The position numbers and the translations under genes are program-made. The notes under the pieces are model-generated. The model ran no database searches. It worked only from the letters and a program-made list of their open reading frames with translations, and had not been told where the DNA came from. A stretch of DNA of 61,823 bases, counting the filler, from Platydemus manokwari (taxonomy: Eukaryota): assembly GCA_037951405.1 (NCBI GenBank). It is 5 parts of 5 records of this genome, joined end to end, with 100 filler letters (N's around TTAATTAATTAA, not from the genome) between each part and the next. Parts side by side here need not be neighbours in the genome. Positions count along the whole stretch, not along the records: positions 1 to 11,756 come from JBBMOY010481109.1; 4 more parts are not named here. One strand, written 5' to 3'. Position 1 is the first letter of the stretch; each line of letters opens with the position of its first letter. This document shows positions 1-61,823 of this stretch, in pieces.

Positions 1-681
1 TGAGTTGTGGATGACGTTGTATTGTTTCATTTTCTGAAAATAAAGATTAAACATTTAAGGTTGATAACATATTGTATTCGATATAATGTATGTTATTTAA
101 ATATCATCATCATTGATTTTATAGTTTTAGATTTTTTATCTTTTATACTTTATGCTCTGGCTATTTGTCATCATGATACGTTTCGCTTAATGACAATAAG
201 AATGAAGACATAAATTGTTTAATAAGAATGAAGGCATATATTAGATTACACTGAAGCCATCGGTTATAATAATGAAAGCATACATTACATAAGGTTATAA
301 GTAATCACATTAAAGGTTATAAATAATCACAATAGCTAATCATTGTTGCTTAATCGATCTCAGTATTCGGCTCTTGTCATTTGTCTGTTGGCTTGTTGTC
401 CGGCTTGAGTTTGGCTCTTGCTTGTTCCAAATCTGCATTACTGAAATCGAGACATAATTCGTCTAAGTTGTCTTCACATGTATAGAGGATGGCCGTAATG
501 TGCCATCTCTTATTTTTGACGATTATGGTTTGCAGAATTGTCGGTGGCAGATAGGGTGCCTCTTAGCTGTGGGAAATCGGTGTTGATATCAATACTTATT
601 GGTTCAATTTGAGCACCTGTAGTTGGGCTTGGCACATACTTGCTCTTTTTCGACATAGGTTCGAAATTTCCTTCTTCTATT

Positions 682-1281
682 TCAACTTCCACTACTCCGG
701 CGTCTAGATCGATAGATTGATATTAGCTGAGTGGTGTTGACCGCTGGTATCCATTGCTCTTTTATAATGTTGTGGATCTCTTTTATTTGTTCCACTTGGT
801 TATTAGTTTCTAGTTCGTGTATTTTCTTTAATGGATTTGTCAGTAGTTTATGTACTACTCTTTTAAGTTTATATGGTTTTTTGTCATAAACCTTGTACTT
901 TGGTAATAGTTCCTCCGTTGATAAATCTTTGATTCCCATAATTTGGTAGGTAGGAAATGCTAAAGCCTTTATTATATCTGCCACTTGAAAGCCTATTAAG
1001 ACTTTTTGATCGATTATTTCCTTGATTTTTTCGTATTCTTTAGCTTGATCCCATTGATTGATTAATTTTTCTTCATCCAATTTGTGAACATCTTTACTGT
1101 AGTGTCTGACGTAGTTTCTGGGAGTTATTAATAAATTTATTAATAGTTGTCCGTTTCGATTGAGAATTGATATTGAGCAAATAGTAGTTATCGGAAATTT
1201 TTCCCTTATTATTTCCAAAGTGTCCACATAGAACGCCGCTTTGTGTAATGCATTGAGTTGTTCCTCTTCCGGCGTGATATT
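682..1281 (-). CDS. REX4/ISG20-like DEDDh 3'-5' exonuclease-fold protein with substituted catalytic residues
   Basis: About 200 uninterrupted codons: AFYVDTL...CSISILNRNGQLLINLLITPRNYVRHYSKDVHKLDEEKL...EKIKEIIDQKVLIGFQVADIIKAL...IKDLS...YKLKRVVHKLL. This is collinear with the REX4 pattern ALDCE..ARVSIVN..G..LYD.YVKP...V.DYRT.VSGI....L...V...L.GRILVGH...DL..L...IRDTS...SLK.L...LL. Confidence 0.75.
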   Translation of the reverse strand, partial: NITPEEEQLNALHKAAFYVDTLEIIREKFPITTICSISILNRNGQLLINLLITPRNYVRHYSKDVHKLDEEKLINQWDQAKEYEKIKEIIDQKVLIGFQVADIIKALAFPTYQIMGIKDLSTEELLPKYKVYDKKPYKLKRVVHKLLTNPLKKIHELETNNQVEQIKEIHNIIKEQWIPAVNTTQLISIYRSRRRSSGS

Positions 1282-1419
1282 TCAAGTGTTTTGAGAGGGA
1301 GTTCTTCAAATCCTCTAGTTATTGGATACGCTTTAGGTTCTTGTTCCTTTTTGATCATTTCTAGTACCACTGTTGTTGGTACAACTTGACTTAGAAGGGT
1401 TATTTGCTATACCCTTTCG

Positions 1420-1860
1420 TCATAATTTCCGAGTTCTAAGCTGGTGTGAGGTGAGAGATGAATTGGTTCTCCTACTCCAGGGATGTGGCCTTTTAGTGGT
1501 AGTTAAGATTAGCGTGCTATAGTTTTTGTGATTTTGCAGGGCTGGCATTAGTTGTATCAGTTTTTGTACGTTTGTATAGGTGAGTAGAGCAGCTTGAATG
1601 TGCCTACCACTTCGTCCGCTATATTTGCGTTTGTTTGGGAGTTGTAAATGATTTGCGAAGGACACATATTTGGTGCCTTTTCTTGCTTTTATCGCCATAT
1701 ACTCATGATATTGTAAGCCAACTGGTGCTTCGGTAGAGTAAGTATAGCAAGTTGCTTTACTGGTATAGGTGGACAGATATCTTGAAACTTCGTATCTTCT
1801 CATCTGTAATAAAAGATTTAAATTAGCAAAGCAGTAACTTGATTTCAAATTATGTTGATG
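1420..1860 (-). pseudogene. Uncharacterised element-encoded domain (weak resemblance to PC4/Sub1 ssDNA-binding fold)
   Basis: Open frame 1420-1911. KGTKYVSF...LTYTNVQKLIQLMPAL loosely resembles the PC4 pattern, by eye only. Confidence 0.3.
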
Positions 1861-2870
1861 CTGTATAATGAATAATAATATGATAAATATTAATATAATT
1901 TTTAGTAGCAACGTTAGTTGTCATAAAGTCGTCATTGAGGCGGCTATTAGCGCGATCATTACTTCTGCTCTATTTATCATCTCTAGTTTTTCTGCAGAGA
2001 GTGTAGAACTTAATAAATTTTGCTGGAATGGTATTATTTCATTATTTTCATCGTCTTAGTTTTTCTGGTTGTCCTGTGATAGTATTTGCCTTTGGTCTAT
2101 ATCAATTTTGTTGATTTGCTTAATGTGTGACCATTATTGTGGTGATATCTTTCCCATCATTAGTTTTAATTTTTTAGTTATTGTTGCTTTATTAGCTGTT
2201 GTATTTCTTCTTGTTATTATTCTTTTCTGTATCGTTGTTCGCCAATCACAATTTATTGCAGGTTTTATATAGTGTCTGGTTTTTTTGTGTATTTCGTGTG
2301 GTGTATCTCGCAAGGCACGTGTTATAATTATTATATATTTTTCACATGGGTCTCGGAGTAGATGCATTGTTTTAGGTTTATGTTCTAACATCATGTAATG
2401 CTTGACTTCCTTTTTATTTTCTCCTATCACCGTGGCTCTTATTATATCGTAAGTACTTTCATCTTTGATAATTGAGAGGCATCGTTTATCGGATTCTATT
2501 GTTATTCTTGTAAAATGTGGCATTAATTGTATTTCAACTATATCTCCATCTATTAATGTATGATTATTTTTGACATAGCACTATAGTTCCATTTTCACCG
2601 TAATGACCTGATTTGGTCGTAATCTTTCGAATACATGCTCCTTTGTTACTATTGCTGAATCAATAAGTTTATTTTTATAAGTATATAATTTTATTTTGTT
2701 ATAAAAGGGTATCTTTTCGGGTACGTGAATTGCTATCCAGAGTTCCGCCCAATTTAGACTCCAGTTATGTCTGATGAGAGGTGGTTTAGTGTAAGTGTGA
2801 CAATTGGCTATTGTTAACACATTCAGTAAGGTGATCATCATTAAAGTAAGTGATCTGAGTGAATATCTAT
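1860..2870 (-). pseudogene. Post-integrase putative type I membrane protein (signal peptide - beta-rich, possibly FN3-like ectodomain - TM)
   Basis: The IN tail RYSLRS runs directly into the hydrophobic LTLMMITLLNVLTIANC. It is followed by HVFERLRPNQVITVKM and LLRDPCEKYIIII (FN3-like L-x-P-x3-[YI]-x-[VI]), and the TM segment LLLKIILIFIILLFII at ~1867-1914. Confidence 0.5.
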
Positions 2871-2959
2871 GGCTGGTTGATCCTTGTTTGCTTGTTGATG
2901 TTCCGGTTTCAATATCATCTGCTCCTATTGTTCTCATCTGCTTTGGTTTATCTATCGTT

Positions 2960-3960
2960 TCCTTTTCGTATTCATTATATTTTTTACATTGCTCTGCGTG
3001 AACCCATATTAGATCAACTTTATTTTTTCCTGGTGGTCTTACCACTAATTTGGTATCCGTTACTTTTTTCTACTATATATGATCCCTTATATAGTCGTAT
3101 TAATTTTAGTGATATCCCCTTTTTACATGTTCGATTTTCTATCATAACTTTGTCTCCTACTTGAATTGAATGACTTTTTCGATTTTTGTCATAGTAGTTC
3201 TTTACTTGTTCTTGTCTATATTTAATATTGAGATTCGCTCTTTGCCAGGCTTCCGCGAGTCTTTCCTTCATTAATACCGCATAATCTTCAACGTCCATGT
3301 ATTGGGATATTTTTGGTTCTATTCCTATATCGACTGGGATATTACTTTCTCGAAGATACATAAAGTAAAAAAGTGTATACCCTGTCATTTCATGTGCTGT
3401 GTTTTGGTATGCAAAAAGGCATGATGGTATTTGTGCCGTATTTACGTATGATGGTATCATATTTAGTAAAGTTCCATTAAACCTTTCTACCAAAGCATCT
3501 GTTTGCGGATGGTATGGTGATGTATTGTGTTTCGTAATTTGCAGGTATTTATTGATTTCCATTAGAGTATTATTCATAAATTTTGTTCCTCTATCCGTGA
3601 GTACTTTTTTCGGTATTCCGTATCGAAATTTTATTTCTTCCACATATACTTTAGCTATTGTATTTGCTGTGTGAAGTAATCACAAAAGACTAAAATAAAT
3701 TTATTTCCGTTTCTTGATAATGGTAGTCGTCCTACTATATCCGTAGCTACCATGTCCATTGGTGTGGAGGGTTCTGGTATCGGTTTTAGTGGCACTCTAT
3801 GTTTTTTTCCCGTATTCTTTCTTGTTTTACATATTTGGCATGAGTTACACCATTTTCTCACATCCATTTTCATGGTTCGCCAGTGATATTTCTGTTTTAG
3901 TCTTGATAATGTTTTACGAGTATACAAATGTCCTCCTATAGTTCCGTCATGATATTAAAG
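2960..3960 (-). pseudogene. pol: Integrase (HHCC zinc finger, DDE core, GPY/F tail), disrupted
   Basis: GGHL..KTLSRLKQKYHWRTMKMDVRKWCNSCQIC; DIVGRLP...ILVFCDYFT; GIPKKVLTDRGTKF; YHPQTDALVERFNGTL; GDKVMI...KLIRLYKGSYIV. Confidence 0.95.
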
Positions 3961-4269
3961 TAGTAAAGTTTCCTTTAACTTTTCTGGTACTATTATTACA
4001 TGTTTTGTTCCATCGTCATATTTTAATACGTCTCCTTCGAATACAAATTTTGCTTTATTTTTTTTTAGAGATTTGGTTAGTGTCTTGGGAGGAATTCCCA
4101 GTGGTATTCTTATAATATTTTGCCAATTAGTTGGCATTTCTCCCATTCCAATAATAATTCCATATATTTCATCGTCTTCTTTCTGTAACCTGTTTATATC
4201 AATAATGTCTTGCATTTGGTGGCCTGTTTGCACTATATTTGCTTGTTCTAATTCATAGGCTTCTGGTAT

Positions 4270-4692
4270 TGCTCTTGATAAGGCATCTGCGTTTTCATTG
4301 TTTTTTCCATTTCTGTAACATATTTTTATGCTATATTGTTGTAGTTTTAGTGCCCATCGAATAAGTCTGGAGGCTGTATCTTTGTGTTGAAGTAACCATT
4401 GTAAAATTCAATAGTCCGTAAGTACGTGTATTTCTTGTCCGTCGATATATGGTCTGAACTTTTCAACTGCATATACTATGGCTAACGCTTCTAGTTCTAT
4501 TACGGCATAGTTCTTTTCGTGGGTTTTTAATCCTCTGTTTACATAGTCTATAGCGTATTCTTTTCCATTTTCATCAATTTGTCCTAGTACCACACCGCTA
4601 GCATAACTGCTTGCGTCAGTCATGATCAAGGACGGCTTATTGAGTACAGGGTATCTAAGAATTGGTTCCTCCGTGAGTTTGTTTTTAAGCAT
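4270..4692 (-). pseudogene. pol: RNase H domain of Pol
   Basis: PILRYP...IMTDASSYASGVVLGQ...YAVIELEALAIVYAVEKFRPYIDGQEIHVLTD, then RLIRWALKLQQY...NENADALSR (4270-4400). Confidence 0.94.
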
Positions 4693-4699
4693 GTTAAAG

Positions 4700-5460
4700 G
4701 CTTTTTCCTGTTCATTGTTCCAGACGAAAGGTTTATTTTTCCGCAGTAATATTGTAAGTGATGTGGAAATTGCTGAGCAATTTTTATTAATTTTCTATAG
4801 TAGTTTCCTGTATTTGTTTCGTAGTTTTTGGTTGTGGGAATTTTTCTACTTTTTCTACTTTTCATACGCATTTTGTCGGTTTGAGTTTTACATTGGCTGT
4901 TATCATTCGTTCAAAAACTTGAGCTAAGTCATCTAAGTGTTCTTCAAAGCTACTTGAAAATATTATTACATCGTCTATATATACCATGGTGTGTAGTAGT
5001 CCCAATAATATAATATACATTGCAAATTGGAAATTGGCTGGAGCTCCTTTTAGTCTGAAAGGCATTACCGTCCACTCAAGCAACTTCTTTCTATCAGTGA
5101 AGGCTGTGATTGGTATTGATTCCTCTTCCATTAGTATATTATTATATCCTGTTTGCAAATCAAGTGTTGAGAATATTTGGGCTCATCTTACTTTATTAAG
5201 CATATCTTCTATGAGAGGTAGTGGGAAGTTAATTGATTTTGTTTTTTCGTTTAACTTCCTATAATCAATGCATAGTTTCATTTTCCTTCATTATTTTACC
5301 ATTACTACTGTTGATCGCCAGGGGGATTGACTTAATCTAACTCTTCCATGATCTAATAGTTCTCGTTATTGTCGTTCTACTTCTTCTAGTGCTAGTGGTA
5401 TCATATAAGGTCGTTGGCATACTGGTTCTGGTTTTATAAGTTCTATTTTATGCTTTAGTA
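4700..5460 (-). pseudogene. pol: Reverse transcriptase domain of Pol (Gypsy type), disrupted
   Basis: SPW, FPLPLIEDML, FSTLDLQTGY, TAF, MPFRLKGAPANFQ, VYIDDVIIFS, KLKPTKC. Confidence 0.95.
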
Positions 5461-5540
5461 CTTTAAATTGTCCTAGATCATACTCATGTTTTGCAAATGC
5501 TTCTTGATATTTTTCTAGTAATATGGTAGGCATCGATTGT

Positions 5541-5921
5541 CTAATTGCATAAACTTAAGTAACATTTTAATTCTCTCAATATTGGTAGCTGAGACCCGTT
5601 GATTCCTATTATTTCAACATTGATTGGCTGGGTCTCTTGCAATTCTTTTTGATTAAGGATTCTCGAATTTATTATACTTGAATCAGCTCCTGTATCTATT
5701 AGGGTGTAGACACGATGTCGGTTAATTCTTATTTGCATAAGTCTCGAGTCTGCATTAATGGTTTGTACCATGCAGTGTCTGTCCATTATTCCTAATTGGT
5801 TCTGTCTTCTGATTGTTGAATCTCCAATGGTGAATTTAATCTGTTCATCTTCTAGAGCTTGAGTTACTTCTCCTAATTGTTGAATTTGGTATAAATTTTC
5901 TGTTGGTATTACGTTTATCAC
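5541..5921 (-). pseudogene. pol: Retropepsin (aspartic protease) domain of Pol
   Basis: IRINRHRVYTLIDTGADSSIINS...IIGING, i.e. the D-T-G catalytic motif and a flap-like IGING. Confidence 0.9.
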
Positions 5922-6179
5922 TGTATCATTTAATATATTTGGTTCGTTTTGATTTGAGTATGAGTTTTTGTATTGGTATTAAACTTATCTCCGTATCATT
6001 TAGCGCGTTTGGTTCTTTGTAGTTGATCATCTGTAAATAACCTTGTTGTATTAGTGCTGGATTAGTGTTGTATTAGTGCTTTGAACTTCCCTTTTTTGCG
6101 GATTGCTTAACTTGAATTGTTCCAGCTTTTACTTCTGGTAAGAAGCTTCTATAGTCTGATGTGTGAGATTGAGATATTC

Positions 6180-7580
6180 GCTCACTGTATGGACTTTCGT
6201 GATAAGTATTATTGTTATCATTATAAGATGGGTTAAGTCCTCAAAGGATATTTGGTTGTTCTCGTAGAAAGACTTGTACAAATTGTAGTTCTTCTCTTGT
6301 TTTTCCATGAACTATGTGGTGAGCCATTATTAGAGCTATTAATGGGTTGCATTCTGCAGCTTGTGGTTTCATTCGTGAGTCTAAAAGTATGTGTGTGATA
6401 TGTTGCATATATTTCTTTTCTTTATTTACTATTACCGCTAGTTCTCTAGTGTATTCCGCTTCTGGTGTTACTGTAACGTCTATGGCTTCACACTTGTAAG
6501 TATACCATCCTTTTCCACTTATTCTTCCATATGTTCCTTGTTCCCTTATTACGGGTGTAATAAGGTCAGGATTTATCAGAGCTATTACCATTCTGTTTCT
6601 TATCGTTTATTTGTCTCTTCGACAGCCATTGTGTATTGTTTCTTGATATATTTCAAGTAGCTATAATTTGAGATTATGATATAAGTAGTCTATTTTATTA
6701 TTCAGATAACCCAGCCAGCTTAATATCTATTTTATGAATAGGAGTAGTCTTGTGAGCTTCCCTTTCACTTATATAAATTCCTTTATAATTGGTTTGGTAC
6801 ATCAGGTTTTCCTTTTAGTATTCTTATGGTTTCGGTTTCCGCAGTCGATACCAATATGGTTGGTAGTTGTTTTTCTTTGAAATTCTTCACTTCCGTTTTT
6901 CTCTGTAATTTTTCTTTTGTTATTTTCCTCGCTACTAAATGTTTTTCTTCTACAGAAGTTCCATTTATCGGTGTGAAAGAAACTCGTTTCAAAAATGATA
7001 AAGGGCAGTGATTATTTTTTATCATATTGTACATAAAAGTGGCTCCATCTGTTTGGCATGATGAGAATGCTGAATAACAAGAAGGATATTGTGCCATTGT
7101 TCCCGTAGTCAAGTCAAAAGTAGCTACATATGTCCGTCACTCTATTTGGTAGTCTTTTATGTCAACTACATGTGATATATGTTCTCCTCTACTATATTTT
7201 GGACGACCTATACATGTTCCATCCGGTTTGATGTGATCTCCTTTCGTTATTGTTTCAGCCATTATCGATCCTACTTTTACTATTGATGTTAATTCATTAT
7301 CTATTTGTAGTTTTTCTATGTCAAATGCTTCATTGCAATTTTCTGGTGATATTTTAATGATTCTGGGTATTACCTTAGTATATAGAATTTGTGTTCTGCT
7401 GAACGCTCCGCAGTAGTACTCGAAGACAGCTCGAGTGACTCGGCATTCCTTAACGGTTGTCCTATAGTAGTCTTTTCCCTGATAAACGTAGTAATTCTCT
7501 TTTGGTCCTTTTGTAACTCTATATGGATGTACCGTTGGGCAGTCAATAAGATCTACTAAAGATCTAACCATAAACCCTTC
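6180..7580 (-). pseudogene. Chuvirus-like / class III (gB-type) fusion glycoprotein (env-like), frameshifted and partly deleted
   Basis: Collinear motifs of the chuvirus G family: SLVDLIDCP, VYQ..YYRTTVKECRVTRAVFEYYCG, KISPENCNEAF, PDGTCIG, CYSAFSSCQTDGATFMY..C, (6600-6780 by hand) YLNNKIDYLYHNLKL*LLEIYQETIHNGCRRDK*TIRNRMVIALINPD, and GTYGRISGKGWYTYKCEAIDV...RELAV...YMQHITHIL...ECNP. A hydrophobic remnant LTHLIMITIILIT lies at ~6200-6240. Confidence 0.85.
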
Positions 7581-8870
7581 ATTTAGTCCTCCTAGAGTTC
7601 CTATTCCAGTAACTGGGTTTGGTGGTTTTTGTATAAAATTTTCCCAGCCTAATTCGAGGTAAATATTTCTTTATTTCTTTATTGAGTTCTTCATATACTT
7701 TAAGTGATACCTTAAGTAATTTGGTATTTTTAGGTTCCACTCCCCTTGCTAACTTTAATAAAGTTTCTTTTATACTGCTTTTAACATATGGCATTGTTAT
7801 GTCTGCTATATTTCTTAATATTCTACTTTTTAATTGAGTTCCTACTTTTGGGTTTATCAATTCCGTTGGTGGTTGAATTTTAATTATTTGTGAATGTTGT
7901 GGTCTACCTCATTTTTGTTGCCTTCTATCGCTTGGTTCCTATGGCTCATTTCTTTGATTTATTTCATTTTCCTCAGTTGGATCGTAATTTCTTGGTAGTT
8001 CTTAGAGTAGATTATCAGTTTCTATTATTAATACGTCTGGTGTATTTAGTTCTGTCGTTGGTGGTACAGTTTCATGTGGATAGTTTCATCTATCTCCACC
8101 TGAGATGATTGAAGTTGAGTTTCGTCTTCTTGAGAAGTTATTCCTGAATTTGCTATCGGCATTGTGGCTCTTTGCCATTTTGCGTTAGTAGTAGGGATAT
8201 TAATTACTTGTACTGATGTGGCAGACATCCTATATTTACTAGATATTCGTCATCATCTATCGGTATTCCCCATGCGGCTATAACGAATGGGTCTCGTGGT
8301 CGCTTTTGCTCTATTATTAATGCTCTCAAGCACTCTAAGTATTTTGTCTTGATCTGTTATTCTTTGAGTTAATTCCTTTTCGACATTAGATGGTAGTTGT
8401 AATAGCTCTCTTTTATCTGCTTGTGTCATTTCAACTGTGACTAGTATGTTTTCTGTGTCTAGTGCTTGCATGTTTTCTGTATAATTATTAATGTCTTTAG
8501 TTGGATCCATTTTTGGATCAAAACTCGTAGGCATGCTTATCGTATCATCATGTTTTTGTAAGGTGTGCTAACCTATCTCTGTATTTTCGACGACTCCGGT
8601 CGATTGGATATCTTGTATGTAATAGGCATATGAGACCTTATTACAAAGTGTCGTTTTGAAAGTATCGGCGGCTGCAGTCGTGGTAAGAAATATATCGTTA
8701 TTTTCAGTTAAAGAGTATTATTTTTCTATGTTTTCACTTATTATTTCCTCCTGTTGTCTTATTTTACTATATAAAGTTGTTGAGAGTATTACATTACAAT
8801 GTTCCTGTTGTGTATGTAGTCGCTCTAGTCTTATTCGTTCATCGTGTACTTGTTGCTCAAGTTGCATAAG
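7579..8870 (-). pseudogene. Uncharacterised polyprotein segment between Gag and the glycoprotein
   Basis: ORF fragments 8253-8534, 8046-8228 and 7579-7860 lie on the element strand with the same compositional bias. No motif was recognised. Confidence 0.45.
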
Positions 8871-8874
8871 TTTA

Positions 8875-9603
8875 TCATATTTTTCCTGAGCATGATCGTC
8901 CTATATGTCCAAATTGGTTGCATCTAAAACATGTTATTTGTCCATTTAGATTTACATTATTCCTTTTATCATTATTTTCTATGGTTGTTTTACCACGGCA
9001 AATTATCGCGACATGTCCCATTTTTCCACATTTATCACATTTTAGATTAGTGCATTTACACTGACTTGTCGGATGGTTTGTTCGTCCACACTTATTACAT
9101 GGTATCGGTTTCCCATTTATGCCTTTCATAGATCTACAATCATTTGTTCGATGTCCAGTACGTAGGCATCCTTGGCATTTTATGTTAGATTTAGTATTAT
9201 TTTCATTTTTCGGTCCCTTAATGTTATTATTAGCATTTTTATTATTATTTTGCCACTTATTCATCCTATTCTCCTGAACTGCAAGTGCAAACTCGTTATT
9301 CCCCATACTTACTTCTGCTATTCGTGCCTGTTGAACTAATTGTTCAAATTCATCTCCTATATGTAAACTAAGTGTGTTTTTCATGGTTTGTGGTAATCCA
9401 TCCCAAAATTGATCTTTTACCATTTCTTCCTTGTCAGGATCCCAATTTACTCTAGGTCCGAAAACTCTTTCCGCTAATATTGTAAGTTCCCCTATATGTT
9501 CCACTGGTAGTTGCTTACGGTTTTTGAATTATTGTCTATACATTCTTACTATGTAAGGTGGAAGAAGCGCTTCACCGCAGGCTTGTTTGAAATTATTCCA
9601 CAC
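8875..9603 (-). pseudogene. gag: Gag (capsid C-terminal part + nucleocapsid with four CCHC zinc knuckles), 5'-truncated
   Basis: Reads VWNNFKQACGEALLPP...RQ*FKNRKQLPVEHIGELTILAERVF...DQFWDGLP (retrotransposon gag pattern). Knuckles: CQGCLRTGHRTNDC, CNKCGRTNHPTSQC, CDKCGKMGHVAIIC, CFRCNQFGHIGRSC. Confidence 0.92.
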
Positions 9604-9720
9604 TTATATATTAAAATAGATAATAGAATACACTCAAAATTATTGACAATAATAGATTTATTTAACTGATTTTTATGAGCTGACAAATAACCAGGCTTGT
9701 GGGGGTTTTCTCAGTTTGTG

Positions 9721-10080
9721 CTTCATTAACGAAGTTACTGACTCTATATGGATAGAGTGTATATTTTTTATGGATAGTCTCTTAGGTTTCCCGGTAAGAG
9801 CCCTAAAGTTGCTAGATTTTTGGAGGTTAGTCCTACGTGGAACCGTAACCTCTTGGACCGAATTTATTTAAGACTTTAGATTTTATGAGATTTTACCTCT
9901 AGTTGAACTGGGTTCAGTCTAGAGTAGTTTTTTAATCGGATTTGATTAGATTATTAACTTTTTAAATTTAAGACACCGGAACAACTTAATAGAGTTGTTG
10001 GTGGAGAATTATTGGTAGGAAATAAAGTAATATAAATCAAATAACTTTAAACACCAGAACAACTTAATTGGGTCGTTAGA
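9721..10080 (-). promoter_or_regulatory. Structured leader upstream of gag (cluster of hairpins)
   Basis: Inverted repeats ACTCTAT/ATAGAGT (9741-9758), CTCTTA/TAAGAG (9779-9800), GAGGTTA/TAACCTC (9823-9852), CTCTAG-TTGAAC/GTTCAG-CTAGAG (9897-9924), TAATC/GATTA and ACAACT/AGTTGT. Confidence 0.4.
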
Positions 10081-23332: not shown

Positions 23333-24611
23333 AATAATAATAATATTATTAAAATTTTATTATAAAACTATAAATAATCATTAATATAAATCATAAATAT
23401 AATTAAGTGAATTAATAATTTAATCAATATCTGAGTCAGCAAAATAGATATAAATGATTAAAAAACATAATAATAATTAACAAATTAAATTTTAATTACG
23501 TAATTGTAAATATTAATATAAAAATAATATTTTAGCATTAAATAATAAAAATAAAAACATTCTACTGACGTACCATTGTTGTTATTATTTTCCATTATAA
23601 AAAATAATACTGAGAACTTGATCAGATCATCTCACACACATCGATAAATACAATGATAGTCTATTTAAATCTAATTCTATACTTTGTGAGTTTATTGTTG
23701 AAATAATGTGTTTGATATGTTTGCATTAAAAGCCTTGCTTAAACAAACCAATAAATGCTTCTATTTATTTATAAGCGCATCGATTATGAATATCTTAACA
23801 TTTTTTTTCGTTCATTACAACCCTGTCAACCAATGATCGATGTGAATTGAATATTATAATTTGTAACGTTATTATATAAAATATGGAAACAAATATAATC
23901 GAACTATAGAACCGGCAATTTCCAGACATGAAAGAGAAAATAATTCACCATTGTTATAAGATTGAATACAATAAAACAAAATTTAATTCTGTCATGAAAT
24001 AATTCTCTTTGTCAGACTCGCTGTAGAGGAAATCTGATAAATATTTTCAAGAAATATTTTTATTCGATTTAATTTTCATGACAAACAAGATCTTCAAATT
24101 TTGAGGTGAAAATTTTTATATTATTTTGCAATAAATATTTTTATTTGATCGAAAATTTTATTTATATATTATTTTTAATATCATCTTATCAATAGTATTT
24201 TATATCTATTATTATATTTATCTTGATTATTAAAGTGAATATAATATAACTTTTTATAATATAATAATAATATAATTATAATATAATAATAAGTCTGATG
24301 GATTGATTGTGTTTTATTAATAATATTGTTAGAGACATTCTAAATAGCAATATAAATAACTATAATTATAATATTATAATAAATTATTGTATAATAATGA
24401 GAGGAATCAATGATAGAAATAATTGGAACAAATTAATAACAGTACTGTCATTTAAATGATAATAATCAGGTGAGTAATAATAATGATAATAATAATCTAA
24501 TAAAATTTACTTTATAAGTATTAACAACAATAATAATAAATTATTTTTATATAATTTTCGTGATTATTGTTGTTTTTACATGAAACAATAAAAGTATTTG
24601 GCTTTGCGTAT

Positions 24612-25143
24612 TGTTGGGTATATCACAAATCAATCAAAAGAGTCACGAGAACTAAGGAAAGAACCCTAAAATTGTCAACACACGCAAACCCAATAAACAT
24701 AAGTGCCATCAACCAATCAGACTCGTTCTCATGTTAATCCAGATTTAGAAGCTAAGAATCGACAAGCACATACCTACACACGACAGCAAGCTCAACTATT
24801 CGCCAATGACATGTGAGGTATACGAACAAATTCAGTAAATGGAAAACGAAGATTCTCGACATCAAGCAGACACACCAGACAGGTCTATAAAGAAGGTTGA
24901 GTACCTTGGATTTCTGCCATTCATTTTTGGTGGGTAACTTAAGTACTTAGTTTATGTGTGATTTTAGTTATCAGTCTTTTTGATTACTCTTTATTCTTTT
25001 TTTGACTTTCGGGCGCTGGTCCCGTCTTGAGTGATTTACTTTGTGAATTGTGACAAGATTTGCTGTTGTTGTTGTTAAGACTGAGTGTATCATGTTAGTT
25101 AATACCAATTTTCAGATCAAAATTGTTTATTGATAACCCAACA
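24612..25143 (+). mobile_element. Solo LTR (copy 1)
   Basis: Termini TGTTGGGTATATCA...TGATAACCCAACA (TG..CA, inverted), perfect 4-bp TSD GTAT, internal TATAAA. Homologous to 49913-50466. Confidence 0.88.
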
Positions 25144-25719
25144 GTATTATTATAAATATTGTTAGTGGTGTCTCTCTTTCACGTTTGGAGATTCGTTTAA
25201 AGTATTCATTTAGACGATTTTCGTAATTTTTATTAATGTAAACAAATTAGAATCATTTCCAGAAAGCTTCCTTAACTGTCAATCTTAATCAGGCATACAA
25301 ATAAAAATATTTAAATTATTTAAAAATCACTTCATATAAAATTCTAAATAATTCAATAAAATTTAAAAATATTATTTCTCATTTGAAAATTATTATTAAA
25401 TTATTAAAATTATTATTAAAATTTCTTCCTTTAAATTTTCGTCACAATTATAATTTTCTTATTTTGATCATATAAGCTATTATTAATGATTAATAAAATT
25501 TAAGAAAAAGAAAACCAAAGCTTAGGCGTTATCACATTGAAGTCAGTTTTTTAATTAAATAAACGACGAACTTGCACCGCAACGCCATAAACAGCATTGT
25601 TCTTATTAATTGTTTCTTTCGTTGTTATAATATGTAATCTTCTCTCATATTTTATTGCCAACTACCTTATTTTATGTTATCTAGTAGGCACTTCAATTTA
25701 TGTTGAAATTTTCCTATTA

Positions 25720-26090
25720 CACTCAGCCATCATTAATCCTAACTTCACTAATCCGAAAACTTTACAATACGACAAAAAGATATTTATTTCGTCAATTTTC
25801 GAACGTTTCCAGACAAATTTGATTCATTAATCCGAAACTTCATGATCCGCAATCGGAAAGCTCTTTTTTGAATTAAATTTTTAATAATTTTTAAAATTTT
25901 CGGATTAATGTTGTTTAAATATTATCTTGTATACAATTTTAATTTATTTAAATTAGATATCCATATGGATAGAAAAGGAACAGAAATTACAATACATCAA
26001 AGGCAAAAATTTGTGCAATAAAGGAGTCAAAGAATATGTCGCTGAGTGAATTGTCTCAAATTATCAGAATAGAATTAAATCTAGACCTGT
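25720..26090 (+). mobile_element. Tigger/pogo 5' fragment (same family as 48343-49514)
   Basis: Collinear with 48343-48700, including the start MDRKGTEITIHQRQKF. Confidence 0.75.
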
Positions 26091-27735
26091 TAAATAGGCA
26101 TATTTAAACAATTTGCTCATTCAGTAACATGTTTAAAATAATAATAATTATTAATAATTAACAGTTCTAATTAAAAATAAATAAAAACAAAATAACAACG
26201 GCTTGCGGTTAGTCTAAACATAATTGCCAATATATTTTTGTCAGCAATGTTATATAAACTACCATAACATACCGTTTTATTGCCAGTCACATTTGTTTAA
26301 TTTATATTATAACATTTATTGATTATTTTTAAACAAAGAAATCCCTGGTCATCTATATTAGATTCTATTATTTCGAATTGAAAAAAAATCTAAGAACTTC
26401 AAACCACAAAAGTATATTTAAGTAAATCAAAATAAGACCAACTTGTTACTTTATGTATGGGCCTGATTGAAGCCTGCATTTCTTTAAAGCAAAATAATAA
26501 CCATTATCTAAGGCGAAAAATCCGGGTGTATTTCATTTGCTTCTTGTCTGAATTTCCTGTTCCTCCCAATTACGGATTCATCGCTCCAAATTTTTCTAAT
26601 AGAGTTTGTTTTTCCAAAATTATTTATAATCATAGTCGCTGTTCATAATTATTACAAAGTTTTCTAGCTGTGGTTGAAGCTGATTTGTAGTGGGTTATTT
26701 AAGGAAATTTGTGATTTATGATCACTTCATACCAAGTGAGTACTGGATAGAAAGAAATGATAAATTAATATTGAAATAGCTTATTTCAATAAAACAAAAA
26801 TATTCAAAAGATAATGAATAACAGAAGTAAAACAACTACGTTTGCGAATAAGCACTTTAACGAATTATTAAAACAATAAAAAAACAATAAGTCTGCCACA
26901 TCAATTAGTAGAGGTTGTTAAGCAGAAGCAAATTAAATTGAAAGAACTTCTGCCAAAACTTGTATGTTGAAAAGATTGATTTAATTTTCCCCGAGTTATC
27001 TCCAGTCTAACATTTTCATCACTAATTTATAAAAACAAATAATAACGCTATTGATTTATAGTCAATAATTAATTGCAACAAAAGAAGTTATGATAATTTC
27101 CTCTGTTTCAATGCAGGTAGTCGGATTAAAGTTAATTTTCTTATTCGAATCAATCATTAATTTCATTATCAATAATATGTTTACATCAATTTAGTTTCTC
27201 GCAATCCTTCAAACGGGAAAATTATTATAATTTTATTACAATATCACTAATAATATTCTCTATATGATACATATTACAAATTCACTTAAAAGAATTTCAA
27301 AGGTAGAATTAAATTTTAATTTTCTTTAAGATAATAAATTATTAAAATCATTTTTATAAAGATTTATCCTTATTATTGAGTTCAAAAGTAAAGTTAAAAA
27401 CTACTGTTTCTCGAAAGACAACAATCTTATTCCTTATTATAATAATTTTAAAGTAATTAATCCCATTAATGTAGAAATAGTTAACTTTAGTTTCATAATT
27501 TAAAATTGAGCTATTATGTTGCTTATTCAGAGAACTATTTAAACAAATATTTAGCATGATTAGTGTTTATCTAGAAATAAATTTTTGTCTAAATTATTAA
27601 TGATATTTTGGAGTTTTAATTAGTATTTTTACTTTTATTAATTTATTATTTAAATTCTAACTCAAATTATCTTTCAAAATTCATAATTTTCACAAAAATA
27701 GTTATTAATTATTTATATTGAATCTTAAAAAATTG

Positions 27736-28525
27736 GGCTTAAGTTAAAAAAGAGTCCTAAAATAAAATTTTTAATTTGTGGAGTGTATTGCAAAAATCTA
27801 TATAGTTTATTTAATTAAATTCTTTTAAAACATTTTGAATTTTTTATAAAAGTACCTGAGAAGAATTTTATTTCTTTATAAAACAAATATTATCACACAT
27901 GAGTTTTAAAATATATTGAAAATCATTTATTTGAAAAACCGGTCAAAGATGGTCAAGAAGAAATTAATTGAAAATTAGCGAGGACACTCTTTTTTAACAT
28001 TAGAAGCAAATGGAACGATATCTAATATTTTTAGAATTATTTTATAAAAAAGTGACATGTTAATCACTGAGGAGTACCAGAAACTTGGTACTTGTGTTTA
28101 TCTCAAAATAAGTATATTAATATTTATTTGATAGATTGAATACATAAATTAAAAACCTTTCAATACTGTAATGAAATGAAGTTTTTATCCAAATCAAATA
28201 AATCGAATTGGCACAGAAAATTAATTGGAGACCGAAATATCGTCGTAGAATTGAGAAGGCTTATTTTGGAGAAAGAATTGCTTCATATTTCTAGTCTCAT
28301 CGACTCTAAAAGCATTAAACTCAAGTTAATTGGAAATTATTTATTTAAAATGATGCTTTTATTTAATAGCACGTTCGTGAAACAATTATCCATAATATAT
28401 AAGGATTGTTAGAGTTGTTTCTTCCTTTTTTATCTAAAATAGAATTTTAAGCAAAAATTTCTATATTAAATTATGGAGGAAAGTACATCATATTAAAATT
28501 GGGTTAAAGGATTTTTTTCTTTACT
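27736..28525 (+). mobile_element. Merlin-like MITE family copy
   Basis: Starts GGCTTAAGTTAAAAAAGAGTCC and shares long blocks (e.g. GAAAATTAGCGAGGAC...TTTTAACATTAGAA; TTATCCATAATATATAAGGATTGTTAG) with 31300-32480, 41330-41830 and 58829-59766. Confidence 0.7.
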
Positions 28526-31299
28526 TATAAGAATTATAAAATTTGTAAATTTCAATTTAAAAAAAATTAAAATTAACAAAATATTAACAATAATTAGACT
28601 TCAATATAAGCATAAAATTGCATCATAATATATACATCAACACAATATCAGTAATTGAAGAAAATATCTCATAGGAATTATGAAAATTTGAACACGGTTT
28701 ATTCCGCTTAATAAAATTTGCTTGCCTTCATTGAGTAGCACTCGTACTTGATAAAATTTTGTCACTTTTGAAGTACCTTTTCATTATGTCTTATAATTGC
28801 AATTTGAGAAAATATTCAGGTTTTCTCTCTATTTCATCTTCAAACATATATATACATATCTGAATCTTTAATTAAAAGATAAACCATAATAACGATATAA
28901 AACGAACGATAAATCTAAGTAATTAACAACATCGTTAAATAAATATTTTTAGCATCAGGAAAGATACTTGTAAACTATAAATGTAGTGATAAGTAGTTGA
29001 CATTTTTATTATTGATATTATTTCGATCAATAATAAATATTTATAATTCAAAATATCTGTACTACGTAAATCCTTGAATTAATGAAATAACCTGTTTCGA
29101 AGAATATACGAAATAAATTACCGAGTAATTATAAACGGAACATGTTATGTTATTATTCATAATCTGAAAATCACAAATACTGATAAAGAAATCTGAGTTC
29201 TATGATAAATATTGAAATAACAAAATAGACAAAGTCGCACAACATTTTGACATTAAAAAATATGGCATAAATTTCCCTAATGTAGCAGGAACACGATGTG
29301 TAATTTGTTATTGAATTATATTAATCTATCAACATTGTTCGAAAGGGGATTATTAATTAACTAATCGAGTCAAGCTTCTCGAAGAACACTCGACTTTCTT
29401 ATTTACTGCTCCCCTGACCTCCTTTTCACCAAAGTTGGGTGGTAATAATTCCCAACAGGCTTTTATTTAAATCTTCATGGCACCACAACGTCACCATAAA
29501 AATACATTGTTATTAAAATAATTTTTATAATTTTATTGTATTGCGAAATAAAGTTTATTCTTCTTCACATCTTATTATTTACATATCAATTAATATTTAT
29601 AGCCGATGCTTTGGCACTGTGAAGAGTCCGGTATTGGTAAAATTATCTAACCATATATCAACCCCCGCGGCTAATAAAGTATTGCACAATTCATCAAGTT
29701 CCATCAATATTAATTTTATTAATTTTCATGGCGGTATGTATTATAAACAATTGCCGTATTTATCAATTATTATTATATTCTTTTTATCCTGAATTGGACC
29801 AATATTGGTAAAGTCAGATTTTTAAAATGGTATTTACAAAATAGCACATTGGATATTTATAATAATTATAATACATGATAACTTAATTATCAAAATAATA
29901 ATATCTCAAAATCCATTAAAATTTCCCTTGTGGAAAATTTATTCGTAAAATAACCCGTAACATATTATTGTGTGTTTAATAACAAATTGATAGATACATT
30001 GATAAAATTATAATAAAAAATTATCACCCATTATATCACACAATAAATGTAGGTAGTACATAACATATTCAATCAATCAAATTTAATGGAGTGAATTTTT
30101 TTCTGCGAGAATGAGCTCCAGCATGAAAACAAAAACGTATGACATTTAATAATAGAATTGCCTATATAAAGCAGCAGCTATAGTTATTCAGTGAACAATT
30201 GCTATGTATTGGGATAGAATACAATTTTGTAATCTAAATAGCACGGGAAGAATATCAACCAGGATCAGGATTTCATAAATTAACGGTGTTTTACTGGAAG
30301 ATCCAATAGTGAGAAGCATTTGTATGAAATACTGATCAAGATTATATTATTGAGCTTTGACTCAAAGACGTTAAAGGTTTTTCTCCAAGAGTATGAGCTT
30401 GTTGAATTTCGTCATAAGGTTTAGTGTATGTTTTAGCGTTAAAATCAGCCGGTGATTTTTATTTAGTAGCTATTTTGTATCATTATTATTTAGTAATGAA
30501 CACTTATAATATCAAGCCTGGGTTATTGATCAAATAGGGAACACAGATCATTGCTCATTATCATAGAGTGTCAATGAGCTAAGGTACATAAAGATAAGAT
30601 ACATAAACTAGGACTGATAATTGAGATGTATGACGATTTAATATCTTCATAAAATTAAGATGTGCGAGATGAATAATGGAATAATAAAAAGGTCCATAAC
30701 CCATGCGGACTTAATCAAGAACGTATTAAGACATATTAAGACAAAAATGATATAAAATATAAATAATATTAATAATAATAAAAAGCAATAATGCCAAAAC
30801 CTCGCCGATTAAATTAAGAAAACGGGTCTTTTGATATCATTTTTACTTAATGATTTTTCGAGTAATATTTTTTATTCATGTTTGATTTATTATTTGGTAT
30901 TATTATTTTTATCATATTTTGACTCAAAATTCAAATATAGATGGAAAAAAAATAAAGCAGCTAAGTTTTTTTAGAAAATAAAAAATCACAGCTTAATGCT
31001 GATTGAAGTTTTGGGAATAAATGTCTCGGTTATCCAAATTCACAAAGCACTTTCAATGGTTCAAAGTGCCATGCTGATAAAGTGTCTTATTATGGGATGG
31101 CATCTATAAGACCTCCGACAAAACTTAAAAGTAATTGATCCGTCTTTACCCATAATTGATTGAAAATAAAGTTATACAAGTTTGTCCTCTAGAAAGGTGA
31201 ATAATAACAGAAAGCAGAATAAATAAATAAATCTTTAAATTTTATACAGCAATTAAGTTTTTAAATATTTACTTTTATTTTTAAGGTTTTTTTAAAATC

Positions 31300-32480
31300 A
31301 TTTTATGGAGGTTGATTTATTTACATAATTTAGTTTTATGATATCGAACAAAGACAAAACAGATTTGTGAAACAAAGTCTCTATTCTAAACACAATAACT
31401 CAACTTGATTTTTTGAGTTGTTAAATTTTTTAATTAATTATTGATCGACTTTGTAAATTCCAGAGATGTTTAATAATCTTGAATCGAAAATTCAAAAATT
31501 CAAATGTTTTGAAAGAATATTATTATATAAACTTTACAGATTTTTGCAATGCACTCAACAAATTCAAATTTTTATTTTAGAGGTCCTTTTCTTAATTTTA
31601 ATCGGGACTCACACAGAAAAAGTATAAGCAAAATGATTTCCGAAAGCAAACGAACAACGAACAAATATTAACAATTCTTATTAAAATAAAATTAAGAACT
31701 TAAAATTATTTATCAAGGTACAAAATTTGTAAGTTTTGAATAAATACATATCAATGAATAAGTAGCTTGGCATATAAAAATAATTGGAAGCAGAAACATC
31801 GTCGCAGAAATTGACGAGGCCTACTTTGGAGGAGCTAAATATAATAACTGATGTCGAAGACATTGTATTTGAGCTTTTGAATAATTGCTTCCTATTTCTA
31901 GTTTGCAACCGAAGCGCATCAACTCTAAAAGCAATAAATACGAGTTAATCAGAAATTGTATATTTAAAATGATACTTTTATGTAATTGTATGTTTGTGAA
32001 CCCATTATCCATAATATATAAGGATTGTTAGTTGTTTTTTTCCTTTTTTTATCTAAAATTGAATTTTAAACAAAAACTTCATTAAATTATGATTAAAACT
32101 AAATTTTAATATTAAATTATGATGGAAAATACATTAAATTAAAATTGGGTCAAAGGGGCCTTTTTCTAAACTTTAGTCAATTGGGCTCCCAAAATCAAAT
32201 TTTAAATTTGTTGAATGTATTATAAAAATCTATATAGTTTATTTAATGATATTCTTTAAAAACATCTTGAATTTTTTATTTAAGTACTTAAAAAGAATTT
32301 TAATTGTTTGAAATCAAATATTAAATACACTGGATGTTAACAATCTCCTAAAATTTGATATTTTGAAAAACTTAAAAAAGTAGGTCGAATTGCAATTTAT
32401 TGAAAATTAGCGAGGACCCCTTTTTAACATTAGAAACAATATGAGAGATATTCTCAATTTTTACAATTATTTTACAAAAA
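31300..32480. mobile_element. Cluster of rearranged pieces of the same MITE family
   Basis: A reverse-oriented end lies at ~31300-31603, a right half ends CTTTAGTC at 32178, and a left half follows at 32184-32480. Confidence 0.6.
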
Positions 32481-32924
32481 TAACCAATGATATTATTAAA
32501 CATGTCTGTAATTAGCTAACTCAATTTATAATTATAAAAATATAAATTTAAAAACTCAAGTAATCATTTAGAAGTGTTGTGATTAAAATGGGGACTTGGT
32601 TTTAAAACTATGTTTTGTCACTATTAGACATCATAAAAAATGAGATATTAACTGAATTATACGAATAAATCAAACATAGCAGTTATATATAAAATTAAGT
32701 TTTAAAAATATATCATGTGCGAAAATTCAAAAGACCCTTTTTCTTCACTGAAGCTAAATTTTTAAAGATTTATTTTATATAATTTTTTTATTAGTTCCTT
32801 TTTAATGTGTGTTTTATAAAATAGTAGAACGTAATAAAATAAATTTTGTCATATAATATAATGAAAAATGAAAATTCTAAATGTGATTTTAATGATAATT
32901 TTTGATAGTATTTTTAAGTTTTTA

Positions 32925-33017
32925 CCAGGTGTACCGGTACGAAATGAGCGTTTTTTGTTAAAATGAAACACTAATTTTGAATGGAAAAGTAAAAAACATT
33001 TATTCAAAGTATTGACC
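32925..33017 (-). mobile_element. mariner (Mos1/mauritiana-like) 3' end, cut by contig gap
   Basis: TA + CCAGGTGTACCGGTACGAAATG (Mos1-like TIR). The reverse complement of TTATTCAAAGTATTGACC encodes GQYFE*, the mariner transposase C-terminus. Confidence 0.85.
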
Positions 33018-33117
33018 NNNNNNNNNNNNNNNNNNNNNNNNNNNNNNNNNNNNNNNNNNNNTTAATTAATTAANNNNNNNNNNNNNNNNNNNNNNNNNNN
33101 NNNNNNNNNNNNNNNNN
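33018..33117. other. Artificial contig spacer N44-TTAATTAATTAA-N44
   Basis: Identical 100-bp linker. Confidence 0.98.
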
Positions 33118-33439
33118 TATGTTCAGCGTTATAACAATTTGTGTTAATAAAATACCTGCATAAAAACATGAATAACTTTTGACTCAACCTGGTACATCAA
33201 TATTAAATGGTTCAAACAGAGCACGTTTGGTTATTGTTAATATGAATTCAATATTGTTATGCTTTGATCATGTGACAGTCTTGGCTACTGGCGATTTGTT
33301 CGAAGAGATGACAGATTGGCAGCAACATGGTCAACCCATGAATGCCGAATCTGGTACTATAATTCAATGCAGAATGTTTAATTCTTTCTGACAATCCAAT
33401 TAAGATGCAAATATTTATTTAACAAATAGGTAGTTTAAT

Positions 33440-34740
33440 GACATAACTCAGACATAGTCTCACGACCTTCACCCCTAAGTGGTGGAGCAAATATCTCAGG
33501 TTTCGCACTGGATTCATCTTCGTGTCATCAGTGGTTCTTAACCAAGTTTATCGAACATTTATTTATCCTCAGAGTATGTCAACTCAACGTCCGAGATATT
33601 TTCTTGGTGGTATTTTTCGATTATGCTTCTTGGGCTTGATGGAATTGCCATTGGTTATAGCATGCCTGGATGTTGGACTTGATACATTGAAATGGGATTG
33701 TCTCCATCGATATTTTTTGAATCCAAGTTTTCTCAGTATTACATCATTTTTATGTCAATATTCCGAGTAATCTGACCACATAAGTGAATAGTTCCACTGT
33801 CCGTCCTGTTCTGGGTTTTTAATCCCTTTTGCATATTGGCATTAATTGGGATTGGTTATCAGACTTTGTTTATCTATCAGGAATTTCACATCGATTAGAA
33901 AGATTGAACGGGTACGGTTATTAACTACTTGCATTCTAGCTCATAGTCTAAAACCCTTAATTAGGCAAGTTTTTCAACATGGACATCATTATCTGTGTGG
34001 TAATTGATAAATTTGGTCAATATATCCATAATTTTCGAGTGTCGGTGCAGAACGTGAGAATTAAACACACCGAGCTTGGTAAAGAGATGTGTTTGTGACT
34101 CTAGCTTATATAGGTATTTTCTCAATTGTTGGTCTATCATATACTTCCTGTTCAGTGTTGGCAAGGTATCAGAGCGTGCTTTATTCAGAAAAATGAGTAC
34201 CGTTATTGTTAGGCTTCCGTTGAATACCAGTTTTTTCATATGAGCGAGACAGAAGGCATTGCTTTTATTTATCTTCAGCAACGTTTTCTTAGGCTCATTT
34301 TGGTTGATAGATTTTAGTGATGCATTGATACAAGAGTTTCGGAAGTTCTTTGATCTTTTATGGCTAATCAGAGCTTCTCTTGTTATTTTGCCTTCATATT
34401 TGTAGACATTGTTGAGTGACCTGAATTCCAATTTATTCATCGATTATTTGGAAGCTGATTGCCGTGTATAGTTTATCATTGGCATCTTTGATGCCTTCCT
34501 TATCTTTCCCCGCTATCATTGAGTCCTTTTCGTGCCCTTTTTTTCTGAATTTTGCCAGTTTATAGAATCCATCATTGTTGGTAATTGATTCGAGGATTTC
34601 TGCACTGATTCTCTGGGAATGTTTGGGATGATATTGAGCTGACTGATGATGGACAAATAGTGCATTGACGATTGATTGTATTGTATATTCTGAGGTAATA
34701 CTTCGGAGATCACACCCTCCATTTTATTTAATTGCATATA
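33440..34740 (-). mobile_element. Non-LTR retrotransposon 3' fragment, restriction-like endonuclease class (NeSL/R2/R4-like)
   Basis: FLNKARSDTLPT...ESQTHLF...HRHSKIMDIL (KAR.LPT / CCHC / RHN region), then IFLIDVKF and YVV.LLG...NDVILRKLGF of the RLE endonuclease. Confidence 0.75.
33461..33537 (-). ncRNA. Degenerate type I hammerhead ribozyme-like motif
   Basis: Minus strand reads CCA-CUGAUGA-CAC(13 nt)GUG-C-GAAA-CCU...AGGU-C-GUG. It has the full core, a perfect stem III and a GUC cleavage triplet, but stems I and II are each one nucleotide out of register. Confidence 0.45.
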
Positions 34741-37269
34741 GGTAATATGTCGAACATGGTTTGAGAACTAAAGAGAGACTACATATTTTATATAAATTAT
34801 TAAATAAATTCTTAATTAAAGCAAATATGATCTTATAGTAATAATAATAATAAAATAGCAATAAATGATGCGATAAAAATGTGTTATCAGATTTTAAAAA
34901 GTGAGTAAAAATAGAAGTGAGACATAAAAATGGTAAATCAGAAAATTTTTATTTAGTTTATTAATAAAATAAAAATACTAATCAGGCACTAAAATGGAAA
35001 AAACAAAAAATCATTGCATAATAAATAAAAATATAAAATAAATGAAGACAGATCGAACTACAAGCATCAGTAGCAAGATAGTATATAAGAACAGAGTATT
35101 GAACGGGATTTGTTGATTTATGAGAATGTGTAAATTTTATATTATATTTAAACGTCATCATTAACAGTTACCCTTTATTTAATGATTAATTGATTTAATT
35201 AATATTTCATTATTAATCGCCTCCATTTGGTTTTTACTATCTCCCTCGTGCTGATATTTCGCAGCAATCCACCTGCATAGTACGTTGTGTATTGTGGCAA
35301 ATTTTTCAGTACTTTTGAATCCTGTTCAATTTTTATTCTACTAAATAAATCCTACTAACATCGACCTAGTGATCATTATATCTCTAATGATAATTTTTTT
35401 TAATTTGTTGTTAGGTACGTTCCGCACCAGTCAAACTTGCTGTAGTTGGACAAATAATTCTTTTTGCAAAAGTCAATCATTTATATAACATCAATATTTG
35501 CACTTTTCAGTAATTTTCTGATAACTTCGTCCTCGTCCGGGTTCAATCAATAAAGAATCAATAAAGCTAATAATAAAACTAACACAAAACCAATTAATTA
35601 ATATATTATTTATTTGGATTAAAAATGTATTCGATGCTAGCTTATTCCATCACAGACAGTTAAGTCGAAGAATTTATCATTAAATGTATTTTAAAAAATT
35701 TCCTTGAGAAACCCTAGAAAAGATAGGAAGAAAACATAATATACAAGAATTGGTACATAATAATAAATCGAAAAATTAAATATTTGACAAATCTTGGTAT
35801 TCTTATTTGAGTCTTGATACCAGTTATTATTGTGTTATACAGTGATTTGATTTATGATAAAATATATATAACTTTGATTTATCAAATCAGGATAAATGGA
35901 CCACAAACGAGAATTTATATTTTTAGAATTCAAATTTGGAATAAAAATTTATTTATTAAAAAATATCTTTTTAATTATATATAAGTGATTTCATTAAATA
36001 CATCATATTGTAATTTTTAACTTATTTTTATTAACGGGGTTAATTACCCCCTTTGTAAATTTGGTGGTTTTTATTTTTATAATTGGTTTATTTTGAGACA
36101 TTTAGCATTATTCTGGAGTAGATAACTTTTGAATTGTTTTTTTAATGAGTTTGTATTCTGATATTTTCTTTTTTCAATTAGCAATTATCCAAATCTTCTA
36201 TTGTCAGCTACGAAGAATACGATATATTTTATATAGGCTATATTTTAATTCTAATTTTCGTAACAAAGTTTCTTTTCAGCTAATTGATATTTTTGCAATA
36301 CTTAATCATAAATATATCATTTTCAAACCGATCATATACAACAATAAAAAAATCCAGAAAAACTGAGACTTCGGGGAAATATTTGAAATAATATTGATTT
36401 TAAAAAAAAGTTTTACAAAATATTAGATTTGAATAATCAAAAATCTTTGAACTCTAAAACAACATTAAGCAATTATTTCCACCCAAACATAGCAATATTT
36501 TAAGGCAAACACACATACGCAATCTAATATTCCAACAAGATAACTTTAATAAAAACAATCCAAGAAATTTACAGAATCAAATTAAAATCAAACATACATA
36601 TTCAAGCAATAATACATTAAAAGAACCGACGTTGTCAAATTTCTTTCAGATCTCAGTCGGTATTGAATTTGTAATTTGATTTATTATTGATAGAAATTTA
36701 ATTTTTATTGTCGGGCTCTAGTGTTGTTTAATTTCGTTTAACGAATTTCAAAATTAGCATGAGTTGTAGATAATTGCAATGGTGCAAAATCTGAGTTTAA
36801 AAATTATTTGTTCTGACTCAAAATTACAGCCAAAAATTTGATTCATTAATTAGAATCTAAAAGTTATCACTTATCAATATATTTTAATAACGATATAATA
36901 AATCTATAAATTTATTAATTAAAAGATATAATGATTTATGTTGTAATGCATCATTTGATTTCATAATTTTACAAACAATACTGATGGAAGATAAATTACA
37001 ACCCACGTCTTTACAACTCATTTCAATTGTATGTGAAATTATGGTAATTCTGAAAAAAGCGCTTTCAAGACTAATTAATATGAGAAGACACATTCTCATA
37101 AATGAACCTTATTATTAAAATTTCGTTGATAATAATTAATTTGTAATAACAATTTTAATGAATAATTATCAACTTATTTTATTGTATTTTATTAAAAGTA
37201 TTAATAAAAGAACAGAAGCGTTTGAAGAATTCTTTATCAGGAGTCGAGTTAATTTAGGTCTATCTTGAC

Positions 37270-37990
37270 TTATGTGAGCATTACAGGTAGCTTGGGCGTG
37301 GTGCTAATGGTGTGGTGCTAATGTGTGAAAATAGAAATTTTATGTTGTTAATGTCTAACCCCAATAGCTTAAATGTTTTATCATTATATGAATCCCATGA
37401 TCCTAAAACTCCTATATATGAAGGGCATTTAGTGTTTTGTGGTGGTTGCGATTTGTAATGTAAGGGATTTGTATTTTTCATAGTTTAAAGTAGGGCCCAG
37501 GCTGAAATTTGTGTCTGTTATAAATTTGTGTTTTTTCTTACTGTAACGGTAATTAAGTCTGGTCAAAGCTTAGTATTTATCTCAACCGGACCCGAATCAA
37601 CTTCAGCGTCAATGCCAAGAGATAGGAAATATGCAGAGAATATCCAGTAAATTATCATTGGTTATAGTTTACTGCAGATATGGTGCATGCAAAAACAAAA
37701 TAACATGCCTTTCCGTAGTGTGCAATGAACAGTAAGCCCCATCCTAAATTGGACAGAATTTTTCGTGGGCATAGATAAATATAAATCTATTTATTTCACC
37801 TTACATTGTTATTTTAAAGTCATGATTATGAGATAGATGTAACAATAAAGCAGTTTTGTAATTCTTGTGAGAGTTGAATATTCTGTCGTTCTCTGAGATT
37901 TTGTGATGAATATGAACAACATTGAGTTGGAGTTTGCCTTTATATTTTTAATGGAATTAGTGGAATGAGTAATTTATTTGGATAGTATAA
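37270..37990 (-). mobile_element. Second, more decayed RLE non-LTR retrotransposon fragment
   Basis: EKYKSL...IGVLGSWDSYNDKTFKLLGL matches the KY..L / VG.LGSW...ND..L..LG end of NeSL/R2-type endonucleases. Confidence 0.55.
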
Positions 37991-39599
37991 ATTTTGGGTT
38001 TTGTTAATCAAGCTGTGGTTCCTTTAACATAACAGATGAGTTCGATATCGCACATTTTTATATTATCACTTTAAATATGGAGGAAAATAAAGAAACATAT
38101 TGCTTATAAGATTTTAATATACAAGGTATATAAATTTGAATCTATATAATTATTGTAAAAGATGAAAATATCTGACTGGTCAAGGAATAACCGGTTTTCT
38201 AACTTTCTACTATTTATTAAACTTTTATATAAATCATAATACTCTAGTTTAATTTACCTTTTCAAATATTTCCTAAATATTTCTCGATTAATTACTTTAA
38301 TATTTTCTTTTAGTCAAGTTTCGATCTACGTCATGCATTTCTACTCTTTATATCGCCAATTCTTCCATAAACTCATCTGATCACAATTTAGCAAAATTGA
38401 ACTCTACCTCAAATATCTTCTCCAAAATACTATCAAAGAAGTCATTAATTTAAACGTCGACTCCGCACTCATGGATAGTAAATTTTATATTAAAATGAAA
38501 TAAAAGAAAATTATTTTTTGAAAGGATTTTTTTAATATATCAAGAATGCTTTATAAATAAAGTCAGAGTTAGTGTAAATCAGAATTTGTTGAGTAACTAC
38601 GTAATAAAGATTGTCACATACTGAGTCTTGGAAGCAATGTGGTGTAGAATGAGACTATTTATGAAAAGTACTATTCAAAATTTACTGTAAACGTGTGACA
38701 ACCCTGTGACGTTTCAATGAATATTTATCATTCTCTAAGCTTTATAAATAGATAAATGAAAAAGTTGTAATGACAAGAGAATTAAGTTGTAGTTCGTTTA
38801 TTTCCATTTTTCACGAATTAAAGTTTAACTTGAAATAATATAAGTTTTGTGATTAATCACAGCAAATGAAACAGTTACCAATGTAGAGAAAATAAATTTA
38901 TGTTAACAAATTACATTCAAAGCACAGAGTTATACAATGCGATTACAACGATTTTTCTTGGGAAAAGTGCTGTAACTACTTGAAGAGCTAGAAGAACAGA
39001 TCACTGTATTGCTATTAATATATTAAATCGGGTTTTACCCAATAAAATAATATTTTTTTTAATTATCGTTTTTCATAAAGCGCCATAAGCGACCCATATT
39101 AGACATCAATAATTTAACCAGCTATTAAAATTTCCTTTCTCATTTTGTAACATTTAATTCTAATGCCCCATTTCCTCTAGAATATCCATTAAAAATTTAG
39201 ATCAAATGTCTGGAAATATTACTAATATTCCTATTAAAAACTTTAACTTTTCCTATTACTGGAATATGATTCACTAACATCCAAATATTAGACATTGTTC
39301 ACTAATATGCCATCTAAAATGATTAGGAATAAATTATTCTGTGTTTTAAACGAAACATAACATTTTATTCATTTGTTTGATGAATTAACGGTACTTCCAT
39401 AAATAAAATAAACTAATCAAATCTGTGAAGATCATTATAAATAATTTTTCATTAAATACGGTGTGTGATAAACACGAGAATAAACTTTTGAAAAAGTAAG
39501 AACATCCCTTGTTTCTATCAATATTAATTTATTTAAAAATCGCACGTTTTTCGTTCAATATTAAAACAAATCTAATTATTTTTTATCTAACTTCCCTCT

Positions 39600-40050
39600 C
39601 TTGTTGTTTTTGAGATCCTTTTTAGTCACTCAATTCTTGGAGGTTTTGTCTGTCCATGGAAATCAAGAAGCACTTGGTGTGGGCTTAAAAATTTCAAATT
39701 TCTGTGAGGAACTCCGCTCAGCTTTATCTTGTGTGGTTCTTTCTTCACTAAAACGTCTTCTCCATCTGCAAAAATTCTACAACTTCTTTATATTCTTTAC
39801 CTGAAGTTCATAACTGCGATACTTTTCAATTTGTTTTTTACCTCATAGCTACTAAATCCTGAACTTTGTCGACACAATTTTGGTATGTCAAAAAGTTTCC
39901 TAAAACCATTTCCCTATATCTTTATTTACCACAGTTGTTGGGTGTAATCTCTCAACAGGGTGTCAAATGCAAGTGACAGTTCCATTTGATTGAATACTGC
40001 AAAATCCTTGGTTGTCTGGAACCAGTTTTTAGTATCTCGGATTGAAACAT
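39600..40050 (-). mobile_element. Highly decayed LTR-retrotransposon integrase remnant
   Basis: VERLHPT and NFADGEDVLVKKEPHKIKL resemble the integrase core end and GPY/F region. Confidence 0.35.
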
Positions 40051-41329
40051 CAAAGAACGACGGCTTCGAAATCAATAATTGTCTGCCTCTTTCTCCTTTA
40101 GCTCTCGTAAGAGTATTTATTTCTGTGTGGCGACCAGTAAAAACATCGTAAAAACAACTATTTCAATTTAGTGATGTTTGTCAACTAAAATTGTAAGCTG
40201 ATAACAAATTTAGTACTGACGCGTATACGGTTGTTACAAATGACAATAAATGTTCATATACACCACAGGTATGACAAGCACATAAATAGTGTATAAGAAA
40301 GTGAAATCAGTCAACTCTTGTAAAAAATTGTAATCCGAATAATAGGCACAAAAATTGGTTTCAAAAGTCTATACAAAATTTATTTGAATAAATTTTCTTA
40401 TTTCAGTATTCCTTGGCCGACTTACTCATTCGTTTGCAACGTTGATATTTATCATTACACAAACTAATAATTATCAAGATTTTTTATCTATATTGTAAAG
40501 AAAATTTATGAAAAAACGAGTAAATTTTTATCGATTGCTATTATAATTACCGTTTGACCTGTGGGTATTTCTAATTTTGTGATTTTTTAAAATCCTATAA
40601 GAACTCGCTTTTATATCTACAGATTTACAATGGGAACTGCAACTAGACGAGATAAAGTGAGCATAAATTGAAAAATTCGGTCTTGGATATGGACACTTTG
40701 GTCATTTATATCGAGAATATCCCCACAATTAGATAATACTGGAAAATGACAAAAGACGAAATAAATATAATCAAGACGAGACCAGTCAAACTATGCACGA
40801 ATGAGACTCAACACATTCGCTTTGAATTCGTACAACATGAGATTACACCAAGCCGTAGCGCAAATTACTGCAATATGGCTTTCTGGCACGGAAATGAATC
40901 CGAATAATTCTCACGACAGAAGACCAGTAAAAATTGGTGAAATTATATCTGTTTCACCCGATGCCAATAAATAGAACATCAGTTTTCAGTTGACTACGGT
41001 GTTCATGCTAAAAAGTTCCCTGGTCACAATAGAATTACCAAAAGCGGGACGAAAAAGCATGTCATAATTCCTGACAGAATTACAAGATGAACTACAAAAG
41101 ACCGAAATCAATGATAAGGAGAATTAAGCAGTTCTAAGTATGGGTGTCTCAATTATCCAGATTCATTTAGAACTTAAAATTCTCCACTCCATATTGATAA
41201 TTTTCGCTTGGAAAGTATATATAAGACCTGCAATAAAACCTCAAAATGATTGACTTGCTTTATTCATTATCATCAATATTTATATAGCAATACATTTTAA
41301 AATATAAAGCTTTATTTTTGAGATATTTT

Positions 41330-41830
41330 TTATCATTTTGTGAAAGATGATTTATTTACATAATTCAGTTGATATCTCACATTTTATGATGACGAATTGA
41401 AATAGAATTACATAGAATTATTAAACCAAGTCCCTATTTATTTTCTAATCACAACACTTTTATACGAATATTAGAATTTAAATTTTTTAATTATAAATCG
41501 AGTTAGTAAGCCATTAACGTGTTTTATAATCTAATATTACTTAGTTTATAAAATAATCGTAAAAATTTGGAGAATCTCACAATTTCCTTCAAACGATAAT
41601 TTTCAATAAATTGCAATTTGACCGATTTTAACTCGTTTTTCAAATAATCCAATTTTAGGAAAATTTAAAGGTCTAATGTATTTAATATTTGATTTCAAAC
41701 AATTAATATTCGTCTGAAGTACTTAAATAAAAAATTCAAAAGGTTTTCAAATATTATAATTAAATCAACTACATATATTTTTGCAATACCTTCAACAAAT
41801 TAAAATTTTTGACCTTTCTTAACTTTAGCT
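41330..41830 (-). mobile_element. Merlin-like MITE family partial copy
   Basis: Ends GACCTTTCTTAACTTTAGCT and shows reverse-complement homology to 27736-28050. Confidence 0.6.
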
Positions 41831-42533
41831 CCAAATTTTATTTATACATTGTAAATTGAATTTTAAAGCAAATTTTAGCAGATGTTTATTAAAACTGTTA
41901 TTACTTTCGATTGAAACGAGGTGATGACATAGATAACTTGCAGTTATAGCTATATTATGAATGGCCAGTGCTTGTCTAAAAGTTGCATTTCAAATTTTAT
42001 TTAATATGAACAAATTTATAAAGGTTTATTAATTTGGATCTTTTTTCAAATTTCTCCACTAATAATCCATGTATTATAAGTAAACAAGCACACCATTACA
42101 TGCAACTGTATTTGCCAGATATTTAATATATTAGAGACTATTGAAGATTTAACAATTCCGACGCAATTTCATTTGTTACAGTATTTACTTTTCACCAGTA
42201 TCGGACATAATGTCAAACCCACAACCATCTCGCTGTCATTCAATATGTACCACTTTGCTTTGTGCATTTCAGCAATTGAAATTTAGTCACATTGTCATAT
42301 TCCTGGTATTTCAGAAAAAAATCGATAACATTCACATCCTTCATTATTTGTTTAATATACATTACAAACTTCACCTGGTATAAAATTTTATGAAAGAGAC
42401 AAAATATAGATTTGAACAATAAATTAAAAATACCATTCCAATATATTTAAACAAAAATTCAGTGGAATGAAATAATAAAATGATTTCTTAGCTAAAATAC
42501 AAAAATCGTGTAACAAATCTATTCTAAAACTTT

Positions 42534-45500
42534 TTACGACACATCTTTTGACAACGTTTTCTCCTTCAATACGTTTGAGATCCACTGACCGACCTTGATA
42601 AAATGATGTCACACAAGCATAAAATATCAAAACTTGTGTTACATTTTTCACTTTATCGCGATCGATTGCATCATTTAGTACTCCTTTGAGGGCAAGAAAA
42701 TCAATCACTTTCTCAGTAGACACGTTTCCGCTGGCTAAAGGTCCAGCAAATGGACATCCTCCAAGACCAGCAATAGAAGAGTCAAATACATTGACACCAA
42801 TTTCTAAGGCACGATTTATATTTGATAACGCCTTGCCATTGGTGTCATGGCAATGAAGTGCTATTTTATCCTTATCACATACCTTTAATACTTCGAGAAG
42901 CAGAAATCCAATTCTGAACAGATTTCGTATTAAGATATTATTAATTTCGTATTCAAATATAATTATATTATATATTATAATACAATAATTTTATCAATTT
43001 AATAATAATAATAATATAACTAGAATAACTTGTATAATTTCTACTTTCAGCTTTATTATTTCATCATTATAGCTATTATTATTATTATTTGTATAATTAT
43101 TTTAATAATAATTTCACTAGCAAAGCAATTAAGCATTTATTATTGAAAGCTTTATAGGAACCTGCTTGTTGAATTCATGACAATTATAAAATAAACTGGT
43201 GGTCGATAACTTTAAGTTGTCGGTGATAAACAGTTCTCGAATTCAACATCTCATAATTATCTAATTGACGGGTTCGAAGTAACGACCATTTACATAGCAT
43301 GACAGTGTGCACAGTTGCGATGACGAAATCTCGATTTTATATCAGAATATTCACCGCGATCATTATTATTATTATCATTTCGATTATCGCCCAAATGGAA
43401 ATCTAAATCAATAACGACATTATCTCTCATATCAAAGATCCGTCAGTCCGTATAACGTGATGTAGCTTCTTATTGTAGTTCATTTCAATGGTCCAATCAA
43501 ACATGGATAATTGAAAATGACCATAAAATTAGGAAGTTTCAGGATAATGCTTGGTATACGCCAGTAGTGTGAGTATTTATAAATTTATATTTAATAAATT
43601 ATCCAAGTGGCGGATAGGAGGAGTAATACTGTAATATCAAAAGATATTAATTTGTTTAAATAATTATTCTTAAATAGATAATTTGGTGTCGTGAGTTTTC
43701 ATTTTGTTTTCAATGGGCGTTTTATAAAATAGTAGGGACTTACAAATGGTATTATCAACATGTCTCTAATTATTATCTACAAAGCATGGTTATTAAATAA
43801 TTATATTCTATTGGCTTTATTATTTTCATAATCAATAATATATTATGTGAATTATATGAACACTCATAGGGAATATCAAAATATTATAAAAAAAAATATT
43901 ATTTACGTCTCTGGATCTCCAACACCAATAGTATCACCGAGAGACACTTCAAAACATCCCATATCGAGCATTCGTTTGGCTAATTGGGCAACAAAGACGG
44001 GATCCGTTTTACCGGCATACGGGCAAGCAATAACACAGCTGATATAACCACGAACAATAATGTTGTTTACTTTGGCCATTTCAACAACCTTGATGTGACA
44101 CGTCCATATATTTTACTATTTTTCATTTTACATTTAAAAAACCTCTTTAAAACGATCGAAACTCTCCTCAATTGAGCAATTGATATTTTTCTGAGTGAAT
44201 AATTCGGATGCAGCACCAAAAATGGCAATTTCTCTAACATTACATTCGATAGCCGATTTCAGACCTTTAATATTTGGTACAAGGGCTGAATATCGCACTT
44301 TCTCATTGTAATTAATGTTGGAGAACACTTCTTTGGCGTCACTTAATTGAGGAATCCTTCGAGGATCTACAAAACTACTGCATTCGATTCTGGTAATACC
44401 AGTCTTAGACAATCTAAATAAAACTATAATCGTAACGGCTGATTTGTCAATTGTCCGACTGTGATCTCATCTTTTAATAGAATAACCTATGACGGAGATA
44501 GAGTTATATCAGTTTCGTTTTCCACGAATAAATCCTAATTATATTTGAAGTTCGAGGATTTTATTTTTTTACCAAAATGAGAAATAAGTCGTGATTATCC
44601 ATTCATATATTATTAACATAATTACGTTGCTTTGATCATAATAAATCAATAAAATTCATCAATTATAAATTACATTTGTTTTAATATTTAAAAGTAACTC
44701 TATTTATGCACTACTCATCAAAATTGTAATACAATAAAACTTGTACAAGATCAAATATAAAACACTGAATTTCTATAAACATTTTCTACACACTAATAAA
44801 GAATACATGATCACCACTCGAGTGTAGAGTGAATAAAAAATATTCAAAACAACAGAGACAGATTTTATTTTATTACAAATATTAAGTACATAAAGTGTAG
44901 TGAAAAATGTTTTTGTAAAAATAGCCGCAATTATGGATAAAAATATTAAATATGAGAGAAAAAATTTTTATGGTAAAATATTAAAAATCATTTAATAATA
45001 ACCATGGGCTTTGAAAATGTACTTGTTTTCATTTTATTTATTGATGCACTTCTAGGATCACAATTGTTGGATAATTGATTTTGAAAACCCCTCAAATTTT
45101 AATCGATACTTATAAACACGGATAACAATCAACTAATAATATTATAATTATTTATAATTGTGATAATATATCATGCTGCCCAATGTTAACTCATTAACAA
45201 CATCCAAAAATATAATGACATTCAATGAGCTATCAACGAAAGATTTATGTTTAAGATAAAATAATACTGTTTGATTATATAGATGCCTGTGATTCATTTA
45301 TTACTATTTCTGATGTCTTATTATACACATTTAAATACCAAGATAGCCAAAAGAATTAAATACACAATATTTAATGATGCCATACATTTAAACTTGATTA
45401 GAAATAGTTAATCCAAAAATCATCAACGCTAATCACTTGTCAGTCAATAATTTCAATCATTTGCATGACATACAAAATAATATAAACATATGATAATAGT

Positions 45501-47429
45501 TTGATTTGATATAAATCTATTGTAGAATGGTTTTAAAATGTATTAATTTGATAGTAAACGTCATTGAATTTCAAATACTATTGAATGAATGGCGTTGAGT
45601 GATTGATAACCTGGATTGACAGAAGCTTTAACTACATCACCATAAGAGTGTGAGAAGAATAAGATAAACATTTATATATTAACCACATATGTACCAACGT
45701 GATTTGAAACACCAATCTTTACAATGACACAATAAGAATTTACTTAATAAATTAATTATAATTACATATTATTATTATTTATTTTAAGATTTTAATTATT
45801 ATTAAGATTCAATCTAAATAATTATTTTAATATTATTAAAATATATTCTCAATACCACCGCATAAATGTCGAGATTGCTTATCAACATAAAAATCCCAAT
45901 AGAAAATTATATAACAGAAAATTTAATAATAATTTAATAATAATAAATAATAATTTATTTAATACATAATAAGGTAACCAGTTATACTGTTGCAATCATT
46001 CTAATATAATTTCTGTTATTCAGAATTTAGTAAAACAAAAGATTAATAAAAACCTTTGCAAAATATTGTTAAATTTTTTGATAAAATACAATCTTATTTA
46101 CTGGAACCTCCACTTAGGCAAGGATGTGAGAGAAATATAATGTTTAGGATATTTCATTGAGAATGAAGGCCACAAAAAAACCTAATGCAAATCTTTCTAA
46201 AGTTGAAATGAAGAAAAACATTCACAAAACCATTCTTATCTCTCAAGTAAATTTCAATTTCAAAGTCGAATCAGAACTCAAAAAACAATCAAAAATTCTT
46301 TGAAAATAAAATGACTTTCTTAAAAATAAATAAAAAATAATAAATCGAAATAAATGAACACCAAACTTCTAAATAAGAAAATATTAAATAAAGGTCTCGC
46401 AATAAAAAGCATAAGTTGAACTCGGTCATTGAAAAGACAAAATTTCAAGAAAAATATTTTCAAAGCATCTATTGTTAATTAGAACAATTTCAACATATTT
46501 TCCAACAATATTTTTCTATTCCTGGTCCTTATACAGCAGTTTCGATCATATTTTCAACATTGTCTGTTATTTGATCAACTGTGTATCATGACATGAACGC
46601 AGCAAAATAACAAGAAATTGAGATGTAAGATGAACATAAGTCCCAAAAAAAATCCCGGTTTTTTCAATCATTGACTTAACCATACAATTGGAAAAATAAA
46701 AATACAAAACAGGCCTCAAAAATATATAAAAAATAAATCAACACTGGGAAATTTATGAATAAATAAAAGAATATTGTAAAATTATCAAATTTGTAGCCAA
46801 TATTAATTACATGTTATAATCTATACATGATATAAATAAAAGAAAATAAAAATTTAATAAAAATATAAAGTAAATACCTTACAACAAAAGTTAGAAACAA
46901 TAATATAAATTCAATTTAGTATTTTATGTTATTGTTAATAAATAATTTCAATAATAATTGCTAATAATTTCTATTTCCCAAAAACTAAATAGGGAATCAA
47001 TGCTAAATAACCTAAATATCAAGTTACTTCTAAATATTGAGATTCTTGAATTAATTCTAATTAAATCTTCATAACATTCATCTAAAATGTCTGATGAACT
47101 TCGAAATGTAATTAATTAATAAGTTATTATATATTGTTATTTATTGTAATATAAAAATAAGATACATTTTAATAAGATTCAAAAATGTAAATTATAATTC
47201 TACATGGATAAAATATAATCTCAATTTTAAAAATCAAAATAACTAACAATAATTAATTTGAATTTTACCTATCTATCAATTCAACTTTGATTGGCCAAGG
47301 TAAAATAACTTTCTCATATTGAAGCCCGTCTCTAGCCCCTACTTCCACAACAGTGGCCGTTGATTTAAAAATTTTTAAAGTATTAAAAATAAAAATAGGA
47401 CAAGTCCGAAATAATGAACTAAAGGTATT
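42534..47429 (-). CDS. HMGCL: 3-hydroxy-3-methylglutaryl-CoA lyase (exons 47269-47429, 44143-44413, 43907-44088, 42643-42913, 42534-42593; start exon not located)
   Basis: The spliced frame gives VVEVGARDGLQYE, IECSSFVDPRRIPQLSD, YSALVPNIKGL, AIFGAASELFTQKNINCSIEES, VRGYISCVIACPY, EVSLGDTIGVG, ALHCHDT, FDSSIAGLGGCPFA, SGNVSTE and VGQWISNVL..KDVS*. All junctions are GT-AG and phase-consistent, and the catalytic R/D, HxH and C are intact. Confidence 0.96.
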
Positions 47430-48342
47430 CTAAAATTAAATGAATTTATAAAAAATAGTTTCTTTGATTGAGGTATTTATATCTAATTTCAAATTACATT
47501 AAATATTTAAACAAAGTAAATATCAATAGGCACTGTTATGCATTCGATATTTTTAAAATTCTAATGTTTCTATTAGAAATAAATAAATGTTTAATTCACT
47601 AAATGTTTTCCATTTATTTTAAAGGTATATTTAACTAGCATTAAAAATTATATAATGTTGCTTTCCAAGCAGTACATATCAGATTACATAATCATATATT
47701 TACAAATTTTTACACATATTGTTCCATGTGTTTACTAACGCTGAATGTAAAAATATACACGATGAATCAAATTGTCAAATAATCATGACCCAAAATCGCA
47801 CTCACAATAGTAAAGCCAATTATCAACTTACAACGGGATCAACACCCGAAAGATAGAATATAAAGAAAAACAACTACTGTGAAATATTGGTCATTTAAAT
47901 GATCATTGTAAAAAGAACGTCAAACAAAAATTACCAATAAAGAAAATAACTCGCAGACCTGGCCCTTATAATATACCTGCTGTGTCTGTTAACCGGTCAG
48001 CCTAACCGTTTCTATTCGATGAAACAATCTACCTATGAGTTCATGTTTTAACTTTCATGTCATTAGCTTATCTTAGTGTTTTTCCTTTGTTGTTGATGTA
48101 AGTCCTATGATTATCGAATTCTATTCATAAATCGATACTTTGAATGCATCTGATTCGTACGTGTAATCATCTAGTCTGTACGTATCGAATGTTTTGAGTG
48201 TTTTCTTAAGTCTCTTGCTTTTGTTTTTTTGCACACTCAACAATATCAACTCAATCTACATAATTTTCAAATTATCTATTTTCAAAAAGATTTCTTGGTG
48301 TGAGGAAAATTTAAAGGGACAGATTTAACAATAATTTAATAA

Positions 48343-49514
48343 CAATCAACTCTCATTAACCCAAACTTTAATAATCCGGAAACTTTATAATCCGAAAAAA
48401 ATTATTTGTTTCGTCAATTTTCGAATCTTTCCAGACAAATTTAATTCATTAATTCAAAACTTTATGATCAGGGAGCTCTTTTTTGAATTAACTTTTTAAT
48501 AATTTTTAAAAGTTTTGGATTAATGTTGTTTAAATATTAAGCTTGTTTACAATTTTAATTTATTTAAATTAAATATTCATATGGCTAGAAAAAGAACAGA
48601 AATTACAATTCATCAAAAGGAAAAAATTTGTGCAATTAAGGAGTCAAAGAAAATGTCGCTGAGTGAATTGTCTGAAGTTATCAGAAGAGAATTAAACCTG
48701 GACGAGAACGATTTCATCAAGTGAAAGAAATGGCATAAGGCAATCTAAAATTAAAATTATCATAGCTTTATGTTCAAATACTAGTGGATCAAATAAAATT
48801 ACACCGTTTGCTATTGGACAAGAAACTAAGATGTTTTAAAAGATTTCATGTTGTAAGATACTGCAATTACCATGATACTGTAATTCGAAAGGATTGATGG
48901 CCACCGATTAGTTTAATTGTTTCCTGCTCCATCTCGATGATGGACTGAGAAAATACAAAAAGAAATTTTATCTACTTCGTGATAATGCTCCAAGTCATAA
49001 CTTGAAGAAATATTTTCAGAACATTGTAGTTACAATGCTTCCGAAGAACTCAACTGCTCATCGTCAACCCATGGATGCAGGTATAATAAAAAATTAAAGC
49101 ATTATTACAGAAAAAGTTAGTAGTTGATTACACTAACTCGCTTGACCAAACAAAACCATTTGTTGTTAATCTTAAGAAAGCCACATTGATACTCCATGAA
49201 GCTTGGGAAGATATGAAAGAAAAAACCATCAAAAATTGTTTCAAAAAGGTTGCAATTATTCCAGTACTTCATGGATTTTATGCTGAAAAAACTTGTCATC
49301 AGATCCCGATCTTGAGAGACACAGGAATGAGCTTGACCAAACAATTGTTAAAAAGGATATGTTCCAAACAGAAGAAGTCATTGATGATGTTGAAATCATT
49401 GAACTGTCAAGAAGAATACACTGTTGAAGATGTTGTACTTAGTTCTGAAAATGGTCAGGTCGATGATAGTTACAACATAAATCCAAACAATTTATTCCAT
49501 GCAATTGAAATTGT
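48343..49514 (+). mobile_element. Tigger/pogo transposon, degraded, cut by gap
   Basis: MARKRTEITIHQKEKIC; LCSNTSGSNKITPFAIG; LLRDNAPSH...MLPKNSTAHRQPMDAGII; ILHEAWEDMKEKTIKNCFKK. Confidence 0.88.
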
Positions 49515-49614
49515 NNNNNNNNNNNNNNNNNNNNNNNNNNNNNNNNNNNNNNNNNNNNTTAATTAATTAANNNNNNNNNNNNNNNNNNNNNNNNNNNNNN
49601 NNNNNNNNNNNNNN
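49515..49614. other. Artificial contig spacer N44-TTAATTAATTAA-N44
   Basis: Identical 100-bp linker. Confidence 0.98.
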
Positions 49615-49912
49615 ATTATTGTACCCAATTATATATATGAATGAAGAATTGACAAAAATATTAATCAAAGAAGTTCACCTATCAAAAAATCGAGGAGCTG
49701 AACAACAATGGTAATTAGAATTCTCTCGCATAATACCAACATAATATCATATAATAACTCACCAAGTAATTAAACGGACTGATCATAACTGAGCTAAACA
49801 TTTAGACATTACAAAGGAGAGTCAATATTTAAATTTACATGCTTAAAATAATAACGAAATAGATTTATTTATATGATCATTTAAACAATGATTAATGTTT
49901 CCCTTTACATAG

Positions 49913-50466
49913 TGTTGGGTATATCACAATTCAATCAATAAGGTCACAAGAACCAAGGAAAGAACCCCAAGAAGCGTCAATACGCACAGACCCGATAAAC
50001 ACCCGTGCCATCGACCAATCAGATTCATTCTAGTGTTAATCCATATTTAGAAGCTAAAATTCTACAAGCACATATCTACAAATGACAGCAAGCTCAAATA
50101 TCCGCCAGTGGCACGAGAGATACGAAGATAATCTCAAATAAATCGATCCACAAATAAATTCAGCGAATGGAAAACGAATATCCATGACATCAAGCAGACA
50201 CACTCGATAGATCTATAAAAGAGGTCGAATTTCTTGAATATCTGCCAGTCTTTTTTGTCGGTAACTTGAGTGCTTAGCTTATGTGTGATTTTAGTAATGT
50301 CTTTTTGATTATTTTTCATTCTGTTTTAACTTTTGAGCGCTGATACCGTCTTGAGTGATTTAGTTTGAGAACTGTGTAAAGATCTGCTGTTGTTGTTGAG
50401 ACTTTGAGTGTAATATTTTAGTTAACACAAAATTTCAAATCTAAATTGTTGATTGATAATCCAAAA
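49913..50466 (+). mobile_element. Solo LTR (copy 2)
   Basis: TGTTGGGTATATCA...TGATAATCCAAAA with perfect 4-bp TSD ATAG. Collinear with 24612-25143. Confidence 0.86.
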
Positions 50467-51049
50467 ATAGTTTTAATTTTACTGTTTAAAAAGATACATT
50501 GTTTTTATGAATTATGCGCCATTTTAATTACAAAAAATAAGAAATTTTAAATGTGAAATTTATGTTTTTTTGCTTATTCGCCTCGATCACCTCTAATGCT
50601 CATACAATGACAAGTTAAGCGGGATTTGACAATATGTTAATTATTGCTCGATATTTTAATCCTATAAACATACCTGATAAGCTCACTCCTATTGTAGTGG
50701 TACACATGTTATATGCTAACTAGATAATTATTTTATTTGGTTTTCTAGCTTTACAACGTGCTCTAATCTTATCAAAGTGATGACTTTATCATCGAGAAAT
50801 TATTCTTTATTTGACTCTTCAACTGAGTCGACAACATACTAATTTTATACAGAACGTTTATTATTATACAACGAAATATAATAATTAAAATTTTGTTGAT
50901 AGATTACGATGTACAGTCAAACATAAGATGACTTTGTCCAACAATTTAAGAAGAATACGGTTCATAAACTACTGAGTGGAGTAAAATCAATTACCTCGAG
51001 GAATTTGAGCACTTCTGGGTAAATAATAAGAACACAACTTATTGTAGAT

Positions 51050-51173
51050 CAGTGGTTTTCAGCCAGAGTTCCACCAGTACACTCCAGTGGTTCCACAATT
51101 TCTAAATTTCTAATTTAGAACAAATGAACAACATGTTAAATTCAATTTCGAAAATCTATTTTACTATTATTAC

Positions 51174-51222
<49 letters not shown>

Positions 51223-51776
51223 TTATTTATTATTCAAATATACTAAATTTAACATAATTAAACTCGCTACATTTGAAAGATCACTTTGTCCTGCCACTAT
51301 TAAGTCTGCTTTTATATATTTTGGTTGCTGGTTGAAAAGAAATATCCTGCAATTGCCCAGAAAGCACTACGACTTCTTGTGCAATTTTCAACCTCATATT
51401 TGTGTAAATTTGAATTTTTAGCTCTGACAACCATTAAACACAAGAAACGAGCACAATTGATGTCTGTGGAAGATGAAGTTTGTCTGTATTTGTCAAAGAC
51501 GCGACCGAGCCGTTAAGAGTTGTGCAAGAAACACTAGGTTCAAATTTCCCACTGAGCTTTTGTTAAGAATCAATTTAGTCTATTCAAACATATACAATTT
51601 TGTTTACATTTCCTCAATAAACATGTACAATACTCTGAACAAAAATATTTTTATTTCATTTTAAAAAATAAATGCTGTTTTCCGCATAAAACAATTAAAT
51701 TAATGCACAGTGGTTCCTCGAGCTAGAGGAATGTTTCCGTGGGGTTCCTCTCTAGCAAAAAGGTTGAAAATCACTG
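51050..51776 (+). mobile_element. hAT (Buster/Charlie) deletion derivative carrying the C-terminal dimerisation domain
   Basis: TIRs CAGTGGTTTTCA / TGAAAATCACTG with flanks TTGTAGAT/GTAAAGAT. Encodes FWLLVEKKYPAIAQKALRLLVQFSTSYLC...IKHKKRAQL.VEDE. Confidence 0.85.
51164..51222. repeat. (TAT)n microsatellite inside the hAT element
   Basis: Direct reading of a TAT/ATT run. Confidence 0.9.
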
Positions 51777-54686
51777 GTAAAGATAATGGAATATTGATTT
51801 TTAAACCAATACAGCTTATATTTATGTCATCATTCGCCATGGTTTGAAATCGACTAATAATCTCCAGAAAAATCACTGAGCATATAAAACTTTCTAAGGC
51901 TATGCATGAAACTACACGAAAATAGAATTTGGAAGAATAGCATTTCAAAAATAAACTGCTCTTGCTTAGTGGTTTCGATAATATCATGTTATTTAAAGTT
52001 TTTCATAGCTATTTATATTAATTTTATTCACATATGATTTTCGAGCTTTGATGTTATTATTATTATTCATTATTTAGTCACTAGCATCAAGAATAGTTAG
52101 GACAATATATATTCATATTAATCAGTTTTTTCACACAAAAATAAATATTCAGATGATTTGCATTGTCCATCATTACTATTTAAAAATATATATGTTTTGT
52201 ACACATTTGTTTACAACACGTACAAAGATTAATTAAATCTAAATTATTTACAGGTTGTCAAATTCAATATTGTTTGAATGGTGATTTTTCTCAATCCCCA
52301 ACATATTGGGCACACAAAATTAAGAAGTACATTGACAAAACGATATTGACAAATCAATTGATTTATTTTATTGTAGAAACAGAACTTAAATAATCATTTT
52401 TTTGATTATTCTGATTTCATCTTAAGCCATGTTAAAGTTTTGGAGGAAGACAATAACTAACTGAATTAGTTCTTTCTGATTAATACGTCTTCTTCCTATC
52501 ACTTATTGTAAAGATTGTGTTCGGGCATTTTATGAACTGCGAATATAATGGAAAAACTCTCAAGGTACAAGACACTGTAGAATAGTTTAAAAATATTTGG
52601 TTAGTGGTTTTTGATAATTGAGAACAAATTTTATATTATAATCTATATATAAAAACTGACTGATATGCGCGCTTTTACAGTTAGTACATTTATACTTGAT
52701 TTTAAATCTCCTTATGATTAATTAAGCTAGTAAAACACGTTGAAAAATATTTATCAGTGTGCCAAAATTAATGATACAGCTTACGAAGGATAAAATCAAA
52801 GCACAGTGAGTTCTTTATACTTTTGTGATTTACTTAAAATTTGTATAAACAAAATCGTTGGGTTAGAATCAGGTTAAAACAAAAATAAAACTTCATTAGA
52901 AATCCATTTTGAACTTTAAATATAAATACAAAAAAAGGAAAACTCAAACTTGTCGAACTAAACATTAACAAAATGACGCACAATCATTTCATCAAATAAA
53001 ATCTATAAAATTCAGAACAATTCAAAATCAAGCATATGAAAATTCAAATATATTTTAATAATTCACAATCACATATTTCAAAATTAAGTCAAAATTTCAA
53101 TTGAATAGAATTCTTTTAAATATTTATCTAAGCTATAATTATCTGATATGGTTTAATTATTTTAATATAACTAAAGAAGGATTGTCATTACTTATAGCGA
53201 TAAATAAGAGATATTCAAATCAGATGTATTAATAAATTGAAGTATGGTAACGATTGTAACTTTTGTGTTGGAATTCCTAAAAGTTATTTCAATCTACTAC
53301 CTGGATAAAAGTAACAACATGGGTCTTATGTTAAGTTTTAATCTAAAATACCCTGTGACATTCCCATGATATAAAAATTAGATAAATTCTTCTTGAAATA
53401 AATAATGGAAAATCAAATGTAATTCATTAAAAATCATCAGTTGAAATCTTATAATTATAGTAAATGTAAATAACAGTAAATTGACATTATTAATAATCTA
53501 CAATTATGAAAACACTAAATTTATTATTTATATTTGCAACTAAGTTGGAATAGAAGTCGTAACGTCAACATTAGTTGAAACGAATATCATTTTAAAATGT
53601 TTATTGACAATCTCTTAAATAAATTTTTCAAGAATATATGCAGTGTTTGCCAAATCGTACATTATTATTCTGTTAATGAACTAAGGAACACAGAAGATTA
53701 ATACCACAAAAACGCAAATCATAATGGAAATAAACTCGATAAAGGAAAATAATGCCACCAATAACTAATGTATACTACAATGCTTGCAAAATTTATGAAA
53801 TCTATAAACATAACAATAAATACAATTTTATAGTAAACCACATATAAATCGGATATTCATTATTTTCACATTGACAACAGATTCATGCGCACATAATAGG
53901 AAATGTTATCACGTTTTATCAATTTCAAATGACGTCGGAAGAGAAATATTCAACCATTCAATTCAGTTAATTATTAAAGAAAAATATTTCAATAATTATT
54001 TATAATAACTAACAACTTCACCTTACAAAATAATTGCTACGATTTTTAAGTAAAGAGCCACAGCAATAAATGTTCACTAATATAATATTAAACAATCATT
54101 GTAAGACATTTCAATTTTTCAAAAAAAGTTGCATGAAGAAAAACACTGTTATGTGCTGACAACAAATACAAAAATTACATCATCAACATCACTATCAATA
54201 CAACTCAAAATCTCAAATAAATCTATAAAAATTCTTGTTCCAGATCATATAATTCTCGTCCCAATAAAAATACGATTCAAATTAGAGCTATAAATTTCGA
54301 TTTCATTGGAATCACTGCTACTCAAGATTAAAAGAGCAAGTAAAAACTGGAACACAAAACTATAAACATAATCTAATATCAAATATTTCCAACACCTTCA
54401 ATCAATAAAACCCTCAAAACATCTGAGGTCTATAAACGAAAAACGGTAATCACAAAGTTTGAGTAAGTGCTAAAATAAAAATCTTATCCCTCACCTAGTT
54501 ATAGATATGTATGAATGATCATTTTAACATGGCTGATAAAAAAATTTTACAACCGATTTCATAAGGTAATTGAATAAAATCTCATTATTTCAAGTATAAA
54601 AAATAATTATAAAAATGCAAATTATAATATTCAATCAAAATAAAAAATTCCATTTATTCAAACAGTGAGTAAATATTATTATCGAT

Positions 54687-57600
54687 TCATATAATCGCGA
54701 CATAGTTGGAAGGAAACAGTCCTTTGGACCCATCTTGTAATTCTCCCTCCCACCAACCGTCATCGATTTTGTTAACATTAAATATTTTATCGCCTTCGAC
54801 AAATGATAATTCATCCCCGTCTTCTACATGGAATGAAAATAATCAATAAATTATGATGTAAATTTAGTCACTCACGAGCATTATAGGAAAATTGCGCTTC
54901 AACAGTTAATTTAAAATCGGAGGATTTGTTCTGATCGTCAATCGCTACAAAAAATTTCCCAAAAAATAATTATCACATTAATTACACATGACTCACGAGT
55001 TGTCGCTTCGGTTGGTTTATCAATTTCAACGACGCTATCGGTACCATGATCAATATCATGGGCATGGTCACCAGTCTAAAACAAATATCAACACATACAA
55101 GCACTAATATCATATAGCACGATGCACAATCAATAAAATTCAAATTAAACTCGAACAGAAAAATGATGATTAACCCCATTGGATTTGTTATCTACACATT
55201 TTTCGTTTCAATTTTTCCAAATTTTCATTACAAGAAATAAATTAAACCTGAAACTGAAATGACATATGTATATCATTAAGTGCGTTCCGATTAACAACTA
55301 GACACTAAACCAGTAGTATTACCATAAATCTATTCTAGACAGATTAAATGTCGTCACTTTTATTATATATGCACTGTTTTCAATAAGTTGTCCATGATAA
55401 AAAATGAAGTTCTCAACAAAATAGCAATTATTATTTACAGATTCACAGCTTTTATTATGCAATCTCCGAAAATCAGCGAAACAATGTGTGATATTAATAT
55501 GTTCTATTGGATTGTTATATCAATTGAATATGGAATGAGACAAATTATTCTCCATCATTATTATATTGATCAATAATGCCTATATTTTCATTTCCACTTG
55601 TAATGATTAGATAATTATAATAAATAATTTTCAAAAATTAATATATTTATACTAAAACTATCAATGATAGAAATTTTGTGGTATATCACATACACACACA
55701 CAGACATATATATATTACAAATAGCCCATATTAATTCACGAGAATTCAATAAAGTGTATTGGATTAATCAATTAAAGATTGTCATACGTGAAATCAATCA
55801 AACCAATAAAGATTAAGTCCAGATTAAAATAATGACAATATAAGTATTTTCTTTAAAAAAATATCCTCAAAAATTTACTCTAAGCAAATAATTACAAACA
55901 AATCTTACTTCGTCTTTGTTTTTACACAATTCCACATAATTCGATGGGAACATGCCTTTGATTCCTCGAATATAGCCAATCCACCAACCTTGATCTACTT
56001 CTTCCACTTCTGTTATGATATCATTGACTTCGAAACTGATTTCATCGCTATCGTTAGCTTGATATTCATATAGGGCTCTAGCTGTTTTCCCCGAACCACT
56101 GGAATTATTAACTCCTGGGCCTGTGGAATCAGCAACAATTGGCTGTGTGGCATTAGTTTCTTGATTAAATTTGTCTTCTTTTTTCTCAACAACTATCGTT
56201 TCAATTGGTGTTCTCGAGCTTTCAGAATTATTGTAAGATTTTTCGTTCAAATCATTCTTCTGATATTCAAATTGATTATTATTATTATTAATAATAATAT
56301 TTTTATCTTTGGTTTCATTTGATGCTGTTTTAGTATCATTGGATGACTTGGTTTTTGTTTCACGATTAGTTATGAGTCTATTAGAATCATCTTTCTGAAT
56401 TATCATAACTAATAACAGAACACAAAACACATCTCATTAACTTTATGAATATTTTCAAAAGTCGTCCTGGCAGATTTCGTTTCTGAAATTGTTCTTTCTA
56501 TTGGTTTCTTGGTCGAATCAATAAAATTTTAGAAATAATTGGTAAATTTACCTTTTCTTCAATCACTTGAGATGATTTCTGATTGTTTCTAGCTGCTAAT
56601 ATCTCTTCCATGGGATTAATCTTTTTATAACCACTTGCCGGTTGCTATATATTGATCAATAATCATAAATTGTTTTCAAAATGAAAAACTATACCGATGA
56701 GGTTTCCTGGAAAGAAAAAGAATTCTGAGATTTCAAACTTTTGATTTCCTCGGAAGGATTGATTTTCTTATAATTTGAAGACTAAAAATAATAGATTTGC
56801 TACGATAGATTGATTGAATTATTTATTTACAGGTGATCGACAGATTTCTGATCCTGATTGTTGACTTCCTTTACGTAATTCTTGAATTTCACTAAGCGGA
56901 TCAATTTTCTTATAAGATGGCTATATTTCATAAAAATAATGATCAATTATTGAACCCTTGTGATAAATGGAAAAATTCTTGTTGGCATTAATAGATATAT
57001 TTAAATGGTTAGAAAATTTTATTATATATGAGATATGTAAATATAATTTCCAAAAATAACAAGTATTCTTTTATATCAAATTAATTGTGTTTAAGTTATA
57101 CAACCAAGACAGATTGTAGATAAAGAAAGCTCATAAAGCTCATAAAATTTTATAGAAATAAATGTTGTGACAATCAATGAGTATATTTATCAAAAATAAA
57201 CTTTGTTTATCAAGGCAAACAAAACTCTAAAAACATCTTCTTAACTCACACATTTTGTAGAGTTAGAATTAAGATTCATTCACATTCAACTTATCCGAGA
57301 CACATTACAAAATACCATGAATTATGTGCAGAAATTCTATCTTTGATCGATTATTGTAGAATTTCAATTTTATCGATAATGAAAAAATGATTAAGATTAT
57401 CTCTCAGACCTTACCAAGATGGATTCGTATTAAATTAAAATAAATAAGTAGATAATAATGAATTAATAAATTACAATAATAAGTATTTTTAATGAATACA
57501 AAATTAAAATAAGCAGTATTTTGATTTTAAATGTGAATATGGTAAAAAGTTATTACATAACAGAATTAATAATAATAATAAAATTCTTGAATCATTAAAA

Positions 57601-60274
57601 TATTACAAGCACCTTCGAGCTTAAAGTTGAAGGCCATTCGTTGTTATTCATTAATTTGTACTTTGTGCTAATTTTATGTGAATTTTCAATATTTTTCAAG
57701 CACTAAATGTGGCATACAATTCCTATTATTTATTGAATATAGCTCTACACACACACACACACACATATCTACAATGAAAAAATCGTTCCATTAACAATCT
57801 AATAATGAAAATTAGTGTATCCAATCTATTGAAAATAATTCATTTCCTTCATTAAATTTTTATCAAATTGAACAATCATATAACATTATATTTTATAAAA
57901 CTCCTTTTATTCCATCATCATATATAAAAGTTAAAAATACTTAAATGAAACTTTTATTGAAATTTTTTTTCGAAATTAAGAAATGTGTAAGCATTTTTAT
58001 AACAATAAATAAATAAAATATAAAATCTGATATAAAAAAAATAAACCAACACTTAGAGGAGTTGGTAGATTATCACTTTCCTTTGTAAGACTCTCTCGTC
58101 TTAGTCTGCTTATTTCCTCTTGTGGATTTAATCTTGTAACAAGGGGTTTCTAGAAAACATTCATTTTAATAAAGAAATGAACTTGATGTTTTCAATTTTT
58201 AAAATGTCAAATATTACTTCCGTGGAGATTACATTACATAATTACATTTATGGAATGAGAAAGTTATTAAAAGTTTCTAGAAAACATCACTGTCAAATAA
58301 TATCCACTGATTTATTAATCAATAAAGAAATTAACTCACAGTTGGCTCATGAAAGCTTTCCGATTCGAAAGTCTGACTTTGCTTGCGCAATTTCTGAATT
58401 TCTGCATGGGGATTGATTTTCGTATAATTTGTTCCCTGTCAAAAAATTGATGATTGTCACATTAATGATTTAATAAAATTCTATTGTTTATCTTTACCAC
58501 TTGGTGAGGTGCATCTTCTGCATATGTTCTATTTGCCAATAATGTGAGTTCCTAAAATTTTTAATTGAACATTTAGATATTATCTGCAGAAATTATTCGA
58601 AATAATTCTTACAGAATGAATAAAATTAGTGTTTACGGTTAAGATAAATTTAAAAAATATTTATTATTAGAACATGGTACAAACTCCTCAACTCAAACCA
58701 AATATAGAAATATATCAATTATCCTCATACAAATATAACATAACACGCATGATGTATTCTTCGATTGTGATGAAGATAAAATAATAACTCTATATGGATT
58801 GGTTCAAATCTAGTACAATATTTCCCAATGCTTAAGTTAAGGAAAAGGGTTCTCTGACCCAATTTTAGAGTAATGACTTTTCGTAAGTTATTTGATATTA
58901 AAATTTATTTGTAATCATATTTTAATGAAAATTTTACATAGAGTTCAACTTTTGATTAATAACCAAAAATCAACTCTAAAAATCAAAACCATGTATTCGA
59001 TGCCCGCTACTATATTTGGCACTTTCAAAACATTTCTCGTCAATTTTTACAACGATATTTAGGCCTGTAATTATATTTCTACGCCAAGATATTTCTTCAT
59101 TGGCGAGGAATCTACAAATTTTGTACTTCAATAAATAAGTTTAAATTGTTGGTTTTATTTTTATAAAAATTGTTAATATTTTTTGTTGTAGGTTTGCTTA
59201 TGGATGTCATATTTGTGTGAGCCCCGTGCACCAAAAATACCTTATTCAGAATTTCGAAAAGGGACAAGGCTGAATTGTTGAACCCTATTTGAATTCCGAA
59301 ACTTCTTATATATTTGTGGCATCTTTACCTATACGATTTATTTGATTTGGATTAAACCCTTATTTCATTACAACATCGACAAGTTTGGGATCTATGTACT
59401 CAATCTATTAAATAGATATTAATATACTTATTTTGAGAGAAAACACAAGTACCTCAACACAAGTAACTCTAAAAATCTTAGATATCATTCCTATTGCTTC
59501 TAATGTTAAAAAAAGGGGATCTCGCTAATTTTCAATTAATTGCACTTTGACCTACTTTGGCCCGTTTTTTAAATAATTAATTTTTAGGGGATTTTAAAAA
59601 TACTGTGTATATATTATTTGATTCTAAATAACTAAAATTTTACTCAAGTGCTTAAATAAAAAATTCAAAATGTTATTAAAGAATTTAATTAAATAATCTA
59701 TATAGATTTTTGCAATACAACCCACAATTTGAAAATTTTATTTCAGGACCCTTTTTAACTTTAGCCTTTTCCAAATTTGCAAATGACTTGTATTTGCTAT
59801 GACCATTTGGATCATTATTCTAGTACTAATTCCGCATTGAAATAATGACAAATATTAAGTCAATGGAAACCGTAATAATAAATATAACAGAGACATTTTA
59901 TAATAAATGAATAATATTTTAATTTGTAATATTAATGAATTATTTCGAATTAGTTAACTTTATAACACGTAAATAAATATGTTTGTATGTTGTCAATGAT
60001 AAATCAATATATTGTAATGTTAAATGAAAACGTAATTAATTCGATGAACACTATAAGAATAGATTAATTGTTAAAACATTGCTAGTTATCGTAAAATATA
60101 AATCGACAAATGAAAAATATAAATTCATTTTATAGAACTGTTTATGAGAACATTTAGAAAGTTTATTGATGTCTCATAATTTGATACTCAAACATAAATA
60201 TTAACCTTTTGACGTTCTTCAATGGCTCTGGCAGGAGTATTATTTTCACTTTGAACTCTTGCAGCACTTTCATA
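54687..60274 (-). CDS. DBNL: Abp1/drebrin-like actin-binding adaptor, 3' part with five repeats and two SH3 domains (exons 60206-60274?, 58498-58551, 58340-58435, 58051-58149, 56831-56920, 56695-56781, 56552-56644, 56442-56507, 55909-56394, 54997-55075, 54876-54944, 54687-54823)
   Basis: [14 protein letters not shown] matches the Abp1/DBNL post-ADF-H motif. SH3 #1 is [17 protein letters not shown]...GWW...[10 protein letters not shown], and SH3 #2 is AQFSYNAQDGDELSF...DDGWWEG...GLFPSNYV*. The GT-AG junctions are phase-consistent. The ADF-H domain was not found in the window. Confidence 0.8.
58829..59766 (-). mobile_element. Full-length Merlin-like MITE in DBNL intron
   Basis: TIRs TGCTTAAGTTAAGGAAAAGGGTTC / GGACCCTTTTTAACTTTAGCC and 8-bp TSD TTTCCCAA/TTTTCCAA (7/8 match). 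GG termini plus an 8-bp TSD fit Merlin. Confidence 0.72.
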
Positions 60275-61746
60275 CTAGAGATACAAACACCATAAATGCC
60301 AATATTTATCAACATAATTAATATAATATGTTGAATATTGATGCTTATCAATCATAAGATAAAAATTAATAATAAATATTACAAAATAACAAAATTAGTA
60401 AATAAATGACTTGGACATTATTTATTCAACTTATTGATTTTTATGAGCGGTCTTTATCTGCAAAAATATCTAATCGGTCTCATTGAACAGTGTCAAAATA
60501 GTTTGAAAAATGTAAGACAAAATAATATTCTACTTATGGATGAAATTGTTATAATAATAAAAAGCAGTTAAAATCATTTCAATCATTACTACTATTCTTC
60601 ATCAATTTGCCAAATCACAGCTTGTATCTGTTTAATGAGCCTGTGAGTGGAAATATTTACCTTTTGTTGATTTCAAGATAATAGAATTAACCAAGAATTA
60701 AATGAGAATGATTTCATATTAAAAATGAGAGTCGTTAATTAAAGATTCACTATTATATTGGTTTGAGATGCTATATGATCACACATAATATAACTGGAAA
60801 AAAATTTAATTACATTGATAATAGGAAATAATTACAACCCACTTTGAAAAGCAAATCCAGGTATTTTATTAAGTGTTAACATGGAGATTTGTATTTAGAA
60901 CATTTAACTTGTATTTTTATTGAAATTTATTGTAGATATTGAAATGAGTTAATCGAATATGTTTATCAAATGATAAATTAATAGTTAAGTTAATCTTCTC
61001 TTATGACATTAAAACAAAACTTAAAATTATATAAAACTTTATAGAATAAATTTTAAAAACTTTAAAGATACTTTTATGGTTGAATAATAAAATATTTGAA
61101 ATATTTAAAAATGACGAATCAGAAGTTGATTATGGTAACAAAATTGAATAAAGGTTTTTATTTGACCATGTGATGTTAATAATAATTCTTTTGCCGTTAA
61201 ATTACTGAATCATTTATTCGATTTTAGAAGTTTCAACAATGGTTTCATAATAATAAATACAACTGGATAAAGCTAAAGAAATATTAAAAATTATAAATGA
61301 ATTCGATAAAACAATCAAGCTGCACGTTTATTCAATGAAATAAAGTGTATGCGTAATGTTGTTGATAGAAAAGTAGTAACACTTTATCTAATAATGATAA
61401 CAATAAGGAATTCATGATGTTGTGTTAAATCGAATTTCACCAATAAAATAATTTCATCATAATTAAATCGAAAAATAATAATCATCATTTTATTAAAATT
61501 ATTCGTTTGATAAATGTAAAAGGATATGTGATTATTGCATGTGATCATTAAATATACAACTACTATATAATATATATAAAATAATTGAACAAAGTTTAAT
61601 TTTTTTTAAATTGAATACCAGTTCAAAAATGTAGTTGACGATTTATGTAGCGTCACAATAATAAACAAGATATCTTATTCATAAATAAAAGACAGTTTAT
61701 AATAGCATATATTTATGATATAAAAAAGTAGTTAATGAAAAATGTA

Positions 61747-61823
<77 letters not shown>
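61747..61823. repeat. (TATC)n microsatellite
   Basis: About 19 perfect copies running to the window end. Confidence 0.97.

Follow-up and report, generated by a model that had tools for sequence, protein, structure and literature searches.

Envelope genes placed between gag and pol have already been described in Ty3/gypsy-type elements of flatworms. In the planarian element Burro, reported in 2019, env lies in frame between gag and pol and matches mononegavirus fusion glycoproteins, a placement which Arkhipova and Yushenova (2019) term the first such case (PMC6431247). More recently, Chary and Hayashi (eLife 2026) described GAG-ENV-POL Ty3/gypsy elements whose ENV is of the gB type, from the phyla Nematoda, Bryozoa and Platyhelminthes, and chuvirus-like G was also found beside gypsy pol (PMC13524379). 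The Schmidtea elements Smed_errantivirus_1-6, listed there with 45, 215, 3, 8, 1 and 1 copies, respectively, carry an HSV/gB-type ENV denoted 'C1a'. The non-canonical ERVs of nematodes (Sacco et al. 2022, cited in PMC13524379) combine a Metavirus pol with a flipped env/pol order. A chuvirus-type glycoprotein is also present inside an LTR retroelement of mosquitoes, Anakin (Dezordi et al. 2020, PMC7642597), which belongs to BEL/Pao; the envelope-like genes of Roo, Tas and Cer-7, all BEL/Pao, are described in the same source as located downstream of the polyprotein.

The window considered here, i.e., the whole analysed stretch of DNA of 61,823 nucleotides from Platydemus manokwari, contains a decayed retroelement in its first 9.6 kb. 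The element lies on the minus strand, its coding strand is A-rich, and its GC content is about 34%, compared to 21-30% in the flank. In the Pfam scan, the coding order is zinc knuckles, PF24664 (twice), aspartic protease, reverse transcriptase (RT), RNase H and integrase (Table 1). This is a decayed Ty3/Gypsy copy whose glycoprotein segment, here called G, was probably inherited within the published flatworm GAG-ENV-POL errantivirus lineage and not captured anew; the placement in the lineage rests on a by-eye comparison of G rows. The gag-env-pol layout, in which the original prediction had seen an unusual topology, had already been published for Burro in 2019 (PMC6431247) and for errantiviruses (PMC13524379).

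Table 1. Features of the retroelement, in coding order (positions along the window).
Feature	Position	Strand	Evidence or remark
Gag: C-terminal part of the capsid, followed by four zinc knuckles of the CCHC type	8875..9600	-	zf-CCHC E 9.8e-9; 5' end not defined
Hydrophilic spacer, ~400-440 codons, frameshift-broken	7671..8874	-	coiled-coil-like start by eye
G, Monjiviricetes/chuvirus, HSV gB-type class III glycoprotein ectodomain homologue	6241..7670	-	PF24664
G-to-protease linker, differing among copies	5781..6240	-	marginal hydrophobic run and local duplication
Aspartic protease (DTG)	5541..5780	-	RVP E 8.2e-5, above cut-off; LIDTG at 5702
Reverse transcriptase (YIDD), Ty3/Gypsy type	4862..5330	-	RVT_1 E 5.3e-18
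RNase H	4330..4794	-	RT_RNaseH_2 E 3e-33
Integrase (H2C2 finger, core, GPY-like motif)	2970..3954	-	Integrase_H2C2 E 1.1e-15
Post-integrase extension	1864..2862	-	signal-peptide-like segment, predicted beta-rich region, TM helix
DEDDh / RNase T-like 3'-5' exonuclease homologue, end of coding region	682..1281	-	ESM Atlas

The affiliation of the element is indicated by several features of Ty3/Gypsy (Metaviridae), namely the PR-RT-RH-IN order, a Ty3-like RT and CCHC knuckles upstream in Gag, where four CX2CX4HX4C motifs occur (9177, 9099, 9039 and 8931). In the PDB, the RT was most similar to 4ol8 RT/RNase H (E 8.7e-31) and the Ty3-G Gag-Pol 7q5b (E 4.9e-30), followed by weaker matches to foamy virus (3e-9) and HIV-2 (7e-4), in a comparison without any BEL/Pao RT. 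This Ty3-like RT agrees with the earlier assignment of the host element to Gypsy and not to BEL/Pao, and together with the position of G upstream of the protease it distinguishes the element from Anakin. The integrase core matched rve_3 below the cut-off (E 4.3e-5), with a GSY motif at 3085, and the Pfam scan of the spacer gave nothing above the cut-off. From Gag to the end of the exonuclease, the element measures 8.9 kb, with a coding span of about 3,000 codons.

Stops or frameshifts break every gene of the element, and this copy is decayed, non-coding and makes nothing functional. The 'intact' errantivirus set of Chary and Hayashi is defined by uninterrupted ORFs (PMC13524379), and the window copy, being broken by many stops and frameshifts, lies outside that set. 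No LTR pair was found in 1-12000, and no PBS was found; since the window starts at the 3' end of the element, one LTR may lie outside it. Likewise, none of Smed_errantivirus_1-6 has a listed LTR in the supplement rows of PMC13524379.

The identity of G is supported by two natural ORFs that match PF24664 (Monjiviricetes fusion glycoprotein) above the gathering score, at E 5.9e-10 and 5.8e-8, which is far beyond chance. When single frames were read with X at stops, profile positions 38-226 of 653 were matched at E 1.8e-12 and positions 308-432 at E 7.8e-16, and the Pfam-supported stretch of G extends over approximately 7562-6334. The chuvirus/Monjiviricetes-type class III homologue that had been proposed from motifs is thereby borne out by a family profile. 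The order of the proposed motifs was also recovered: SL.D...C at 7562, C.V..YCG at 7445, DG.C.G at 7223, Y.N.K..Y at 6708, NPD at 6573, G..KC..V.V at 6516, THIL at 6396 and ECNP at 6354. The motif given as 'RC' is present in this series, but its actual residues are CRR, at 6624.

G is distributed among three reading frames, in which in-frame stops occur, and a search of all three minus frames of 5700-6400 gave no match to profile positions 433-653 at E<=1. The AlphaFold single-sequence model of G had a mean pLDDT of 34.9 and was unusable for recognising the five-domain, trimeric class III fold of gB-type ENV, and PDB sequence searches with pieces of G gave nothing under E=1. The class III assignment of G therefore depends on the Pfam family and on the structures analysed for its relatives in the literature (PMC13524379).

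G is a resident gene of the element. As predicted, it lies 3' of the zinc knuckles (9177-8931) and 5' of the protease motif at 5702. Both G and pol have an A content of 0.37-0.44 and a third-position A content of 0.41-0.56, compared to A=0.37/T=0.36 in the flank. One public sequencing run (X1) contains the stretch, and its contigs were mapped to 1-11700; this run may be the window's own source and cannot serve as independent material, nor does contig depth in it equal copy number. All 30 bins of 1-11700 were covered, and 1623 of the 1928 contigs were less than 99% alike, indicating that other copies of the element exist. On 5500-8000, 180 contigs were mapped, none of those listed spanning the entire stretch. 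A 653-nt contig connects the 3' part of G (6197-6324) to the protease-proximal part (5762-5931), a contig joint connects 7650 to 7962 on the upstream side of G, and a contig of 1830 nt runs collinearly within G. G is assigned to the element because its base bias equals that of pol and because other contigs of this one run join it to both neighbours.

The same data bear on the idea that a separate endogenous viral glycoprotein fragment was inserted by chance into a gag-pol element. Solo chuvirus G insertions are reported from mosquito genomes (PMC7642597), and the junctions on both sides of G are variable, which would fit such an event. However, G shares its strand and composition with pol, its two ends have no word of 9 nt or longer in common, and neither poly-A nor a target-site duplication is present there. 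Absence of G from sister copies had been named as the sign of an independent insertion; the diverged sister contigs carry G joined to both sides. Published intact elements, moreover, carry env at the same position (PMC13524379). A chance insertion is therefore hardly credible and can be regarded as largely refuted, in line with the earlier view of G as part of the element.

The closest known relatives of G, as judged by eye, are those of Schmidtea. Compared by eye and not by tool, G and the ENV row of Smed_errantivirus_4 are identical at 68 of 156 ungapped positions, while among the pairs of Smed ENVs listed, 8 of 9 share 32-38% and one shares 64% (PMC13524379). In this comparison, 7 of the 8 cysteines of the Smed_4 row are in register with G, and the eighth falls in the broken stretch near 6800; the C1a cysteine pattern, also compared by eye, is that of domains I-II in Platyhelminthes. 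A TNYKG motif, located at 6793 in a third frame, is common to G and the Smed rows. The nematode ERVs belong to another host phylum, and to the eye the nematode ENV row resembles G much less than the Schmidtea rows do. Similarities to Smed_errantivirus_1-6 extend to the Ty3/gypsy pol, to env between gag and pol, to the collinear G and, apparently, to the coding span, and the window copy differs in being broken and in having no signal peptide or TM around G.

This resemblance speaks against the view that this Gypsy lineage captured a chuvirus G independently and recently; an independent capture had been deduced in the original prediction. Such a capture would be compatible with the definition of PF24664 on Monjiviricetes glycoproteins and with the reported lack of monophyly of GAG-ENV-POL elements across phyla (PMC13524379). 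It is highly improbable in view of the close by-eye match to a resident Schmidtea ENV, cysteine pattern included, and of base and codon bias of G that is fully the element's; the match to Smed_errantivirus_4 points to inheritance. In addition, scans of viral contigs with G were empty, which weighs little since these were single-sequence scans. The protein homologue searches are likewise weak evidence: no relative was found for N-terminal G among longer proteins (156 candidates), for G within polyproteins of 1673-5326 aa (659 candidates) or for C-terminal G at near length (14 candidates). The sole metagenome match, L001 2030-3421, was rejected as chance, as it lies in a bacterial flagellar hook-type gene (by eye) on a contig of 69% GC.

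In the published elements, the ectodomain of gB-type ENV lies between a signal peptide and a TM, or between a pair of TMs; the text of PMC13524379 reports these anchors for gB-type ENV in general, without a statement for each Smed element. The surroundings of G were scanned for hydropathy in 19-residue windows with a threshold of >=1.4 in all frames. Between the knuckles and G, over 1.3 kb upstream of G, no window reached this threshold in any frame, and downstream of G only a marginal hydrophobic run occurs (6236-6180, hydropathy 1.59, where a clear TM reaches 2.93). The same scan does detect signal-like and TM segments after the integrase, ahead of the DEDDh-like exonuclease, and these are the only such segments of the element. 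In the window copy, which is broken, the scan thus gave no signal peptide or convincing TM helix around G. The original prediction had drawn attention to a membrane-translocated domain inside the Gag-Pol precursor; the question of topology is real, but such a domain is not borne out in this copy, as no signal peptide or convincing TM flanks G.

The linker between G and the protease contains a local duplication (5896-5948 / 5966-6018, 40 of 53 positions identical). In one diverged sister contig, 195 nt correspond to 265 nt of the window; the 70 nt by which it is shorter match the spacing of the duplication, and so this contig has no extra room in the linker. At 7516-7935 and 5584-5919 deep contigs are present, and no long insertion appears among the 6 of 68 loose ends listed; these contigs do not match approximately 5920-6240, where low contig cover was not taken as absence.

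These observations allow a less probable alternative within the same lineage, in which G would be anchor-less throughout the subfamily, as a cytosolic structural or vestigial domain, and the post-integrase protein would be the real membrane protein. This reading draws on the lack of hydrophobic windows around G in a scan that detects the post-integrase segments, on the absence of long insertions or extra room in sister contigs, and on the retention of the cysteines and family motifs of G. However, the stretch from profile position 432 to the protease measures about 185 codons, not far from the 221 profile positions that are missing, so that by room alone a diverged C-terminus of G could be accommodated, and approximately 5920-6240 lies outside the matches of the deep contigs. 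Conserved cysteines in a protein indicate passage through the ER, and those of G argue for such passage. The general report of anchors in gB-type ENV (PMC13524379) also speaks against an anchor-less subfamily.

The post-integrase extension may provide the element with a second membrane protein. After the integrase, one frame is mostly open for about 2.4 kb (3069-682, minus strand), with a signal-peptide-like segment at 2862-2806 (hydropathy 1.57) and a strong TM helix at 1920-1864 (2.93). The region between these two segments had no Pfam or PDB sequence match, and ESM Atlas gave no usable match for 2850-2584. AlphaFold predicted beta strands only in this domain (pLDDT 36.7), and Foldseek found nothing at E<=0.001; its best hits, PLAT/C2 beta-sandwiches at E 0.029, were not taken as evidence. 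An FN3-like reading, based on a resemblance, received no support from Pfam and was rejected. At 1281-682, the top ESM Atlas matches are RNase_T (score 0.94, 191 of 256 features common), accompanied by a weak match to ISG20L2 (E 0.17 over 149 residues); the Pfam scan of this segment was without a match.

A DEDD-family exonuclease 3' of pol is also known from Juno/Vesta of bdelloid rotifers (Rodriguez et al. 2017, PMC5408684). In those elements, it is described as an RNase D-like DEDDy enzyme in a separate ORF3, whereas that of the window is RNase T/DEDDh-like, follows a TM segment and apparently continues the frame of the integrase extension. The membrane domain and exonuclease are not described for Smed_errantivirus_1-6 in the text of PMC13524379, and among the papers covered by the literature search there was no description of a post-integrase module in planarian elements. 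The listed span of Smed_4 minus two 3-kb extensions is 8.9 kb (PMC13524379), equal to that of the window element, which may hint at the same extension in Smed_4.

If these features are combined with an anchor-less G, a repurposed fusogen and a replaced envelope could be imagined. In such a Gypsy subfamily, the polyprotein would hold a conserved class III G stripped of its signal and anchor, cytosolic between Gag and protease, while behind the integrase an unrelated membrane protein of type I, fused together with a DEDDh exonuclease, would provide membrane contact and RNA trimming. This composite reading is rather unlikely.

Another candidate is a reduced or deleted Burro-like giant element, which is improbable. 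Like Burro/GYPSM1, the window element has several CCHC knuckles in Gag, env between gag and protease (in frame before the protease in Burro), and a MATH domain nearby (PMC6431247). The MATH/TRAF ORF (11684-11241, minus; Pfam E 3.2e-14) shares its strand with gag, is located 1.7 kb upstream of it and has deep and variable contig cover, and a Burro-like element of Dugesia tigrina has MATH as an upstream accessory ORF (PMC6431247). This ORF may be accessory, as in Burro, or may belong to the numerous TRAF copies of the host. On the other side, no BCL2, BIR, ankyrin, SUMO-like or dUTPase match was detected in the ORFs and frames scanned, the coding span of about 3,000 codons is much shorter than the 4,873-5,140 aa of the giant elements, MATH occurs only upstream and not inside, and the region between gag and MATH shows a drop in contig depth of about tenfold (10141-10920).

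Other observations concern the flank and the remainder of the window. A 101-nt repeat (11131-11231 / 11274-11374) lies inside the MATH/TRAF region. Exons of an HMG-CoA lyase-like host gene (44466-42424, minus; HMGL-like Pfam) and a host exon with a C-terminal SH3 domain (56433-55867, minus; Pfam) were recognised; these genes do not point to a particular phylum. The similarity of G to the Smed rows, the AT-rich flank and the TRAF/MATH ORF suggest a planarian-type flatworm as host. Four ORF remnants (13878-14210, 16177-16461, 33961-34723 and 49090-49566) resemble DNA-transposon fragments by eye, and none of the four had a Pfam match at E 0.01. Dispersed repeats of 72-91% identity in both orientations (27740-28510, 31488-32480, 41545-41817 and 58831-59763), together with further ones (24597-25074 / 49898-50398 and 25774-26086 / 48396-48703), are probably old non-autonomous transposon copies. 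The four 100-base N-runs (11757, 23233, 33018 and 49515), each with a TTAATTAATTAA spacer, are an artefact and not a biological repeat.

Overall, inheritance of G within the flatworm errantivirus lineage is the preferred explanation; the absence of the published gB-type anchors, the undetected profile positions and the lack of an LTR pair or PBS count against it. Under this explanation, the active ancestor would have encoded one polyprotein of about 3,000 codons, in the order Gag-spacer-G-PR-RT-RH-IN-membrane domain-exonuclease, which its own protease would have cut. It would have replicated by reverse transcription and integration, as a normal LTR retrotransposon. An envelope acquired long ago would have been retained as G, most probably with the role of a fusion protein in spread between cells, although confidence in this working role is lower than in lineage and origin. 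Cell-to-cell spread has been proposed for errantiviruses by authors who call the entry mechanism unknown. The missing anchors may reflect decay or divergence in the subfamily, a weaker part of this explanation.

As it stands, the window element is one more decayed, flatworm-type example of a published class and changes little. The GAG-ENV-POL literature, as represented by the consulted text of PMC13524379 and PMC6431247, is silent on how a glycoprotein within a Gag-Pol precursor reaches the membrane. If intact sister elements proved to have no anchors around G and to carry a post-integrase membrane protein, G would not serve as the envelope in some of the elements counted as enveloped and retrovirus-like, and there would be a new accessory module to explain.
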